The translations under genes were made by a program, and so were the position numbers. Shown in pieces: positions 1 to 64,000 of a DNA stretch of 64,000 nt. This DNA comes from an uncultured archaeon (GTDB taxonomy: Archaea > Asgardarchaeota > Jordiarchaeia > Jordiarchaeales > Jordiarchaeaceae): positions 31,912-95,911 of the forward strand of contig CAZECW010000187.1 in assembly GCA_964510585.1 (NCBI GenBank), written 5' to 3'. How positions within the stretch are numbered: the first letter of the stretch is position 1; every line of letters starts with the position of its first letter. The notes below the pieces were generated by a model, which ran no database searches, had not been told where the DNA came from, and worked only from the letters and a program-made list of their open reading frames with translations.

Positions 1-292
1 TTGGCTCGGGGTTTGTTCAGGTAACATAGATAAATTGTGTGTTAGCTAACCTTCCTTTGGTTTGTAGTTCTTCCCCCAATTCACTTAATTTTGATAGATG
101 TTTATCCTTCTCCAAACTAAATCTACTAGAGTCTTCCATTTTTATGTTAAAATTGTTATTTAGTCTTAGTAGTTTTTTAACATTTTTCAGGATGATAGTA
201 ATTTTTATTTATTTTTGATTTTATTGTTTTTTGATTTGCTGTGTTTAGTTGATTTTATTGAGTCGCTGATTTCGTTTTTTTGGGGTTTGAGT

Positions 293-1393
293 ATGATACT
301 GGTTTTGAATGTTGGCTCTTCCACTATTAAATTCAGGGTTTTTAGAGGAGAAGTTGAAGTTGATGGTGGTTTGATTGATAGGATTGGAGATAAGCCGGCT
401 TTTGTCCGGGCTGGGGTTGAGAAACCGATTGATATAAGCACTCATGAAGAGGGTATCGAGTTTATTAAGGAATATTTGGTGGAGAGAAATTTATTTATTG
501 AGGCTATTGGTCATAGGGTGGTTCACGGTTTAGATATTTCGGAGAGTAAAGTGATTGATGAGAAGGTTTTGGAAAAAATTAGGATAGCGGCTCCATTAGC
601 TCCTTTGCATAATCCTCCCCAGTTGGCGGTTATAAAGGCTTGTGAATCTTTTATGGTGCCTCAAATTGCCGTGTTTGACACATCTTTTCATCAAACTTTG
701 CCCGAGGCCGCTTACACCTATGCTCTTCCCAAAGAAATAATGGAGAAGTATTCTATTAGGAGATATGGTTTTCATGGGATATCCCACATGTATGTTTCCC
801 TTAACGAAGCGGGGAGAGTGGTTTCCTGTCATCTTGGTAATGGGGTATCGCTAGCAGCAATAAGGGATGGGAAATGCGTGGACACTAGTATGGGTTTTAC
901 TCCTCTGGAAGGGCTGGTTATGGGTAGTAGGAGTGGAGATTTAGATCCAGGAATTTTACTTTTTCTTATGAGTAAAGGATTTACTTATCAAGAGCTTGAT
1001 GATATGCTTAATAGGAGATCTGGGTTGCTGGGGCTGTCTGGAGAGAGTAACGATATAAGGGAGCTTATAAAGTCTAACAAGAAGGAGGCGAAACTGGCAA
1101 TTGATGTTTTTGTCTATCGCTTGATAAAGTATATAGGCGCCTATGTTTCTGTTTTAGGCGGTCTGGACACGTTAATATTCACTGGGGGTATTGGTGAGAA
1201 TGAGTGGAGGATTAGGAAAAGGGTTGTGGAGGCTCTTTCCTATCTTGGAGCCGAGCTAAACGAAGAAGATAATATTTTAAACCGGGAAATTATTTCAAGT
1301 AGGGGATCGAGGGTACTTGTTAAGGTTAAAAGGACTAACGAGGAGCTAATGATTGCTAGAGAGGTCTACAGGTTAATTGGGGGCTACCCCTAA
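293..1393 (+). CDS. ackA: acetate kinase (acetate/propionate kinase family)
   Basis: The ORF track entry 215..1393 has an N-terminal extension with no similarity. An internal ATG at 293 yields 'MILVLNVGSSTIKF', the canonical acetate kinase N-terminal ATP-binding motif (NxGSSS[IL]K[FY]). The C-terminal 'IFTGGIGEN' motif is also present. Confidence 0.75.
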   Translation: MILVLNVGSSTIKFRVFRGEVEVDGGLIDRIGDKPAFVRAGVEKPIDISTHEEGIEFIKEYLVERNLFIEAIGHRVVHGLDISESKVIDEKVLEKIRIAAPLAPLHNPPQLAVIKACESFMVPQIAVFDTSFHQTLPEAAYTYALPKEIMEKYSIRRYGFHGISHMYVSLNEAGRVVSCHLGNGVSLAAIRDGKCVDTSMGFTPLEGLVMGSRSGDLDPGILLFLMSKGFTYQELDDMLNRRSGLLGLSGESNDIRELIKSNKKEAKLAIDVFVYRLIKYIGAYVSVLGGLDTLIFTGGIGENEWRIRKRVVEALSYLGAELNEEDNILNREIISSRGSRVLVKVKRTNEELMIAREVYRLIGGYP

Positions 1394-1394
1394 T

Positions 1395-2150
1395 CTATAT
1401 TAGCTCGTTTAGGAATATTAGTCGGTTTGTTGCGTTATACCTTTTCAGTAGATTTAATGGATATTCTATGTCTCCGATTCGGGTTTGGATGTGTGCGTCT
1501 GACCCTATGGAGAGTTTTATGTCTTTTTCTTCGATTATCTTTTGGAATTTTTCATGTTTATAGTTATCTTTGGAAGTGTTTAATTCTACAAAGAGCTGGG
1601 TTTCTAACAATTTTTCGATGACTTTTTCCAATTTGTCATCTTTTAAGTAGCGTACCTCCATGTGTGCTATACCAACTAGGCAAGAATCTGAGAGTATTTC
1701 TTTGAACTTTTTTATTTTTGATATGATTAGGATTGGATCTCTTGTTTCAATGGGATAGTAGCTGTAGGGGTCTGTGACATATTCGAATAAATAGTAGTCA
1801 AAGTTGTGGCTGGTCAGTGTCTCAATGGATTTATCTGATAGGAAATCGTAGGTTCTAGCGTCTACTTCCAGGGCCACTTTTATCCTGATTCGACTTCTAA
1901 ATTCTTCATCTAGGGCTCTAATTTCCTCGTAATAATCCGGCAGTCTTCGAGCAATTTTGGGGTTTTTCTCTGGGTCCATAGAAAAGTGGTCAGCTATACC
2001 TATTAACCGCATACCCTTTGATACTGCATACTCTGCAACTTCTCGGCAAGTGCAGATGCCATCTGACCATTTTGTATGGATATGAAAGTCAAAATTTGGT
2101 TTCAAAACCAATTTTATACCTTCTAGTTGCGTTGTGCTTCCTGCGTACAT
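1395..2150 (-). CDS. PHP-domain (histidinol-phosphatase-like) metal-dependent phosphoesterase
   Basis: Motifs 'FDFHIHTKWSDG' and 'IGIADHF' match the PHP family His-cluster. Confidence 0.6.
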   Translation of the reverse strand: MYAGSTTQLEGIKLVLKPNFDFHIHTKWSDGICTCREVAEYAVSKGMRLIGIADHFSMDPEKNPKIARRLPDYYEEIRALDEEFRSRIRIKVALEVDARTYDFLSDKSIETLTSHNFDYYLFEYVTDPYSYYPIETRDPILIISKIKKFKEILSDSCLVGIAHMEVRYLKDDKLEKVIEKLLETQLFVELNTSKDNYKHEKFQKIIEEKDIKLSIGSDAHIQTRIGDIEYPLNLLKRYNATNRLIFLNELI

Positions 2151-2215
2151 CGCTAACTAGTATAGGGCGCCTACTAAAAGTTTACCATCTAATTATTAAC
2201 ATTTTGCATAATGAC

Positions 2216-2797
2216 TCAAACGTATAAATGCCAAGGAGTTCCTTGGCCTCTGGATGATGCGTTTTTGGAGGCTATCACCACTAGGTCCTCGCTGACCTCG
2301 TATGTTTCTTCTCCCCTTAACTGTGCTTCTTCTACTAATTTGACTAATTTTTTCTTATTCGATTTTTTCCTAAGTGTGGATAGAACCGCCAAGCCTCCAT
2401 TTTCAATTATCCTTGCGATTTCCTTCACTGTTCTTTGTGGGTGCTCTACATTCTGAAGGATAGTTACTCCGAAAACCTTGTTGAAAGACTGGTCTCGGAA
2501 TGGGAGATTGTTCAAGTCGGCTCTTATAAAGTTTGAATTTCTAATTTTTTTCCTCGCAATTTCTATCATCCTCACGGAGAAATCTATTCCCACTACCCTG
2601 TGTTTTGAGGCGATTTTTTCTATGAGCATACCTGTCCCGCAACCAGCATCCAGAACTAGGTCTCCTTTATGTAGGGTTATTTTTGAGAGTATCGATTTGT
2701 ATTTCTCTTCCTGAATTTCTCTGTATCTTTGGTCGTATATCCATGCTGTCTGATCATATAGACTCATCTTTTTTTTGGAGGGGTTTTGGTTCTTCAT
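2216..2797 (-). CDS. class I SAM-dependent methyltransferase
   Basis: Motif I 'VLDAGCGTGMLIEKIA' and the Rossmann-fold methyltransferase pattern are present. Confidence 0.6.
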   Translation of the reverse strand: MKNQNPSKKKMSLYDQTAWIYDQRYREIQEEKYKSILSKITLHKGDLVLDAGCGTGMLIEKIASKHRVVGIDFSVRMIEIARKKIRNSNFIRADLNNLPFRDQSFNKVFGVTILQNVEHPQRTVKEIARIIENGGLAVLSTLRKKSNKKKLVKLVEEAQLRGEETYEVSEDLVVIASKNASSRGQGTPWHLYV

Positions 2798-2852
2798 GGC
2801 AAATTTCTTTTATTGTTACACACAGATAAATAATTGTTGATGGTGGTTTTAC

Positions 2853-3632
2853 ATGAATGTGCGACAACCCGTAGAATACCATTGTAATCCGGATTTCACA
2901 ACTGGAGCTGGGGTAATTATAGATGCTCTCAAAAAAAATCGGACACTAATTATCATAGGTGAGTGTACTATAGAGTATCAGGGGCGTGCAAACTCTGAGT
3001 TAGGTTTAGGGGAGCGCATAGTGCTTATAAAGAAGGATGGAAGCTTTTTGGTTCACCGAGCTTGGGATTCTCAACCAGTAAATTGGCAGCCTCCAGGATG
3101 TATCTTTCAAACCAAATCCAGTAAAAAGGGTGTGCTTCTTAAGGCAATAAGAAAAAAACCAAGGGAATCCATTGGAATATTGTTCCCGAAACTTTTTATC
3201 ATCCTCGTTTTGAATTTGAAGGACGAAGCAGAATTCATCATGTTTGGTAGCGAGGAAGACATGCAGAGGGCAATCCTAGCGAAGCCTGATCTAATTGAGG
3301 AAGGTTTTAAGCCAATTCTAAAAGAAAAGGTGGTTGAGCAGGGATTCGTGGACGTATACGGTGTAGATAATCAGGGTAGAACTTTAGTGATAGAGTTGAA
3401 GAGAAGAAAGGCCCAAGTTCAGGATGTGCTGCAACTATTAAAGTATCTGGAAGATATAAAAAGGAAAAGTGCTGGGCGTCCTGTGAGAGCAATGCTTGCC
3501 GCGCCCTCCATATCTAAAGAAGCGTCTTTAATGATTCAGGCGAAGGGCCTTGAATTCAAAACTCTGAGTCCTAAAACATGCGCTGAAGTTTTAAGATTAA
3601 CCGCCTCGAAAAAAATAACCGAGTTCATGTGA
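2853..3632 (+). CDS. nucS: endonuclease NucS (EndoMS)
   Basis: 'IVLIKKDGSFLVH...QPVNWQPPG' and the C-terminal RecB-like 'VIELKRRKA' motif are typical of archaeal NucS, and the length is about 259 aa. Confidence 0.8.
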   Translation: MNVRQPVEYHCNPDFTTGAGVIIDALKKNRTLIIIGECTIEYQGRANSELGLGERIVLIKKDGSFLVHRAWDSQPVNWQPPGCIFQTKSSKKGVLLKAIRKKPRESIGILFPKLFIILVLNLKDEAEFIMFGSEEDMQRAILAKPDLIEEGFKPILKEKVVEQGFVDVYGVDNQGRTLVIELKRRKAQVQDVLQLLKYLEDIKRKSAGRPVRAMLAAPSISKEASLMIQAKGLEFKTLSPKTCAEVLRLTASKKITEFM

Positions 3633-3863
3633 AAAATGCGTTTAGTTTATATGAACTAGCTCAGAAATAAATTTGAATATCAACCACATCTTTATATACT
3701 ATATGTGATGTGAATATGTGGAAAAAGGGTTCACCCCTAAATTTAATGTTTACAGAATTAAAAGCACGTTTAAAATGCGAAACTGAACATTTCAAAGAGG
3801 TAGAAGTTAAAACTTGCTTTTGCTAATATTTTACTCCTTGGTGGGTATGCCTAGAAGACTACA

Positions 3864-5627
3864 TTGTTGGTAGGAGGAAAAAATTTGGAATCAAGACTTG
3901 AAGAAATATTGAATAGAATAGTTAAGTCGGGCAAAATTAGTCGTGAGGAGGCTTTGAGGCGCATTAATGAGAAAAAGAAGAAGATGGGTGGTTTGCTTAC
4001 GGATGAGGGAGCTGCTCATCTTGTGGCGAAAGAATTAGGGTTAGACGTTTATGAGAATATTAGTTACAAGAAGCCAGCTCTCGAAATCAAGGACATTTCC
4101 TTGGATATGAGGAACGTAACAATTACTGGGGTGATTACTCGCATTTTTCCCGCCAAAGAATTTACTTCTAAAGATGGGAGAAAGGGCAAAATGGCCAGCA
4201 TACTACTTTCTGATAAATCTGGGGAGCTTCGCTTGGTTTTGTGGGGTGAGCACGTAGAACAAATAGAAAAGGGTAAGATAAAGGAGGGGCAAATTGTTCG
4301 CGTGTTCTATGGCTACGTAAAAGAGGGGTTGAAGGGTAATCCCGAGATACATTTGGGGTACAGAGGAAGATTAGAGATAGAGCCTAAAGACGTGAAGCCC
4401 AGTGATTATCCCAAACCAAAAACTGGGCTCATCAAAATAAGTGAAATTGAGCCAAATATGATAAGTGTAGACACTGTAGGCGTCATACAGAGGCTCTCAC
4501 CCACATCAGAATTCACAAGACCAGACGGCAGTCATGGGAGAGTCTGTAATGCAACTATGGTAGATGAAAGCGGGGAAATAAGGGTTGTTTTTTGGGACGA
4601 CCAAGTGGAGTTGGCTGAGAGGCTCAGTGAGGGGGACACAATTAAAGTTGAGGGTGGATACACCAAAGTTGGTCTAAGAGAAGCACCAGAGCTACACATT
4701 GGCAAATTAACAAGAGTGACTGTAAACCCCGACATTGAAGTAAAGGTTGAAATTAGCCCACAGCCTCAAGAAATATCCGCAAAAATCAAAGATTTGAAGC
4801 CTGATATGAGAAGCGTAAACATAGAAGGACGCGTAGTAAGTGTTTCCGATGTCCGAGAATTCACAAGAAAGGACGGATCAAGTGGTAGGATGATTTCATT
4901 CACCATCGCGGATGACACCGCGGGAGTTAGAGTCGCCGCCTGGGGAGACCATGCTGAAACTCTTAGTGGAATCTCGGAGGGTGACACCCTAAAAATAAGG
5001 AGAGCATATACCCGCACTGGTTTACAAGGCGAGGTTGAAGTGCATCTGGGAAGATTTACTGAGGTGGAGTTGAACCCTGCTGAGATTGAAATTCCCGACG
5101 TTAAACTCGATGTTAAACCCAAAGCCACAAGTGTAACGAGAAAAAGCATATCCGAGCTGGAGAACAATCAGACAGTTGAAGTCAGAGCCACCCTGGTCCA
5201 GCTTTACCAGAAAAAACCCGTTTATGAAGCCTGCCCTAAATGCGCCAAAAAAGTTGAAAAAGTAGACGAAGAATGGACGTGTAAGAATTGTGGGCCAGTA
5301 GAGGCTCCAGTAATCCGATACATGTTCAGCGGAGTCTTAGATGATGGCACCGGAGCCATTCGAGCAAACTTTATGGGAGATGCGGCTCAAAAATTGCTAA
5401 GCATGACTCCCGAAAAGGCGTATGAACTGATTAGAAAATCCAGCAACCAAATAGAACCCCTGAAACTGAAGGCGCCAGAGGTGGAGGGCAAAGAAATAGT
5501 AGCCACAGCAAGGGTTACATACAATGAATTTACCAAATTATTGGAACTAAACATAATAGACATTAGAGAACCAACCCCCGAGGAAGAATCAAAAATACTT
5601 ATGTCAAAACTTAATAAGAGAAAGTAG
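3864..5627 (+). CDS. rpa: replication protein A (single-stranded DNA-binding, multi-OB-fold with C4 zinc ribbon)
   Basis: An N-terminal helical RPA1-like segment is followed by three to four repeated OB-fold units ('VTITGVITRIF', 'VDTVGVIQRLS', 'VNIEGRVVSVS', 'VEVRATLVQLY'). A 'CPKC...CKNCG' zinc ribbon lies near the C-terminus. The frame begins at TTG, and no in-frame ATG precedes the conserved N-terminus. Confidence 0.8.
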   Translation: MLVGGKNLESRLEEILNRIVKSGKISREEALRRINEKKKKMGGLLTDEGAAHLVAKELGLDVYENISYKKPALEIKDISLDMRNVTITGVITRIFPAKEFTSKDGRKGKMASILLSDKSGELRLVLWGEHVEQIEKGKIKEGQIVRVFYGYVKEGLKGNPEIHLGYRGRLEIEPKDVKPSDYPKPKTGLIKISEIEPNMISVDTVGVIQRLSPTSEFTRPDGSHGRVCNATMVDESGEIRVVFWDDQVELAERLSEGDTIKVEGGYTKVGLREAPELHIGKLTRVTVNPDIEVKVEISPQPQEISAKIKDLKPDMRSVNIEGRVVSVSDVREFTRKDGSSGRMISFTIADDTAGVRVAAWGDHAETLSGISEGDTLKIRRAYTRTGLQGEVEVHLGRFTEVELNPAEIEIPDVKLDVKPKATSVTRKSISELENNQTVEVRATLVQLYQKKPVYEACPKCAKKVEKVDEEWTCKNCGPVEAPVIRYMFSGVLDDGTGAIRANFMGDAAQKLLSMTPEKAYELIRKSSNQIEPLKLKAPEVEGKEIVATARVTYNEFTKLLELNIIDIREPTPEEESKILMSKLNKRK

Positions 5628-5798
5628 AAAACTTCCAAATAGAGAATCGCTAGTGGGAAAAAGCATTTAAACTGAAATCCAAATTTTATCTTTTTCTACG
5701 CCCTCTAAGAGTGTGAGAGGAGAAAAGTATAAGTTCAACTCTACTTACTGTTACTGCGTAGAAGTGAATCTAATTCTTCTCCTGAAATTGAATAGAGA

Positions 5799-6446
5799 AT
5801 GAAAATACTAAGTATCAATTTGGTGATATGTTTGGCGATATTCTTGGAAGGGAAATCGGAATGCCCTGTATGTGGAAAAAAGACACTTGAAAGTAGCTTT
5901 ACGGACTTGAACATTCCCTACTTTAGTGAGATATATTTAGTGAGGTTTCAATGTTCTTCGTGTGGGTATAAGGTAAGTGACTTTTTAAGTACACGTTACG
6001 GGAAACCAATCAGATGTACTTATAAAGTCAAAAATGAGAAAGAACTAACAGCCCGGGTAATCCGGGCTACCACGGGAACCATAAAAATCCCCGAACTAGG
6101 CACCACAATCGAACCAGGTCCAGCCTCCGAAGCGTATGTAACCAATGTTGAGGGCGTCATTTCCCGAATATTAGAAGTTGCAGAAACCGCAAGGGAATGG
6201 GCTGAAACCGATGAACAGAAAAGAAACAGCGACATTGCCATAGAAAAAATAAAAAAGGCAAAAACAGGGGAAATGCCCTTCACTCTGATACTGGAGGATC
6301 CCTTCGGAAACAGTATGATAGTAGCTAAAAACCAGTCAGAAGTAAAAGTTAAAGAACTAACAGTAGAAGAATTGCGAGATCTCAGAACTGGAGGCTTAAT
6401 ATTCTTTACATCCAGCGACTCGAACGAATCCACACAAGAAGACTGA
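5799..6446 (+). CDS. ZPR1-type zinc-finger domain protein
   Basis: 'CPVCG...NIPYF.EI....F.C..CGYK' matches the zf-ZPR1 architecture, followed by a β-rich domain. Confidence 0.55.
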   Translation: MKILSINLVICLAIFLEGKSECPVCGKKTLESSFTDLNIPYFSEIYLVRFQCSSCGYKVSDFLSTRYGKPIRCTYKVKNEKELTARVIRATTGTIKIPELGTTIEPGPASEAYVTNVEGVISRILEVAETAREWAETDEQKRNSDIAIEKIKKAKTGEMPFTLILEDPFGNSMIVAKNQSEVKVKELTVEELRDLRTGGLIFFTSSDSNESTQED

Positions 6447-6506
6447 CCGCCAAAAATAATTAAAAGCCTTCCCCCAACCATTCAAGAACACAAATATCTC
6501 ATTAAT

Positions 6507-6755
6507 TTAGAATGTTGGCAGCTTTGGAATATTTGCACCTGACTGCAAGGCATTTAGATACAGTGAAGCAATAATCACAATGATAAGAGCGACGCAGGCA
6601 ATAACGACTATGCCTGGTCCAATTTTTGGTCCCGCAGTTTCTTCCTCGAAGAAACGAATGAGACCCGCGCCTGCAACTGGCATCGGGGCTGTATCTCTGG
6701 CTCTTCTTCTCTTAATTTTGGACAATTCTTTTCCTCCTGTAGCTTTACTTTGCAA
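6507..6755 (-). CDS. secG: preprotein translocase subunit Sec61β (archaeal Secβ)
   Basis: The conserved 'AGLIRFFEEE' motif is followed by a single C-terminal transmembrane helix, typical of archaeal Sec61β. Confidence 0.7.
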   Translation of the reverse strand: MQSKATGGKELSKIKRRRARDTAPMPVAGAGLIRFFEEETAGPKIGPGIVVIACVALIIVIIASLYLNALQSGANIPKLPTF

Positions 6756-6964
6756 CCTTTCATATAAAAATGTTTTCTAAAACCAGCTCTTGTGGAACAA
6801 ATTATGAATTTTTAATTTACCCTTAATTTAAAAAACCAAAAATATGCAACAAAAACCCTAGAACCTTAAGCGTTGTGCTCTCCATTAGTTTATTTAGCCT
6901 TTTTAAAATTCGGTTTTAAAAAACAAATTTAAAATCTTTTTATTCTTGTAGAGGGTTTTGATTT

Positions 6965-7267
6965 TTAGAATGTGAATTGGCATTTGCAGGGGTTGCTATT
7001 ACATCTGGGGCACTTTCCGGGGTATTTTGTTTGCACTGCTTCTTCCAAGTCTATGTTTAATACGTTAGCTAGGCTTGCTAGCCAAGCGAAAACATCTGCA
7101 AATTCCTCCTTGATTTTTTCTTTATCTTCGGTTCTTAGTACTCGTGCGAGTTCTCCGATTTCGCTTACCAGCCAAGCAAAATTACCGAGTTTCCCTCTTT
7201 TCTCATCATTTTTAAAGTAAAGGTCACGCATTAACTGTTGGAATTCCTTTATTTCCATTAGGATCAC
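6965..7267 (-). CDS. MazG-like nucleotide pyrophosphohydrolase domain protein
   Basis: 'LVSEIGELARVLR...EEFADVFAWL' matches the MazG/NTP-PPase EExxE/D motifs. A C-terminal Cys cluster 'CPRCNSNPCKC' is also present. Confidence 0.55.
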   Translation of the reverse strand: MILMEIKEFQQLMRDLYFKNDEKRGKLGNFAWLVSEIGELARVLRTEDKEKIKEEFADVFAWLASLANVLNIDLEEAVQTKYPGKCPRCNSNPCKCQFTF

Positions 7268-7685
7268 CTCGCCTGTACAAGTAGGATTTCTATAATTGTG
7301 TGGTCAAACGGAAATTTATCCGCCGTCTATTACCAAGAATTTAAGTGCAGTACACTCATATCTGAATTCAACATTATGTTACTGCTATAATTCCTTTTCT
7401 GGACGATTTATACCTTTGTTTAACGTTTTTGCCATTTCTCTAATTGGTTGGTAATGTTTTTTGGGGTGCTCAAGGTGCAAATAATTTATAATAGTATGTG
7501 ACTATATTTAAATTAGAAGTTCTACAAGTGTCATAGGGCGTCTCAAAAAGATTGGAAAAATCCGCGTCCAAATTCGCGCCTATTAAATATATTTAAATTA
7601 AAAAGTAACAATTAAATAACTCAAAATAAAATCTGCTTTTAGTGGGAACACATAGGATAGGTGTGGCTCAATCAGATATGGAGGA

Positions 7686-8543
7686 ATGAAAATTTTGAAA
7701 GTACAGGACATCATGGAAGATAAAGTACCGTATGTAACAGTGCCAGGGACTAGAGATGAAGTTCTGAGCGTTATGAGGGAGACTAAAAAAACCTACCTAC
7801 CTGTAGTAAAGAAGGGTAAGATGGAGGTTGTAGGAACAATTTCAGAGAGAAATCTTATGGATAAGCCCGAAGAAAGTCAAATTGCGCTACTCATGAAAAG
7901 AGACCCCATAACTGTTTCTAAGGAAACAACAGTGAGGGAGCTAGTTAAGATACTTTTAGAAAACAACCTGAGATACATCCCTGTCACTAAAGACGGCAAA
8001 GAACTGGTTGGGATGGTGTCAGTATCGGATGTGGTTAGGAAGGCCATAGCGGTGGAGAAAGATTTGGGCCCCATAAAAGACTATGTTAAAAAAGAGCTGG
8101 TCACTGTTTGGGAAGGCACACCTATTCCCGTAGCGTTCAAAATAATGAGACTGGCAAGAGTAAATGTATTACCTGTACTTGATGATAATGGTAATTTGTC
8201 GGGTATAGTTGATGATTCTGACTTTCTACATTTAAGCGAGGTGGTTTCCGAAGAGAAAGTGTCAAGTATATCTGCTACCAGCGAGGGCACCGACTGGAGC
8301 TGGGATTCCGGGGACATTTTCCACATCACCACTAAAATACTTCGTTTGCCCAATAAGCCAGTTAAAGAGGTAATGACCAAAAGCGTGGAAACCGTAACAG
8401 AGCTCACAAGCTTTGACGACTGCGCCAGAAAGATGAGAAAGTTCGATTTAAATCAGATACCAGTAACCGACGCTAAAGGAAACCTCAGCGGAATAATACG
8501 CGACATTGACTTAATCAGAGGCTTCTTCCAGATCAGCAAATAA
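7686..8543 (+). CDS. CBS-domain protein (tandem CBS pairs)
   Basis: Repeated 'IPVTD..G.L.GI' CBS signature segments, about four CBS repeats. Confidence 0.65.
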   Translation: MKILKVQDIMEDKVPYVTVPGTRDEVLSVMRETKKTYLPVVKKGKMEVVGTISERNLMDKPEESQIALLMKRDPITVSKETTVRELVKILLENNLRYIPVTKDGKELVGMVSVSDVVRKAIAVEKDLGPIKDYVKKELVTVWEGTPIPVAFKIMRLARVNVLPVLDDNGNLSGIVDDSDFLHLSEVVSEEKVSSISATSEGTDWSWDSGDIFHITTKILRLPNKPVKEVMTKSVETVTELTSFDDCARKMRKFDLNQIPVTDAKGNLSGIIRDIDLIRGFFQISK

Positions 8544-8638
8544 GAATAGAACTCCCCAAAAGCAGTCTCATCGAATTCTCCGTGCCTAGTTTAATAATGC
8601 TGGGTAACTCTTCTATTACTTTATTTACTTCTTTGTGG

Positions 8639-8839
8639 TTACACGCTTCTTAAGCCGTAGTCTCTTACTTTTACACCTGCGACATTTGGTTGCATAGAGG
8701 GCGTTTCGCGCGTAGCACTTCCTACATATCTTGACATATAGTAGGTGTGTTGCCGCAATTCTTCTTTTATCGGGATCTCCAATAGGCATACTCTGTCACC
8801 TGCGAGCTTGAGCACTGTCATTTTAAAGATATGATACAC
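8639..8839 (-). CDS. small hypothetical protein (66 aa), not assignable
   Basis: This is an ORF in an otherwise empty 550-bp gap. It has no recognisable motif and may be spurious. Confidence 0.2.
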   Translation of the reverse strand: MYHIFKMTVLKLAGDRVCLLEIPIKEELRQHTYYMSRYVGSATRETPSMQPNVAGVKVRDYGLRSV

Positions 8840-9094
8840 TTTTAAGCTTTTTCTACAAACTTATAGGCAGTCATATGGATATTTTTTGGTTGTGGGAGTG
8901 GTATTGTCGTCTGTGGGCTTTTTTGAATCTTTACAAACTCTGTTTTCCAAACTTGTAGAACTATTAGAAGAACCGGGCGGCCACTTCATATGCAATGAAA
9001 TAAATTTATGAGTTAGCAATTTAACCTTAAAAATCCAAAATCGTATATTTTCTTTCAACTGATTGTCTGGAAAATTTGAGATGGAGGATAGTGT

Positions 9095-10228
9095 TTGCGC
9101 CTTTTTGAATATGAGTGTAAAAAAATACTTCAAGACCAGGGCATTCCAGTACCTAAGGGTTCAGTTGCCGATTCGCCTGGAGAAGCAGTTAAAATTGCTG
9201 AAGGTTTGAGGGGGCCAGTGGTAGTAAAAGCTCAAATTCCCATTGGAGGCAGAGGCAGACTAGGAGGAGTAAAGTTTGCAGAAGGCCCCAAAGAGGCGGG
9301 AGAAAAGGCTGCCGAGCTGATTGGCTCCTATGTGGGAGATATTAAAGTAGAGCGAGTGTTAATAGAAGAAAAAATTGATTTCAGAGATGAAATCTACATT
9401 GGGATAACCATAGACCGCTCTGCTAAAAGACCAGTTGCCATAGTAAGCCGGTTTGGCGGAATGGACATTGAACAAGTGGCATTTAAAACACCAGATAGGG
9501 TACACAAACATTACATTAATCCAATAAGTGGACTAAATGAGGAAGAATCCATAAATCTGACTGAGAAAATGCGACTTGAAACTGAAGAACTTATACAAGT
9601 TTCTTACATTCTGAAACGTTTGTGGGAAATAACACGCAAATACGATGGAGAATTGGTGGAAATAAATCCTCTGGTTAAAACTGTTGATGGAAAATTCTTA
9701 GCTTTGGATGCCAAACTGGTCATCGATGACAACGCTCTTTTTAGACATCCTGAATTTAAAACACACCAGTCGCCCCTAACTTCCGACTTGGAGGCTAAGG
9801 CGCTTGCAGAAGGCTTGACCTATGTCCAGTTGGATGGTGATATTGGTGTAGTTGGTAACGGTGCAGGGCTGACTATGGCTACCATGGACCTACTTAGCCT
9901 CTATGGCGGGAAACCCGCAGACTTCCTCGACTTGGGTGGAGGGGCTACAAGGGAAAATGTTTCAGCAGCATTAAAAATTCTGCTAAGTAACAAGAGAGTA
10001 AAAGTTGTACTGATAAACGTTCTGGGAGGTATAACCCGCTGCGACGAAGTAGCAATGGGAATAATTAACGCCTATAGTGTGTCTTCTTCAAGAGTTCCTC
10101 TCGTGGTTCGAATGATGGGAACCAACGAAGCAGAGGGGAGAAAACTCCTAAAAGAGATAGGGATAGAAACATTTAGAGATATGGAGGAGGCGGCTCAAAG
10201 AGCAGTGGAATTATCAGGGAGGTTTTGA
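9095..10228 (+). CDS. sucC: succinyl-CoA synthetase (ADP-forming) β subunit
   Basis: The N-terminus 'LFEYECKKILQDQGIPVP...VVVKAQIPIGGRGRLGGVKF' aligns with the SucC ATP-grasp domain. The gene is immediately followed by sucD. Confidence 0.85.
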   Translation: MRLFEYECKKILQDQGIPVPKGSVADSPGEAVKIAEGLRGPVVVKAQIPIGGRGRLGGVKFAEGPKEAGEKAAELIGSYVGDIKVERVLIEEKIDFRDEIYIGITIDRSAKRPVAIVSRFGGMDIEQVAFKTPDRVHKHYINPISGLNEEESINLTEKMRLETEELIQVSYILKRLWEITRKYDGELVEINPLVKTVDGKFLALDAKLVIDDNALFRHPEFKTHQSPLTSDLEAKALAEGLTYVQLDGDIGVVGNGAGLTMATMDLLSLYGGKPADFLDLGGGATRENVSAALKILLSNKRVKVVLINVLGGITRCDEVAMGIINAYSVSSSRVPLVVRMMGTNEAEGRKLLKEIGIETFRDMEEAAQRAVELSGRF

Positions 10229-11101
10229 ATGGCAATTTTGGTGGATAAAGATACCAGAGTAATAGTGCAAGGAATAACTGGATACCAAGGAAGTTTTCAC
10301 ACCAAACTCATGTTAGAGTACGGCACAAAAATCGTTGCAGGTGTGACGCCTGGCAAGGGTGGTGTGGAAGTTCATGGGGTACCCGTGTACAATTCGGTGA
10401 AGGAAGCTCTTTCTGAACACGACGCAAACTCTTCTATTGCATTCGTTCCAGCAAGATTCTGTTTAGAGGCGATTATGGAGGCAATAGAGCAGCACCTGAG
10501 CCCCATAGTAGTAATCACTGAGGGAATACCTGTACACGATTCAATGATGCTCTTGGAAAAGGCAAGAGAGAAAAATGTGTTAATTATTGGGCCAAATACT
10601 CCCGGAATAATTACCCCAAGCCAGTGCAAATTGGGAATTATGCCTGGGCACCTATTTAGCAGGGGAGGCATAGGTTTAGTCAGTCGATCAGGCACTCTAA
10701 CCTATGAGATTGCATCCAAACTAACAAACTCGAAACATGGGCAGTCGACATGTTTGGGAATAGGTGGAGATAAGGTTAATGGATTATCCTACATTGATGT
10801 GCTTGAGATGTTTAGGCAAGATTCACAAACAAGCGCGGTGGTTCTAGTAGGCGAAATTGGGGGTACATTGGAGGAAGAAGCCGCAGAATTTATCAAAGAA
10901 ACGAGGTACGAAAAGCCAGTAATTTCCTTTGTTGCTGGGAAGACCGCTCCATTCGGAAAAACAATGGGACATGCAGGGGCAATAATATCTGGTGGAAGAG
11001 GTTCTCACACAAGTAAAATTAATGCCTTCAAGAAGGCAGGGGTTCACGTAGCCGAAGCTCCCTCTGATGTGGCTAAAATAATTAGTGAGCTAGGATTATA
11101 A
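10229..11101 (+). CDS. sucD: succinyl-CoA synthetase α subunit
   Basis: 'VIVQGITGYQGSFHT', 'GIVSRSGTLTYE' and 'MGHAGAII' include the phospho-His loop, and the sequence is near-collinear with bacterial SucD. Confidence 0.9.
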   Translation: MAILVDKDTRVIVQGITGYQGSFHTKLMLEYGTKIVAGVTPGKGGVEVHGVPVYNSVKEALSEHDANSSIAFVPARFCLEAIMEAIEQHLSPIVVITEGIPVHDSMMLLEKAREKNVLIIGPNTPGIITPSQCKLGIMPGHLFSRGGIGLVSRSGTLTYEIASKLTNSKHGQSTCLGIGGDKVNGLSYIDVLEMFRQDSQTSAVVLVGEIGGTLEEEAAEFIKETRYEKPVISFVAGKTAPFGKTMGHAGAIISGGRGSHTSKINAFKKAGVHVAEAPSDVAKIISELGL

Positions 11102-11146
11102 ATTTAAGCATTTGAAATTTGTTGTTAATATCGATTCGGATTATTT

Positions 11147-11617
11147 TTAGACCATTGTTTCTAGAACGATATGGGCGCTGGTTTCCTCGACGCCGTCAAT
11201 TTCTGAGACTGTCCTTAAGAATTTATCTAGTTTAGATTGTGCCACCTGAGCTATAATGTCAACATCACCTGTAACCCTATAGATTTTTGTTGCTCCCGAC
11301 TTTTTTATTTGCTCGTAGGCTTTCACTCTCTTTTGGGGAAAAACCTTCATGAACACAAATGCGTCAATTCCTGTTTCCCCTAATATACCTAAGGCTTTAC
11401 TTGTAAGATCAATGAATCCCCTGCCTGTTCTGATTAGACTGCTGTCTCGAAGCTTTCTGAGATGATTACTAAGACCCTGCCTAGTGATACCTAACTCTTT
11501 GGCCAGTGATGTTTGAGTCTTGTAAACCGTGCAAACTTGAATGTTTTCGCCATTTTCATAAAACTTTTTTAGAATCTGAATCTGCTTCTCAGTTACCTTA
11601 ATATTCTCTTTTTCCAT
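11147..11617 (-). CDS. Lrp/AsnC-family transcriptional regulator
   Basis: An N-terminal HTH ('QTSLAKELGITRQGLSNHLRKL') is followed by a C-terminal RAM/AsnC ligand-binding domain. Confidence 0.8.
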   Translation of the reverse strand: MEKENIKVTEKQIQILKKFYENGENIQVCTVYKTQTSLAKELGITRQGLSNHLRKLRDSSLIRTGRGFIDLTSKALGILGETGIDAFVFMKVFPQKRVKAYEQIKKSGATKIYRVTGDVDIIAQVAQSKLDKFLRTVSEIDGVEETSAHIVLETMV

Positions 11618-11655
11618 TTTTCAACAATCATCTCTTAATGTTGTTCTATCAGCTC

Positions 11656-11687
11656 TTTACAAATGTAAATATTTACAAATGTAAATA
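11656..11687. promoter_or_regulatory. two tandem perfect 16-bp repeats (TTTACAAATGTAAATA), each an inverted repeat TTTACA-AA-TGTAAA; candidate Lrp operator overlapping the promoter
   Basis: Direct reading of 11656-11671 and 11672-11687. The repeats sit 39-70 bp upstream of the lrp start codon at 11617 on the minus strand. Confidence 0.5.
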
Positions 11688-11850
11688 AAAAGTTTATCTT
11701 TAAATAATGACTAAAATACAGAACAGACTATTCACACCAAAAATGTGACGTTTTTAAATAAAGTGACTATTTATACTCTAAAATAAATCCCGTTATTAGT
11801 AGCCACTTTAAATAGTACATATCCAGTTATGATTTAAGGAGACTGCTACA

Positions 11851-12492
11851 ATGCCTGAAGTAGAATTTAAGTCTGGAAAATTGACTTTGGAAGGCTATTT
11901 AGAACTGCCTAAAGGGGCGGGGCCCTTCCCAGCGTGTATCGTCTGCCATCCTCACTCCCTTTATGGGGGAGAAATGCACAACAATGTGGTTATGGGTGTG
12001 TGTAGCCACCTTGTTAAGAGCCAAATAGCTGCCTTGAGATTCAACTTCCGCGGCGTGGGGAGAAGCCAAGGAGAATTTGGTGAAGGAATCGGAGAACAAG
12101 AAGATGCGGTAGCCGCCCTAGAATTTCTTCTTCAAAGGGACGAAATAGACGCCGAGAGAATAGCCCTAGCAGGATACTCTTTCGGAGCTTTTGTGGGGCT
12201 AGCGGCGCTGAATGGAAACGAGAACATTAAAGCACTTGTAGGCGTCTCTCCCCCCCTAACACTATTCGAATTCAGCTATTTGAAGAACTGCACAAAACCC
12301 AAACTGTTAATAATAGGTGACATGGATCAATTCACACCACTAAAGGTGTTCAAAGAATTCTACGAAAAAATTCCAGAACCCAAAAATAAAAGAATTATAG
12401 AGGGAGCAGACCACTTCTACTGGGGATACGAAAACGAAGTGGGGCAAGTAGTAGCCGACTTTTTAAAGAAAACCTTCAAAAACATACCTTAA
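11851..12492 (+). CDS. α/β-hydrolase fold protein (dienelactone-hydrolase-like)
   Basis: A nucleophile-elbow-like 'AGYSFGAF' motif and the overall α/β-hydrolase length and pattern are present. Confidence 0.5.
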   Translation: MPEVEFKSGKLTLEGYLELPKGAGPFPACIVCHPHSLYGGEMHNNVVMGVCSHLVKSQIAALRFNFRGVGRSQGEFGEGIGEQEDAVAALEFLLQRDEIDAERIALAGYSFGAFVGLAALNGNENIKALVGVSPPLTLFEFSYLKNCTKPKLLIIGDMDQFTPLKVFKEFYEKIPEPKNKRIIEGADHFYWGYENEVGQVVADFLKKTFKNIP

Positions 12493-12513
12493 AGAAAATC
12501 AAAAGAATATCTT

Positions 12514-14222
12514 AAAACCCACATTCCGCACCCCCTTTAACATAAATATATTTTTTCATAGACTGTTCCCAGAAGTGCAAGAATCTTCCGGTGAACCTCC
12601 CTGAGGTTAAGCACCGCAATAATCCTCTCCTCCCCCTCACCCCCCACTTCCAGCAACAGGTGTATCCCCTCAAACAATTGGAACACCCACCGCATGGTGG
12701 GCCGCTTGGTGGGCTTCCCCTTCTGATCCGGAATATGCTCCTCCCTTTCCTCCAGAACCCTGCGAAGCTTGTACTGAGCCACAGAGTAGACAAGCAGGCT
12801 GAGAACCATAATCATAACAAGACTCACGATCCTCTGAGGCTTCTTCAGAAACACCGAGGAGGCGAAGAAAAGGGGGTCTTTAAGGAACCGGAAGTCCCTC
12901 TCAACACTCTGCTGCCCCTTATACTCTTCCAGAAGCTGGTCGCTGTCCAGTTTCAGGTCGTTTGTGGCCACAATAAACTTGCCCCTCCTCCTCTCCTCAG
13001 CGTCCACCCGCTCCTCATCCACATCAAAGGAAGCCCTCACCCTGTAGACCCTTCTGGGGGGCTGCATGTTCCTAACCGGTCTACCCCTTCTTCCAGTCTT
13101 GTTGACCTCAACTATGTTCACTGAGCCTAATTTATGGTACTTCCACCCTTGAGCCGATTTTTGGACTGCGGAGAGGGCGTCCTCCGGGCAGTTGAATTCC
13201 CGGTTCCCCAGGTGCCACAGCTCCCTCTCAATCTTCTCCCCCTCCTTCTTTATGTTTCTTTTCAGGGTTTCCATCTCCCGCTGGTAGCCCTTCTCTGAGA
13301 AAACCACAAGCCACTTCTGCTCCACCCCACCATAATTGCTTCTGTACGCCTGGTGTTTGTAGCCCTCCAGGCTACTTTTAGCCATTTTTTCGGTTTCACA
13401 CTCCTGAATCAGCCTTTTTGCCTCCCAGATGTTCTCTGGGACGCGGCTTATCCACCTAACCAGGGGGGAGATTTCCCGGATGTTGTCATCACTGTAAAGT
13501 GCGGCGTCCATGACGTAGTACACTTCTTCGCCGTCTCCGGCGGCGAGTTCTTTTGAGAACTTTTTTATTACCTCTGGGAAGTGGTTTTTGTCGGAGGCGT
13601 TGCCACTCAGGACGTCGAGCCATATGGGGAGGTCTGACTGGGAGAGGGTGATGAGGGAGACTATGAACTGTTTTAGGTCGCTCCGCCCGTTCTTATTGGG
13701 GCGACCATAAGTTATGGTGATGGGGGTCATGTCTTCTTCTTGCTGTTGGTACTGGCCGTGGACGCTCATGGTGGTGGTGTCGAGGTGGAGGAATTTTTTC
13801 TCGACCCCCATGAGTTTCGCCACTTTGAGGGAGATGTGCATAAAGATCTGGGTGGGGTTGTTCTGGTACAGTCGGTCCAGGGCTCTTCCCAGGGTGTCGT
13901 CGTTGAAGTCTTCTGGTTTTAGGCCTTCCCTTATGAGGAGTTCTACGGGTTTGTTGTGCATGAATCCCGGGAAGAGGTAGAGGGGTTTGCTTGTGAATCC
14001 CAGGGCGTTTATGACCATGGCGAGGACTGCGTCGCCAGTTGTGACCTTCTGCTGGTCGTTTACTCCCACCATGCGGTTTATCTCTTCCACTAGGTGGATT
14101 TCCCTGCACACGCCGGAAACTATGCCCAGATGGTCGATTACTTTGCTGCGGTATTCCATGTCTCAACCATTGTTCTTGAAATTAATAAAAATATAAGTAA
14201 GGGTGCGGAAAGTGGGTTAAAA
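12514..14222 (-). mobile_element. insertion sequence, IS1634/IS4-family, about 1.7 kb, with imperfect terminal inverted repeats
   Basis: The left end reads 'AAAACCCACATTCCGCACCCCC' (12514-12540). The right end reads 'AAGGGTGCGGAAAGTGGGTT' (14199-14222), which is its reverse complement with 1-2 mismatches. The element encloses a single 540-aa DDE transposase gene. Confidence 0.75.
12537..14159 (-). CDS. IS1634/IS4-family DDE transposase
   Basis: It is 540 aa long. The N-terminal 'LGIVSGVCREI...GDAVLAMVINALGF' is typical of IS1634 transposases. The gene is flanked by terminal inverted repeats. Confidence 0.85.
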   Translation of the reverse strand: MEYRSKVIDHLGIVSGVCREIHLVEEINRMVGVNDQQKVTTGDAVLAMVINALGFTSKPLYLFPGFMHNKPVELLIREGLKPEDFNDDTLGRALDRLYQNNPTQIFMHISLKVAKLMGVEKKFLHLDTTTMSVHGQYQQQEEDMTPITITYGRPNKNGRSDLKQFIVSLITLSQSDLPIWLDVLSGNASDKNHFPEVIKKFSKELAAGDGEEVYYVMDAALYSDDNIREISPLVRWISRVPENIWEAKRLIQECETEKMAKSSLEGYKHQAYRSNYGGVEQKWLVVFSEKGYQREMETLKRNIKKEGEKIERELWHLGNREFNCPEDALSAVQKSAQGWKYHKLGSVNIVEVNKTGRRGRPVRNMQPPRRVYRVRASFDVDEERVDAEERRRGKFIVATNDLKLDSDQLLEEYKGQQSVERDFRFLKDPLFFASSVFLKKPQRIVSLVMIMVLSLLVYSVAQYKLRRVLEEREEHIPDQKGKPTKRPTMRWVFQLFEGIHLLLEVGGEGEERIIAVLNLREVHRKILALLGTVYEKIYLC

Positions 14223-14291
14223 TTAATAAAAAAAATGGGACCAAACGGTTCCTCTCTATACTTTTGGTCCGATTAAACTAAGCCCTCTGGC

Positions 14292-14735
14292 TTACTTCTT
14301 CTTTTTGGCTTTTGGCTTCTCCTTTGTTTCTGCTTTTTCTTCCTTTTTCTCTTCCTCTTCTTCAGCCTTTTCGAGTTCCTCGAGGGGGACTGGGGGTGGT
14401 GTGGTCATCATAGTATAACCTATCCAAGCTGCGATGACAAGGATTAGTGTTACTCCCAGCCAGATGGGTATGGCCACGGCTAGGAATCTTGGTGGAACTG
14501 GAATCCAGCTTAGTAATCCCGCTGACCAGTACTGTAAAAGTGCTATGGTGTGGGCGCCAATTATTGGACTTATCTCTCCCGAAGTGAGTGCCAGCATGAG
14601 TTGAATTGTTGTTGCTCCATTGTCCACCTGCGTTCCTATCCAGACCCCAAAGTACAGGGTCCACCAAGTGTACCAGAGGATGATTAACACTGCAACAATG
14701 AATATTATTGCGCCATAAATCTTATCTCTAGCCAT
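14292..14735 (-). CDS. small membrane protein with Lys/Glu-rich C-terminal tail
   Basis: Three to four predicted transmembrane helices are followed by the tail 'EELEKAEEEEEKKEEKAETKEKPKAKKKK'. Confidence 0.4.
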   Translation of the reverse strand: MARDKIYGAIIFIVAVLIILWYTWWTLYFGVWIGTQVDNGATTIQLMLALTSGEISPIIGAHTIALLQYWSAGLLSWIPVPPRFLAVAIPIWLGVTLILVIAAWIGYTMMTTPPPVPLEELEKAEEEEEKKEEKAETKEKPKAKKKK

Positions 14736-15032
14736 TTTCTATACCTTCCAAACATTATTTTTAAGATACCCTTTTAAGTTATTAGCTTTTCGGCACTTCA
14801 CTTTTCTGAGAAGTGTCTAGTAGTGGATATTTCCATATTTACAATACAAGACATTAATAAAAATTTCTCTAATTTGGCAATCGTAATTGGCTCGTTTTCG
14901 TTTGCGTTTGCAAGAAGCGGTTCTACCCAAACCATAAAAGTCAGATTAGAAACAATAGAATTGTAAAATTTAGAAGCTGTAAATAGGAATCCGGCTTAAG
15001 AAAATTGTTTTTGCGTGACCTGTAATTACAAA

Positions 15033-15956
15033 TTAAATTTTTATTTCTTTTAGATATTCTTTTATTGTTAATACCTCGTAGCAGCCTTTTTTCAAGTCGT
15101 TTAACAAGTTTTTGAGGTCGCTTAAGTTTTTGTTGATCTCTTCCTCTTTTAGAATCCTTTTTTCTTTTATGAGATAAGCTAAATGCCAGGGATGGAAGGA
15201 TATCTGAAGTAAACCTCCTTTATCGTTTTTCTGGTAGGCTCTTATGATTTTTTTGTATTGTTCCAGTTTTCTCTTCTTTTCGAAGAGCGCCCATGTGTAC
15301 AGTGTCATTCTTCCGGTGTTTAGGGGATAGACTGGGACGGGGACTTCTATTATGTTTTTTTGGTCTTCTTTTATACGGTAGGGTAATGGGGTTTCTACTG
15401 TTTCCACCATTATTGATGAGTCATATAGGTATCCCAGTTTGGTTAGAGCTTTGAAGGTGTCCGAATTAGTTTTCAGATAGGGGGCTCTAAATCCTTCGGG
15501 TTTCACTTTTAACAAGTTTTTAATGGTTTGCGTGGCTTCTCTCAAAATTTTTAATTGCTCGTTGTAACTGATTCTTATTCTCGTCTCCTCTCCAGTTAAA
15601 TCCTCATGGTTTAATCCATGACAGCCAACCTCGTATTCCCTTAGGGATTTTATGATTTCGCCATGATTTTCTTTGAGATATTTTAGAGTTCTCGCCTCGA
15701 TGAAGAATGTGGCTTTTAACCCTATTTCTCGGAGAAGTTCTAGGGTTTTTGTGAGGCCCTTAACGGTGCAGTCAAAAACCGCATCCTTTTTTCCATCGTA
15801 TTTTGATGTTAGAATATCACTAACTGCATGTTTAACCCCTTTGAGGGGCATGGGGCAATCCCTGTCAAGGTCTATGGTGATTGCGATGTTGATACTTGTT
15901 CCTCCTACAAATATTCGAGTAGTGAAAAACAACATATACATCAACTTTAAAAACAA
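15033..15956 (-). CDS. polysaccharide deacetylase (NodB/CE4 family)
   Basis: 'ATFFIEA...EVGCHGLNHE' matches NodB-homology motifs. Confidence 0.65.
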   Translation of the reverse strand: MFLKLMYMLFFTTRIFVGGTSINIAITIDLDRDCPMPLKGVKHAVSDILTSKYDGKKDAVFDCTVKGLTKTLELLREIGLKATFFIEARTLKYLKENHGEIIKSLREYEVGCHGLNHEDLTGEETRIRISYNEQLKILREATQTIKNLLKVKPEGFRAPYLKTNSDTFKALTKLGYLYDSSIMVETVETPLPYRIKEDQKNIIEVPVPVYPLNTGRMTLYTWALFEKKRKLEQYKKIIRAYQKNDKGGLLQISFHPWHLAYLIKEKRILKEEEINKNLSDLKNLLNDLKKGCYEVLTIKEYLKEIKI

Positions 15957-15991
15957 TTCGGAAAATTCAAGATTGGAGGTCTAGTTGGCAA

Positions 15992-16852
15992 ATGGTGGCG
16001 CAGATACTCGACGGCAAACAGATTGCAAGTAGCATAGAAAACGAGATAATAGAGGAAACAAAGGAGCTCATAGAAAAACACGGCGTAACACCCGGCCTTG
16101 CAGTTATTCTTGTGGGAAGCGATCCCGGCTCTCAAGTCTACGTAAACATTAAGAAAAAAACCAGCAGTAGACTTTCTTTCCACTTTGAAGAACACGTGTT
16201 TCCAGACACCGCGAAAGAGGAGGAAATAATTGAGCTCATCCAAAGATTAAATGATGATGACAAGATTCATGGGATTCTGGTTCAGCTCCCCCTGCCAAAA
16301 CACTTAGATGAAAACAGGATACTCTCAGCTATTTCACCTGAAAAGGATGTGGACGGTTTGCACCCCCTAAACATGGGTAAACTACTCCTGAGACAGGAGG
16401 GTTTCATCCCAAACACGCCCGCCGGCATATTAGAGATGCTTAAGAGAAGCAATATAGACGTGAAGGGAAAGGATGTTGTAATAGTAAACAGGAGCAAAAT
16501 TGTGGGAAGACCACTTATGGTTTTACTAATAAATAACGATGCCACAGTCACCGTTTGCCACACCAAAACAAAAGGTATAAAATCACACACGAGTCGTGCA
16601 GACATCCTTGTGGCAGCGGTGGGTAAACCAAATTTTGTTACCGCCGATATGGTAAAGGAAGGAGCCATAGTGATTGATGTGGGAATAAACAGGGTGGAAG
16701 GTAAACTGTGTGGAGACGTAGACTTTGAAAATGTTAGAAAAAAGGCCTCCTACATTACCCCCGTTCCAGGAGGCGTTGGTCCACTTACAGCAATTATGCT
16801 TATGAGAAATGTTCTCCTGGCAGCGAAGCGAAGCCTAAAAAAATATGAATAG
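15992..16852 (+). CDS. folD: bifunctional methylenetetrahydrofolate dehydrogenase/cyclohydrolase
   Basis: 'QILDGKQIA...PGLAVILVGSDPGSQVYV...ILVQLPLP...DVDGLHPLN...GKDVVIVNRSKIVGRPL' are canonical FolD motifs. Confidence 0.85.
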   Translation: MVAQILDGKQIASSIENEIIEETKELIEKHGVTPGLAVILVGSDPGSQVYVNIKKKTSSRLSFHFEEHVFPDTAKEEEIIELIQRLNDDDKIHGILVQLPLPKHLDENRILSAISPEKDVDGLHPLNMGKLLLRQEGFIPNTPAGILEMLKRSNIDVKGKDVVIVNRSKIVGRPLMVLLINNDATVTVCHTKTKGIKSHTSRADILVAAVGKPNFVTADMVKEGAIVIDVGINRVEGKLCGDVDFENVRKKASYITPVPGGVGPLTAIMLMRNVLLAAKRSLKKYE

Positions 16853-16927
16853 TGTTACGCTCTAAATTTTCATTCTTCTGGTTTTATGGGCATTGAAAAG
16901 TATGGAAAAAAAGGAAGGATTTTTGCT

Positions 16928-17731
16928 TTATTCGTACCTTTTCCGGAACCAGTCTGGCAATACGTATCCGATGTAAGTAGGCATAGCAGATATCATTACA
17001 AGGGTCCATCCTACAAATAGGAAAATTGTCCAACCTCCTAAGATGCTGTCAAGGAGATAGCTTAGGAAGAACAGGATGAATAGCACAGCTGTAATTGACA
17101 CTAATAGAAAGCCTCTCTTGTAGACTTTACTGTCCGTTATTCGCATAGCTTTAATGGAGTAATAAATCAGCAAGCCTTGAGTAACTAGTCCCAGCATAAA
17201 GATGAGGAACCAGTTAACTGTTATGTATATGTTTCCTATGAGGAATGCAATCACTACCCCCATGAAAATCAAGTAGGGTACAACATATTTTATCCTCACT
17301 TCCTTGAAGGCCTCAAAGGTGAACAAATAGATGAAAAGATGTCCTATTGCTGCCGGTATGAGCGCGGCGCTCCACTGGTAAACTAGAAGCGTTGGATACC
17401 CTTCAAAGTGGAGAATTATTGATGTTGTTGTCTGGTCGAAAATCAATAACACTCTTCGCATATCTAGTGGAATTGGGTAGCCAGTCAACAAGTATGGTAT
17501 AATGGTGTAATCCATTAGTATTAATCCCCAGTACTTGGTGTATATAAGGTGTCCATAAGCGGCCATTAAAGCGCCCAAGGTGAACATCAAATAAGTTAGG
17601 GCCAAATACTTGATGGCTTTTCTTTGTTTTTCGCGGTAACGCTGTGCAAAGAGGACACTGAAACCCAAAAGTAATATCGCCATCAAAATCTCGTATATCA
17701 CCAGCTCGTATAAAATGGTTAAATTGATCAC
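16928..17731 (-). CDS. integral membrane protein, unknown function (about eight transmembrane helices)
   Basis: Hydrophobicity pattern only. Confidence 0.35.
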   Translation of the reverse strand: MINLTILYELVIYEILMAILLLGFSVLFAQRYREKQRKAIKYLALTYLMFTLGALMAAYGHLIYTKYWGLILMDYTIIPYLLTGYPIPLDMRRVLLIFDQTTTSIILHFEGYPTLLVYQWSAALIPAAIGHLFIYLFTFEAFKEVRIKYVVPYLIFMGVVIAFLIGNIYITVNWFLIFMLGLVTQGLLIYYSIKAMRITDSKVYKRGFLLVSITAVLFILFFLSYLLDSILGGWTIFLFVGWTLVMISAMPTYIGYVLPDWFRKRYE

Positions 17732-18004
17732 TTTCGCATCCCCAAATATGTTATTCTAACTATTTTTTTCTGTGGTCTTTAATTATTATTTAGAAAAGTC
17801 CATAATTATAGCTTTTTTGGATAAAAAACTTTTATGCAGGGTTGGCGTAGAGCTTTAACTTTTTAGTAAGAACATTTAAGAGATTCTAAAACATGTTTTT
17901 AGGAGATTCACCACTAAAGCTGATGGTTAATAGGTAGATTTTTTACGGAAAATGCTTATTGTGACTCCTTGGAGTATACCCTATTAAAGGGAGTTGAAAA
18001 AGTA

Positions 18005-19540
18005 ATGGTGATTAAGAGGGCTTTAATCAGTGTTTCAGATAAGAGCGGAATCCTTGATTTTGCCTTAAAACTACATGAAATGGGCGTCGAAATAATTGCC
18101 ACAGAGGGCACAGCGGAACTGCTGAAAAAGTCTGTCCCCGTAACCCCTGTTTCCAGCATTACCAAGTTTCCCGAGATGCTCGATGGACGGGTAAAAACAC
18201 TTCACCCCCTGATCCACGCTGCCATACTTGCAAAACGAATTCCTGAACATTTGAGTCAACTTGAGAAGCTCGGAGTTGCACCCATAGATATGGTGGTAGT
18301 TAATCTTTATCCCTTTAAAAAAATCATTAAAGAAAGTGATGATTTGGAGAGAGCCCTGGAGAACATTGACATTGGCGGTGTAACACTGATTAGATCCGCC
18401 GCAAAGAACTATAAAGACGTAGTTGTGGTGGTAAATCCTTCAAGATACGCTGAAATCATAGAGGAGTTGGAGGAAGGGGGAAATGTCAGCACAAAAACTA
18501 GGCAAATTTTGGCGATTGAAGCATTCCTACACACTGCTGAGTACGATGACATAATCTCCAGTTTTCTACAAAAGAAGTTTATTCCCGAAGAGGAATTTCC
18601 AAAAAATCTGAGTCTAAGGTATCACAAGATTCAAGATTTGAGTTATGGCGAGAATCCACATCAAAAGGCGGCGTTTTATAGGGAGCCTGATGTTGTAGAG
18701 CCATGTGTGGCTAACGCAATCCAACTACATGGTAAGCCCCTTTCATTTAACAATGTCTACGATGCCAATGCGGCTTTCGAATTGGTAAAGGAATTTGAGG
18801 AGCCTGCTGTGGCAATCATAAAACACACTAATCCCTGCGGTGCAGCCATTGGAAAAACAATCAGCGAAGCCTATAGGAAAGCCTACGAAACGGATAAAGT
18901 GTCTGCGTATGGGGGCATTGTGGGCTTAAACCGAGAGGTGGATAGGGAAACTGCAGAGCAAATAGCCTCAACATTTATTGAGGTGGTAATTGCGCCGGGC
19001 TTCAGCGACGAGGCTCTCAAAATCCTAAAACAGAAGAAAAATCTAAGATTACTAAAAACACCACCCGTAACTAGGACTCTACCAGGCTGGGATATGAAAA
19101 AGGTTGTGGGTGGACTCTTGGTGGAAACCATGGATGTGGGTAAAATAGATCCAAACCAATTCAGGGTGGTGAGTAGGAGAAAACCCAGCGAAAAGGAGTG
19201 GAAGGCAGCGCTTTTTGGTTGGACACTGGTAAAATACGTAAAATCAAACGCCATTGTTCTTGTAACCGAAGACATGGCTGTGGGAATCGGAGCCGGCCAG
19301 ATGAGTAGAGTAGACTCGGCAAAGATTGCCATAGAGAAAGCCGGGGAAAGGGCTAGGGGAGCTGTTCTGTGTTCAGACGGCTTCATTCCTTTCAGGGACA
19401 CCGTCGACGAGGCGGCAAAGGTGGGTGTAACCGCAATAATCCAGCCAGGAGGTTCGGTAAGAGACAAAGAGGTCACTGAGGCGGCTGATGAACACGACAT
19501 GGTGATGATCCACACCGGAATAAGACATTTCAGACACTAG
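18005..19540 (+). CDS. purH: bifunctional AICAR transformylase / IMP cyclohydrolase
   Basis: 'KRALISVSDKSGI...ATEGTA' is an MGS-like N-terminal domain. 'NLYPF' and the C-terminal AICARFT domain are present. The ATG at 18005 is preferred over the TTG at 17969. Confidence 0.85.
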   Translation: MVIKRALISVSDKSGILDFALKLHEMGVEIIATEGTAELLKKSVPVTPVSSITKFPEMLDGRVKTLHPLIHAAILAKRIPEHLSQLEKLGVAPIDMVVVNLYPFKKIIKESDDLERALENIDIGGVTLIRSAAKNYKDVVVVVNPSRYAEIIEELEEGGNVSTKTRQILAIEAFLHTAEYDDIISSFLQKKFIPEEEFPKNLSLRYHKIQDLSYGENPHQKAAFYREPDVVEPCVANAIQLHGKPLSFNNVYDANAAFELVKEFEEPAVAIIKHTNPCGAAIGKTISEAYRKAYETDKVSAYGGIVGLNREVDRETAEQIASTFIEVVIAPGFSDEALKILKQKKNLRLLKTPPVTRTLPGWDMKKVVGGLLVETMDVGKIDPNQFRVVSRRKPSEKEWKAALFGWTLVKYVKSNAIVLVTEDMAVGIGAGQMSRVDSAKIAIEKAGERARGAVLCSDGFIPFRDTVDEAAKVGVTAIIQPGGSVRDKEVTEAADEHDMVMIHTGIRHFRH

Positions 19541-19634
19541 ATATCAGAACCTAAAACTCGTAGGATTTTTAAGCTGGCCAATTCTTTTTTTACCTAGGGT
19601 TCTTTTAGTCCATAATTCTTGGAAGGAAACTATA

Positions 19635-20603
19635 ATGCAGGAGTTATTGGTTCCGCCCGATGTTCTAAAACTGCTCAAAAAGCAGAAATACCAGATTGTT
19701 GGGAGGCACTCTGCAGTTAAAAAATGCCGCTGGCTGCATAACAGCCTAGTTCAGGGCAGACACTGCTATAAGCAGGAATGGTACAACATCAAATCCCACA
19801 GATGCTTGCAGATGACCCCCACGGTAATCCACTGTACAAATCGCTGCCTTTCCTGCTGGCGTGTGGAGCCGGGAGACCTAGGATACCATTGGGACCAGTT
19901 AGCTTTTGGAGCGGACGTAGACGACCCAGAGGAAATAGTTGAAGGGTGCATCAAAGCTCAGAGAAAAATTTTATCCGGCTTTAATCCCTCTCACCACACT
20001 AAGGTCTCCTTGGAGAAGTGGAGGGAGGCTATGGAGCCCAAACATGTGGCGATAAGTTTGGCTGGTGAGCCAACCCTTTATCCCCGCCTGAGTGATTTGA
20101 TTGAAGAATTTCACAGTAGAAGAATGACCACCTTTCTTGTAACCAATGGAAATCTTCCCGAGGTACTCGCAGAGATTACAGAGCCCACACAACTGTATGT
20201 TTCCGTTTATGGGCCGAATAAAGAGGTTTACAATAGGGTTTGTCGTCCTCTCCTCAGCGATGCTTGGGAGAGACTGATGAGATCCTTGGAACTGTTAGGC
20301 AGTTTCAGTTGCCCCACGGTTATGCGGCTGACACTAACCAATGGTTTAAATTTTATAGACCCAGAGGGTTATGCTAAACTGGTTGATAGGGCCAATCCTA
20401 CATATGTGGAGTGTAAGAGCTATGTTTCTGTTGGTTACTCCCTCAACCGTGGTTTGAATGCGGATAATATGATTTGGGCTGCTGACGTGAGGAAATTTGC
20501 GGAGAAAATTGCTGAGTTTTCCGGGTACAACCTTATTGGCCATTCTGTTCCCAGCAGGGTCACACTTCTGAGCAGGTTGGAGAAGCCAATAAAGGTGGCT
20601 TAG
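19635..20603 (+). CDS. taw1: tRNA 4-demethylwyosine synthase (TYW1/Taw1, radical SAM)
   Basis: 'GRHSAVKKCRW' and the radical-SAM cluster 'CTNRCLSCWR' are characteristic of archaeal Taw1. Confidence 0.75.
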   Translation: MQELLVPPDVLKLLKKQKYQIVGRHSAVKKCRWLHNSLVQGRHCYKQEWYNIKSHRCLQMTPTVIHCTNRCLSCWRVEPGDLGYHWDQLAFGADVDDPEEIVEGCIKAQRKILSGFNPSHHTKVSLEKWREAMEPKHVAISLAGEPTLYPRLSDLIEEFHSRRMTTFLVTNGNLPEVLAEITEPTQLYVSVYGPNKEVYNRVCRPLLSDAWERLMRSLELLGSFSCPTVMRLTLTNGLNFIDPEGYAKLVDRANPTYVECKSYVSVGYSLNRGLNADNMIWAADVRKFAEKIAEFSGYNLIGHSVPSRVTLLSRLEKPIKVA

Positions 20604-20609
20604 TTTAAG

Positions 20610-21275
20610 TTGGTGGTCGGCTTGAGTGATATTACTGAGGAAGTTCTTAGTTTAGTTGTGGCTGCTACCCTAGCTTCCCAGAGCTACTATGTATGTTTAC
20701 AGCCAGAAATTCTTGGCAAGAAGTATAGGCCAAGTGTTGCGGCCATTAAACCCAGACTAAGCGAGCTTAAAAAACGTGTTGAGAGAGGAGTTATCCCCCC
20801 AGAAATTGTTTACTATCTGGACGATGAGCAGTGGACTGGCGAGACAAACCTCACAAGCGAAACTAAAGAGGGCGGTTTTTCCTATGGAGAGTTTTTGGGT
20901 AACTCACCTTGGGTTGAGAAAAAAGTTGATGGTGGAGCTATTTATTGGCGTTTGAGAGATTACCAGATTCCGTCCCGGGAGTGTGTAATGGTTAATTGTG
21001 GGTTTGAAAATCCTATAAGGGCTGTGCGTACGCTTAAGGAACTGAAAGACTGCTGTAATAGGGCATACCTAGTATTCCCCTTTTATGTTGATGAGGATTT
21101 TCTTGATCATTGTGTTGATAGTGGCGTTGGTTTCCAAGTTTTTCATCGGGAAGTGGGTTTGCTTAAGGAGCTTGTTCCCGCTGAGTTCGAGGAGGTGAAG
21201 AACCACAAGTCCTTCCGTTTCCTCTGTGAGTTTGTGTTGGGAGAAAATCTGCGTTATAGGGTGGGAGAAAAATAA
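20610..21275 (+). CDS. hypothetical protein, 7 bp downstream of taw1 (possible wyosine-pathway partner)
   Basis: No confident motif. Tight coupling to taw1 suggests an operon. Confidence 0.35.
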   Translation: MVVGLSDITEEVLSLVVAATLASQSYYVCLQPEILGKKYRPSVAAIKPRLSELKKRVERGVIPPEIVYYLDDEQWTGETNLTSETKEGGFSYGEFLGNSPWVEKKVDGGAIYWRLRDYQIPSRECVMVNCGFENPIRAVRTLKELKDCCNRAYLVFPFYVDEDFLDHCVDSGVGFQVFHREVGLLKELVPAEFEEVKNHKSFRFLCEFVLGENLRYRVGEK

Positions 21276-21292
21276 TTAGGGAGTCTTTAACT

Positions 21293-22051
21293 TTGTCTCA
21301 TGGTATAGTGTTGTCAGTTTCGGGTAAAGGTGGTGTGGGAAAAACAACGTTCACCGCCCTGCTATTACGCGAGCTAGTAGGGTTGGGGAAATATGATGTG
21401 CTTGCCATTGATGCTGATCCCTCTATGAATCTATCTACTGTTCTTGGATGCGGGGTTGGAGGAACAGTTGGGGACTTGGTTGATAGACTGAGTAGAGAAA
21501 CGGATTCAGAAGAAATTGATGCCACACTGGAACAAATGATTTGGAAAATTGTGGCTGAAAATCGGACGTTTGACCTTCTCTCAATGGGCTTCACTGAAAG
21601 AGAGGGATGCTACTGTACCGTAAACCGTGTTTTAGCCCGGATAATTGATTCGTTAACAATGCTGTACGACATAGTTTTAATAGATACTGAGGCGGGATTA
21701 GAACACATCAGCCGAAGAACCGACAGGGACGTGGATGCTTTTTTCATAATAACTGATCCCTCAAAGATGGGGCTCCTCACAGTGTTAAGGATAATTGACC
21801 TCACAAAAAAACTACACATTAACTTCAAAGACATATACCTTGTGGGTAATAGATTCCCAAAAAATGCCGAAAAAATGTTGTACGACTTTGCTCAGGAGAT
21901 AGGAATTCAGTGCATTGCCTCCCTTCCACTCGATGTGAACATTTCACAGTTTAATCTATTGGGAAAATCCCTCTTGGAACTTCCAGAGAATTCAGCAATA
22001 ATAGAGCCCTTGAAAAACATAGTGAAGAACTATATAAAACCACTCCTTTAA
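21293..22051 (+). CDS. MinD/ParA/CooC-like P-loop ATPase
   Basis: A deviant Walker A 'SGKGGVGKTT' and the overall CooC/MinD organisation are present. Confidence 0.65.
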   Translation: MSHGIVLSVSGKGGVGKTTFTALLLRELVGLGKYDVLAIDADPSMNLSTVLGCGVGGTVGDLVDRLSRETDSEEIDATLEQMIWKIVAENRTFDLLSMGFTEREGCYCTVNRVLARIIDSLTMLYDIVLIDTEAGLEHISRRTDRDVDAFFIITDPSKMGLLTVLRIIDLTKKLHINFKDIYLVGNRFPKNAEKMLYDFAQEIGIQCIASLPLDVNISQFNLLGKSLLELPENSAIIEPLKNIVKNYIKPLL

Positions 22052-22141
22052 AGGGAACTGAGTGCTGGCTACGAAAGATTAGGTTTGGATTCCCAAATTT
22101 TTAAATCCTTTAAAACAGTTTTGTAAGGTCATAACCTGAAA

Positions 22142-22621
22142 TTGGGGTGGTCAAAATTGGTTGAGCTGACTGAGGAAAACATTAAGCTGATAAAAAACTA
22201 TTTGAACTCTTCACCTTACTATAAACTGTTAGGAATGGAAGTCGTAGATATAAACGAAAATTACTCCAAACTAAGAATACCCTTCAAAAATGATTTGCTT
22301 CAGATACAGGGTGTCGTACATGGGGGAGTTGTGGCTTCCATTGCTGACGCAGCTGTAGCCATAGCATTATTCTCATTAGTTGATTTGGGAGACATTTTAT
22401 CCACTATCGAAATTAAGGTAAATTATTTAGCGCCAGTAAAGTCTGGAGAAATCATCGCAGAAGGAAGAATAATTCATAAAGGGTCCAGAATAGCCCTAGG
22501 GGAGGCAGATGTCAAAAATGAGGGCAGACTTGTGGGTAAAGCCCTAGCCACCTACATGATAATCAAAGGTGAGGGTAAAAATACACCTTTCCAAAAGTGG
22601 AGGCAGCAGACCAAGAAGTGA
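22142..22621 (+). CDS. PaaI/hotdog-fold thioesterase
   Basis: 'GVVHGGVVASIADAA' is a hotdog-fold thioesterase motif. Confidence 0.7.
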   Translation: MGWSKLVELTEENIKLIKNYLNSSPYYKLLGMEVVDINENYSKLRIPFKNDLLQIQGVVHGGVVASIADAAVAIALFSLVDLGDILSTIEIKVNYLAPVKSGEIIAEGRIIHKGSRIALGEADVKNEGRLVGKALATYMIIKGEGKNTPFQKWRQQTKK

Positions 22622-22676
22622 ACTAGACTATTCTCCCGATTTTGGATTTTGGCATACGTTTTTGGGTGTTTCTTTG

Positions 22677-22907
22677 TCACTTTACCTTTTTTGTGAATAT
22701 TGTTCTGGTCTCCGTGATTCCTCCAATTCTTCTAACCTTATCCAGCACGAAATCTATACCTGTTTCCACATCTTTAATGTCGATTTCCGCCAGAAAATCG
22801 TATTCTCCAGTAAGCAAATAGACTGCACTAACTTCATCCAGTTTCGCTAAATCCTGAGCCACCTTCATTTCCTTTCCAACCGCAACCCTTCCAATTAGTA
22901 TTATCAT
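22677..22907 (-). CDS. stand-alone Lrp/AsnC C-terminal (RAM) ligand-binding domain protein
   Basis: A 76-aa βαββαβ-like 'VYLLTGEYDFLAEI' pattern. Confidence 0.5.
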   Translation of the reverse strand: MIILIGRVAVGKEMKVAQDLAKLDEVSAVYLLTGEYDFLAEIDIKDVETGIDFVLDKVRRIGGITETRTIFTKKVK

Positions 22908-23009
22908 TCTCTTCCCTCCAAAATTTTTAATACAATTAACTCTTCGACAAATCTATTACCCAATAGAGATATTAAATATGCCCAGTAAGATGCGGGAATT
23001 ATGAAGCTT

Positions 23010-23816
23010 TTAAATGAGGCCCTTTAACTCCTTAATTTTATTTACAATTTGGGGCAAAGCCACATCTGCTGGTCTTCTAATTACCACATCACACAAATCT
23101 GAGATGCCAGTTTCGTAGGGATTAACTTCAATCAACCAGGCGTTATTCATCTGTTTTGCCCTGATAGGTAATCCCGCAGCAGGATACACAAGTGCGCTTG
23201 TTCCTATGGTGAGCATACAGTCTGATTTTGAGGCTTCCACAAAGCACTTTTTGAGCACATCTTGGGGGATGGGCTCGCCGAAGAATACGGTGTCAGTTTT
23301 AATTATTCCTCTTTTGCATGTTGGGCATTTGGGTGGTAGGCTGTCGATGGTTATGGAAAATGTTTGGGGTTCAAATCTTTGGCCGCACTCTATGCATCTT
23401 AGGAGGAACGCGTTCCCGTGGATTTCGGCGATGTTTTGGCTGCCAGCTCTGCGGTGGAGATTGTCTATGTTCTGTGTAATTACACATTTTAGGAATCCCA
23501 TTTTTTCTAATTCGGCTAGGGCGAAGTGTGAGGGGTTGGGTTTAGCTGTTGAGAGTGTTTCAATGAAATCCCGGTAAAATCCAGTTCTGGTGAGTCTTTC
23601 TCTCCACCACTTTACGGGGTCTTCAAGAAATCTCTGGTAACCGTTTGGTGGTGGTTCTCCATGTTTTGTCCAGAGTCCACCTGGGCCTCTGAATGGTGGT
23701 ATTCCGCTGGCTACGGATATTCCGGCTCCTGTAAGAGCTACCACATATTTAGAAGTGATAATTATTCTGGCTGCGTCCTCGATTTCCTCTCCATACTCTT
23801 TGAAGATCTGTCCCAT
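23010..23816 (-). CDS. cobB: NAD-dependent protein deacylase (Sir2 family)
   Basis: 'GAGISVASGIPPFRG', 'QNIDNLH' and the zinc ribbon 'C..C......C..C' are present. Confidence 0.85.
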   Translation of the reverse strand: MGQIFKEYGEEIEDAARIIITSKYVVALTGAGISVASGIPPFRGPGGLWTKHGEPPPNGYQRFLEDPVKWWRERLTRTGFYRDFIETLSTAKPNPSHFALAELEKMGFLKCVITQNIDNLHRRAGSQNIAEIHGNAFLLRCIECGQRFEPQTFSITIDSLPPKCPTCKRGIIKTDTVFFGEPIPQDVLKKCFVEASKSDCMLTIGTSALVYPAAGLPIRAKQMNNAWLIEVNPYETGISDLCDVVIRRPADVALPQIVNKIKELKGLI

Positions 23817-23994
23817 TCTTCTATCAGCTCGCTCAGCACAGGAATAGTTTTGATGTTTTCAAGAGAGCTAATTATAATTTGTTAATTATATTTAAAATCG
23901 TTGTGTTGCGTCTAACTGTTTTTTGTGTTATGTGTGGGAAACGAATGAGAAAGATTCAAATTAGCCGTGTACATTATCCTCTCAAAATTCTGAA

Positions 23995-24711
23995 TTGTTT
24001 CCTTTGCCCTTCAGAAGTATGATTGATGAGGAGAATAAGTTGACTAATGATGAAACAGTTGAAACAAGCGATTTGGAGAGTATAGTGAACCGTATTGCTA
24101 GTTATCTTAATGAACAATACAATTTGAGGGAGTCAACCCTCACTCTCTCCCGAGACATAATTAGGCTCTCGGGACAAGCTGTTAGATTCATTCATCGTCT
24201 GGATTTCGATAAAGCTATGAAAAAAATTGAAGAAGCCAAAATTAAAGTGGACGAGATAAATAAAAAGCTTGAAAAGTACCCTGAATTTAAAGATAAGGGC
24301 TTCATTAGTTCAGCCTATCAGGAATATGCGGAGGCTAACCTTCTTTTTTCGCTTCTCAAATATAACAAGTTTGTTTCCTTCGAGGCCTTGGACGTGCCAT
24401 GTGTTTCCTATCTTTTGGGTTTGGGAGATCTGGTTGGTGAGTTGAGAAGGCATATTCTGGACTCCATAAGGCGAGAGGATATAGAGAAGGCCGAATCCTT
24501 ACTTGACCTTATGGAGGAAGTGTACACGCTTCTTATGACCATTGATTATCCTGAAGCCTTAACCTCGGGATTAAGGCGCAAATGCGACGTTGCCAGAAGC
24601 CTAGTTGAAAAAACCCGCGGCGATATAACCCTGGCGATTCAAAACAAGCAGCTCATAAAGAAGATGCAAGATTTGTCAGAGCTCCTCGGAGGGAAAAAGG
24701 ACGAAGTTTGA
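23995..24711 (+). CDS. translin-family protein
   Basis: It is all-helical. 'YLLGLGDLVGELRR' matches the conserved translin 'YL.G..DLTGEL.R' segment. Length is about 230 aa. Confidence 0.55.
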   Translation: MFPLPFRSMIDEENKLTNDETVETSDLESIVNRIASYLNEQYNLRESTLTLSRDIIRLSGQAVRFIHRLDFDKAMKKIEEAKIKVDEINKKLEKYPEFKDKGFISSAYQEYAEANLLFSLLKYNKFVSFEALDVPCVSYLLGLGDLVGELRRHILDSIRREDIEKAESLLDLMEEVYTLLMTIDYPEALTSGLRRKCDVARSLVEKTRGDITLAIQNKQLIKKMQDLSELLGGKKDEV

Positions 24712-24805
24712 CATAAAAAAAATACTGGAAAAAGCGGAGCAAGACTATGAAAAAGCTTGGATTGAAACAAAAAATCTACTCACAATAAAGGGCCGAAAAT
24801 TCAAA

Positions 24806-26251
24806 TTGGAGCCTAAGGGCGCACCAAATCCCATAATTGAATTTAACAGCTTGGTTAGACGGGTTCTAATCGAAATGGGATTCGAGGAAGTTGTACTTCC
24901 CATGATAGTTAAGGAATCCGACGTCTACCAAGAATACGGTCCAGAGGCTCCAGTCATACTTGACAGACTCTTCTATTTAGCCGGACTCCCAAGGCCCGAC
25001 ATTGGTCTAGGTGCTGATTCAATCAAAAAAATTAGGGAAATCGTGCCCGATTTTGATAAAGTTAAGGAGTTACAGGATATTCTGAGACGGTACAAAAAGA
25101 ATGAGATAGAGTCAGACGACCTAGTTGAAACCATGGTTACGGAGCTGGGAGTCAGAGAAGAACAGGCCACGAGTATTTTGGATAATGTTTTTTTGGAGTT
25201 TAAGGAGAGAAAACCGGTTCCCACAGATTTGACTTTAAGGTCACATATGTCTGCGCTTTGGTTTCCAGTCCTCTCCGCGGTTATGAATAAGTGGAAACTT
25301 CCGATACAGCTTTTCACCATAGGAAGAAAATTCAGGAGAGAGCAGAGGTTAGACGCCACCCACCTTTATTCCTCCTACACCGCATCCTTTGTAATCATGG
25401 CGGAAGAAATAACCTTGGAGGATGGTATGGAAATTGTTAGAGACTTTCTGAGAAGGACAGGCTTCCAAGAAGTAGATTTCAGGTTTAAAAAGGCAACCTC
25501 AAAGTACTATGCTCCCCAAACAGAGTTTGAAATATTTGTCAGACATCCCAAATCTGGAGATTGGCTGGAAGTAGGAGACAGTGGTTTCTACTCGCCAGTA
25601 AGCCTCGCGAAGTTTGGTATAGAATACCCCGTACTAAATGCCGGCTTTGGAATAGAAAGATTTGTTATGATAAAAACTGGAGAAACAGACATCCGAAGGC
25701 TTTCCTATCCCTACTTCTACAAAGACGTAGGATTTACTGATGAGGAAATAGCTGAGGGAATCTATATTGAAGAGAAGCCGCAAACCGAAACTGGGAGAAA
25801 AATTATGCAGGAGCTGATTAAAACCGCCGAGGCTCATAGAGATGCGGAGGCCCCCTGTGAATTCGTAGCTTGGAGTGGAACAATTGATGGGAAAAAGGTT
25901 TCAGTCAAAATATTGGAAAAAGATAAGGATACAAAACTTTTGGGACCAGCCATCCTAAACCGAATATACGTCTATGACGGAAACATACTGGGCCTACCAG
26001 AAGAAAAGGCAGTGGGAACACCAACAAACATCCGCTATCTGGACGCTTTAGGAGCCTATGCAGCGCGGAGAATCGAAGAAATGATAGAAAAAAATGAGAA
26101 AAACCTAGAACTGAGAATAAGAATAGCAAAAAAGGCCTCCGACGTCAATATAGGGGTAACCACTCCAGTAAGGCATTTCATAACTTCAAAAAGCAAAAAG
26201 ATAGACATAAGAGGACCAGTATTCTTCACTGTATCCGCATCTGTAGAATAG
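24806..26251 (+). CDS. sepS: O-phosphoseryl-tRNA(Cys) synthetase (SepRS)
   Basis: 'VLDRLFYLAGLPRPDIGLG', 'TLRSHMSALWF', 'IGRKFRREQ' and 'GPAILNRIYVYDGNILGLP' match class-II SepRS segments (from memory). The TTG at 24806 is the first listed start, but the conserved N-terminal helix is encoded upstream; see findings. Confidence 0.8.
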   Translation: MEPKGAPNPIIEFNSLVRRVLIEMGFEEVVLPMIVKESDVYQEYGPEAPVILDRLFYLAGLPRPDIGLGADSIKKIREIVPDFDKVKELQDILRRYKKNEIESDDLVETMVTELGVREEQATSILDNVFLEFKERKPVPTDLTLRSHMSALWFPVLSAVMNKWKLPIQLFTIGRKFRREQRLDATHLYSSYTASFVIMAEEITLEDGMEIVRDFLRRTGFQEVDFRFKKATSKYYAPQTEFEIFVRHPKSGDWLEVGDSGFYSPVSLAKFGIEYPVLNAGFGIERFVMIKTGETDIRRLSYPYFYKDVGFTDEEIAEGIYIEEKPQTETGRKIMQELIKTAEAHRDAEAPCEFVAWSGTIDGKKVSVKILEKDKDTKLLGPAILNRIYVYDGNILGLPEEKAVGTPTNIRYLDALGAYAARRIEEMIEKNEKNLELRIRIAKKASDVNIGVTTPVRHFITSKSKKIDIRGPVFFTVSASVE

Positions 26252-26333
26252 ATAAAATTTTTTCCTCCCTAAAATGAATTCTGTTCAGAAGGCTACGCAA
26301 AAGGTATTAAACTAAGAAGCAATATTCTGTTTA

Positions 26334-27041
26334 ATGTTCGGAAGACTTGATTTGAATGAGGGTCAATCCTTGGAAGAGGAGCTCTGGTTTACTTTATTCA
26401 CACTGGCAAGAATGGGAGCCCAGTCAAAAACCTTAGAGATATCCTCCACCCAGCTGGGTAAAAAAATGAATATAAGTCAGCAAACTGCCTCCCGACGCTT
26501 ACAACAGCTGGAGGAAAAGGGTTGGCTAACCAGAGAAATAACGAGAAGAGGCCAGTTTGTCCGACTAACGGATCAAGGGATTAACATGCTCTTAGAAATA
26601 TATTTGTGGCTGCAAACAATTTTTGATAAGAAGCCCCCGGTTCTCATCATTGAGGGTGAATTATTTAGTGGAATGCGTGAAGGAGGCTACTATATCTCTG
26701 TTAATGGTTATAAGAAACAGTTTAAGGAAAAACTGGGCTTCGAACCCTACCCGGGAACCCTAAACCTGAGGCTAAAATCTTACTCGGATCTTCAAGCCAA
26801 AAAAATGTTACAAAAACAACCCGGAATTATGATCGAACAGTTTGAGAATAAGGGAAGAACCTTTGGCGCCGTCAAAATGTTCAAAACTCTTATCAACGAA
26901 AAAGTAGAGGGAGCGGTGTTACTAATTCAACGCACCCACTATGGCGAAGATGTTTTAGAGGTAGTGGCACCAGAATATCTCCGGGAAAAATTGAACCTCA
27001 AAGACGGAGACAAAATTCGACTGAGAATATCTCTCACCTAA
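26334..27041 (+). CDS. ribK: CTP-dependent riboflavin kinase with N-terminal HTH domain (archaeal RibK)
   Basis: 'GYYISVNGYKKQFKEKLGFEPYPGTLNL' matches the archaeal RibK cradle-loop barrel. An N-terminal winged-helix domain is present. Confidence 0.75.
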   Translation: MFGRLDLNEGQSLEEELWFTLFTLARMGAQSKTLEISSTQLGKKMNISQQTASRRLQQLEEKGWLTREITRRGQFVRLTDQGINMLLEIYLWLQTIFDKKPPVLIIEGELFSGMREGGYYISVNGYKKQFKEKLGFEPYPGTLNLRLKSYSDLQAKKMLQKQPGIMIEQFENKGRTFGAVKMFKTLINEKVEGAVLLIQRTHYGEDVLEVVAPEYLREKLNLKDGDKIRLRISLT

Positions 27042-27164
27042 GATGGGGAGTTAACCTAACCTCCAAAAATTGCTAAATCCACCACAAAAAATAAAACAAT
27101 TAGACATTCTTCAGTCTAATTGCAAAAACTCCAGCAATTTTTATGGGCAAAGCAGGGAGAAAGA

Positions 27165-27644
27165 ATGAGTAATCCAGGAAAGAGAGTTATGGCCTTTGGA
27201 ACATTCGACTTGGTACATGTGGGGCATATAAAGTTCTTTGAAGAAGCCAAGAAACTCGGAGGTAAAAACTCAGAGTTAATAGTTGTCATTTCCAGGGATA
27301 GCAATGTTCTAAAAATGAAAAAGCGTCCTCCAATTTTTAATGAGGAGGAGAGGAAGACTGTTGTTCAAGCACTAAAACCAGTAGATAAAGCAATACTGGG
27401 ACACGAAGGAGAAGATATGCTTCAGATCGTTAAAGAGAACAACCCCGACATAATAGTCTTGGGCTACGATCAAAGAATAGAGCCTGAAGAGTTTCAAAAA
27501 TTCAAACAGGAGCTAAAAGAGAAAGGAATCAACGCTAAAGTCGTCCGCCTCCCGAAATACGGCACTGGATTAAACAGCTCAACCATCATTGTGAAGAAAA
27601 TACTTGAAAGAAACAAAAACAATTTTAAAAATGAGGAAAAATAA
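27165..27644 (+). CDS. ribL: FAD synthase (archaeal RibL, cytidylyltransferase-like)
   Basis: 'AFGTFDLVHVGHIKFF...LIVVISRDSNV...ALKPVDKAILG' is collinear with archaeal RibL (HxGH motif). The ATG at 27165 is preceded by GGGAGA. Confidence 0.8.
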   Translation: MSNPGKRVMAFGTFDLVHVGHIKFFEEAKKLGGKNSELIVVISRDSNVLKMKKRPPIFNEEERKTVVQALKPVDKAILGHEGEDMLQIVKENNPDIIVLGYDQRIEPEEFQKFKQELKEKGINAKVVRLPKYGTGLNSSTIIVKKILERNKNNFKNEEK

Positions 27645-27721
27645 ATCCCCAAAATAAATCAAACCGAAATAATTACTCATCTTCTTTATTTTGTTTAACG
27701 ATTAATCATTTTAATCCTCGT

Positions 27722-28510
27722 GTGGGAGAATTCTTGAAAACCATAAAAATTAAGGAAGGCTTACCCATATCCGAAATTTTGAAAAAGTATCCCGATCTGG
27801 TAAGACCCTGTTTAATATCCCAGAATCCCCCAAAAATTGATCTCAAAAACAGAGACGCCTTGGCAGTTTACAATAAACTAGTCGCTCGTGAAATCTTGAG
27901 AGTTGAACTATCCCTACATCCAAAAGCCCTAGTACCCTCCATAATGAGCCGGCTGGAATTCGTTAAACTAACGGTGAAACCCCATGAAACTGTGCTAGAT
28001 GTGGGAACGGGATCAACTGCGATATGTGCCATAATAGCCGCCAAAATATTAGGCGCCAAAGTTTACGCCACAGAAATGGTTGAAGAATATTACTTAAATG
28101 CTCACATAAACATAATCCAGAACTCTTTACAAGATAGAATACAGCTAGTCAAGTCCTCAGGCCAAATCATTGATGGAGTCATCCCAGAGGACTTAAATTT
28201 CGACGCCATCATAAGCACCCCTCCATACCTCCCCTCAAAAGTAAAACCCTTAGGCAAAAAATTCGGGGGCAGCGCAGAAGAATTATTAGGCGGTGGCAAA
28301 ACGGGAGCCGAGTTTTCGCTAAAATTGATAAAACAGGGAGCCCCTCACCTAAAAAGGGGCGGTAGAATAGGACTAATCATACCTATGAAAAAGGAAACAG
28401 TTGCAGAATGCATAACACACGCCATGAAGGAGGAGAAATTACGTGTACAAAATATTCGCCTAATAACTGGCAACAGAGAACGCCGCATCATAATCGGAAA
28501 GAAAAATTAA
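27722..28510 (+). CDS. SAM-dependent methyltransferase (HemK/PrmC-like, 'TPPY' variant of the NPPY motif)
   Basis: 'VLDVGTGSTAICAI' (motif I) and 'IISTPPYLPS' (motif IV) are present. The start codon is GTG. Confidence 0.5.
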   Translation: MGEFLKTIKIKEGLPISEILKKYPDLVRPCLISQNPPKIDLKNRDALAVYNKLVAREILRVELSLHPKALVPSIMSRLEFVKLTVKPHETVLDVGTGSTAICAIIAAKILGAKVYATEMVEEYYLNAHINIIQNSLQDRIQLVKSSGQIIDGVIPEDLNFDAIISTPPYLPSKVKPLGKKFGGSAEELLGGGKTGAEFSLKLIKQGAPHLKRGGRIGLIIPMKKETVAECITHAMKEEKLRVQNIRLITGNRERRIIIGKKN

Positions 28511-28525
28511 CCCTTCAAAAAACTT

Positions 28526-29326
28526 TTACCTTTCAAGTATCATCTTTGGCGCCCCCGCAAGCTTCACCAGAGCCTCAGCCTCCTTAAAATGAAGTTTCCC
28601 AGTAACTATGAGAATGTGTGGAGGGGAACCAAAGTCAAAAGAAATTAAATCATCTAAAAAACCAGCCTTCACCAATGGTTCTGGTGATCCTGCCCTCGCG
28701 ATTCCCACCAAAACAGCCTCTTTGAGAACCTGCCTCCTTTTTTTACTGTCAAAATAATTCAAAAACTCCAAACCCTCCTTGACCGTCATATAACGAGATG
28801 TGTCGGCCCTAATGTCCAGATAAACAAGCGTATGGAGTCCTCTGAGCCTGTTCTTCCTAACCACAAGGTAGGGGGACTCGGGAAAATAGTTGGCTTCGGG
28901 AAAAGGTATGCTTACCGAGTTTCCAAACTTATAATTGGCCAATCCACAAACACTGGGGGCAGCAGAGAGAATAGAAGCCGCATGAACAATTTTAGTATCT
29001 ATGCCCATATTTATTGCACGCAGCCTCAAATCAACATGAGTAGTGGATATCAAAGGATCGCCTGGAACCAGAAAAGCGACGTATCCTTCTTGTGCGTCGC
29101 GCAAAATGGATTCATGAGGATTCTCCTCTACCTCCCTTCTTGATAGTACATTAATCTTCTTGCCCACCAATTTTTCCAAGGTCTTAAGGTTAAGACCTCC
29201 CATAAAGCTGGTGTAAAACTCGGCGTAAATCTTGTCGGCTTTTCGTGCCTCCTCCAAACCCCTGAGCGTCAAATCATACTCATTCCACAATCCTAAACCA
29301 ATAAACACCAGCTTACCCAATTTCAA
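28526..29326 (-). CDS. dph5: diphthine synthase
   Basis: 'LVFIGLGLWNEYDLTLRGLEEARKADKIYAEFYTS' is a typical DphB N-terminus. The protein has a tetrapyrrole-methylase fold. Confidence 0.85.
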   Translation of the reverse strand: MKLGKLVFIGLGLWNEYDLTLRGLEEARKADKIYAEFYTSFMGGLNLKTLEKLVGKKINVLSRREVEENPHESILRDAQEGYVAFLVPGDPLISTTHVDLRLRAINMGIDTKIVHAASILSAAPSVCGLANYKFGNSVSIPFPEANYFPESPYLVVRKNRLRGLHTLVYLDIRADTSRYMTVKEGLEFLNYFDSKKRRQVLKEAVLVGIARAGSPEPLVKAGFLDDLISFDFGSPPHILIVTGKLHFKEAEALVKLAGAPKMILER

Positions 29327-29393
29327 GCACCTAAACAGGCCGATGATCGCAAAAATACTTGGAACAATTAAGATTTAATCATTGCTTCAACAG

Positions 29394-29801
29394 TTAACTC
29401 TCCATTATGGGCATGAAAACCGCTTTCACCTGCTGGATTCCTCTGATTCCCCTCACTCTGCCCATTAAATCTAGAAGTCTCTTAGAATCGCCTTCGGCAA
29501 TGAGAATCTCCAAACAATATTGATCCTTTATATGTCTATGTATGTTCTCAATTATGATGTCGTCAAACTCGTGGCGAATCTCTGAGATTCTGTTCTCCAC
29601 ATCTTTCCTCTTATACTCACTAGTGATCATTATGGTGGCCGCGGATTTTTCCTCCCCCAACTTATTAATCTCTGACTCCGCTATTAGATTGCGAATGGCG
29701 TCTCTGAAAGCTTCGGATCTGCTGTAGTATCCTCTGTTCTCCATGAATTTCTCAAACTGTGACAATAACTCTTCAGGCAGGGTTATGCTAACTACAGTCA
29801 T
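29394..29801 (-). CDS. nikR: nickel-responsive regulator NikR
   Basis: An RHH N-terminus 'VSITLPEELL..FE......GYYSRSEAFRDAIR' is followed by a C-terminal ACT-like metal-binding domain. Confidence 0.8.
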   Translation of the reverse strand: MTVVSITLPEELLSQFEKFMENRGYYSRSEAFRDAIRNLIAESEINKLGEEKSAATIMITSEYKRKDVENRISEIRHEFDDIIIENIHRHIKDQYCLEILIAEGDSKRLLDLMGRVRGIRGIQQVKAVFMPIMES

Positions 29802-29920
29802 TCAAAACCACCAATAATATTAACTAATTACATTAAAATTAATATCTTATTAATATTTTTCCATTATTTTTTGGCATTAAGTTAATATAATTGTTGTTTA
29901 TTGGTTTTTTGGGAATCTTC

Positions 29921-32002
29921 ATGGAAAAAAGACGAGACCAAGGAACAGAGTGCCACGAGGTCTGCGAACTAGAAGGAGTGCATTGCGCTGATTGCGCGGA
30001 GAGAATTGAGAGGGTGCTCTCCACTTTAGAGGGGGTTACCCGTTCAGAGGTTAATTTTGCTGCAAAAACCCTTACAATCGATTATGATAAGGAAAAGGTT
30101 AGCATCGACGAAATTAAGGAAACAGCCAGAAAAATAGGCTACAATCTTAGGCTCCACGAAAAACCCAATTTGGAAACTAAAAAGTATATTCTGGATATTC
30201 TCCGGATCGGCTTCATCGGCTTCCTAATGTTTGTTAGCTGGGCAAACTTGCTTCCCTCATATATGGGTTATGACGCGTCACTAGTCGCAGTTGCTGTAGG
30301 TGCTTATCCCATACTGAAGGATGCCTTCTTTTCCCTAAGAGCTAGGAAGATTGAGGTCTCTGTTTTTATAAGCATCGCCCTCATTGCCACAGTTATTCTG
30401 GGAGAGTTTCTGTCAGCAGCTGCAATAACATTTTTTGTCCTAACAGCTTGGTTTGTTGAAGAGTTTACTGTGGATAAGAGTCGAAGAGCTATACAGGAAA
30501 TTGTTGAGATAGCCCCCAAGAATGCACTCGTAATGAGAGACGGTAAGGAGTCACTGTTACCCATTGAGGAGATAAAAACCAGTGACATAGTGATAGTCAA
30601 ATCTGGAGAAAAAATCCCAGTAGATGGCAGAATAATCTCTGGGCAGGCTCTAGTTAATCAAGCAGCAATTACTGGAGAATCCCTATCTGTGGAAAAGGGC
30701 TTGGGAGACCCTGTTTTTGCGGGAACCATAAGTGAGGTGGGCGTAATTCAAATAAGAGTTGAAAGAACTGGTGGCGACACCACAATAGGAAGAATCATTA
30801 GAATGGTGGAGGAGGCTCAAGAGGGCAAAGCTGCCATACAAAAAGTAGCCGATAGATTCACCACATACTTTACACCACTGGTTCTAGCCATATCATTCCT
30901 CACATTCCTACTAACTAACAGTATTATAACTGCAGTTACAGTATTGGTTGTCGCTTGTCCCTGTGCTGTAGCTTTAGCCACACCCCTTGCTGTGGTAGCC
31001 ACAATTGGAAAATCTTCCAAGAGGGGAGCTTTGATTAAAGGGGGAAACTATCTTGAAGCATTGGGAAGGGTGAACATTATTGCCATGGATAAAACTGGAA
31101 CCCTAACTATGAACAAGCCCCAAGTAATAGATGTAAAGGGATTTGACGGTCACAGTGAAGAAGAAATAGTTCAGCTGGCAGCAATAGCCGAAAAACGCTC
31201 AGAACACCCCCTGGCCATCGCAATAATGAAGAGGGCTGAAAAGGAGGGAATAACTGTTCCAGCGCCTGAAGAGTCAGAAATCATACGGGGTAAAGGAATA
31301 ATTGTGAAAAGCAACGGCAGAAAAATTATACTGGGAAACATGGAACTTATGAGAAACAATAATGTCAAGATTCCCAGCAGTGTAAAGAGATATATCTGGG
31401 AGAGGGAAGAAGAGGGAAAGACCGCACTACTCATCTCCCATGACGGTCATGTTTGTGGAGTAATAACTGTGGCAGACGCGCCCCGATATAAGTCTAAGGA
31501 AACCATAGCTGAACTGAAAAAACTGGGTGTAAAAACAATGATGCTTACTGGTGACAGTGCCCGAACCGCCAGAGCCATAGCTAACCAGCTGGGCATAGAC
31601 GAAGTAATAGCGGAAATGTTGCCTGAAGAAAAGGCCAACAAAATAAAAGAACTAGAAGACTCTGGAAAGAGGGTGGCTATGGTGGGCGACGGAATAAATG
31701 ATGCGCCAGCCCTAGCCCAAGCCACAGTAGGAATAGCTATGGGAGCTGCGGGAACCGCCGCCGCCATGGAAGCGGCAAACATTGTACTTATGGCAGACGA
31801 TCTGGCAAAAATTCCCGAAATAATCCAGGCAGGCAAAAAAACCCTTAGAACAATAAAACAAAACATCACCATTGGAATAATATTCAACATTATTGGTGTA
31901 GGTTTGGCGGCATTCGGCTTTCTTACACCCTTCCTAGCGGCAGTAGCACACTTCCTACCCGACCTAGTTGTATCTCTAAACTCTTCCAAGCTGATTATTT
32001 AA
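29921..32002 (+). CDS. P1B-type heavy-metal-translocating ATPase
   Basis: The transmembrane 'CPC' motif, 'DKTGTLT', 'TGD' and 'GDGINDAPAL' are present. The N-terminal metal-binding segment 'CHEVCELEGVHCADCA' is atypical. The ATG at 29921 is preferred. Confidence 0.85.
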   Translation: MEKRRDQGTECHEVCELEGVHCADCAERIERVLSTLEGVTRSEVNFAAKTLTIDYDKEKVSIDEIKETARKIGYNLRLHEKPNLETKKYILDILRIGFIGFLMFVSWANLLPSYMGYDASLVAVAVGAYPILKDAFFSLRARKIEVSVFISIALIATVILGEFLSAAAITFFVLTAWFVEEFTVDKSRRAIQEIVEIAPKNALVMRDGKESLLPIEEIKTSDIVIVKSGEKIPVDGRIISGQALVNQAAITGESLSVEKGLGDPVFAGTISEVGVIQIRVERTGGDTTIGRIIRMVEEAQEGKAAIQKVADRFTTYFTPLVLAISFLTFLLTNSIITAVTVLVVACPCAVALATPLAVVATIGKSSKRGALIKGGNYLEALGRVNIIAMDKTGTLTMNKPQVIDVKGFDGHSEEEIVQLAAIAEKRSEHPLAIAIMKRAEKEGITVPAPEESEIIRGKGIIVKSNGRKIILGNMELMRNNNVKIPSSVKRYIWEREEEGKTALLISHDGHVCGVITVADAPRYKSKETIAELKKLGVKTMMLTGDSARTARAIANQLGIDEVIAEMLPEEKANKIKELEDSGKRVAMVGDGINDAPALAQATVGIAMGAAGTAAAMEAANIVLMADDLAKIPEIIQAGKKTLRTIKQNITIGIIFNIIGVGLAAFGFLTPFLAAVAHFLPDLVVSLNSSKLII

Positions 32003-32048
32003 AAAGAAAGAAAAGAGACACATTTTTGATATTTGAAATTTGGGATAG

Positions 32049-32672
32049 CTATCTTCCTTTTATCCCTAGGAGGATGGCTTGTATTCCACGAATTATGAAA
32101 CCTAAGGATAGGGAAAAGACCAGCAACAAGTAGCCCGCCGAGGGAATTATGAAGTAAAAGCCTATGGGCGGAATGTAGGTACCGTTAAGCACAAGTAAGA
32201 AGGGTGGCCAGTACCACAAGATGGTTCCTAATGTGGGGTTCAACAGGATAAAGAAAGATGCAGTGACAATCAAGATGCCAAAAAACAGTAGAAGAGCCCT
32301 ATAACCCGTGTCGAGATCCGAGTCAAATGCTCCTTGGATTATCCCGTTGAAACCGTTAAAAAGCAAACCCACACCCAGAAGTATGATCAAAATTGAGATG
32401 CCAATCAGGGGAAAAACTATCACTATAACTGCTATTACTAAAGATGTTATTCCTAGTACTAGCCATAAAACTCGCCACTCACTGGGAAGCTCCTTATCCT
32501 CCAATCCCACAGAAACTCCCACCAATCCTACGATTAAGAGCGAAAAGGCGAAAAGCAGAATCATGGTGAAAATTGCCACGGTGTAAAACAGCCAAACCGC
32601 AACTGCAAACGTGATAGCCATTAAACCCAGTATCGCCAACAGAGCTCGATACCAACTAGGTGCTTGACTCAA
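32049..32672 (-). CDS. integral membrane protein (DUF308/HdeD-like repeat pattern)
   Basis: Six predicted transmembrane helices with repeated G-rich spacing. The assignment is weak. Confidence 0.35.
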   Translation of the reverse strand: MSQAPSWYRALLAILGLMAITFAVAVWLFYTVAIFTMILLFAFSLLIVGLVGVSVGLEDKELPSEWRVLWLVLGITSLVIAVIVIVFPLIGISILIILLGVGLLFNGFNGIIQGAFDSDLDTGYRALLLFFGILIVTASFFILLNPTLGTILWYWPPFLLVLNGTYIPPIGFYFIIPSAGYLLLVFSLSLGFIIRGIQAILLGIKGR

Positions 32673-32923
32673 AACAAATTCTCCTCCAACTCTTTAAAAC
32701 AAAAATTCAGTCACACCGTTTAAGACTTACCTGTGAGCAAGTTTTCTAAAACATTCCTCCAACAGAATATACAATACTCCCCCTTTTTTAGGTGTTTTTC
32801 TCCCTTTGGGTGAGTTTGGCTCTTCAAGGTCTTTCCGATTCTAAGGCCCATAATGAATGGTAAGGCAAAAATGCTTTCCATATTCCCTACAGACTAAGTC
32901 ACACCTATTTTTCTCCACAAAAA

Positions 32924-32931
32924 ATTTATGT
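32924..32931 (+). promoter_or_regulatory. candidate archaeal TATA box (TTTATGTA) with upstream A-rich BRE-like tract for the tRNA gene
   Basis: The sequence CACAAAAAATTTATGTA lies about 40 bp upstream of the tRNA 5' end. Confidence 0.35.
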
Positions 32932-32971
32932 ACCCAAACGCTTAATTCTCTAACCGTCCAAAAAAATAACA

Positions 32972-33112
32972 GCGGGCTGCTAGCTCAGAAGAATGGATTC
33001 ATATTTATTCGTCTGAGCAATTAGGTAGAGCGCCAGGCTCTTAACTTGGTGGTCGCGGGAAACCATAAGAGGCGTACTCTGGTTCGCGAATTCGAATCCC
33101 GTGCAGCCCGCC
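32972..33112 (+). tRNA. tRNA-Lys (anticodon CUU) interrupted by two non-canonical introns (D-loop region and 53/54 T-arm)
   Basis: Manual fold: acceptor GGGCUGC/GCAGCCC; D-stem GCUC/GAGC; anticodon stem CCAGG/CUUGG with loop CUCUUAA; T-stem GCGGG/CCCGU; T-loop UUCGAAU. Inserts of about 33 nt and about 31 nt disrupt the D-loop and the T-stem/loop junction. Confidence 0.65.
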
Positions 33113-33170
33113 TAAACATTTAATTCCACCACATGTCTTTTTTTAAATTTCTCGAAGGAGATATGGTTTT

Positions 33171-34235
33171 TTGGCGGATCTAATTCCTTGTCTAGTAATC
33201 TCTAAAAAGAGGGCACAGGAGGCCAAAATTGTTCTCTCGGAGCTAGGTCTCCTTGACAATAGGATGCGTGTTTCAAGTGATTCCGGAAATATTTTTTGGC
33301 CTCTGGTTAGGGAGATTTCAGAGAGTGAGCGTTCCATTTTGGAAAGCAGGCTGGGTGTTTTTGAGTTGGCTTACACTGAGCCCAAGCTTAGGATGAAGCG
33401 GCCAAAGAGTATTCTGGAGGAGTTATACGAAAAACTTTCTCCCAGCCAGTTGGCTTCACTGCCCCACTCTTATGATGTGGTGGGCGACATTGCAGTGCTT
33501 GAGATTCCGCAGGAGCTTTCTGATAAAGGCTCCCTTATAGGTAATGCAGTTTTAAATGTGCACAAAAATGTGAGGGTGGTTTTGGCTAAGGCTGGGAGGG
33601 TAAATGGTGTAACCCGCGTTCGAAAGTTTATTCATCTTGCGGGAGAGAATAGGACAACTACGCTGCATAGGGAGAATGGCTGCGTTTTCCGGGTGGATTT
33701 ATCCTCGGCTTATTTTAGTCCACGCCTAGTGACTGAGCATGCCCGCGTAGCAAGACAGGTTTCTCCCGGCGAAGTGGTGGTGGATCTCTTTGCGGGTGTA
33801 GGTCCCTTCTCCATTCAAATCGCTAAAAGGGTGGATGCGCACGTGTATGCCATTGATATTAACGAGTCGGCAGTGGAATTGTTGAAGCAGAATATTCATT
33901 TGAATAAGGTTGAGGGTAGAGTTTTCCCAATCTTGGGCGACGCTCGAAAAGTGGTGGAAGAGAGGCTTTCTTCCAAAGCGGATCGGGTTATTATGAATCT
34001 CCCAGGCGAGGCTGAGAATTACATTGATGTTGCATGCCGGGCAATTAAGTCGGGGGGAGGAGTAATTCATTACTACCAGTTCTCTACATCCGAGTCTGCA
34101 GACGAGGTGATTGAATCCCTAACCAGAGGTGTTGAGGCAAGTTCCCGAAATGTGGTTAAAATTCTCGGCTTTAGGAAGGTGCGGCCAAGCGCACCACGAG
34201 AGTGGCAAGTAGTTGTGGATGCACAAATCAAATAA
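33171..34235 (+). CDS. trm5: tRNA (guanine37-N1)-methyltransferase, Trm5/Taw2 family
   Basis: 'VVDLFAGVGPFSIQIA' and 'NLPG' are Trm5/TYW2 class-I methyltransferase motifs. The fold resembles a PACE N-terminal domain. Confidence 0.75.
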   Translation: MADLIPCLVISKKRAQEAKIVLSELGLLDNRMRVSSDSGNIFWPLVREISESERSILESRLGVFELAYTEPKLRMKRPKSILEELYEKLSPSQLASLPHSYDVVGDIAVLEIPQELSDKGSLIGNAVLNVHKNVRVVLAKAGRVNGVTRVRKFIHLAGENRTTTLHRENGCVFRVDLSSAYFSPRLVTEHARVARQVSPGEVVVDLFAGVGPFSIQIAKRVDAHVYAIDINESAVELLKQNIHLNKVEGRVFPILGDARKVVEERLSSKADRVIMNLPGEAENYIDVACRAIKSGGGVIHYYQFSTSESADEVIESLTRGVEASSRNVVKILGFRKVRPSAPREWQVVVDAQIK

Positions 34236-34387
34236 CCTGTTTCCACATTGAATCACCCAGAAGCTCTCACGCTATACATATTGTGGAGGGCGGGCTTCCT
34301 CGTCTCAATTTTTGTTGGGATAATCCCGAACATGCTAGAATTGTAGACGAATTTTGGAGTTTTTTGTGGAAAACTAGTTGTATCCTT

Positions 34388-34822
34388 TTAGGGGGCTTCC
34401 GCGATTAGGGTTATTTCGACCTTGGTTTGGGGATCCTTCAATTTTTGGACTAGTTCTCTGTTTAGGTCTAGTGCTGCCTTGTTGGCTTTTATCATTATTG
34501 TTCTATCACTGTGGTAGGTGCTTTTTCTCGCCACTATGTCGTGGGGATGGGTGAAGGTTAGGTGGGGGCTCCCCTGGCCCTTAATGGTTTCTGTTTGGTT
34601 GTTGACTTTTAATATCATGGTGATGGTTGAATTTTCTTTTTTCGCCAATTCTTTAAACGATTCGCTGAGCTGTTTGGCTCCCTTATCTGCGCATACGGCT
34701 ACTATGCAGTCTCCCCTGATTGTTAAGTCTTCTCTGGTTGTTATTTCTAGGGTTGTTCTGTGTGTGGCGGAAATGTTTGGGTGGCCCCGTGCATGTATCG
34801 TTTCTTTTGCTTTTTTGGCCAA
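34388..34822 (-). CDS. DUF371-family protein
   Basis: 'ARGHPNISATH...ITT' is typical of archaeal DUF371. Confidence 0.45.
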   Translation of the reverse strand: MAKKAKETIHARGHPNISATHRTTLEITTREDLTIRGDCIVAVCADKGAKQLSESFKELAKKENSTITMILKVNNQTETIKGQGSPHLTFTHPHDIVARKSTYHSDRTIMIKANKAALDLNRELVQKLKDPQTKVEITLIAEAP

Positions 34823-34846
34823 GTCTTTTTACACCGATAATTATTT

Positions 34847-35646
34847 TTGTATGACGCGCAATTAAATGTTAAGAGAGGATGCAAAAAAGAGTTGCGTGAG
34901 TGGAGATTTTTGGCAAAAAAGGACCTATTGTTTGAAAAGAAAAGACTTCTGGAAGAGTTGAAACGCTCGGGGTTTGTTACTCGGGAAAACGTGATGCGTG
35001 CGTTCCTAGAGGTTCCCAGGGAAGAGTTTGTGCCCCAGAATCTCAGGGACAAGGCCTATGCTGATCATCCTCTTCCCATTCCTGGAGGTCAGACTATATC
35101 TGCGCCACACAAAGAGCACATATTATGCTTTTTGGGCGTGACATGGTTGTAATGATGTGTGACGTACTAGAATTGGAAGAGGGTATGAAGGTACTAGAGG
35201 TGGGCACGGGGTCCGGCTACCACGCAGCACTATGCGCCGAAATAGTGGCGCCCACCGGCTCTAACGCTAAAGGCCATGTTTACACTATTGAACGGATTCC
35301 AGAATTGGTAGAATTCGCCATAGATAATTTGAGGAGGGCGGGGTACCTTGACCGGGTAACCGTCATCACTGGGGATGGTTCGGAAGGATACAAGGAAATG
35401 GCTCCCTACGATGCTATACTCGTCACAGCCGCAGCTCCCAGAGTTCCCCAACCCCTAGTTGACCAACTAAAAATAGGGGGGAGAATGGCCATTCCCCTAG
35501 GAAGCCTCTTTATGTACCAGGAGCTGGTAGTAATTGAAAAAGTGGAGGAGGGCAAAACCAAAAAACAAAGATTCGGCTCAGTAGCCTTCGTCCCCCTACT
35601 GGGAAAATGGGGATTCAGCACGAATTCCAGCTCTTTATCTCTCTAA
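34847..35646 (+). pseudogene. pcm: protein-L-isoaspartate O-methyltransferase (PCMT), reading frame interrupted at a T5 run (two overlapping ORFs, 34847..35152 and 35125..35646)
   Basis: The upstream ORF ends '...GGQTISAPHKEHILCFLGVTWL*'. The downstream ORF in the +1 frame begins 'MLFGRDMVVMMCDVLELEEGMKVLEVGTGSGY' (PCMT motif I). One extra T in 35129-35133 would fuse them. Confidence 0.7.
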
Positions 35647-35661
35647 TTTTTGTGAATGTGG

Positions 35662-36696
35662 TTATGGTTTGAAGAACTGTTCAAGGCGGGATTGGGCCTT
35701 GACCTTTTCCTCTTCCCTTACGCGCTCCAGTGCCTTTTGCACCCTCTCTCTGGAGAAGTCATGTTCATCACAGAGTATGGAGTACACCTGATTTTTATCT
35801 ACGGGTTCCCACTTTATCTTGTAGTTGTCAGTTAACTGGGGCTTAAGGAATAACTTTTTAATTTCTTCCACTGGCGGAAAAATCTCCAGTTTTTCTTCCT
35901 CCACTACTTTTTCTATGCTTCCCTTCTCCTTTATCAGTTTTAGCGCAGTTTTCACACCTATCCCCTTAACTCCCTCATTATAGTCTGTGCCAAGCAAGAT
36001 TCCTATACCTATCAACTGCTCACACGTGATTCCAAGGCTCTCCAGATTCTCATCAAGCAATACAAGTTCCGGCTCCACCCTAACATAAACGTCTCTCTTG
36101 GGCAATTTCCTTCTTCCCGATATTGTGAGATTTCGCACCAAGCGGGGGGAACCATAAAGTAGGGAATCATAGTCCTGGCTGGCAACCCCCCAAGCATCTC
36201 CCCGACGCGCCATGTAGGACGCTTGAGCCTCTCCCTCCGAAGGAGCCTGTACGTAGGGTACACCCATAGCCTCCAATAGCCTTTTGCTCTCCTCAACCAT
36301 CTCGTCTGTCAACTTTGATGAGGCCTGAGCAAACTTCCTAGCCTCCTCCAAGTCCCCCTTCTCAAGAGCCTCCTCCCACCTCTTGGCCGCTTCCCTCCTA
36401 ATTTTTACTCTCTCCTCCACAGTTTCCAATTTTAGTTCTGGAGGTTCACCATCAAACACGTAAACCGGCTTAATCCCCGCCTCCAGCAAGTTGATCGTCC
36501 TATAAAAAATACCGCTCAAGTGAGAGGTAATGTTACCCCTACTATCCATAAGGCTGGTGCCATCAGGCTGCCTAATTATCGCCAGAAACTGGTAAAGAGC
36601 ATTCATAGCATCTATAGCAATCACACGGCCCGAAAGCTCCTTCAAATCTATCTGCCGAAAAGACAACAAGTCCCTAAGATTCACTCCCATAACCAA
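35662..36696 (-). CDS. fen1: flap endonuclease 1
   Basis: 'IAIDAMNALYQFL...VYVFDG.PP.LK' and the C-terminal PIP-like tail are present. The protein is collinear with archaeal FEN-1. Confidence 0.9.
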   Translation of the reverse strand: MVMGVNLRDLLSFRQIDLKELSGRVIAIDAMNALYQFLAIIRQPDGTSLMDSRGNITSHLSGIFYRTINLLEAGIKPVYVFDGEPPELKLETVEERVKIRREAAKRWEEALEKGDLEEARKFAQASSKLTDEMVEESKRLLEAMGVPYVQAPSEGEAQASYMARRGDAWGVASQDYDSLLYGSPRLVRNLTISGRRKLPKRDVYVRVEPELVLLDENLESLGITCEQLIGIGILLGTDYNEGVKGIGVKTALKLIKEKGSIEKVVEEEKLEIFPPVEEIKKLFLKPQLTDNYKIKWEPVDKNQVYSILCDEHDFSRERVQKALERVREEEKVKAQSRLEQFFKP

Positions 36697-36906
36697 ACAC
36701 CCAAACCCAATTCACCGTTCAAGAATAAACTTTTTGAAAAATAGTATTATAACCTATCTACTTATCCTTTTTTATCAGAAAACATCACACAAAAAACTTA
36801 TCCCAGCTAGTTCAATCAGATCGTCCCAAAAATATGGGAGGAGGAAGCCAAAACAATTTTTATGGGCGGAATACCCGCAACAAATCTATCCCCTAAACCA
36901 TTTATC

Positions 36907-37170
36907 TTAGTCCTCTCCAATTGCCAGAAACTCCTGTCCAGGCTTAATTAGCTCCACCCTTCTTCTGGTTTTCGTTATTCTAGAAACATGAATTATTCCC
37001 TCAATCTCAAGAGACATCAAAACATCATTAAGCTCGGTATCGGAAACCGGCATATTCTCCTTTTCCAAACTAGCCATCAGCTCATCATCCAAAATGATAC
37101 CCTGACGCTTATTCAAAATAGCAATAATCATATTCTTCAAAGGAATACTTTTCCACAGACCGTTGCCCAA
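36907..37170 (-). CDS. small hypothetical protein (87 aa)
   Basis: ORF only. It may be winged-helix-like. Confidence 0.3.
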   Translation of the reverse strand: MGNGLWKSIPLKNMIIAILNKRQGIILDDELMASLEKENMPVSDTELNDVLMSLEIEGIIHVSRITKTRRRVELIKPGQEFLAIGED

Positions 37171-37572
37171 AAGGAAGCCTCCTGAAAACCATCAACACAC
37201 TTTACAAGTAAAATACAAAAAATCCAATTTAAATAAAACACATACACAATTAAAACCTTTCTACAAGCAACGCAAAAAAACAAAGACTTACTCCACACCC
37301 CACAATAAAACTCTAAAAAACAAAAGACACTTCACATCTACACAGCCCCATTATCCCATCTCACCAGCAAAATCCTAAAGGACCAACACAAAAATTCCCA
37401 GCTAACCCCTACTGCACAATCCGAAATTAAGAATCCAAAAATCCAAACAAAACAAGTGCTTATCACAATAAAAATGGGCAGTAGCCAAAAATTAGGCATT
37501 TACAAAATATAATGTTCCACATCCCCCCTTCTTTCAAATAATTGAGGGAGAGATTTTGGGAGACCTACCGAA

Positions 37573-38382
37573 TCACTCCTCCACAATCGCCACGGGACGA
37601 CACCAACCAGCTGACGCCCCAGTAATCTTTATCGGAAAACAAGCCACCTTAAACCCAAACGGCCTAGGAATCTTATCCAAATTCGCAAGCTTCTCAATAT
37701 GACAATACTCCCTATCCCTACCCGCAAAATGCGCCTCCCATATAATGTTCCTATTCCTAGTTCTCTCAAACTCCTCCCTAATAGATACGAAGGGGCGGTC
37801 AAACCCCCAGGAATCAATACCCATTATTTTGACACCTTGGTCGCAGAGCCAAATTGTTGATTCTCTACCCATGCCGCAGCCTCGATTAAGGTATTCCGGG
37901 GTGCCCCAGTACTTGTCAACCCCGGTCATGATTAGTACAATGTCTAGAGGTTTGATCCTGTACTTAATCTTATTCAGGGCATTTTTAATGTCTTGAACGG
38001 TTATGACGGAGCCGTCAGGTTTGTGCCTCATATCCAACACTACACCATCGCTGAAACACCACTCCAAAGGAATCTCATCAATGGTTTTGGACTTTTTACC
38101 CTCAGACGTTGGGAAATAGTGCCACGGCGCGTCAAGGTGGGTACCCGTATGAGTCTGCAGCTTAATTGTATCATTAGCCCAACCCAAACCATCGGGCAAA
38201 TCCGAGTCCCCTGCACCAAAAACCAACTTCATCAGCTCCGCTCCCTTCTTATGATCCTCATGCGCGATCTCGGGCAAAACAAATTCACTTGGGACAGACT
38301 CAATGGGAACACTCAAATCAATAAATCTAAGCCTACCCATACCAAAACCTCCCAAAAACATACATAATACAAAGTTATACAA
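37573..38382 (-). CDS. cyclase-family protein (kynurenine-formamidase-like)
   Basis: 'HTGTHLDAPWHY' is the HxGTHxDxPxH cyclase-family signature. Confidence 0.7.
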   Translation of the reverse strand: MYNFVLCMFLGGFGMGRLRFIDLSVPIESVPSEFVLPEIAHEDHKKGAELMKLVFGAGDSDLPDGLGWANDTIKLQTHTGTHLDAPWHYFPTSEGKKSKTIDEIPLEWCFSDGVVLDMRHKPDGSVITVQDIKNALNKIKYRIKPLDIVLIMTGVDKYWGTPEYLNRGCGMGRESTIWLCDQGVKIMGIDSWGFDRPFVSIREEFERTRNRNIIWEAHFAGRDREYCHIEKLANLDKIPRPFGFKVACFPIKITGASAGWCRPVAIVEE

Positions 38383-38522
38383 GACGAAATATAAAAAAAT
38401 ATTCTTCTTCTAGCGTAACTTCTGCAAAATAAAAGTTTTGATAAAAAAATGGGGAACATTAATCCAAAACCAAACAAAAATTGGGAAGCAACCTATTATT
38501 AAAAACCGCCGAAAAGGAAGGG

Positions 38523-40802
38523 TTAAACCACATGGGAAACCGGAGGAGCCGCCTGGTAGAATCTTTCCTCCACCCTCTCATACCACCGCATCATGTCTGG
38601 TGTGACAGTTGGATGAATCTTTTTCAAAGCAGCCTCAAAATGTCGCATATAAACCTTATCCGCATTTATGTCTTCTCGAAGAGCCAGGATAGCTGCCTCA
38701 CGGCACACTGCCTCAATATCTGCCCCAACAAAGTTTTTAGCTTCCCTATTCAACTTTTCAAGATCCACGTCATCGCCGAGAGGCATGCCTCTTCCCCGCG
38801 TGTATAACTCAAATATCTGTAAGCGTGCAGCATCATCAGGAGCAGGAACCAGAATTAAGCGGTCAAAACGGCCCGGACGCAAAAGCGCAGGGTCTAAAAT
38901 ATCAGGACGATTAGTAGCAGCAATCACAACCACATCATGTAAAGTCTCCAAACCATCAATCTCAGTTAGGAGAGAACTAATCACCCTCTCAGTAACCTGT
39001 GAGTCGCCAGCACCCATACCCCTACGTGGCGCCAATGCATCGAATTCATCAAAGAAAATGATGGCCGGCGACGCAAGACGCGCCTTCCGAAAAACCTCAC
39101 GCACTGCCTTCTCAGATTCTCCAACCCACTTCGATAGCAGCTCGGGGCCCTTTACTGGTATGAAGTTTGCTTCGGATTCTGTTGCTACTGCTCGTGCTAA
39201 CAAAGTTTTGCCGCATCCCGGAGGCCCGTATAGTAGTACTCCTTTTGGTGGTTGTACTCCCATTCTGGTGAATGCTTCGGGGTTTTTTAGGGGCCATTCT
39301 ACTGCTTCTCTGAGTTGTTGTTTTACTTCTTCTAGTCCTCCGATTTCTTCCCAGTGTACTGTTGGTACTTCTATGAGTACTTCTCTTATGGCTGAGGGTT
39401 GGATTTCTTTGAGTGCGTTTATGAAGTCTTCTTGGGTTACTTCCATAGATTCGAGGATGTGGGTGGGGATGGTTTCTTCTTCTAGGTCGATTCTGGGTAG
39501 GTATCTTCTTAGTGCTTTCATGGCTGCTTCTCGGCAGAGTGCTTCGAGGTCTGCTCCTACGAATCCGTGTGTGGTTTGGGCTAGTTGTATTATGTCTACG
39601 TTGTCTGCGATGGGCATTCCTCTTATGTGGATTTGTAGGATTTCTATGCGTCCCTGTTTGTCGGGTACGCTGATTTCTATTTCTCTGTCGAATCTTCCGG
39701 GTCTTCTGAGTGCGGGGTCGAGTGCGTTTACTCTGTTTGTGGCTCCTATTACTATGACTTTTCCTCTGCCTTTTAGTCCGTCCATGAGTGCTAATAGTTG
39801 GGCTACTACTCTTCTTTCCACTTCCCCTGTTACTTCTTCACGTTTGGGTGCTATGGAGTCTAGTTCGTCTAGGAATATGATGCTGGGGGCGTTGTCTTCG
39901 GCTTCTTTGAATATTTCTCGGAGTTTCTTTTCTGATTCTCCGTAGAATTTTGACATGATTTCGGGTCCGTTTATTGATATGAAGTGGGCTTCGGCTTCGT
40001 TAGCAACAGCTTTGGCGATAAGTGTCTTTCCACATCCCGGCGGCCCATGGAGTAGTACTCCTTTTGGTGGTTCTATTCCTAGGCGTTTAAATAGTTCGGG
40101 GTGTTTTAGTGGTAGTTCTATCATTTCTCTTACTTTTTGTATTTCTTCGTGTAGTCCTCCTATGTCTTCGTATGTTATTTGGGGTATCCCTGTGGGGATT
40201 TCTGTGAGGGGTTTTTCGCTGATGCGTAGTTCTGTTTGGGGTTTTACTATGACGATTCCTTTTGGTGTGGTTTTTACTACTACGAAGAGGATGGCTCGGC
40301 TTAGGACTGTGATGTGTATGGTGTCTCCTTGGTTTACGGGGTGTCCTACGAGTTTGCTTTTTACGAAGCGCTCGAAGCGTTCTTCTACTGGGAATCTTAC
40401 GCTGGTTGGGGCTAGTATTACTGATGTGGCTGGTTTTTCGTTGGCTTTTCTGATGATTACTTTGTCGCCTAGGCTTACGTTGGCGTTTCGTCTTAGGTAT
40501 CCGTCCATTCGGACTAGTCCTTTGTCTTTGTCTTCGGGGTATGCTGGCCAGGCTATGGCGGCGGTGGTTTTTTTGCCTCTTATTTCTACTATGTCTCCTG
40601 TTTGGATGCCTAGTTTTTCCATTGCGGCGTTATCTATTCTTACTATGAATCTTCCTGCGTCGCGCTTCTGCGCTTCTTCTACACGTAGCTCTATATCTAC
40701 CAATTTGACACCAACTTCAAATTTTTTGGAGGGTTTTTGAGCATCGGTTGTAAAGGGGTATTCTCTACTCATTACATTTGTTTTTGTTAGATTTAAAAAC
40801 AT
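38523..40802 (-). CDS. cdc48: CDC48/VCP-like AAA+ ATPase (two AAA domains)
   Basis: An N-terminal double-psi-barrel-like domain is followed by two Walker A motifs ('GPPGCGKT' twice), two Walker B motifs ('IIFLDELD', 'IIFFDEFD') and an SRH region. Confidence 0.9.
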
Positions 40803-40997
40803 TGTCTTGGTTGCACTAGTATTTGTGGCTTTTTTCCGGTTTTTGTGGTCTGGTTTCAGGTATGTGTGGTGGTTTCTTTTGGGTAGTGGCTTTTATTGGG
40901 GGGTAAAAATAGTTTTTGGGTTGTCTTTGTTTGGTTATTTGGTTTTTGGGATGGGGTTTTTGGTGGTTTTTTGGTTTTTGTTTTGTGTTTATTTGAT

Positions 40998-41273
40998 TTA
41001 TATTCTTCTTACCATTTCGACTTCGATTTGGCTGACTTCTTCTATTTCTGATATTGCTTTTTCAACGTGGTCTGTTCCCCCCTCGGCTTCTGGTAGTACT
41101 ATGTTTAGTCTTAGGGCTTTTAGTCCAAATGCGATTGGGACTTCTGAAGAGCTGTGTATTTTGGCTCCTTGGGGGAGATTTTTTTCTATTTTTTCCTTTA
41201 GTTTTTCCAAGTTTACTTCGGTTGATTCCGGAAATATTTTTATGGTGGCTACGACTTTTGCCAAATGTTGCAC
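40998..41273 (-). CDS. ef1b: translation elongation factor aEF-1β
   Basis: The 91-aa 'KIFPES...NLE.L...I...LP.GA.I......PIAFGLKAL' matches aEF-1β. Confidence 0.8.
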   Translation of the reverse strand: MQHLAKVVATIKIFPESTEVNLEKLKEKIEKNLPQGAKIHSSSEVPIAFGLKALRLNIVLPEAEGGTDHVEKAISEIEEVSQIEVEMVRRI

Positions 41274-41285
41274 CTCTTTCCTTTT

Positions 41286-41462
41286 TTATGGTCCTTCAAA
41301 ATTACATAGGGGACACTTGAAAGTGTTTGAGAATAGTCTGCACCTTTCGCAGCGCCAGATGGTATATTTGCCGCAGTTGGGGCAGGGGAACCTTACTGCT
41401 CCCTTTTCAGGTGACACTATTTTGCCACAGCTTGTGCACAGTTGCGGTTTGATTTCAGACAT
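41286..41462 (-). CDS. small Zn-ribbon protein (58 aa; COG2888-like Zn-ribbon RNA-binding protein commonly adjacent to aEF-1β)
   Basis: Manual translation gives MSEIKPQLCTSCGKIVSPEKGAVRFPCPNCGKYTIWRCERCRLFSNTFKCPLCNFEGP. It falls below the 60-aa ORF-track cutoff. It contains four CxxC pairs and sits next to aEF-1β. Confidence 0.55.
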   Translation of the reverse strand: MSEIKPQLCTSCGKIVSPEKGAVRFPCPNCGKYTIWRCERCRLFSNTFKCPLCNFEGP

Positions 41463-41567
41463 AGTTATCCTCCTGTCTTCTGAGTTTATTTGTTGTTCCC
41501 ACTTAGAACTCGAGGGTTTTTAAATTTATGTTGTCTCTACTTAAAATATTTATTCAAACTTTCAAGG

Positions 41568-42770
41568 TTATTGTATATTTTTTCCTGTCTTCTTTTTTAT
41601 TGGTATGACTGAGGCTAGGAAGTTTAGTAGGATGCTGATGGAGAGCGAGGGTTTTAAGAGTATTTTCCTAATCACTCCTGACTCGAAGTCCATGTCTCCC
41701 ACTTCTTCTATGACTGTGTGGAACTCTTCTCGGGTAAGTGTTTCGAAAAGTCTGTCCAGGGTTCTATCCTCCATTCTGTTTAGAATTTTTCTGGCCAAGA
41801 GCATAGAGTTGAACTCTCTGGAGAGCAGTTTTTTCCACTTTTTCTGATACGCTGAGAGTCTCCCTCCACTCACGTTTTTTTCGTTGACCGCTTCGGCGGC
41901 GACTTCACCTGCAATCTGTGCGCATAGTCCGCCCATAATCACCCCTCCTCCTGTTGTTGGCTTCACCTGTCCAGCTGCGTCGCCTACGACTAGAAATCCG
42001 TCGGTGTAGGTCTTTGGGATTGGCCCGCTTAGGATTATGCTGCCGCCAAACTTTTTGACTGGAACGGCGTGCAAGAGCTTTTTTGAGGCTATGGGATGAT
42101 TTTTAATAAATTTTTCTAGATATTTTAGGGCGTGATGGTGAGCGCCGAGTCCCACTCTTGCGGTGTTCTCACCTGTGGGGATTATCCAGGCAAAGAATCC
42201 TGGTGCCACCTTGTTTCCGAGGAATATTTCCACCTCTTCTGGGTTTACCTGAGCGTTTTTCACCTCAATTTGAACTCCCGGTATTATTCCTCTGGATACG
42301 GCGGCCAGCCCCATTTCTCGAACAAATTTTCCTCTTACTCCCTCGGCGTCGATTATGACTTTAGTTTTAAAATGTTGCTCTTTTTTCTGTGAAACTTTTA
42401 GGATTTTGATTTCGCCCATTTTTACAGATAAGACCTTGGTGCCTGTAAATAGTGACACGTTTTCTTTTTGGGCGAGGCTTGCTAGGTACTGGTCAAGTAG
42501 GGGACGGTTAACAACATACGCTTGAGTGTTTCTGCGTGAAACGCTAAACGTTGCGCCTTGGGGGGAATAAAATGTGGCGCCCTTAACCCTGTTTAGGATG
42601 CATTCCTTTGGAACATTTATGTTCAGCCGCCTGAATCCGGTTGTACTGATTAGGCCCGCGCAGTGCTCTGGCAGGCCTACATAGGGGTGTTCCTCGATTA
42701 TTGCAACTTTTACGCCTTTTTTGGCAGCGTTTTGAGAGGCTATTGCTCCTGATGGTCCGCAGCCGATCAC
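41568..42770 (-). CDS. geranylgeranyl reductase family protein (digeranylgeranylglycerophospholipid reductase-like)
   Basis: An FAD Rossmann motif '(DIIV)IGCGPSGAIAS' and GGR-family body are present. The conserved N-terminus is broken from its ATG (42805-42807) by a frameshift in an A5 run; see findings. Confidence 0.8.
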   Translation of the reverse strand: MIGCGPSGAIASQNAAKKGVKVAIIEEHPYVGLPEHCAGLISTTGFRRLNINVPKECILNRVKGATFYSPQGATFSVSRRNTQAYVVNRPLLDQYLASLAQKENVSLFTGTKVLSVKMGEIKILKVSQKKEQHFKTKVIIDAEGVRGKFVREMGLAAVSRGIIPGVQIEVKNAQVNPEEVEIFLGNKVAPGFFAWIIPTGENTARVGLGAHHHALKYLEKFIKNHPIASKKLLHAVPVKKFGGSIILSGPIPKTYTDGFLVVGDAAGQVKPTTGGGVIMGGLCAQIAGEVAAEAVNEKNVSGGRLSAYQKKWKKLLSREFNSMLLARKILNRMEDRTLDRLFETLTREEFHTVIEEVGDMDFESGVIRKILLKPSLSISILLNFLASVIPIKKKTGKNIQ

Positions 42771-42982
42771 AATTATGTCGAAGTTTTGTTCTGGAGCGAT
42801 TTTTCATCCCACCTTGTGGGCATTTTTGGTTAAAAATGTTTAAGTGGGGTTATTTTTAAGGGTTACAGAAAAACACTTTAAACTCTAGCCATATAGAAGG
42901 GAAACAGGTATGACATTTTAAAGGAACTATTTAGGTGTGCTCATCTTTTACGTTTCCTCTTTGCTAAAGGAGTCGCTTTGAA

Positions 42983-43339
42983 ATGTTTGAGTACAAAATG
43001 GCAATTTTGGTACGAACCGATTTAAAAATGAGTAAGGGAAAAATCGCGGCACAGGTGGCGCATGCAGCGGTTTCAGCCTCAGAGGAAGCTAGGAAGAGGA
43101 ATCCGGACTGGTGGGGGAAATGGATGAATGAGGGCCAGAAGAAGGTTGTGGTTAAGGTAAAATCTTTGGATGAACTTAAAAGGTATGAGTACCAAGCGAT
43201 TAGGAATAAGATTCCCCATTCTTTAATAATTGATAGGGGTCTCACGGAAATACCGCCTGGCACTGTTACTGCTCTTGCTATCGGACCGGCGCCAGAATCA
43301 CTCATAGACAGTATTACGGGCGGGCTACCTCTGCTTTAG
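42983..43339 (+). CDS. pth2: peptidyl-tRNA hydrolase, archaeal type (Pth2)
   Basis: 'KMAILVRTDLKMSKGKIAAQVAHAAV' matches the canonical Pth2. Confidence 0.85.
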   Translation: MFEYKMAILVRTDLKMSKGKIAAQVAHAAVSASEEARKRNPDWWGKWMNEGQKKVVVKVKSLDELKRYEYQAIRNKIPHSLIIDRGLTEIPPGTVTALAIGPAPESLIDSITGGLPLL

Positions 43340-43356
43340 CAAATGTCGGTGAGATT

Positions 43357-44730
43357 ATGAGTGAACTAGAAAAAATCATTGGAATAGAGTTTTTCGCTAC
43401 CAAGTCTAAAGGAATAGGAGGAGAACTCAGGAAGAGATGGGAGGACTTCGTAGTGGAGGAAATAACTCCCCAAAAGGAGATACTTTACGCTCTAGGCCCC
43501 AATTCCGAAACAAGCAGACCGGATGGTGAGCATGGAAATGGAGGAGAAACTGTGGGGGATTATACTATTTTTACTCTTGAGAGGCACGGTTTGTATAATA
43601 CATTTGAGGCTTTGGATAAAATTGCTCATAGTTTGAGGATTGGAATAAAAAGGTTTTCCTATGCGGGGGTGAAGGATAAAAGGGCGGTTACAACCCAAAG
43701 GGTTAGTGTTTGGAGGGTTGACCCAGAGAGACTGAAAAAACTGAATATTAAGGGACTTTACATAAGGGATGTGCGTAGGGGCGCGGAAGCTGTTAAGCTT
43801 GGAGATTTATGGGGCAACCACTTTCGTATCACTGTTAGAGGTATAAACTTGGAAAAGTCGGAGGTGGAGCTAATAGTTAAGAAAACCTGTGATGAGATAG
43901 CGGATTTGGGTGGTGTCCCCAACTTTTTTGGCTATCAAAGATTTGGGCTTCGGAGACCCTTGTCTCACCTTGTGGGAACTAAGCTGGTTAAGAACGAGTT
44001 TAGGGAGGCTGCAATGCTATTTTTAGCAAAAGCTTATCCCCTTGAAGGAATGGATGCCCAAGAGGCGCGTAATTATTTGTATGAGACTGGAGACTTTGCT
44101 GGAGCTTTGAAAAAGTTTCCCAAGCGCCTAACTTTTGAGAGAACAATGTTAAAGCATTTGTCTCAACATCCCAATGATATTCTGGGCGCCTTTAGGCGGA
44201 TTCAAAGAGGTCTACTTATGATGTTTATACATGCCACGCAGTCTTACCTATTTAATAGAATTCTTAGTCTAAGGCATAAATGCGGTCTCCCACTAAACAG
44301 TGCTGTGGTGGGGGATATTGTGGCTCCAGTTCAGGGTGCTTCGCCGAGAGATTATATGCTGGTCACGGAAGAAAACATTTCAAAAATAAACGAGCAGGTT
44401 AAATCTGGAACATTGGGCGTTGCAATACCTTTGATAGGGTATGATATAACTCTTCCCATGTTTCAGCCAGGGGAGCTGGTAGAAAAAATTTTACAGGAAG
44501 AGGGTTTAAGTCCAAGCATGTTTAGACTTCAATCTATACCTGAGATAAGTTCAAAAGGAGGATACCGACTAATACTCTCAAAAGTATCTGACTTGAAAGT
44601 GTTGGACATAAGTGAAGATGAGTATAGTGAAAACGCGATTAAACTTACAATTTCCTTCTCGCTGTCCAAGGGCAGTTACGCCACAATGGTGCTCAGAGAA
44701 TTTATGAAAACAGAACCCACAAAGTATTAG
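43357..44730 (+). CDS. truD: tRNA pseudouridine(13) synthase TruD/Pus7-like
   Basis: The N-terminal 'GIGGELRKRWEDFVVEEI' and 'GYQRFG' motifs of the TruD family are present. Confidence 0.75.
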   Translation: MSELEKIIGIEFFATKSKGIGGELRKRWEDFVVEEITPQKEILYALGPNSETSRPDGEHGNGGETVGDYTIFTLERHGLYNTFEALDKIAHSLRIGIKRFSYAGVKDKRAVTTQRVSVWRVDPERLKKLNIKGLYIRDVRRGAEAVKLGDLWGNHFRITVRGINLEKSEVELIVKKTCDEIADLGGVPNFFGYQRFGLRRPLSHLVGTKLVKNEFREAAMLFLAKAYPLEGMDAQEARNYLYETGDFAGALKKFPKRLTFERTMLKHLSQHPNDILGAFRRIQRGLLMMFIHATQSYLFNRILSLRHKCGLPLNSAVVGDIVAPVQGASPRDYMLVTEENISKINEQVKSGTLGVAIPLIGYDITLPMFQPGELVEKILQEEGLSPSMFRLQSIPEISSKGGYRLILSKVSDLKVLDISEDEYSENAIKLTISFSLSKGSYATMVLREFMKTEPTKY

Positions 44731-44826
44731 TAAAAAGTGAAGAACAATAAATTAATTAGTAATTGATACTTCTCATCGAAGACCGTGAAGGAATTTAAAA
44801 CAGCAATCCGTCGGAGGTAAAACATA

Positions 44827-46137
44827 ATGTCAGAATGTTCCGAGGATATTCATAAGACACACTTCACCAGTGAGATAGGTCCAGACCTTGATGGAAAAAT
44901 CGTGGTTTTAGCTGGATGGGTAGAAAGCATCCGAAAATTGGGTGGAATAAAATTCATCATTTTGAGGGATAAGGAGGGGCGTTCACAGATCACCGTCCCC
45001 AAGAGCAACTCAAAGGTTTTCGATGAGGTAGACAAATTAGGCAAGGAATACGTTATCCTGGTGCGGGGAAAGGTGAGAAAGATCGAAAAGGCGCCCCAAG
45101 GAGCTGAGGTAATCCCCGAAGAAATAAAAATACTAAACACGTCAATCTCTCCTCTTCCATTAGACCCCTCAGGTAAGGTTGACGCGAATCTTGATACCCA
45201 GCTAGACAATAGGGTGCTAGACCTTAGGCGTCCAGAAAAAACGGCTATTTTTATTATTCGCCACGAGGCAAGTAAGGCTATCAGAGAGTTCCTAATCAAG
45301 AGGGGCTTTATAGAAATTAACACCCCCAAAATCATTGCCTCCGCTTCTGAGGGTGGAGCCGACCTCTTCCCTATCTCATACTACGAGAAGGAGGCGTTCC
45401 TAAGCCAATCAGCTCAACTTTACAAAGAGCAGATGTCTAGTGTTTTTGAGAAGGTTTTCGAGATCGCCCCCTGTTACCGCGCCGAGTTAAGCCGCACAGT
45501 CAGACACCTAAGCGAAGTTTACACAGTTGATGTGGAAGTAGCCTTTAACAACTATTTAGACGTAATGGAACTCCTCGAAGAACTAATTTCCCACGTGTTT
45601 AAACATATAAAGAAAAAATGTTCTGAAGAATTAAAAACGCTAAATCGGGAATTGCCAGTTCTCAAAACTCCTTTTCCCCGCTACACCTATACTGAAATTG
45701 TAGAAAAGCTACAGGCTGAGGGAATCGAAATGAACTGGGGAGAGGACATCTCTACACAGGCTTACCGCAAACTTGGAGAAATATTGAAGGGACTATACTT
45801 CATAGTGGATTGGCCCACTGCTGGAAAGCCCTTCTACATACTGCCCCGAAAAGACAACCCCGAAATATGTGAATCATTTGATCTCATGTATGAGTGGCTG
45901 GAGCTGGCCTCTGGAGGAACAAGGATACACAAAAAAGACATGCTTATTGAGAGGCTAAAGGAGCAGAAACTGAATCCTGAATCGTTCGCATTCCACCTAA
46001 AAACATACGATTGGGGAATGCCCCCACATGCAGGATGGGGATTGGGATTAGACCGACTAGTTATGGTTCTCACTGGAGCGGAGAATATAAGAGACTGCGT
46101 CTTATACCCCCGGGACCGAGACCGACTCACGCCCTAA
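44827..46137 (+). CDS. aspS: aspartyl-tRNA synthetase (archaeal type)
   Basis: An OB anticodon-binding N-terminal domain is followed by class-II motifs ('FRAE', 'GGGLGLDRLVM'). Length is about 436 aa. Confidence 0.85.
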   Translation: MSECSEDIHKTHFTSEIGPDLDGKIVVLAGWVESIRKLGGIKFIILRDKEGRSQITVPKSNSKVFDEVDKLGKEYVILVRGKVRKIEKAPQGAEVIPEEIKILNTSISPLPLDPSGKVDANLDTQLDNRVLDLRRPEKTAIFIIRHEASKAIREFLIKRGFIEINTPKIIASASEGGADLFPISYYEKEAFLSQSAQLYKEQMSSVFEKVFEIAPCYRAELSRTVRHLSEVYTVDVEVAFNNYLDVMELLEELISHVFKHIKKKCSEELKTLNRELPVLKTPFPRYTYTEIVEKLQAEGIEMNWGEDISTQAYRKLGEILKGLYFIVDWPTAGKPFYILPRKDNPEICESFDLMYEWLELASGGTRIHKKDMLIERLKEQKLNPESFAFHLKTYDWGMPPHAGWGLGLDRLVMVLTGAENIRDCVLYPRDRDRLTP

Positions 46138-46182
46138 AAAAGAGGTAACTACAGAAAAATTACAAGACCTTTAGCGAGATAA

Positions 46183-46210
46183 GCCCCCACTCATAGTGGC
46201 GGAAGGGGGC
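46183..46210. terminator. GC hairpin (GCCCCC-N16-GGGGGC) in the convergent gap between aspS and the KH-protein gene
   Basis: Direct reading. This may be a bidirectional terminator or a structural element. Archaeal termination usually relies on T-tracts, so confidence is low. Confidence 0.25.
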
Positions 46211-46217
46211 AAAAAGG

Positions 46218-46724
46218 CTACTCAAAAACTATTCTAATTTTTTCCTTGGTTAAATTATAAACAATGTTCTCTAAAGTAGGTACGTCTGTGGGGAGTCTTC
46301 TACTATCTGATTTCTTGATTCTCACCTTTTTCTCCAGCGTGCCGTCTGGAAGCCAAATTGTGTTCACGCCCAAAACTGGGATTGGAGATAGAATGTCCTC
46401 TATGGTCTTTTTTGTGGAGGAAGTTGCCTCTATAACTCTAACTTTTTTCTTTAATTCATCACTTAAAACTTTAACAATTTTGCCTTTTGGACCTATAAAG
46501 TGTGATATGTCGCCTGGACCAACGACTATTATGATTAAATTGTTGGTTTCAATGGAGCCTCTGAACTCCGCTTCTTTGAGGTTGGGAAACTTACTTTCAA
46601 GTTCTAGGAGACTCTTAGCTACCTTTAAATCTAGGGGCGTCACTTCCCCTCGTTCTATCTTTTCCCTACATGTGGAACAGTAAACTCCACTTTTAAGACA
46701 AAAAGAACATACGGGAACCTTCAA
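46218..46724 (-). CDS. putative RNA-binding protein: N-terminal C4 Zn-ribbon plus KH domain
   Basis: 'CSFC...CSTC' and a KH GXXG loop 'IGPKGKIVKVL' are present. Confidence 0.45.
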   Translation of the reverse strand: MKVPVCSFCLKSGVYCSTCREKIERGEVTPLDLKVAKSLLELESKFPNLKEAEFRGSIETNNLIIIVVGPGDISHFIGPKGKIVKVLSDELKKKVRVIEATSSTKKTIEDILSPIPVLGVNTIWLPDGTLEKKVRIKKSDSRRLPTDVPTLENIVYNLTKEKIRIVFE

Positions 46725-46964
46725 TTCTCAAGTCTCCGAATACGAGTAATCATGAGGCTGTAAGTACCGGTTAAGGCAGTTTTCCGCCGATAATAAACAG
46801 CAATTTTAGTGTAGTTTTTATAGGAAGAGAGATTGCTTAAAAAACTTTTGTTAAATTAGACTTGTTGAGGCGCTCTGTCCAGAGAGGTGCAGTGTGCTTT
46901 TGGTGAAAAAGAAAATGTATTAATTAAAGAAAAAATTTGATAAAAAACCAAAAAAGCCGTCCAC

Positions 46965-47240
46965 TTAGTCTTTTCCCAGTGTGATCTCAATAGTTGAAAC
47001 ATTAATCGTTGAACCGTTCTCTGCCGTGATGGGCTCAGTTCCAATTTTTATGTCCTTAGGTTTAGCCTCTGAAACGAATCTGTTTCTCACTATCTCCGCC
47101 ACGTCTACAGCTCTGCTTATGGAGCGGCCACGTGCCTTCAAAGTCACTTCCTTTTTTCCGTTATGGAAAAGAGTTATGCATGCTAAAACATAATTCATCA
47201 CGGGTTTGGATCCTATGTAGATAGAGTTTTCTTCTGACAT
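46965..47240 (-). CDS. albA: chromatin protein Alba
   Basis: '[11 protein letters not shown]...[20 protein letters not shown]' is a canonical Alba sequence. Confidence 0.85.
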
Positions 47241-47544
47241 GTTTGTTACCTCTTCCGCGCTTTTGGATTAGTTGCATAACTACTAAACGCCGTATCTACC
47301 TAGAAATAATAAAGTTTTTGGTGACACAAAAAGTCTAATTATTAAGCAAAAAACTAAGAACCGTTTTTAAAGAGGAATACCCATAAAGAATAACTACTTT
47401 TTAAAAATATGATGATTTTCGTTTTCATAACTCGGGCTTCTGCAACAAACATATAGTTGAATTTTTATATCTTTAAAAAAAATATAAAATTAAAGATTTA
47501 AACATAGTATATTAAATCCTTCCAATCTCTAAAAATTCTGGGTA

Positions 47545-49599
47545 ATGGTTAATATGATTAAGGCGTTCCACATTCTTCTGAAGTCCGGTGAGCCCCTTTT
47601 CCACAGGGTTTATGGTAAGGAGCAGGTTGATGAATCGCTTTTTTCGGGGTTTCTAGGCGCTGTTTACAACTTTGCTCAGGAACTGGGCCATGGAGATATT
47701 AAGACTGTGGAGGTTGGTGATGCAAGGTTCGTATGCGAAGTTTCTGAGAACTTGATTTTCGTGGCTGTTGTTGGAAAAGACGACGATGAACAAGAACTAA
47801 AAAATTTTCTAGGCTTTGCTTCTAGAGCCTTTGTTAACCGCTTCAGAGAGGAACTTAAAACATGGCGTGGAAATGTGTCTATCTTTAGGGAATTCACCCA
47901 AGAGTTAGATCACTTAGTGGAAGATTATCAAACGAAGCGCCTCCCCGGTAAGGTTAAACTGGTGCCTTTTCTAAGAGATTCTTCTGGGGGATCAAGTTAC
48001 CCCTTTGATGTGGAAATAGCCTCTGTTTTCTGTTTACTGGAAGATATAAGAGATCGTGGAGGGGGCTTTCTCTGGAAAAAGCCAGAGGAGGCGTTGAGGG
48101 GTATTGTAAGAGTTTTATGGCCTTTTTGGATAGTGCCTTTTGAGGATGGAGACCGGGGAGTTATAGTGGATGCTATGAGTATGGCGCCCCTCCAAATACG
48201 AACCAAGCGTTACTCGGCTTTAGATAAAGCTGATAATTTTCTCAAAATAAATAGTGTAGATGTGTTTGTAAATTCTCTTGAGGATCTAATATTGGATTTA
48301 GAAAGTGAGAAATCGGAGGAATTTCCACTATATGGATTTTTAGTTCCAGAGTTAGTTAAAGATTTGGAGATCAGCTTTTCTCAAGCCAGAGTGGGTGAGA
48401 CTAAGGATTATGTTGTAGTCCGCCCCCTTGTAACTCGCACCCAGACGGTTGAGAATAAAACTGTTTTTATGAAGTTAATTCAAGATTTGGAAACAAGTTC
48501 TCAAAGACTAATGGAAAAGGAAAATTTCTTAACATTAATAACTGAGAAGTGGCTTAAGGTAATAAATGAAAAGATGGTGGAGACCCGGGAAAGTTATAGA
48601 GTCAAAATAGAGGAAACAGTTAAGGATGTCGAGAAGCAGATTGGAATACTCTTACAGCTCAGAGAGGAGGAACTGAAAAAACTTGATGCTTGGTTTGCTG
48701 AAGCAGATAAGAATCTTATACTGGAAATAAAAGAATTGTTTGGTCCACTGATTGAGGTTTTAGAAGATGTGGCGCTGAAATCCACCGAGGAGATAGGAAA
48801 GTCAATCGATGAAAAAATTAGTGTGTTGGAAGTTATAGAGGGGAGAATTCAAAAATTAGCCAACGTTTCGGAGTATATGAATAAGACCAAGAAATTGGTG
48901 GAGAACATTTCTAAGAGTATAAAGAAAATTGATTCAACTATTGAGAAAATAAACAAGAAAATAGAAGTTGACAAAAATTCCATTCTGAAAGACTTTGACA
49001 GAAAAATCATGGAACAAAACAGTCGAGTAGACTCGCTAAAAGAAGAAGCAAAAGATGTCCTCAGCAAACAACAGTTTTTAATGGATAGAATTACATCTAA
49101 ACTCCAAGAATTAAGGCAGCTGATTCAACGTGAACGCAAAGAAGTCGACCGGCTTTTAAAATTGTTAACTTCATTGATAATTAAATTGCCGGACAAAATA
49201 TTTTCTCCATCTCTATTTTATATCCCCCTATATATTGGAAAATTCGAAGATACGAAGCAAGAAAGATTTTTTGTGGTACCCCCATTAGTTCTGCTAAAAT
49301 CGAATGAAACTATTAGTTGTGACTTTGGACAGAAAACACTTCCCCTGGATCTACCTAACCCTGCGTTTCTAGAAGCTGTAAAACGAAAGGCTGAAACACT
49401 AATTAATGATAGTAAGGAGCTAAAATTAGAAATTCTAAAGGGGTTTAAAAAATCAAATCTAATAAATTCGCAACAAATAGAGACAAGCGTTTACGAGGGC
49501 TTAAACAATCTATTACGCCTCAATATTCTTACTGAGAAGGACTTTCAAATTTTGAAAGCTAGAGCCAAGGAGGTTTTTAGGACGGAGGAGAGAGTTTGA
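47545..49599 (+). CDS. large coiled-coil protein with N-terminal Roadblock/longin-like α/β domain
   Basis: The N-terminal roughly 110 aa has a βααββα pattern ('IKAFHILLKSGEPLF...FLGAVYNFAQELG...IKTVEVGDARFVCEVSENLIFVAVVG'). The remainder is heptad-rich and K/E-rich. Confidence 0.5.
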   Translation: MVNMIKAFHILLKSGEPLFHRVYGKEQVDESLFSGFLGAVYNFAQELGHGDIKTVEVGDARFVCEVSENLIFVAVVGKDDDEQELKNFLGFASRAFVNRFREELKTWRGNVSIFREFTQELDHLVEDYQTKRLPGKVKLVPFLRDSSGGSSYPFDVEIASVFCLLEDIRDRGGGFLWKKPEEALRGIVRVLWPFWIVPFEDGDRGVIVDAMSMAPLQIRTKRYSALDKADNFLKINSVDVFVNSLEDLILDLESEKSEEFPLYGFLVPELVKDLEISFSQARVGETKDYVVVRPLVTRTQTVENKTVFMKLIQDLETSSQRLMEKENFLTLITEKWLKVINEKMVETRESYRVKIEETVKDVEKQIGILLQLREEELKKLDAWFAEADKNLILEIKELFGPLIEVLEDVALKSTEEIGKSIDEKISVLEVIEGRIQKLANVSEYMNKTKKLVENISKSIKKIDSTIEKINKKIEVDKNSILKDFDRKIMEQNSRVDSLKEEAKDVLSKQQFLMDRITSKLQELRQLIQRERKEVDRLLKLLTSLIIKLPDKIFSPSLFYIPLYIGKFEDTKQERFFVVPPLVLLKSNETISCDFGQKTLPLDLPNPAFLEAVKRKAETLINDSKELKLEILKGFKKSNLINSQQIETSVYEGLNNLLRLNILTEKDFQILKARAKEVFRTEERV

Positions 49600-49609
49600 A
49601 AAATAAAAT

Positions 49610-50722
49610 TCAACCAATCAGTTCATATACTGTTGTTCTCTGAACTGGGATCCGTCCACAGTCTTTGATGAGGGCTATTATAGTTTCGGGGGGAAGATAC
49701 TCTCCACTAGGAGAGCCCGCAATTTTTGAAATATTTTCCTCGATTAATGTTCCCCCGAAATCATTCGCGCCCGCGTTTAAGCAGAACTGAGCAAATTTTG
49801 TGCCAAGCTTAACCCAGCTCACCTGGATGTTATTTATCAACCCGTCGAACATTAGGCGGGAAATAGCATAAACTTTCACATCTTCCATGCCCGTGGCGCC
49901 TGGCCGGGAGGAAAAATTCTTGTAGAGCTCTGTTTGTTGGTGAATGAAGCTGAGTGGAACAAACTCTGTGAATCCCCTAGTTCTCTTCTGTATATTCCTT
50001 AAAATATCCATATGGACTGCCTTGTCCCTACTGCTTTCTATATGCCCATACATCATAGTGCTTGAGGTCAATATTCCTAACCTATGGGCTTCCTCAATAA
50101 TCTTAATCCATTCCTTTACTGATATTTTCGTGGGGCAAATCACTTCCCTAACTTTATCCACTAATATTTCTGCTGCTGTTCCGGGCATGGAGTTTAATCC
50201 TGCTTCCTTTAGAATCTTTAAGACTTCGCGTGTGCTTAAACCTTCCTTTCTTGCAGCGTGGTATATCTCCATTGGGCTGAAGGCGTGAATGTGTATGTCT
50301 GAGCTAACCCTTCTCACTGCTTTTATTATTTCTATGTATAAGTCAAGGGTAGCTTCTGGGTGCAGTCCACCTTGAATGCAAACTTCGGTGGCTCTCATAT
50401 TTATTGCTTCGCGGGTTTTGTTTTCAATCTCTTTTGTTGATAAAAGAAATTGTTTCGGAGAGTCTTTGTCTTCCCTAAATGCGCAAAAACGGCATCTATT
50501 GATGCACACATTTGTAAAGTTAATGTTTCGATTTATGACGTAAGTTACAATGTCACCCACAGCTCTTCTCCTAATCTGATCTGCAACAAGGATTAGGGCT
50601 AGAAACTCTTGGCCAGTGCAATTGAACAGGAGTTCTGCTTCGTCTACTGAAGGGGGATGTCCATCTATGGCTTTTTGAAGTATGTGGGAAACTTCTCCAT
50701 TTATGTTATCTAGCAAATTCAA
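49610..50722 (-). CDS. cofH: radical-SAM FO synthase subunit 2 (CofH-like; MqnC/MqnE family not excluded)
   Basis: 'NINFTNVCINRCRFCAFRED' is present. The gene is paired with and overlaps a CofG-like gene. Confidence 0.6.
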   Translation of the reverse strand: MNLLDNINGEVSHILQKAIDGHPPSVDEAELLFNCTGQEFLALILVADQIRRRAVGDIVTYVINRNINFTNVCINRCRFCAFREDKDSPKQFLLSTKEIENKTREAINMRATEVCIQGGLHPEATLDLYIEIIKAVRRVSSDIHIHAFSPMEIYHAARKEGLSTREVLKILKEAGLNSMPGTAAEILVDKVREVICPTKISVKEWIKIIEEAHRLGILTSSTMMYGHIESSRDKAVHMDILRNIQKRTRGFTEFVPLSFIHQQTELYKNFSSRPGATGMEDVKVYAISRLMFDGLINNIQVSWVKLGTKFAQFCLNAGANDFGGTLIEENISKIAGSPSGEYLPPETIIALIKDCGRIPVQRTTVYELIG

Positions 50723-51855
50723 TTTTTACACTTCCTGTAACCTTTTTCGTCTGCCAATTTGTGGATGAGGGGGGCAACCTTACCAGAAACATAGCCTTTT
50801 TGTATATATTTCGGATAAATTGGTAATCTTTCTACCAGTCTGAACTTATTTTCTCCAGTTATTTTTTCAAGCTTTTGCCTAGTTGGCCAAGGATTATTTG
50901 GATTAATTTCATCCGAGGTTACGGGTGAGATTCCTCCCCAGTCATTCATCCCCGATACAAGTAGCTCACGTTCGCGTCCAATGTTTAAATTTGGGGGAAT
51001 CTGAATACTCGTTTCGCCTTTAAAAACTAATCGGGTAATAGCTGCGGTTAGCATAATGTCGCTTAAACTTGGCGGCTGCGCCTTTTCCATAGGTGTGCCT
51101 GGTATTGGAGTGAAATTCTGAATTATTATTTCCTGTATGTGGTCATATTTCTCATGGAGCTCTTTTAAGGCGAATATGCTTTCTATTCTCTCCTCAACTG
51201 TTTCTCCTATTCCTAGAAGGATGCCAGTTGTGAAGGGTACCTTTAACTCTCCCGCATATTTTATAGTTTTGATTCTTCTTTCAGGTAATTTTCCAGGGCT
51301 GTGCTCATGTGGTTCCCCTACTCCGCATAGTCTCTCACTACAGTTTTCCAGCATAAGGCCCATACTGGCATTTACCTGTTTTAGCTTTTCAATCTCCCGT
51401 TTCTCCAGGATTCCCGGATTACTGTGAGGAAGCAATCCCACATCTAGTGCCAATAGACAAAGATCGTAGAGATAGTCCACCATTGAGGAGTATCCCCAAT
51501 CCTCAAGTAAATCTCTAACTTCGGGATACTTTTCTTCGGGTTTCTCACCAAAGGTGAAGAGGGCTTCAGTGCACCCCGCCCTTTTTCCACTAATTAAGAG
51601 ATTTTTTACTTCTTCGGGGCTCAAAATCCTCGCAAGCGGATCCCCCAGCTCCTTTCGAAAACCACAATAACTGCAACGGTTTCTACAAATATTTGTTAGG
51701 GGAATAAAAACGTTTAGAGAAAATGTTACAATGTCACCATAATACTTTTTCCTTATTCTATTAGCTGCATCACATACAGCCCGAAGATTTTTTTCACTTG
51801 ATAAATTTAGTGCTTCCTCAAATGTTAAGTCCTCGAAATCAATATTCTTGAGCAC
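50719..51855 (-). CDS. cofG: radical-SAM FO synthase subunit 1 (CofG-like)
   Basis: 'NVFIPLTNICRNRCSYCGFRKE' is present. There is a 4-bp overlap with the cofH-like gene. Confidence 0.6.
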   Translation of the reverse strand: MLKNIDFEDLTFEEALNLSSEKNLRAVCDAANRIRKKYYGDIVTFSLNVFIPLTNICRNRCSYCGFRKELGDPLARILSPEEVKNLLISGKRAGCTEALFTFGEKPEEKYPEVRDLLEDWGYSSMVDYLYDLCLLALDVGLLPHSNPGILEKREIEKLKQVNASMGLMLENCSERLCGVGEPHEHSPGKLPERRIKTIKYAGELKVPFTTGILLGIGETVEERIESIFALKELHEKYDHIQEIIIQNFTPIPGTPMEKAQPPSLSDIMLTAAITRLVFKGETSIQIPPNLNIGRERELLVSGMNDWGGISPVTSDEINPNNPWPTRQKLEKITGENKFRLVERLPIYPKYIQKGYVSGKVAPLIHKLADEKGYRKCKN

Positions 51856-51905
51856 GACCCAAGCCCTCTTTCCTTAAGTTGAATTGTAAATATTGGTTGA
51901 ATCTG

Positions 51906-53045
51906 CTATAGGGAGGGAGTATTTTTCTTTTTGGCAGATGGGAAGGAGCCCATTATTTTTACTTCTCCTGCGCTTTTGCTAATATTCATTATTGCCTCCT
52001 TAACCTTGGGGTCTTTTCTGTGGCCTTCCAAATCCACAAAAAATATGTAGTCCCCTAGAACTCTTTTTGAGGGTCTAGACTCGATTCTTGTAAGGTTAAT
52101 GTTTCTTTCTTTGAACTGCTCTAAAACTTCGCATAAAGCACCAGGTCTATCCTGCAATAGAAATATGGCTATGGAGGTTTTATCTTGGCCTGTTGGTTCA
52201 GTGTCTTCAGAGGCTATTACTGCGAACCGGGTTTCATTGGTTTGTTCATCCTGTATTCCCTCAGCGAGCACAGTCATTCCATAAAGTTTTGCGGCTGCTA
52301 GGCTACCGATGGCCGCTATGTTTGTGTCTTCTTCTTCTGCAACTATCTTAACCGCTTCTGCAGTGCTAAGAGTTTCATATAGATGTGCATGTGGTAGCTT
52401 TTTGGCTAGAAATGTTCTACACTGGGCCAAAGCCTGTGGATGAGAGTAAACCTTAGTTATTTTGTCAAGGCTTATTTTTTCTTTTGAAATTAAATTGTGT
52501 ACCACGGGGAGGATGATTTCTCCACAGATCTTCGCCTCGCTTCGAGCTAAGAGATCTAGGGTTATCGTTACACTGCCTTCAACTGAATTTTCAATGGGAA
52601 CGATTCCAATGTCTACATGTTTATTTTCCACCGCAGAGATTATACTTGCGATTGTTGACATAGGAATCAGTTCCGCTTCGGTTCCCGCTGCGTACTTTAG
52701 GGCGGCTTCCTCTGTGAAGGTTCCACGTGGGGATAGATAAGCAATTTTTTTGACTTCACCCCTCACCTCGCCTTCCGTTCTTCTTCCATAGTCAATGATT
52801 TCAAGGAAAATCTTATTCACAAAACTGGGATCTAAGCCCATTTCGACTGCCCTTTTTTCACTATTGGCAATTACTTGTGTTTCTCTTTTCTGGTCTCTAA
52901 TCTTCAGTTTCAAGCTTGACTTTACTTTGGCCAGCTCCCTGATCTTATCTCTTCTCTGTGCTAAAAGCTCCACTATCTGTGAATCGATTTCGTCTATTTT
53001 CTTTCTAATGGCTGCCAATTTATCTTCATAATTTTCTGATGTCAC
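51906..53045 (-). CDS. pheA: bifunctional chorismate mutase / prephenate dehydratase (P-protein) with ACT domain
   Basis: The N-terminal CM helix 'LAAIRKKIDEIDSQIVELLAQR', the PDT 'IAYLSPRGTFTEEAA' and a C-terminal ACT domain are present. Confidence 0.8.
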   Translation of the reverse strand: MTSENYEDKLAAIRKKIDEIDSQIVELLAQRRDKIRELAKVKSSLKLKIRDQKRETQVIANSEKRAVEMGLDPSFVNKIFLEIIDYGRRTEGEVRGEVKKIAYLSPRGTFTEEAALKYAAGTEAELIPMSTIASIISAVENKHVDIGIVPIENSVEGSVTITLDLLARSEAKICGEIILPVVHNLISKEKISLDKITKVYSHPQALAQCRTFLAKKLPHAHLYETLSTAEAVKIVAEEEDTNIAAIGSLAAAKLYGMTVLAEGIQDEQTNETRFAVIASEDTEPTGQDKTSIAIFLLQDRPGALCEVLEQFKERNINLTRIESRPSKRVLGDYIFFVDLEGHRKDPKVKEAIMNISKSAGEVKIMGSFPSAKKKNTPSL

Positions 53046-53215
53046 TTCTCACACCAATCTACGACTTAAGAATGCAGATTACTTTTTTAGATTTATAACT
53101 TTCTGTTAGGTAGCATTGGGACTTGCAAAACCAATATATTGTCCTTCGAGTCTCTTTTCAATATTAAGAAATTTAAGTCCTTTGACCTATTTCCGGAATT
53201 TACGGTGCCTAAAAA

Positions 53216-53997
53216 TGTGTAAATTGTTAGCCTTATCTTGTAGTAGTGAAGAAGATAACAAAAGTATTTTAGAAGCCTTTGTTAAAAAATTTGGGTCTAC
53301 AAATCCAGATGGTTGGGGAATGGCCTATCTGGACGAATCAACTGGACTATACTGTATCAAAAAGGTTTACCATAGGGACCGAAGACGGTTGGAGGAGACT
53401 TTCTTCCGTGATTTAGGAGAGGTAAAAACTAGGTCGTTAATCGCTCATTTACGAAAGGCATCGATCGGTCGGAAGAGTCAAGAGAACTGTCATCCCTTCG
53501 AAGGATACATAGATAACCACCAATTTATCTTTGCACATAATGGTACTGTGTGGCCCAGAAAAGTTCTTGAATCTAAACTAGTTAACCATAAACCAAAATC
53601 TGATGATCCCACGGATTCAGAACTGGTTTTCTGCTACATTATGGAAGTTTTAGAAGAAAGAGGCGTCAATCTGAACTCGTGGCGGGATATGGTTGAAACT
53701 ATAAATAGTGTAGTTTTAAGCATCCGCTCAGAGGCCCTCATTACTAAATTAAATTTTATACTCGCCGATAAAAGTTACATATACTGCTACAACTGGGGTG
53801 AACTCCAATATTCACTAATGGAGGAAAGCACCAATTGCAAACTTCCCAACGAAACATTCTCCCCCTGTAATGGAAAATTTTTAGTGTGCAGTAGACCTCT
53901 ACTAGAAAACTCTTCTTGGAACTCCGTACCTCCAAAAACCATTTTGGTTCTGCGAGAGGGAAAAATACAATTCTCAAGCAAAAATACTAGATTCTAG
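53216..53997 (+). CDS. class-II (Ntn) glutamine amidotransferase domain protein
   Basis: The internal start 'MCKLLALSC' places the Ntn nucleophile Cys at position 2. 'GWGMAYLD' is a GATase_2 motif. Confidence 0.6.
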
Positions 53998-54141
53998 GTA
54001 GCTAATTTTTAAATTAAACCCAAATATATATAATTATAAGATGTACTCCTAACAATTAATTTAGATTTAATGATAATTGGCTATTTAAAAAAATAGACCA
54101 ATTTTCTATGAAGCATTATCCGTTTTTGGAGGGTAACCCAA

Positions 54142-55428
54142 TTGAAAGCACTAGTACTGGCGGGCGGAACAGGTAAAAGACTCTTCCCCCTAACAGAGAC
54201 TCTTCCCAAATCCATGATTCCACTGGCTGGGAAACCGGTGCTGGAGTATGTTATAGAATACTTGGTTCACACCAACTTGAATGACATCATCATTGTGGTG
54301 GGGCCTAAAAAGGAGCAAATTTGTGATTACTTCTCAACAGGTAAGGATTTCGGGGCAAATATTTCGTATGTAGAGCAAAAGAGACCGGTGGGAGTGGAGG
54401 ACGCGATTCTCACCGCTCTACCCGTATTAGAAAAAGAGGAGGAATTCCTAATTGTTCATTCTGATTTTGTTGCCTCCAGCGAAATAATCCGTAGAGCTAT
54501 AGAATATCATAAGGGTTTAGATTCAGATGCCACTATTGTGATTACCTTGGTTGACGATCCTACTCTTTATGGTGCGGTGGAAATTGATGAAAACGCGAGA
54601 ATAAAGAGAATTATTGAGAAGCCTAAAAAAGAGGAGGCCCCAAGCAACTATGCTGCAGCAGGAGTTTATGTCTTTAAGGGGGAGTTCCTAAAGAAATTAG
54701 AGGAAACAAAGAGATTCGACACATCTGTCCAATCAATGATACAGGAGGATAAAACAGTTTATGGTATGGTTTGGGAAAAGGATTGGACCGAGATAACCTA
54801 TCCTTGGGATATTCTAGAGGCTAATCGATTCATTCTGGCTCAAAGGCTTAAGGGTAAGGGCTCTTTTATTGCAGAGAGCGCGCAGATTGACAGCACTGCC
54901 AAAATAGAGGCTCCGGTTTGGATTTGTGACGACGTGATAATAAGGCCTCGCGCGGTCATAAGAGGCCCCTGTTTCATTGGTCCAGACAGTTTTATTGGTG
55001 ATGGAGCCCTAATAAGAGACCACACCTCAATAGGTAAGCATGTTTCCATAGGGTTCGGAGTAGAAATAAAGAATAGTATAATAATGGATGACTCTTCTGT
55101 TGGAAGATTGAGCTATATTGGCGAGAGTATAATAGGGAGATCAGTTAAAATAGGGGCGGGAACCCAGACGTGGAATATTAAAATGAGGGGAGGCCCCCCA
55201 ATAGAAATGAATATTGATGGTAAAAAAGTTCCAGTACCCGCAGAAAGATTCGGTGCCATTATAGGGGAGAATGCCGAAGTAAGCATTAACGTGTCAATAT
55301 TTCCAGGCAAAAAAATTGGAGCGGGGTCAACAGTGTTTCCCGGAGTGATAGTTGAGGAGGATGTTCCTTCATATTCAGAGGTAAGAGCCAAACAAGAAAT
55401 TGAAACCATAGCAAAAAAGGGATTCTAA
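54142..55428 (+). CDS. sugar-1-phosphate nucleotidyltransferase with C-terminal left-handed β-helix (GlmU-like)
   Basis: 'KALVLAGGTGKRLFPLT...PK.MIPLAGKP' is an NTP-transferase motif. Hexapeptide repeats occur in the C-terminal half. Confidence 0.7.
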   Translation: MKALVLAGGTGKRLFPLTETLPKSMIPLAGKPVLEYVIEYLVHTNLNDIIIVVGPKKEQICDYFSTGKDFGANISYVEQKRPVGVEDAILTALPVLEKEEEFLIVHSDFVASSEIIRRAIEYHKGLDSDATIVITLVDDPTLYGAVEIDENARIKRIIEKPKKEEAPSNYAAAGVYVFKGEFLKKLEETKRFDTSVQSMIQEDKTVYGMVWEKDWTEITYPWDILEANRFILAQRLKGKGSFIAESAQIDSTAKIEAPVWICDDVIIRPRAVIRGPCFIGPDSFIGDGALIRDHTSIGKHVSIGFGVEIKNSIIMDDSSVGRLSYIGESIIGRSVKIGAGTQTWNIKMRGGPPIEMNIDGKKVPVPAERFGAIIGENAEVSINVSIFPGKKIGAGSTVFPGVIVEEDVPSYSEVRAKQEIETIAKKGF

Positions 55429-55435
55429 TTTAGAA

Positions 55436-56062
55436 TTGTCCGTGATACCTATGTTGGATGCTTTTTATCAAAAATTAGGTGAGGACATCAAAACCGCTAA
55501 CGATTTGGAGAAGAGGGGGGATTTTAGAGCTGCGGCGAAACTTTGGATTGAGATAGCTGAATACTGCTTAAAATTTGCTAGATCTGAATATGCTTCTGAG
55601 GAAATTAGAAAAAACCTTATTGAGAGGTCTGAAGGCTATATTGAGCATGCAAAAATGCTAAAAATTAGACCAGCACCCTTAAAGGGCTCCATAGAAAAAA
55701 GCTCCCAAGCAATAGACTATTTGGAAAAAGCTTTGGATGATAAGGTTAGAGCTGATAAACAGTGGATGGCCCTTGACCTAAACTCGTACATAATGACTAT
55801 GTTTAGTGTAATTGAAAAACTCCTCTACCACGTTTATATATCCAAAACGGGTAATCTTCCAAGCCTCGAAGAAACATTTACTTCTCTTGTTAAATGGGCC
55901 TACAGGGAAGGAATCATCAGTGATCACCCCGACAATATTGAATTCGTTAGGCTCCTTTACGAAAAATTATCCAAAAAATCGCAAAAAATAACTAGTGAAC
56001 AGGCTATGGAAGCAAGAGAAATAATGGAGCGAGTGTATAAAGAGTTATGCGAAAACCTATAA
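55436..56062 (+). CDS. MIT-domain protein (standalone; no AAA domain)
   Basis: Residues about 10-80 form a three-helix pattern that aligns by eye with Vps4/spastin MIT domains ('DLEKRGDFRAAAKLWIEIAEYCLKFA...RKNLIERSEGYIEHAKMLK'). Confidence 0.45.
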   Translation: MSVIPMLDAFYQKLGEDIKTANDLEKRGDFRAAAKLWIEIAEYCLKFARSEYASEEIRKNLIERSEGYIEHAKMLKIRPAPLKGSIEKSSQAIDYLEKALDDKVRADKQWMALDLNSYIMTMFSVIEKLLYHVYISKTGNLPSLEETFTSLVKWAYREGIISDHPDNIEFVRLLYEKLSKKSQKITSEQAMEAREIMERVYKELCENL

Positions 56063-56076
56063 TTTTCGCATGCCTT

Positions 56077-56778
56077 CTACTTCTTTTTCCAAACCTTCTT
56101 TATTTCCTCTTCAGAGGCTAGTCTGAAGGTTTGAGTTTCTGCGTCAATGATGCCTAAATCTATGTCTTCAGGCTGAAGGTTTTCAGAAACTTCTCTCAAG
56201 GTGTCTACCGCCAGTTTTAACATTTCACTTATCGACATATCCTCTTTATACCCTGCTTTCAGAATTTCCAAAGCCTTAGGTTCATTAGCCCCAACCGCTG
56301 CAGCTTTGCTTTTGGTCAAGGCTCCCGAAGTGTCTATGAGAACTATTTCCGGGCCCCCTCTGCTTATTCCTCCAAAAAGTAAGGCACATCCAAATGGGCG
56401 TGTTCCTCCTAACTGTGTAAAGCGCTGCATGAGACGCCCTAGCCTTTGGGCAAGTGTACTAACATCTATTTTTTCATCGTATGTTACTCTATACGATTGA
56501 GCTATGATTCTTGCTCTGTCAAGTAGAAGTCTTGAATCCGACATGTATCCGGCACTTGTGGCGCCTATGTGGTCGTCTATTTTCAAAACTTTTTCATGGG
56601 ATTCAAGCAGTTTGCTATGTGTTTTCGCCACCCCTGCCAATACCACGCCCTTAGATGTTTTTATTCCGACAGCCGGCGCTCCTTTTTTAACTGCTTCGCT
56701 GGAATACTCCACTTGAATAATACGCCCTTCAGGAGAGTACATGGTGCTACTTTTATCATAATCCATCTCGTCGGACAT
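56077..56778 (-). CDS. psmA: proteasome α subunit
   Basis: The α-type N-terminal extension 'YDKSSTMYSPEGRIIQVEYSSEAVKKGAPAVGIK' and an Ntn-hydrolase body are present. Confidence 0.85.
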   Translation of the reverse strand: MSDEMDYDKSSTMYSPEGRIIQVEYSSEAVKKGAPAVGIKTSKGVVLAGVAKTHSKLLESHEKVLKIDDHIGATSAGYMSDSRLLLDRARIIAQSYRVTYDEKIDVSTLAQRLGRLMQRFTQLGGTRPFGCALLFGGISRGGPEIVLIDTSGALTKSKAAAVGANEPKALEILKAGYKEDMSISEMLKLAVDTLREVSENLQPEDIDLGIIDAETQTFRLASEEEIKKVWKKK

Positions 56779-57004
56779 TAGACGTCTCCTCTTATATTTT
56801 GACCTATATCCTATAGGAATTGAAAGTTTCTAAATATTTCCCAAATCCTTGCAATTACCTAATTTTTAAATCTTTTTAATTTCGCATTATTTGTACTATG
56901 CGAATCTGTTTCTAAACTCTAAATCCACTAGTTAAAGCAGGGTGTGTTAGGAACGACTGAAGTTTCCACTAATCCATTCAATCCTCAGTTTCTATACTGG
57001 AATT

Positions 57005-57829
57005 TTACTTGCTAGAAATTTTTTTGAGCACATCTTGAATATCATATAAGCAGGTTAAGACACTTTCTATATCAAGTATATCCTGCTGGAGCAAGTTGCC
57101 AGCACGTGAAAGATCTATCTGTAATCTGAGCATAAAGGGCGAAAAACCTTCATTTAATTCAGGGTTTTCCGTATAAATCGCCGCGTGTATCAAGTCAACG
57201 CCACCAAAGCCCAGGTCGAAAAGCAAGTCGTCAACTTTCAAAAGAAATTCGACTATTCGTTGCTTATCACCCTTGGTGCGTAGTTCTGCCTCGGCATCAG
57301 ACAGACTCTTACTAATCTCGTCCAGCCTCTTTTTCAGAGAATCCGTGTTTATAGGCATCTCCTCTCGATACATTGTTGCCTCTGGACAGAAATTAAACCA
57401 CCACTCAAGGTAGTGCGCTGTGCTGCAAAAGAATTTTTTATCATGATTTAATGGCTCCACGGAAACAGTGTACATGCATTCTTCACCACAAATAGTGCAA
57501 ACCCCAGCCCCATCTTGATATGGTCTAATATCTCCACAAAAAGGTACACGAACGTACATAGCGTCGCCTTTAGGGGGTAAAAGTTTGGGGGGAATTTGCA
57601 ACTCTTTACTGAACGGTTTTGAGTCTAATTCGGCAAATATTGCAGTCCAGACCGGGCCTCGTGGAGTTCTAACTAAAAGAGGGTTTCTTCTCGGGTGGTT
57701 GTTGCAATATGTCCAATACGGATCTTCGATTTTGAATTTTCTAACCTCACAGAAGGGCTCTTGGCTTTTATCACTATTTGCTTTATTGAATTTACAGGTT
57801 CCACAGCAATCGCTGCCACCATTAGGCAT
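57005..57829 (-). CDS. cysteine-rich hypothetical protein (N-terminal Cys cluster, C-terminal helical domain)
   Basis: 'CCGTCKF...C..C' is followed by multiple further Cys residues. There is no family match by eye. Confidence 0.3.
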   Translation of the reverse strand: MPNGGSDCCGTCKFNKANSDKSQEPFCEVRKFKIEDPYWTYCNNHPRRNPLLVRTPRGPVWTAIFAELDSKPFSKELQIPPKLLPPKGDAMYVRVPFCGDIRPYQDGAGVCTICGEECMYTVSVEPLNHDKKFFCSTAHYLEWWFNFCPEATMYREEMPINTDSLKKRLDEISKSLSDAEAELRTKGDKQRIVEFLLKVDDLLFDLGFGGVDLIHAAIYTENPELNEGFSPFMLRLQIDLSRAGNLLQQDILDIESVLTCLYDIQDVLKKISSK

Positions 57830-58187
57830 AATAATTCTCTCCTAAAACCACACGCTGCAGTTAATCCTTTCTGCTTATCTGATATGTGCTTACATAGGGT
57901 CAGGGGGTAGTTGAATTTTGCACATTTCAGGTATATTTATTGGGTGTTGTAAGGTTTCGAGTGTTCATCGCTTCCAAAATGTTATGTGTGGTGTATCTTT
58001 CGTCAATAGTATGTGCTGAGTTGTAGTGTAATGCCATTTTAATATATTTAACTGTTTTATCAATTTTTATATGAAATTATGGTGTTTCTGGGATTTTACT
58101 AAACTTCTTTTTTAAGAATTAGGGTAATACTCTGGTAACGTCTGGCTATAGTTTCTCACTCTACAGGGATAATAGTCAATATAATAA

Positions 58188-59726
58188 GTGACTTTCACTA
58201 GGTTTTTTAAAGGCGGTGGGTTCGATTTGATGTCCCTGGATAGATTCAAGTGTACTTCTTGTAATGAGGCTGAGGCGGCTTACTACTGTGAGGAGTGCAA
58301 ATCAGCTTTCTGTCTGGGATGCGCCCAGGAGAGAAGGGAGGAGTTTTTTATCTGCGGTTCATGTGGCTTCAAGGAAACAAACCTTGGAATGGATAGGGAT
58401 AAGAAAAGCTCCTCAAGATGTCCGAATTGTGGTTCAACTGATTTGAGATCTGGGATTAGAAAATGGAAACTTTGTCCTAATTGTCGCTCTGGTATGGTTA
58501 TAAGCGTTCAAGATAAGAGGGTGGAGCTTAAAAAAACCTTTATTGATAATGTTAACAGCATTCTATATGGTTATGAATTGTTGAAAGATTTTTCGAGGAG
58601 ACTTAGGGAAACTAGAAAGAGGCTAATCTTTCTCAGGCACAGAAGGTATTTCCACTATCCAAAAATGGAGGAAACTCTAATCTCCCTTTTCCAAGAAATT
58701 ATTTCCTTGAAAAAGAAGGTGGAGGCGCGGGCTCAACAGGTCTTAAATGTGATTCAAGTGCAACTCGTGGATTTTTCTTACCCTGATAATTGGAGCCCAC
58801 GTGATTTTGCACAGATTCAAACAGCTGTGGACAGGATAAAAGCCGATGTGAATGACTACAAAGTATATGTGAAGGGTCTTATGGAACTACCTGAAAGGAA
58901 TCTCGATACGGTTGTTTCCTTGGTAAAATTGCTGAGTTTTCATTGGAAGTTCTTTGAGGAACATAGAGAAAAAATTGATTTAGAAATTGGGGAAAAACCT
59001 GTGGCAGCCATTCAGAGGGTAAAATATGTGGGAAGCTCTTTTCTCAGTTTAGAAAAATGTAGTGGAATACTTTTGTTAACAGATAAAAGGATAATTTTTA
59101 TCAGAGAAAAAGGAATTTTAAACAAGTCGTACCAGAAACATTTTGAACTCCCCCTAAAAGCTCACAAAATCGTAGTTGAAGGATCAATATGGAAAAAACT
59201 CTCTTTTGAAGGTTCCCAAGGGGATGTGCGATTCTCCGCATCCAAAAATACCCTAAAAGCAATTGAAAGATACGTAGAATTGGCTAAAAACTTTGATAAA
59301 AGTTCCATAAAGGATAAAACCCAAACTGACAAATTGGAAAAGCTGGAAATAACCCTAGACGACCTGAAAACTGAGCTACACAAAAAAATTATGAGCGTTT
59401 TCACACCCCAAATTAAGGAGCCCACTCGCGGATTTGAACTACAGCCACCTGTTCCCACCGTTACCCCCAGAGTTGCTCAAAAGTCCGCACCCCCACTAAC
59501 CACTTATAATCGGGTACAAGTTCAAACTGTGGAAGGATCAAAAAGAGGGGATGTTCTGGATTGGGAACGAAGGAAATTCTCCATTGAGCAGCTTCTCAAA
59601 AAAATTGAGGAACTTTGGCGGCGTGGAGACATTTCTGTAGAGGAGTACCTGAAAAGAATGAAGAATCTTTATGAGGAACTCTACGTCTTGAACCAGAAAT
59701 TAAAGGAAATCGAAGTTCAGGCGTAA
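58188..59726 (+). CDS. multi-zinc-finger / coiled-coil / PH-like (GRAM or bacterial-PH) / SHOCT-like tail protein
   Basis: The N-terminal B-box-like 'CTSCNEAEAAYYCEECKSAFCLGCA' is followed by two CxxC ribbons and a long coiled coil. 'GILLLTDKRIIFIREKG' is PH/GRAM-like. The C-terminal 'ELWRRGDISVEEYLKRMKNL' is SHOCT-like. Confidence 0.45.
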   Translation: MTFTRFFKGGGFDLMSLDRFKCTSCNEAEAAYYCEECKSAFCLGCAQERREEFFICGSCGFKETNLGMDRDKKSSSRCPNCGSTDLRSGIRKWKLCPNCRSGMVISVQDKRVELKKTFIDNVNSILYGYELLKDFSRRLRETRKRLIFLRHRRYFHYPKMEETLISLFQEIISLKKKVEARAQQVLNVIQVQLVDFSYPDNWSPRDFAQIQTAVDRIKADVNDYKVYVKGLMELPERNLDTVVSLVKLLSFHWKFFEEHREKIDLEIGEKPVAAIQRVKYVGSSFLSLEKCSGILLLTDKRIIFIREKGILNKSYQKHFELPLKAHKIVVEGSIWKKLSFEGSQGDVRFSASKNTLKAIERYVELAKNFDKSSIKDKTQTDKLEKLEITLDDLKTELHKKIMSVFTPQIKEPTRGFELQPPVPTVTPRVAQKSAPPLTTYNRVQVQTVEGSKRGDVLDWERRKFSIEQLLKKIEELWRRGDISVEEYLKRMKNLYEELYVLNQKLKEIEVQA

Positions 59727-59808
59727 ACCGTTACAAACTAGATATCTATAACTTAATTACCTAAAAACCATTGAAATTTTTGAAAATTGTGTAAAAAGAA
59801 ATTCTCAA

Positions 59809-60444
59809 TTACTCCTTTTCTTTGGGCTTCTTTGAACTCTCCAATTCCCTTTTCAGGTCTTCTAGCTCAGATGCCAAGGAAGATTTTTCTGTTATTATGT
59901 CCCCCTGCGGTACTTTGGGTTCCTCTATGCCCTCCAATGCAATTTCCGCCTCTAGACGGTTTAACTCACTTTCAATATCTCCTGCCTCTTCGACGCCCAT
60001 TTCGGAAGGAGTTGCCAAAATGTCTGAGCTTCTAGAAATATCGCGCATAGCTTCCTCTTGCTCTATAATCATTTCGAGTATCTTTTCTGAGTTGACGAGT
60101 TTTCGGGCGTTTTCAAGCTCTGCTCCGGCGAGTTCAAATGCTTCCTTGAGTTCTAAGACATCATAGGCTTCTTCTATGGCGATGATTCTCGTTTCAAGGT
60201 TCTCAATAAATGCGGTGTACTTGCCTAGAAAATTCTGGTATCTTCTGAATTTTCTGAGGGCGAATGTTGCCATGCCTTTGTTGCCCATTTTTAGATACTG
60301 TTTAGCCTTGTTTCTTTCCTCGATTGCCTTCCTCTCGTAGTTTCGTGAACGCAGAGTTAGCCTATTTATACTAGTTCTTAGCTGTGCGATTATCTCGTCC
60401 TTGTTTTTGGGCCTTTTTCCAAAGAGTATATCTTTAATACTCAT
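59809..60444 (-). CDS. ESCRT-III / Snf7-family protein
   Basis: The α1-α2 hairpin 'AIEERNKAKQYLKMGNKGMATFALRKFRRYQNFL...LETRIIAIEEA' is the Snf7 signature. The C-terminus is acidic with a MIM1-like 'LEDLKRELE'. Confidence 0.7.
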   Translation of the reverse strand: MSIKDILFGKRPKNKDEIIAQLRTSINRLTLRSRNYERKAIEERNKAKQYLKMGNKGMATFALRKFRRYQNFLGKYTAFIENLETRIIAIEEAYDVLELKEAFELAGAELENARKLVNSEKILEMIIEQEEAMRDISRSSDILATPSEMGVEEAGDIESELNRLEAEIALEGIEEPKVPQGDIITEKSSLASELEDLKRELESSKKPKEKE

Positions 60445-60540
60445 ACTTTTCTCCTCTAAGAGTATTCATAGGTTACCTAATAAATATAATAACTTCAATT
60501 CTTTATTAAACTATACTCTTTAGGCATTATTATACATATT

Positions 60541-61578
60541 CTACCCATATATTCTGTTTATTTCTTTTTGTCTGGTTTCAATAAAATCGATGAAATTTTC
60601 CAGTGAAGGATCCTCCTCAGCTTCTTCATGAACTAGTTCTGCTATGCTGAGCAGGGAGGCTGCTACATGTGTGCGTGCGGGCTCGGATTTTATCTCGGGC
60701 TTAATGAGAGCTACTATTCTCTTTTCAAAATCATTGAAAGTTAAAATCCTATCCACAAGGAGAATAAATGATTCGGTTATTCCCCTCTCCAAGTCCTGTT
60801 TTTCGTCTAATATCAAGTTGGCTGCCAGATTTTTGAGGGCCGGTTTCACAATGTCCTCTCTAAACCAATTGAAAAGTTTGCTCTTCTTATCTGATGGAGG
60901 AAGAAAGCTTGAAGCAGGGGCACTAATATTTTTAGGCTCTTTTTTAAGGTTCTCCGCCATTTTATGAATATTTGAACTTTTAATGGTCTCCATTGCCGCT
61001 AGTACCAGCGACTTCACCCCCAAAACCACTTCTCCTCTACTAAACCCCTCTAACATTTTTTCCAGAGCATGTCTGGCTTCCTCGAAGGAAACCTCTTTTG
61101 AAATAAAAGACTTGAAAAGTTCCAAGATTTTTGCTCTTGTTTCCAGAGCTTCACTGTAACCAACGCTATCCAGTGTCAAGATTCTGTAGCCTGGATCCAG
61201 AACTTGCTTGTCAAACCATCTTACAACTATGTATTCATCAGTAATTCTCTCTAAATCTTTTAGAGTAAGTTTGGGATCAGCTTCCTCCAACTCATTGCAA
61301 AGCTGCGAAGCGAATGTTTCAAATACTGAAGAGACGTAGTTTTGGAGAACTTCATCCAATTTGAGACCTTCTAAAATCTTCTCAACCCTCTTTTTGAACG
61401 CGGGCTCAGAAATTTTTCCCTCCACCCGCTTTTTAAAATATGGAAACACTTTCTCCCTGACCATTTGAGATTTCTCAATAAAATTAGCTACAATACTGTC
61501 TAGGACGCCGAAAACCACATACTCAAAAAATTCTCTTAAGATTTTTAGACCCTCTTCTGAATCAAAAATGTAGGGCAT
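60541..61578 (-). CDS. hypothetical α-helical protein (345 aa) between the HerA-like ATPase and Snf7 genes
   Basis: There is no motif. Its position inside the putative operon is the only evidence. Confidence 0.3.
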   Translation of the reverse strand: MPYIFDSEEGLKILREFFEYVVFGVLDSIVANFIEKSQMVREKVFPYFKKRVEGKISEPAFKKRVEKILEGLKLDEVLQNYVSSVFETFASQLCNELEEADPKLTLKDLERITDEYIVVRWFDKQVLDPGYRILTLDSVGYSEALETRAKILELFKSFISKEVSFEEARHALEKMLEGFSRGEVVLGVKSLVLAAMETIKSSNIHKMAENLKKEPKNISAPASSFLPPSDKKSKLFNWFREDIVKPALKNLAANLILDEKQDLERGITESFILLVDRILTFNDFEKRIVALIKPEIKSEPARTHVAASLLSIAELVHEEAEEDPSLENFIDFIETRQKEINRIYG

Positions 61579-61594
61579 TTAAATTCACCAAGAA

Positions 61595-63964
61595 TCATTC
61601 GATGAGTGACCTGCGCAGCTGCTCGATTTTTTCGAAAGTTTTCCTCTTTAAGAAAACATATTCATCCTCAGTCATCCTACCCAACTCAAAGTACTCATGT
61701 AGGCTCCTCAAATATTTCTGGAATTTCTCTATCTGCCTCAGAATCTCCTCCTGCCTTTTCTCCTTATCAGACACCTGTTCTTCCTCCTCTTCCTCTAATG
61801 GTTTAACACCCACTGGTTCGCTTACCGGTTTACTAATTTCCGGTTTAACGCCCTCTTCGGCGCTGATTCTGGGTATTGGTGGTGGGCTGGGTAATTCTGG
61901 AAGTTCTTCCTCTGTTATGGTTTCTCTCGTTAAGGGTTTTGGTCTTGGTGTGCGGGGAGCCGCCTTTAAGCCTTTAACTGTCTCTTTAATTGTTGTTACC
62001 ATGCCTGCTGCCTCATTTTTAAGCGCCGAAGTGGATGAAACACTAATTATTGTGTTTTCCTCGGTTTCAACTATCCCTACGGCCAATCTTGATTTCTCCT
62101 TGGAGGCTAAAACTACAGGTACGCTTTTTGTTGTGTCTATCTCTATTTGCCAACCTTCCTCCTTCAATTTTGTGTAGATTTCACGGATGGCTTCTCTGCT
62201 ATGCGCCTGTGTCACTATTGGTTCTGCTACTCCCTCCATTTTGGGGGCAGGGTACAAATGATCATAAAATCTGTATTCCAAGACTCGTTTTAGGTAGTCG
62301 GAGGCCAAATCCGTCGGTAAGCTGAGCACGGGCGGGGCTGGTATTGATATGTCTGGGGACACTTCCACCATTTCTTCTTCTGTAACTTCTTCCAAAGCTT
62401 CTAAAGCCTCAGCCTCTGCTTCGGGTGTGCCTCTTGTTTCCTCAACAGTTTTCTCAATTTCTGGAGTGGCAACCTGTTTTGAAGCAATGGCTGTGAGTTC
62501 TTCAATTATCTTGGGAAGGGCTTCGCGGCCAGAATGCTGACTCAGCCTGGGTCTTATCTTAACTACAAGGGCACGGTTACTTGTGATAGATTCGTCTGAA
62601 ACAATGGTCATTCCAACGGGAATGTTTCGTATAAATCCAGAATCCTTTATTTCTATGGGGACTTCCGCTGGTGATCTTTTTATGAAGGCAATAATGTCTG
62701 GTTCATAGGACAAATAGTGTGTTATCAACACGTCTAGTTGAGATAAAATTCTACTATCTGTGGCTGAGGGTTGCTGGGTCACAAGCACTAATCCACAGCC
62801 GGGTTTTCTTCCCAGTTTAGCATATTCTACGAGGGGTTCAGAAGCTGCGGTAACACCCTTAGAGGGAGCGAGTAGATGCGCTTCGTCAATCATCAGCCAA
62901 GTCACAGGAATCTCCGCCTCAACCTTTTCATCGATTGTTTCGCCCAACTGTGCAGCCTCTTCCATTCTTGATATCTGTGCTCTCACCTTGAGTATCTTAC
63001 GTGCCAGTATACCAATGATTAGGGCACGCAGGCTGTCATCTAGATGACTTACGTCAATGACAGATACCTGATTGGGAACCGCTAACTGAGTTAAGCTAGT
63101 TCCTTTGGCTGAGAAGATTCCCCACTGATTCGCAGATGAAAGTCTAGCAACCAAAGCTCTTCTAGTGTCACGTCTAAATCCTTTGTCCTCAGAAATGATG
63201 TCGGAACAATTCTCGATACATTTAATTAAATCCTCTATGCTGTAATCGTTTCCTTTACCGGGGACATCTAGTTCTTGGTCATCAATTGTAGCTCTGTAGC
63301 CTTTTTTAACCCTATCAATGACCTGTTCTGTTAAGAGACCGAGCGTGCTAAACCTGTCTATACCAAAGGTGTGGCACCAATCGTCAGCTGTTAACTCTGA
63401 AGGCCTCAACGAGAAGGGCTTATCCCTCGTTTGCTCCGGAACCTTATCATAGAAACCGATTGGAATAAAGACCTTCACGTTATCGAAGCCCTTGGGAGTG
63501 AGACTCCATTTTTCAAGAGCCTCCAATTCCTTTTCGTCCCAATTGGGGTACTTCATACTCCAAAAAATTCCCATAGGATCAACAATAATTGTAGCGATTC
63601 CCAGTCTTGATTCAGCCAATTCCTCCGCAATGACTCCCATAGTGTAGGATTTGCCAGAGCCCCTATGACCACTTATAAATATAACGTGAGGCTTTACCCC
63701 ATCAAGAAGAACCTTACAACCAAGCAGGTTCACATCTTTGCTGGTTCTCTCTCCCACACAACCAATGTAAAATGTTCCCTTGCAGCCAAGTTTGGCTTGT
63801 GTGGATTTTGTTCTCCCCAAAATTACTGATTCGCCCAAACTGTCTCTCAGAACGGTGAGTGGAGTGTCAACTATTTTAGGCGTGTCAACTATGTTTACCT
63901 TCTCAGAGTTAATTATGCTCGCCTCACCAAGAATGTAGGCCAACGCCTGCCAATAGTCCTTCAA
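61595..63964 (-). CDS. HerA/FtsK-superfamily (DUF87-like) ATPase with long acidic/Pro-rich linker and SHOCT-like C-terminal tail
   Basis: Walker A 'ISGHRGSGKSYT', 'IIVDPMGIF' (HerA 'DPHGEY'-like), Walker B 'LMIDEAHLL' and 'GRKPGCGLVLVTQQPS' are present. The C-terminal 'LGRMTEDEYVFLKRK' is SHOCT-like. Confidence 0.7.
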   Translation of the reverse strand: MKDYWQALAYILGEASIINSEKVNIVDTPKIVDTPLTVLRDSLGESVILGRTKSTQAKLGCKGTFYIGCVGERTSKDVNLLGCKVLLDGVKPHVIFISGHRGSGKSYTMGVIAEELAESRLGIATIIVDPMGIFWSMKYPNWDEKELEALEKWSLTPKGFDNVKVFIPIGFYDKVPEQTRDKPFSLRPSELTADDWCHTFGIDRFSTLGLLTEQVIDRVKKGYRATIDDQELDVPGKGNDYSIEDLIKCIENCSDIISEDKGFRRDTRRALVARLSSANQWGIFSAKGTSLTQLAVPNQVSVIDVSHLDDSLRALIIGILARKILKVRAQISRMEEAAQLGETIDEKVEAEIPVTWLMIDEAHLLAPSKGVTAASEPLVEYAKLGRKPGCGLVLVTQQPSATDSRILSQLDVLITHYLSYEPDIIAFIKRSPAEVPIEIKDSGFIRNIPVGMTIVSDESITSNRALVVKIRPRLSQHSGREALPKIIEELTAIASKQVATPEIEKTVEETRGTPEAEAEALEALEEVTEEEMVEVSPDISIPAPPVLSLPTDLASDYLKRVLEYRFYDHLYPAPKMEGVAEPIVTQAHSREAIREIYTKLKEEGWQIEIDTTKSVPVVLASKEKSRLAVGIVETEENTIISVSSTSALKNEAAGMVTTIKETVKGLKAAPRTPRPKPLTRETITEEELPELPSPPPIPRISAEEGVKPEISKPVSEPVGVKPLEEEEEEQVSDKEKRQEEILRQIEKFQKYLRSLHEYFELGRMTEDEYVFLKRKTFEKIEQLRRSLIE

Positions 63965-64000
63965 ACTTTTAAGATCAATTTGTTCCGCAATATATCTTCT

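Follow-up and report, generated by a model that had tools for sequence, protein, structure and literature searches.

The protein encoded by the open reading frame at positions 58188-59726 (+) of the window, the 64,000-nucleotide stretch of DNA analysed here, is most probably (at a rough probability of 0.8) the Jordarchaeia/Freyarchaeia orthologue of Znr_CC_PH_SB (asCOG cog.011556), an Asgard ESCRT-associated family, and would act as an ESCRT-I/II-like adaptor upstream of ESCRT-III. The family was described by Makarova et al. (2024, mBio 15:e00335-24; PMC10936438) with the domain order three zinc ribbons, coiled coil, PH domain and steadiness box (SB). A preliminary description of this DNA had considered the architecture unusual, whereas the same order of domains was already published. 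The architecture that it drew was largely right with respect to the zinc fingers, the helical region and the PH-like segment, but not with respect to the label SHOCT for the C-terminal tail. The protein's own matches to Vps23_core, bPH_3, GLUE and B-box profiles fall below their cut-offs, and the domain assignments given here are predictions drawn from structure modeling and transitive homology.

The open reading frame is real, and it encodes 512 amino acids when counted from the GTG at 58188. All 12 homologues begin at the position matching M15 of this frame, and the ATG at 58230 is preceded, at a distance of 10-14 nt, by a GGTGG; consequently, this ATG rather than the GTG is probably the true start, and the predicted product of 498 amino acids has the same length as homologue P0001. 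The gene was originally described as convergent on a Snf7 gene, and the two are indeed arranged tail-to-tail with a gap of 82 nt. Scans for promoters and terminators with bacterial-type models, which are not applicable to archaea, performed no better on this DNA than on shuffled sequence. The features of the locus are collected in Table 1.

Table 1. Features of the Znr_CC_PH_SB locus (window positions; residues of the Znr_CC_PH_SB protein follow the 512-aa numbering)
Feature	Position	Strand	Remarks
Znr_CC_PH_SB protein, probable CDS	58230..59726	+	Homologue starts at M15; GGTGG upstream of the ATG
N-terminal zinc module	58251..58505	+	Six CxxC pairs, predicted to form three Cys4 sites
Three long helices, predicted antiparallel bundle/stalk	58506..58976	+	Residues 107-151, 158-190 and 204-258/263 (AF2)
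Predicted PH-fold domain	58989..59288	+	Seven strands, residues 271-350, and capping helix 353-367; includes 'GILLLTDKRIIFI'
Disordered linker, Pro-rich, poorly conserved	59418..59534	+	Residues ~411-449; pLDDT 32-39; gap-rich, variable alignment columns
C-terminal helical hairpin, Vps23-type steadiness box by homology	59535..59723	+	Residues 450-478 and 484-511
ESCRT-IIIB, Vps20/32/60-type Snf7	59809..60444	-	Pfam Snf7 E 9e-18; convergent with the Znr_CC_PH_SB gene
345-aa protein, conserved partner	60541..61578	-	Directly downstream of the HerA-like ATPase gene
HerA/FtsK-superfamily ATPase	61595..64000	-	N-terminal ~223 aa beyond the window end; Pfam DUF87 E 2e-14, HerA_C
ATPase C-terminal helical hairpin, weakly SB-like	61598..61768	-	Residues 956-1011 of a 1012-aa orthologue; disordered linker before it

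The domains of the protein have been probed using a combination of profile searches and an AF2 model (pLDDT 78.9). The N-terminal module contains the CxxC pairs C22/25, C34/37, C42/45, C56/59, C78/81 and C96/99, and all 12 cysteines are invariant or at least 90% conserved among 39 diverse relatives, which points to three zinc sites and agrees with the B-box-like finger and two zinc ribbons recognized at the outset. The Pfam matches of this module (ANCHR-like B-box, zf-B_box, Zn_ribbon_8 and DZR) are all under cut-off, with zf-B_box (PF00643 / PF22586 tested) scoring 17.7 bits against 24.1 and the ANCHR-like BBOX 19.9 against 27. One orthologue carries the NCBI name 'B-box zinc finger protein'. 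The protein has no Pfam match to UEV or UQ_con, and its N-terminus is the zinc module. A coiled coil of ~200 aa had been proposed to follow the zinc fingers; the long helical region is present, but AF2 folds it as a three-helix bundle of ~157 aa (residues 107-263). The segment previously read as PH-fold-like is a PH-fold domain in the predicted structure. Its Pfam matches, to bPH_3 and to the Vps36 GLUE domain, are both below the curated cut-offs, and neither the GRAM nor the bPH_2 profile of Pfam matches the protein. In sequence this domain is closest to the Vps36 GLUE domain, while in structural comparison generic PH, PTB and GRAM domains score the same as GLUE or better. The linker that follows is far longer and N/Q-rich in Loki-type relatives.

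By homology, the C-terminal hairpin is a steadiness box of the type found in Vps23 of ESCRT-I. A BLASTP comparison aligns it with the SB of the Asgard UEV-Vps23 protein P0268 over 55 aa at 36% identity (E 3e-11), and P0268 itself clears the Pfam Vps23_core (PF09454) cut-off with 31.8 against 26.8 bits. The tail's own score against PF09454 is 18.7-18.9 bits (cut-off 26.8), and seven of nine orthologue tails also match Vps23_core weakly. Furthermore, the family profile, run against 1.84 billion proteins, retrieves P0265 and P0268, both of them Asgard UEV-Vps23 proteins, at E ~1e-7. The reading of the tail as SHOCT-like is tempting, as SHOCT domains (PF09851) are likewise short C-terminal helix-turn-helix elements whose turn resembles G-x-I-[ST]-x-E-E-[FY], and two relatives in the family match SHOCT at E 0.014-0.03. 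It was rejected, as neither this tail, nor that of the neighboring ATPase, nor any of 18 orthologue tails matches PF09851 at E<=10, a null result in which the HMMER filters may lose matches above E ~0.1; the mislabel is thereby corrected to steadiness box. The accompanying idea that the hairpin serves as a protein-protein assembly module is reasonable. Sequence-profile searches of the PDB with the alignments of both tails, which are uninformative for a 60-aa hairpin, returned designed repeat proteins, phycobilisome linkers and similar entries and no ESCRT-I chain.

Membership in cog.011556 is based on matching architecture and positional orthology rather than on direct alignment to a published member. 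In the part of Table S2 of PMC10936438 that covers it, the Lokiarchaeum member (As_004-p_01543) lies between L35Ae and MetE together with a Vps20-type ESCRT-III. The neighborhood of the Loki-type relative P0133 (locus L013), which the family profile matches at E 2.5e-126, is C69 peptidase / L35Ae / X / MetE / Vps20, the same as that part of the table gives for As_004-p_01543, which argues for positional orthology. The surroundings of a second relative, P0012 (L004), resemble the Lokiarchaeum neighborhood as it appears there. The first homologue search recovered 12 relatives. Searching the same word-indexed database with a profile built from a diverse alignment recovered 13, and a scan of genome contigs gave four close loci. 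How broad the family is became visible only in an exhaustive profile search of representative proteins, which found 179 representatives at E<=1e-3. All members that carry an organism name are Asgard (Freyarchaeota, Jordarchaeia and Lokiarchaeota/Promethearchaeota), and most of the 179 carry none. In contrast to the Loki-type members of 650-700 aa, the present protein has a short linker and 498 aa, and identity to them is only 20-30%. The main text of Makarova et al. names neither Jordarchaeia nor Freyarchaeia.

The genomic setting also connects the family to ESCRT. The product of the convergent gene finds its best PDB matches in Heimdallarchaeota ESCRT-IIIB (9ftl, E 1.5e-13), a Vps20/32/60-like protein (9fn1) and yeast Snf7. 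Across eight of nine distinct loci, the family gene is tail-to-tail with an ESCRT-III gene or at most two genes away from one (linkage is seen in the window and in L001/L011, L005, L004, L013, L014, L015, L016, L019 and L026), and the lineages concerned are only 20-30% identical to one another. At L016 the family gene is also beside Vps4 and Vps25, while L012 has no ESCRT gene near it. No Vps4 was found in the 64,000-nt window, where the search returned only Cdc48 (38523-40802). This recurring adjacency bears on the suggestion that the protein is an unrelated zinc-finger coiled-coil protein, such as a nucleic-acid-binding regulator or a defense component, next to Snf7 by coincidence. Neither zinc ribbons nor helical bundles are distinctive, the direct Pfam matches are all under cut-off, HerA ATPases are known in defense systems, and the PADLOC HerA and mad8 models match the neighboring ATPase. 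We nonetheless regard such a coincidence as very improbable, given convergent ESCRT-III adjacency in lineages this divergent and the significant homology of the tail to Asgard UEV-Vps23 proteins. The defense reading was dropped, as PADLOC is empty for the Znr_CC_PH_SB protein and for the 345-aa, 274-aa and MIT-like proteins.

A more serious competitor comes from TACK archaea. CdvA consists of a PRC barrel, a coiled coil and a C-terminal peptide. The Znr_CC_PH_SB protein is built along parallel lines, with a predicted membrane-binding domain and a helical stalk in addition to the hairpin, and both genes lie next to an ESCRT-III gene. The protein could be a membrane-bound template that recruits ESCRT-IIIB directly, without ESCRT-I/II partners, much as CdvA recruits CdvB in TACK division. 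The conserved neighbor of the family is ESCRT-IIIB and not Vps23, Vps28 or Vps22, and the tails of relatives give weak matches to Pfam CdvA. Makarova et al. (PMC10936438) reported by HHpred that the SB and the CdvA hairpin are similar. However, the protein has a PH domain in place of the PRC barrel and lacks the E3B peptide and the winged-helix pairing; Pfam finds only Snf7 in the adjacent ESCRT-IIIB, with no winged-helix extension detected for CdvA-style binding. The tail is far closer to the Asgard Vps23 SB (E 3e-11) than to CdvA (E ~0.004-0.06), and the position of the L016 gene beside Vps4 and Vps25 fits a multi-complex ESCRT pathway. We regard a direct, CdvA-like role as unlikely.

The adjacent ESCRT-IIIB gene shares an operon with a HerA-like ATPase, which is unmentioned in the text of PMC10936438. 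Full-length homologues of this ATPase have 1012-1017 aa, the protein scores 54.7 bits against PF01935 (DUF87; cut-off 23.2), and the AF2 model of homologue P0013 (pLDDT 82.8) matches HerA hexamers in Foldseek at E 8e-16. Assignment to the HerA equivalog of HerA-NurA resection was rejected, as the ATPase scores 47 bits in NCBIfam against cut-offs of 800-970; in the locus tables, none of the genes beside the ATPase is assigned to a nuclease family. The 345-aa partner belongs to no Pfam, NCBIfam or PADLOC family, is 71% identical in Freyarchaeum (L001), and has a counterpart at 35% identity (E 8e-78) in L017, placed likewise with respect to the ATPase. In several Asgard lineages, namely Frey, Jordarchaeales, Helarchaeota and one labelled Promethearchaeota/Hod, the ATPase is found inside clusters of ESCRT-III or of ESCRT and ubiquitin genes, often with the ~345-aa partner; in the last of these lineages the ATPase is directly beside Vps4, Vps25, ubiquitin, E1 and E2. 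No published description of a HerA-type ATPase within ESCRT-III clusters was found, and the arrangement appears unreported.

It had been proposed that this ATPase ends in the same tail as the Znr_CC_PH_SB protein and that the tail links the two. If the hairpins are the same module, they could couple the proteins physically or anchor both to one assembly or membrane site. In AF2 models, each protein ends in a disordered linker and then a helical hairpin of ~55 aa. The tails have in common the motif h-x-x-G-x-[IM]-[ST]-x-E-[DE]-Y, which is equally far from the C-terminus in both (20-32 residues) and, in a set of 411 ORFs, is confined to the two families, although the pattern was written post hoc from both tails. 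Comparison of the two tails by hhalign with narrow alignments gives P 0.018-0.023 over 18-19 columns, and that of the ATPase tail with a broad, 91-sequence SB profile gives P 0.0023 over 23 columns. When the SB HMM is run on 120 HerA-like proteins, its top ~20 matches are all to the ATPase tail in the same register, a register also seen in BLASTP of the ATPase tail against a bona fide Asgard SB (E 0.003). Both tails weakly match the same region of Pfam GvpG, and the two genes are about 2-4 kb apart in every Jord/Frey locus. These similarities are nevertheless confined to helix 1 and the turn, with hhalign probabilities of 2-13% and HMM scores of 2-9 bits; Vps23_core is unmatched in all nine ATPase tails, and neither tail matches SHOCT. 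The ATPase hairpin occurs only in the Jord/Frey homologues P0013-P0038, while ATPases of Hel-, Loki- and Hod-type, which lack it, still adjoin ESCRT-III, and other lineages keep the Znr_CC_PH_SB gene linked to ESCRT-III with no ATPase gene nearby. By co-occurrence, the conserved cross-lineage partner of the family in the genome is ESCRT-III and not the HerA-like ATPase. Of the original proposal, the common linker, hairpin and motif stand, whereas the profile similarity is weak and the link between the proteins is weakly supported; identity of the two modules is possible, with the odds against it.

A still more tentative idea, which we rate as doubtful, is that the ATPase, as a HerA/FtsK-type hexamer, is a second, non-Vps4 motor of Asgard ESCRT. 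The flexibly tethered SB-like hairpin that it would have gained in Jord/Frey could dock onto the Znr_CC_PH_SB adaptor, whose gene lies on the other side of the ESCRT-IIIB gene. Given what FtsK-HerA ATPases are known to do, one possibility is that it acts as an FtsK-like translocase, perhaps clearing the site of scission of DNA or of some other polymer.

Comparison with known ESCRT components suggests how the Znr_CC_PH_SB protein may work as an ESCRT-I/II-like adaptor upstream of ESCRT-III. Similar to Vps23/Tsg101 of ESCRT-I (PF09454), it has a homologous SB hairpin preceded by a helical stalk. In contrast to Vps23/Tsg101, it has no UEV/E2-like domain, carries zinc modules and a PH domain instead, and has a stalk modeled as an intramolecular three-helix bundle. 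It differs from Vps36/EAP45 of ESCRT-II in having no winged-helix domains and in having its zinc modules at the N-terminus rather than inserted in the PH domain. In the proposed mechanism, the PH domain would position the protein on the membrane and, like GLUE, may also bind ubiquitin. The zinc modules may bind cargo, a ubiquitin-like tag or a partner, in the manner of the NZF fingers of yeast Vps36, and the three-helix stalk would serve as a spacer. The SB hairpin would pack with the SBs of UEV-Vps23, Vps28-like and SB-bearing Vps22 proteins to form an ESCRT-I-type headpiece, and this headpiece would set where the adjacent Vps20-type ESCRT-IIIB begins polymerizing. Binding of lipid, ubiquitin, other SBs and ESCRT-III by the family is predicted from sequence, models and analogy.

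By itself, the protein extends to Jordarchaeia/Freyarchaeia a family that had already been put forward as an ESCRT-I-like component of Asgard archaea. The near-universal pairing of this family with Vps20-type ESCRT-III offers a testable clue to how Asgard ESCRT-III may be brought to membranes in cells that lack a eukaryote-style ESCRT-0. If the idea of a second motor is true, the HerA-like ATPase with its SB-like tether would be an unrecognized motor in the archaeal forerunner of eukaryotic membrane scission.

The source of the window is an Asgard archaeon belonging to the Jordarchaeia/Freyarchaeia group, and the nearest homologues of the target, a Znr_CC_PH_SB-type protein, occur at 92–98% identity in 'Candidatus Jordarchaeia' and 'Freyarchaeota' MAGs. 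Because all target homologues begin at the equivalent of Met15 of the mechanical ORF, and GGTGG lies 10–14 nt 5' of the ATG at 58230, the real coding sequence is probably 58230–59726 (498 aa). Target residue numbers follow the 512-aa ORF.

Coordinates of the target, its predicted segments and the genes discussed (window positions in nt unless a locus or residues are named)
Feature	Position	Strand	Remark
Target, mechanical ORF	58188–59726	+	512 aa, GTG start
Zinc region, beta-rich	residues 20–106		AlphaFold2 model
Three long helices, single packed bundle	residues 107–263		AlphaFold2 model
Seven-strand sandwich and capping helix	residues 271–367		AlphaFold2 model
Two or three extra helices	residues 369–403		AlphaFold2 model
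Disordered linker	residues 411–450		AlphaFold2 model
C-terminal helical hairpin	residues 450–478 and 484–511		AlphaFold2 model
Snf7 gene	59809–60444	-	convergent with target
345-aa protein	60541–61578	-	directly downstream of ATPase; no known family
345-aa relative	L001 14448–15515		
345-aa relative	L017 8615–9649		
HerA-like ATPase	61595–64000	-	runs past window end; homologues 1012–1017 aa
Snf7 fragment	L001 11583–11825	-	80 aa
208-aa protein	55436–56062	+	
274-aa ORF	57005–57829	-	Cys-rich
684-aa protein	47545–49599	+	
540-aa ORF	12537–14159	-	transposase-like by eye

AlphaFold2 models were obtained for the target (13 input sequences, mean pLDDT 78.9) and for P0013, a protein 98% identical to the ATPase from which the structure of the ATPase tail was taken (pLDDT 82.8). 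The zinc, helical, PH and hairpin layout is seen in the target model, and the zinc-finger, helical and PH-like assignments of the preliminary description are correct in substance. The highest conservation in an alignment of 39 relatives (19–30% identical to the target) is that of twelve cysteines in six CxxC pairs, and therefore of three Cys4 sites, while the Pfam B-box and zinc-ribbon matches to this region all fall under cut-off. The modeled sandwich is a PH fold, with Foldseek matches to DH-PH, Sec7-PH, dynamin, Lam6 and bacterial PH structures (lowest E 9e-6).

The C-terminal tail had been described as SHOCT-like; however, neither the target nor the ATPase tail matches SHOCT at E<=10 (Pfam). 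An exhaustive profile search of 1.84 billion representative proteins returned 179 members of the target family, 74 of them at E<=1e-30, together with proteins similar to the target in the tail region only. The latter include P0265 and P0268, Asgard E2/UEV proteins that end in the target-type hairpin. Since the hairpin of P0268 clears the Pfam Vps23_core cut-off (31.8 bits vs 26.8) and the window target tail is homologous to it (36% identity over 55 residues, E 3e-11), the tail is assigned by sequence as a Vps23-type ESCRT-I steadiness box (SB). Weak Vps23_core matches are also found in 7/9 orthologue tails. The SHOCT-like look of the G-x-I-S-x-E-E-Y turn by eye is explained by SHOCT matches in two relatives (E 0.014–0.03). 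In a further protein from the exhaustive search, P0225 (351 aa), a CpXC zinc domain (Pfam E 5e-20) occupies the N-terminus, and the final ~140 residues match the linker and SB tail of the Loki-type homologue P0012 almost exactly; P0225 is a relative with a swapped domain or else a chimera of the assembly.

The target family is one already described in 2024. Makarova et al. (mBio 2024; PMC10936438, preprint PMC11188069) reported the Asgard-specific family asCOG cog.011556, termed 'likely to be ancestral in Asgardarchaeota' and 'a likely ESCRT-I component', with a PH domain 'expected to be membrane associated'. The Lokiarchaeum GC14_75 entry of their Table S2 gives the order C69 dipeptidase, L35Ae, cog.011556, MetE and, on the opposite strand, a Vps20-family ESCRT-III gene. 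The neighborhood of the Loki-type homologue P0133 (locus L013) is that of this member, and those of P0012 (L004) and P0143 (L015) are close variants of this entry. Judged by architecture and positional orthology, the target very likely belongs to cog.011556, and it is a new member of the known family, as the main text of the paper names neither Jordarchaeia nor Freyarchaeia (PMC10936438).

The constant neighbor of the target family is ESCRT-III. Among nine distinct loci, window included, an ESCRT-III gene is convergent and within two genes of the target homologue in eight; ESCRT genes were not found near the homologue in L012. The convergence with Snf7 noted earlier was borne out, with 82 nt between the target end and the Snf7 stop. 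In the window and its close relatives (L008–L010, L019), the convergent ESCRT-III gene is followed by the 345-aa gene, the HerA-like gene and a second ESCRT-III gene, an order shared by Freyarchaeum deiterrae (L001/L011) with three small inserted genes, one a Snf7 fragment. In the Jordarchaeales loci L005 and L026 the convergent ESCRT-III gene is followed by the HerA-like gene and a second ESCRT-III gene. The Loki-type loci (L004, L013, L015) have ESCRT-III convergent or one gene off, L014 has a convergent pair of adjoining ESCRT-III genes, and in L016 a pair of Snf7-like genes is followed by Vps4 and Vps25. The window Snf7 is of the ESCRT-IIIB (Vps20/32/60) type: its top-ranking PDB entries are 9ftl, the ESCRT-IIIB of Heimdallarchaeota (E 1.5e-13), a Vps20/32/60-like protein and Snf7 of yeast. 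The second operon Snf7, just outside the window and seen in L001, is ESCRT-IIIA, as it matches CHMP1/2/3. An identity matrix sets the A and B orthologue groups apart, with the Loki-type neighbor closer to the B group. The L001 fragment (HMM E 2e-25) is immediately convergent to the target orthologue, is separated from the full-length ESCRT-IIIB gene by two more small genes, and looks like a rearrangement remnant.

Domain architecture, tail homology and gene linkage are the observed basis of the proposed mechanism; its remainder is drawn by analogy from eukaryotic ESCRT-I/ESCRT-II as summarized in PMC10936438. Through its PH (GLUE-like) domain the target would sit at the membrane, and this domain might bind ubiquitin as well. 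The zinc modules would recognize cargo, a partner or a ubiquitin-like tag, and the helical stalk would serve as a spacer. Packing of the tethered SB hairpin with the SB hairpins of other subunits would lead to ESCRT-IIIB nucleation at that site. A less likely variant is a CdvA-like role, wherein the target itself recruits ESCRT-IIIB directly; the SB is reported to resemble the CdvA hairpin (PMC10936438), and several tails have weak Pfam CdvA matches.

Several other genes of the window were also noted. The 208-aa protein has a sub-threshold MIT-domain match (E 8e-5), and its C-terminal half is faintly HEPN-like; ESCRT-III tails are ligands of MIT domains, so the protein may be part of the ESCRT system of the target locus. 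Proteins of similar size (204–206 aa, without a recorded Pfam match) occupy the same site upstream of proteasome alpha in L001–L003. The 274-aa ORF, between proteasome alpha and the target, has no family match and is missing there in Freyarchaeum deiterrae, whose loci L002/L003 carry only a 74-aa gene at this site. In the 684-aa protein, a longin domain of FUZ/MON1/HPS1 type at the N-terminus (Pfam Fuz_longin_1 E 6e-7, over cut-off) precedes long coiled coils, and the protein resembles an Asgard signature protein of trafficking type. The 540-aa ORF lies in a block of raised G+C (0.50 vs ~0.41) and may be an insertion element.

The ATPase is HerA-fold (Pfam DUF87 54.7 bits; Foldseek to HerA hexamers E 8e-16), scoring far under the cut-offs of the HerA equivalogs. 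The preliminary description linked it to the target through a common tail. The P0013 model comprises an all-helical N-domain, ATPase core, linker, alpha/beta domain, second disordered linker (896–954) and terminal hairpin (956–983 and 989–1011), and in the AlphaFold2 models this last linker and hairpin have the same layout as the target C-terminus. That part of the claim stands, but the SHOCT identity does not, and the sequence likeness is weak and limited to helix 1 and the turn. Narrow hhalign alignments of the two tails give P 0.018–0.023, a 91-sequence SB profile gives P 0.0023 (probability 12.7%) against the ATPase tail, and BLASTP aligns this tail with the bona fide SB of P0268 at E 0.003, the register unchanged. 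The best ~20 matches of an SB HMM to 120 HerA-like proteins all fall on the ATPase tail, at only 2–9 bits, and an 11-residue pattern composed post hoc from both tails is confined to these two families among 411 ORFs. Pfam Vps23_core matches 0/9 ATPase tails; weak GvpG matches occur in 8/9 of them and in 3/9 target tails. The tail is limited to Jordarchaeia/Freyarchaeia homologues, those labeled Hel-, Loki- or Hod-type stopping ~100 residues sooner. That it is an SB-like hairpin, possibly docking onto the same assembly as the target, is plausible, though less likely than not.

The ATPase gene lies between or beside ESCRT-III genes (types A and B) in Freyarchaeia and Jordarchaeales, at two Helarchaeota loci and at several metagenome loci (window, L001, L005, L006, L017–L020, L022, L023, L026, L027). 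In L017 it is part of a cluster, directly beside Vps4, Vps25, ubiquitin, E2 and E1, that also contains Snf7 and a small GTPase-RING protein. The ~345-aa protein is a conserved partner whose gene always sits directly after that of the ATPase; its identity is 71% to the Freyarchaeum protein and 35% (E 8e-78) to that of L017. In L035/L036, where there is no Snf7, the gene after the ATPase encodes a weaker relative. Snf7 neighbors were not found for distant, shorter HerA-like proteins (32–36% identity) or a Bathyarchaeota homologue. A full-text literature search found no paper tying HerA, DUF87 or FtsK to ESCRT-III in Asgard, and HerA is absent from the text of the Makarova preprint (PMC11188069) and of Hatano et al. 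2022, although the gene may appear unflagged in the published neighborhood table. The association of a HerA-type ATPase with ESCRT-III is genuine and apparently unreported, and it is to this association that the originally proposed ATPase link, weak at the level of the tails, points.
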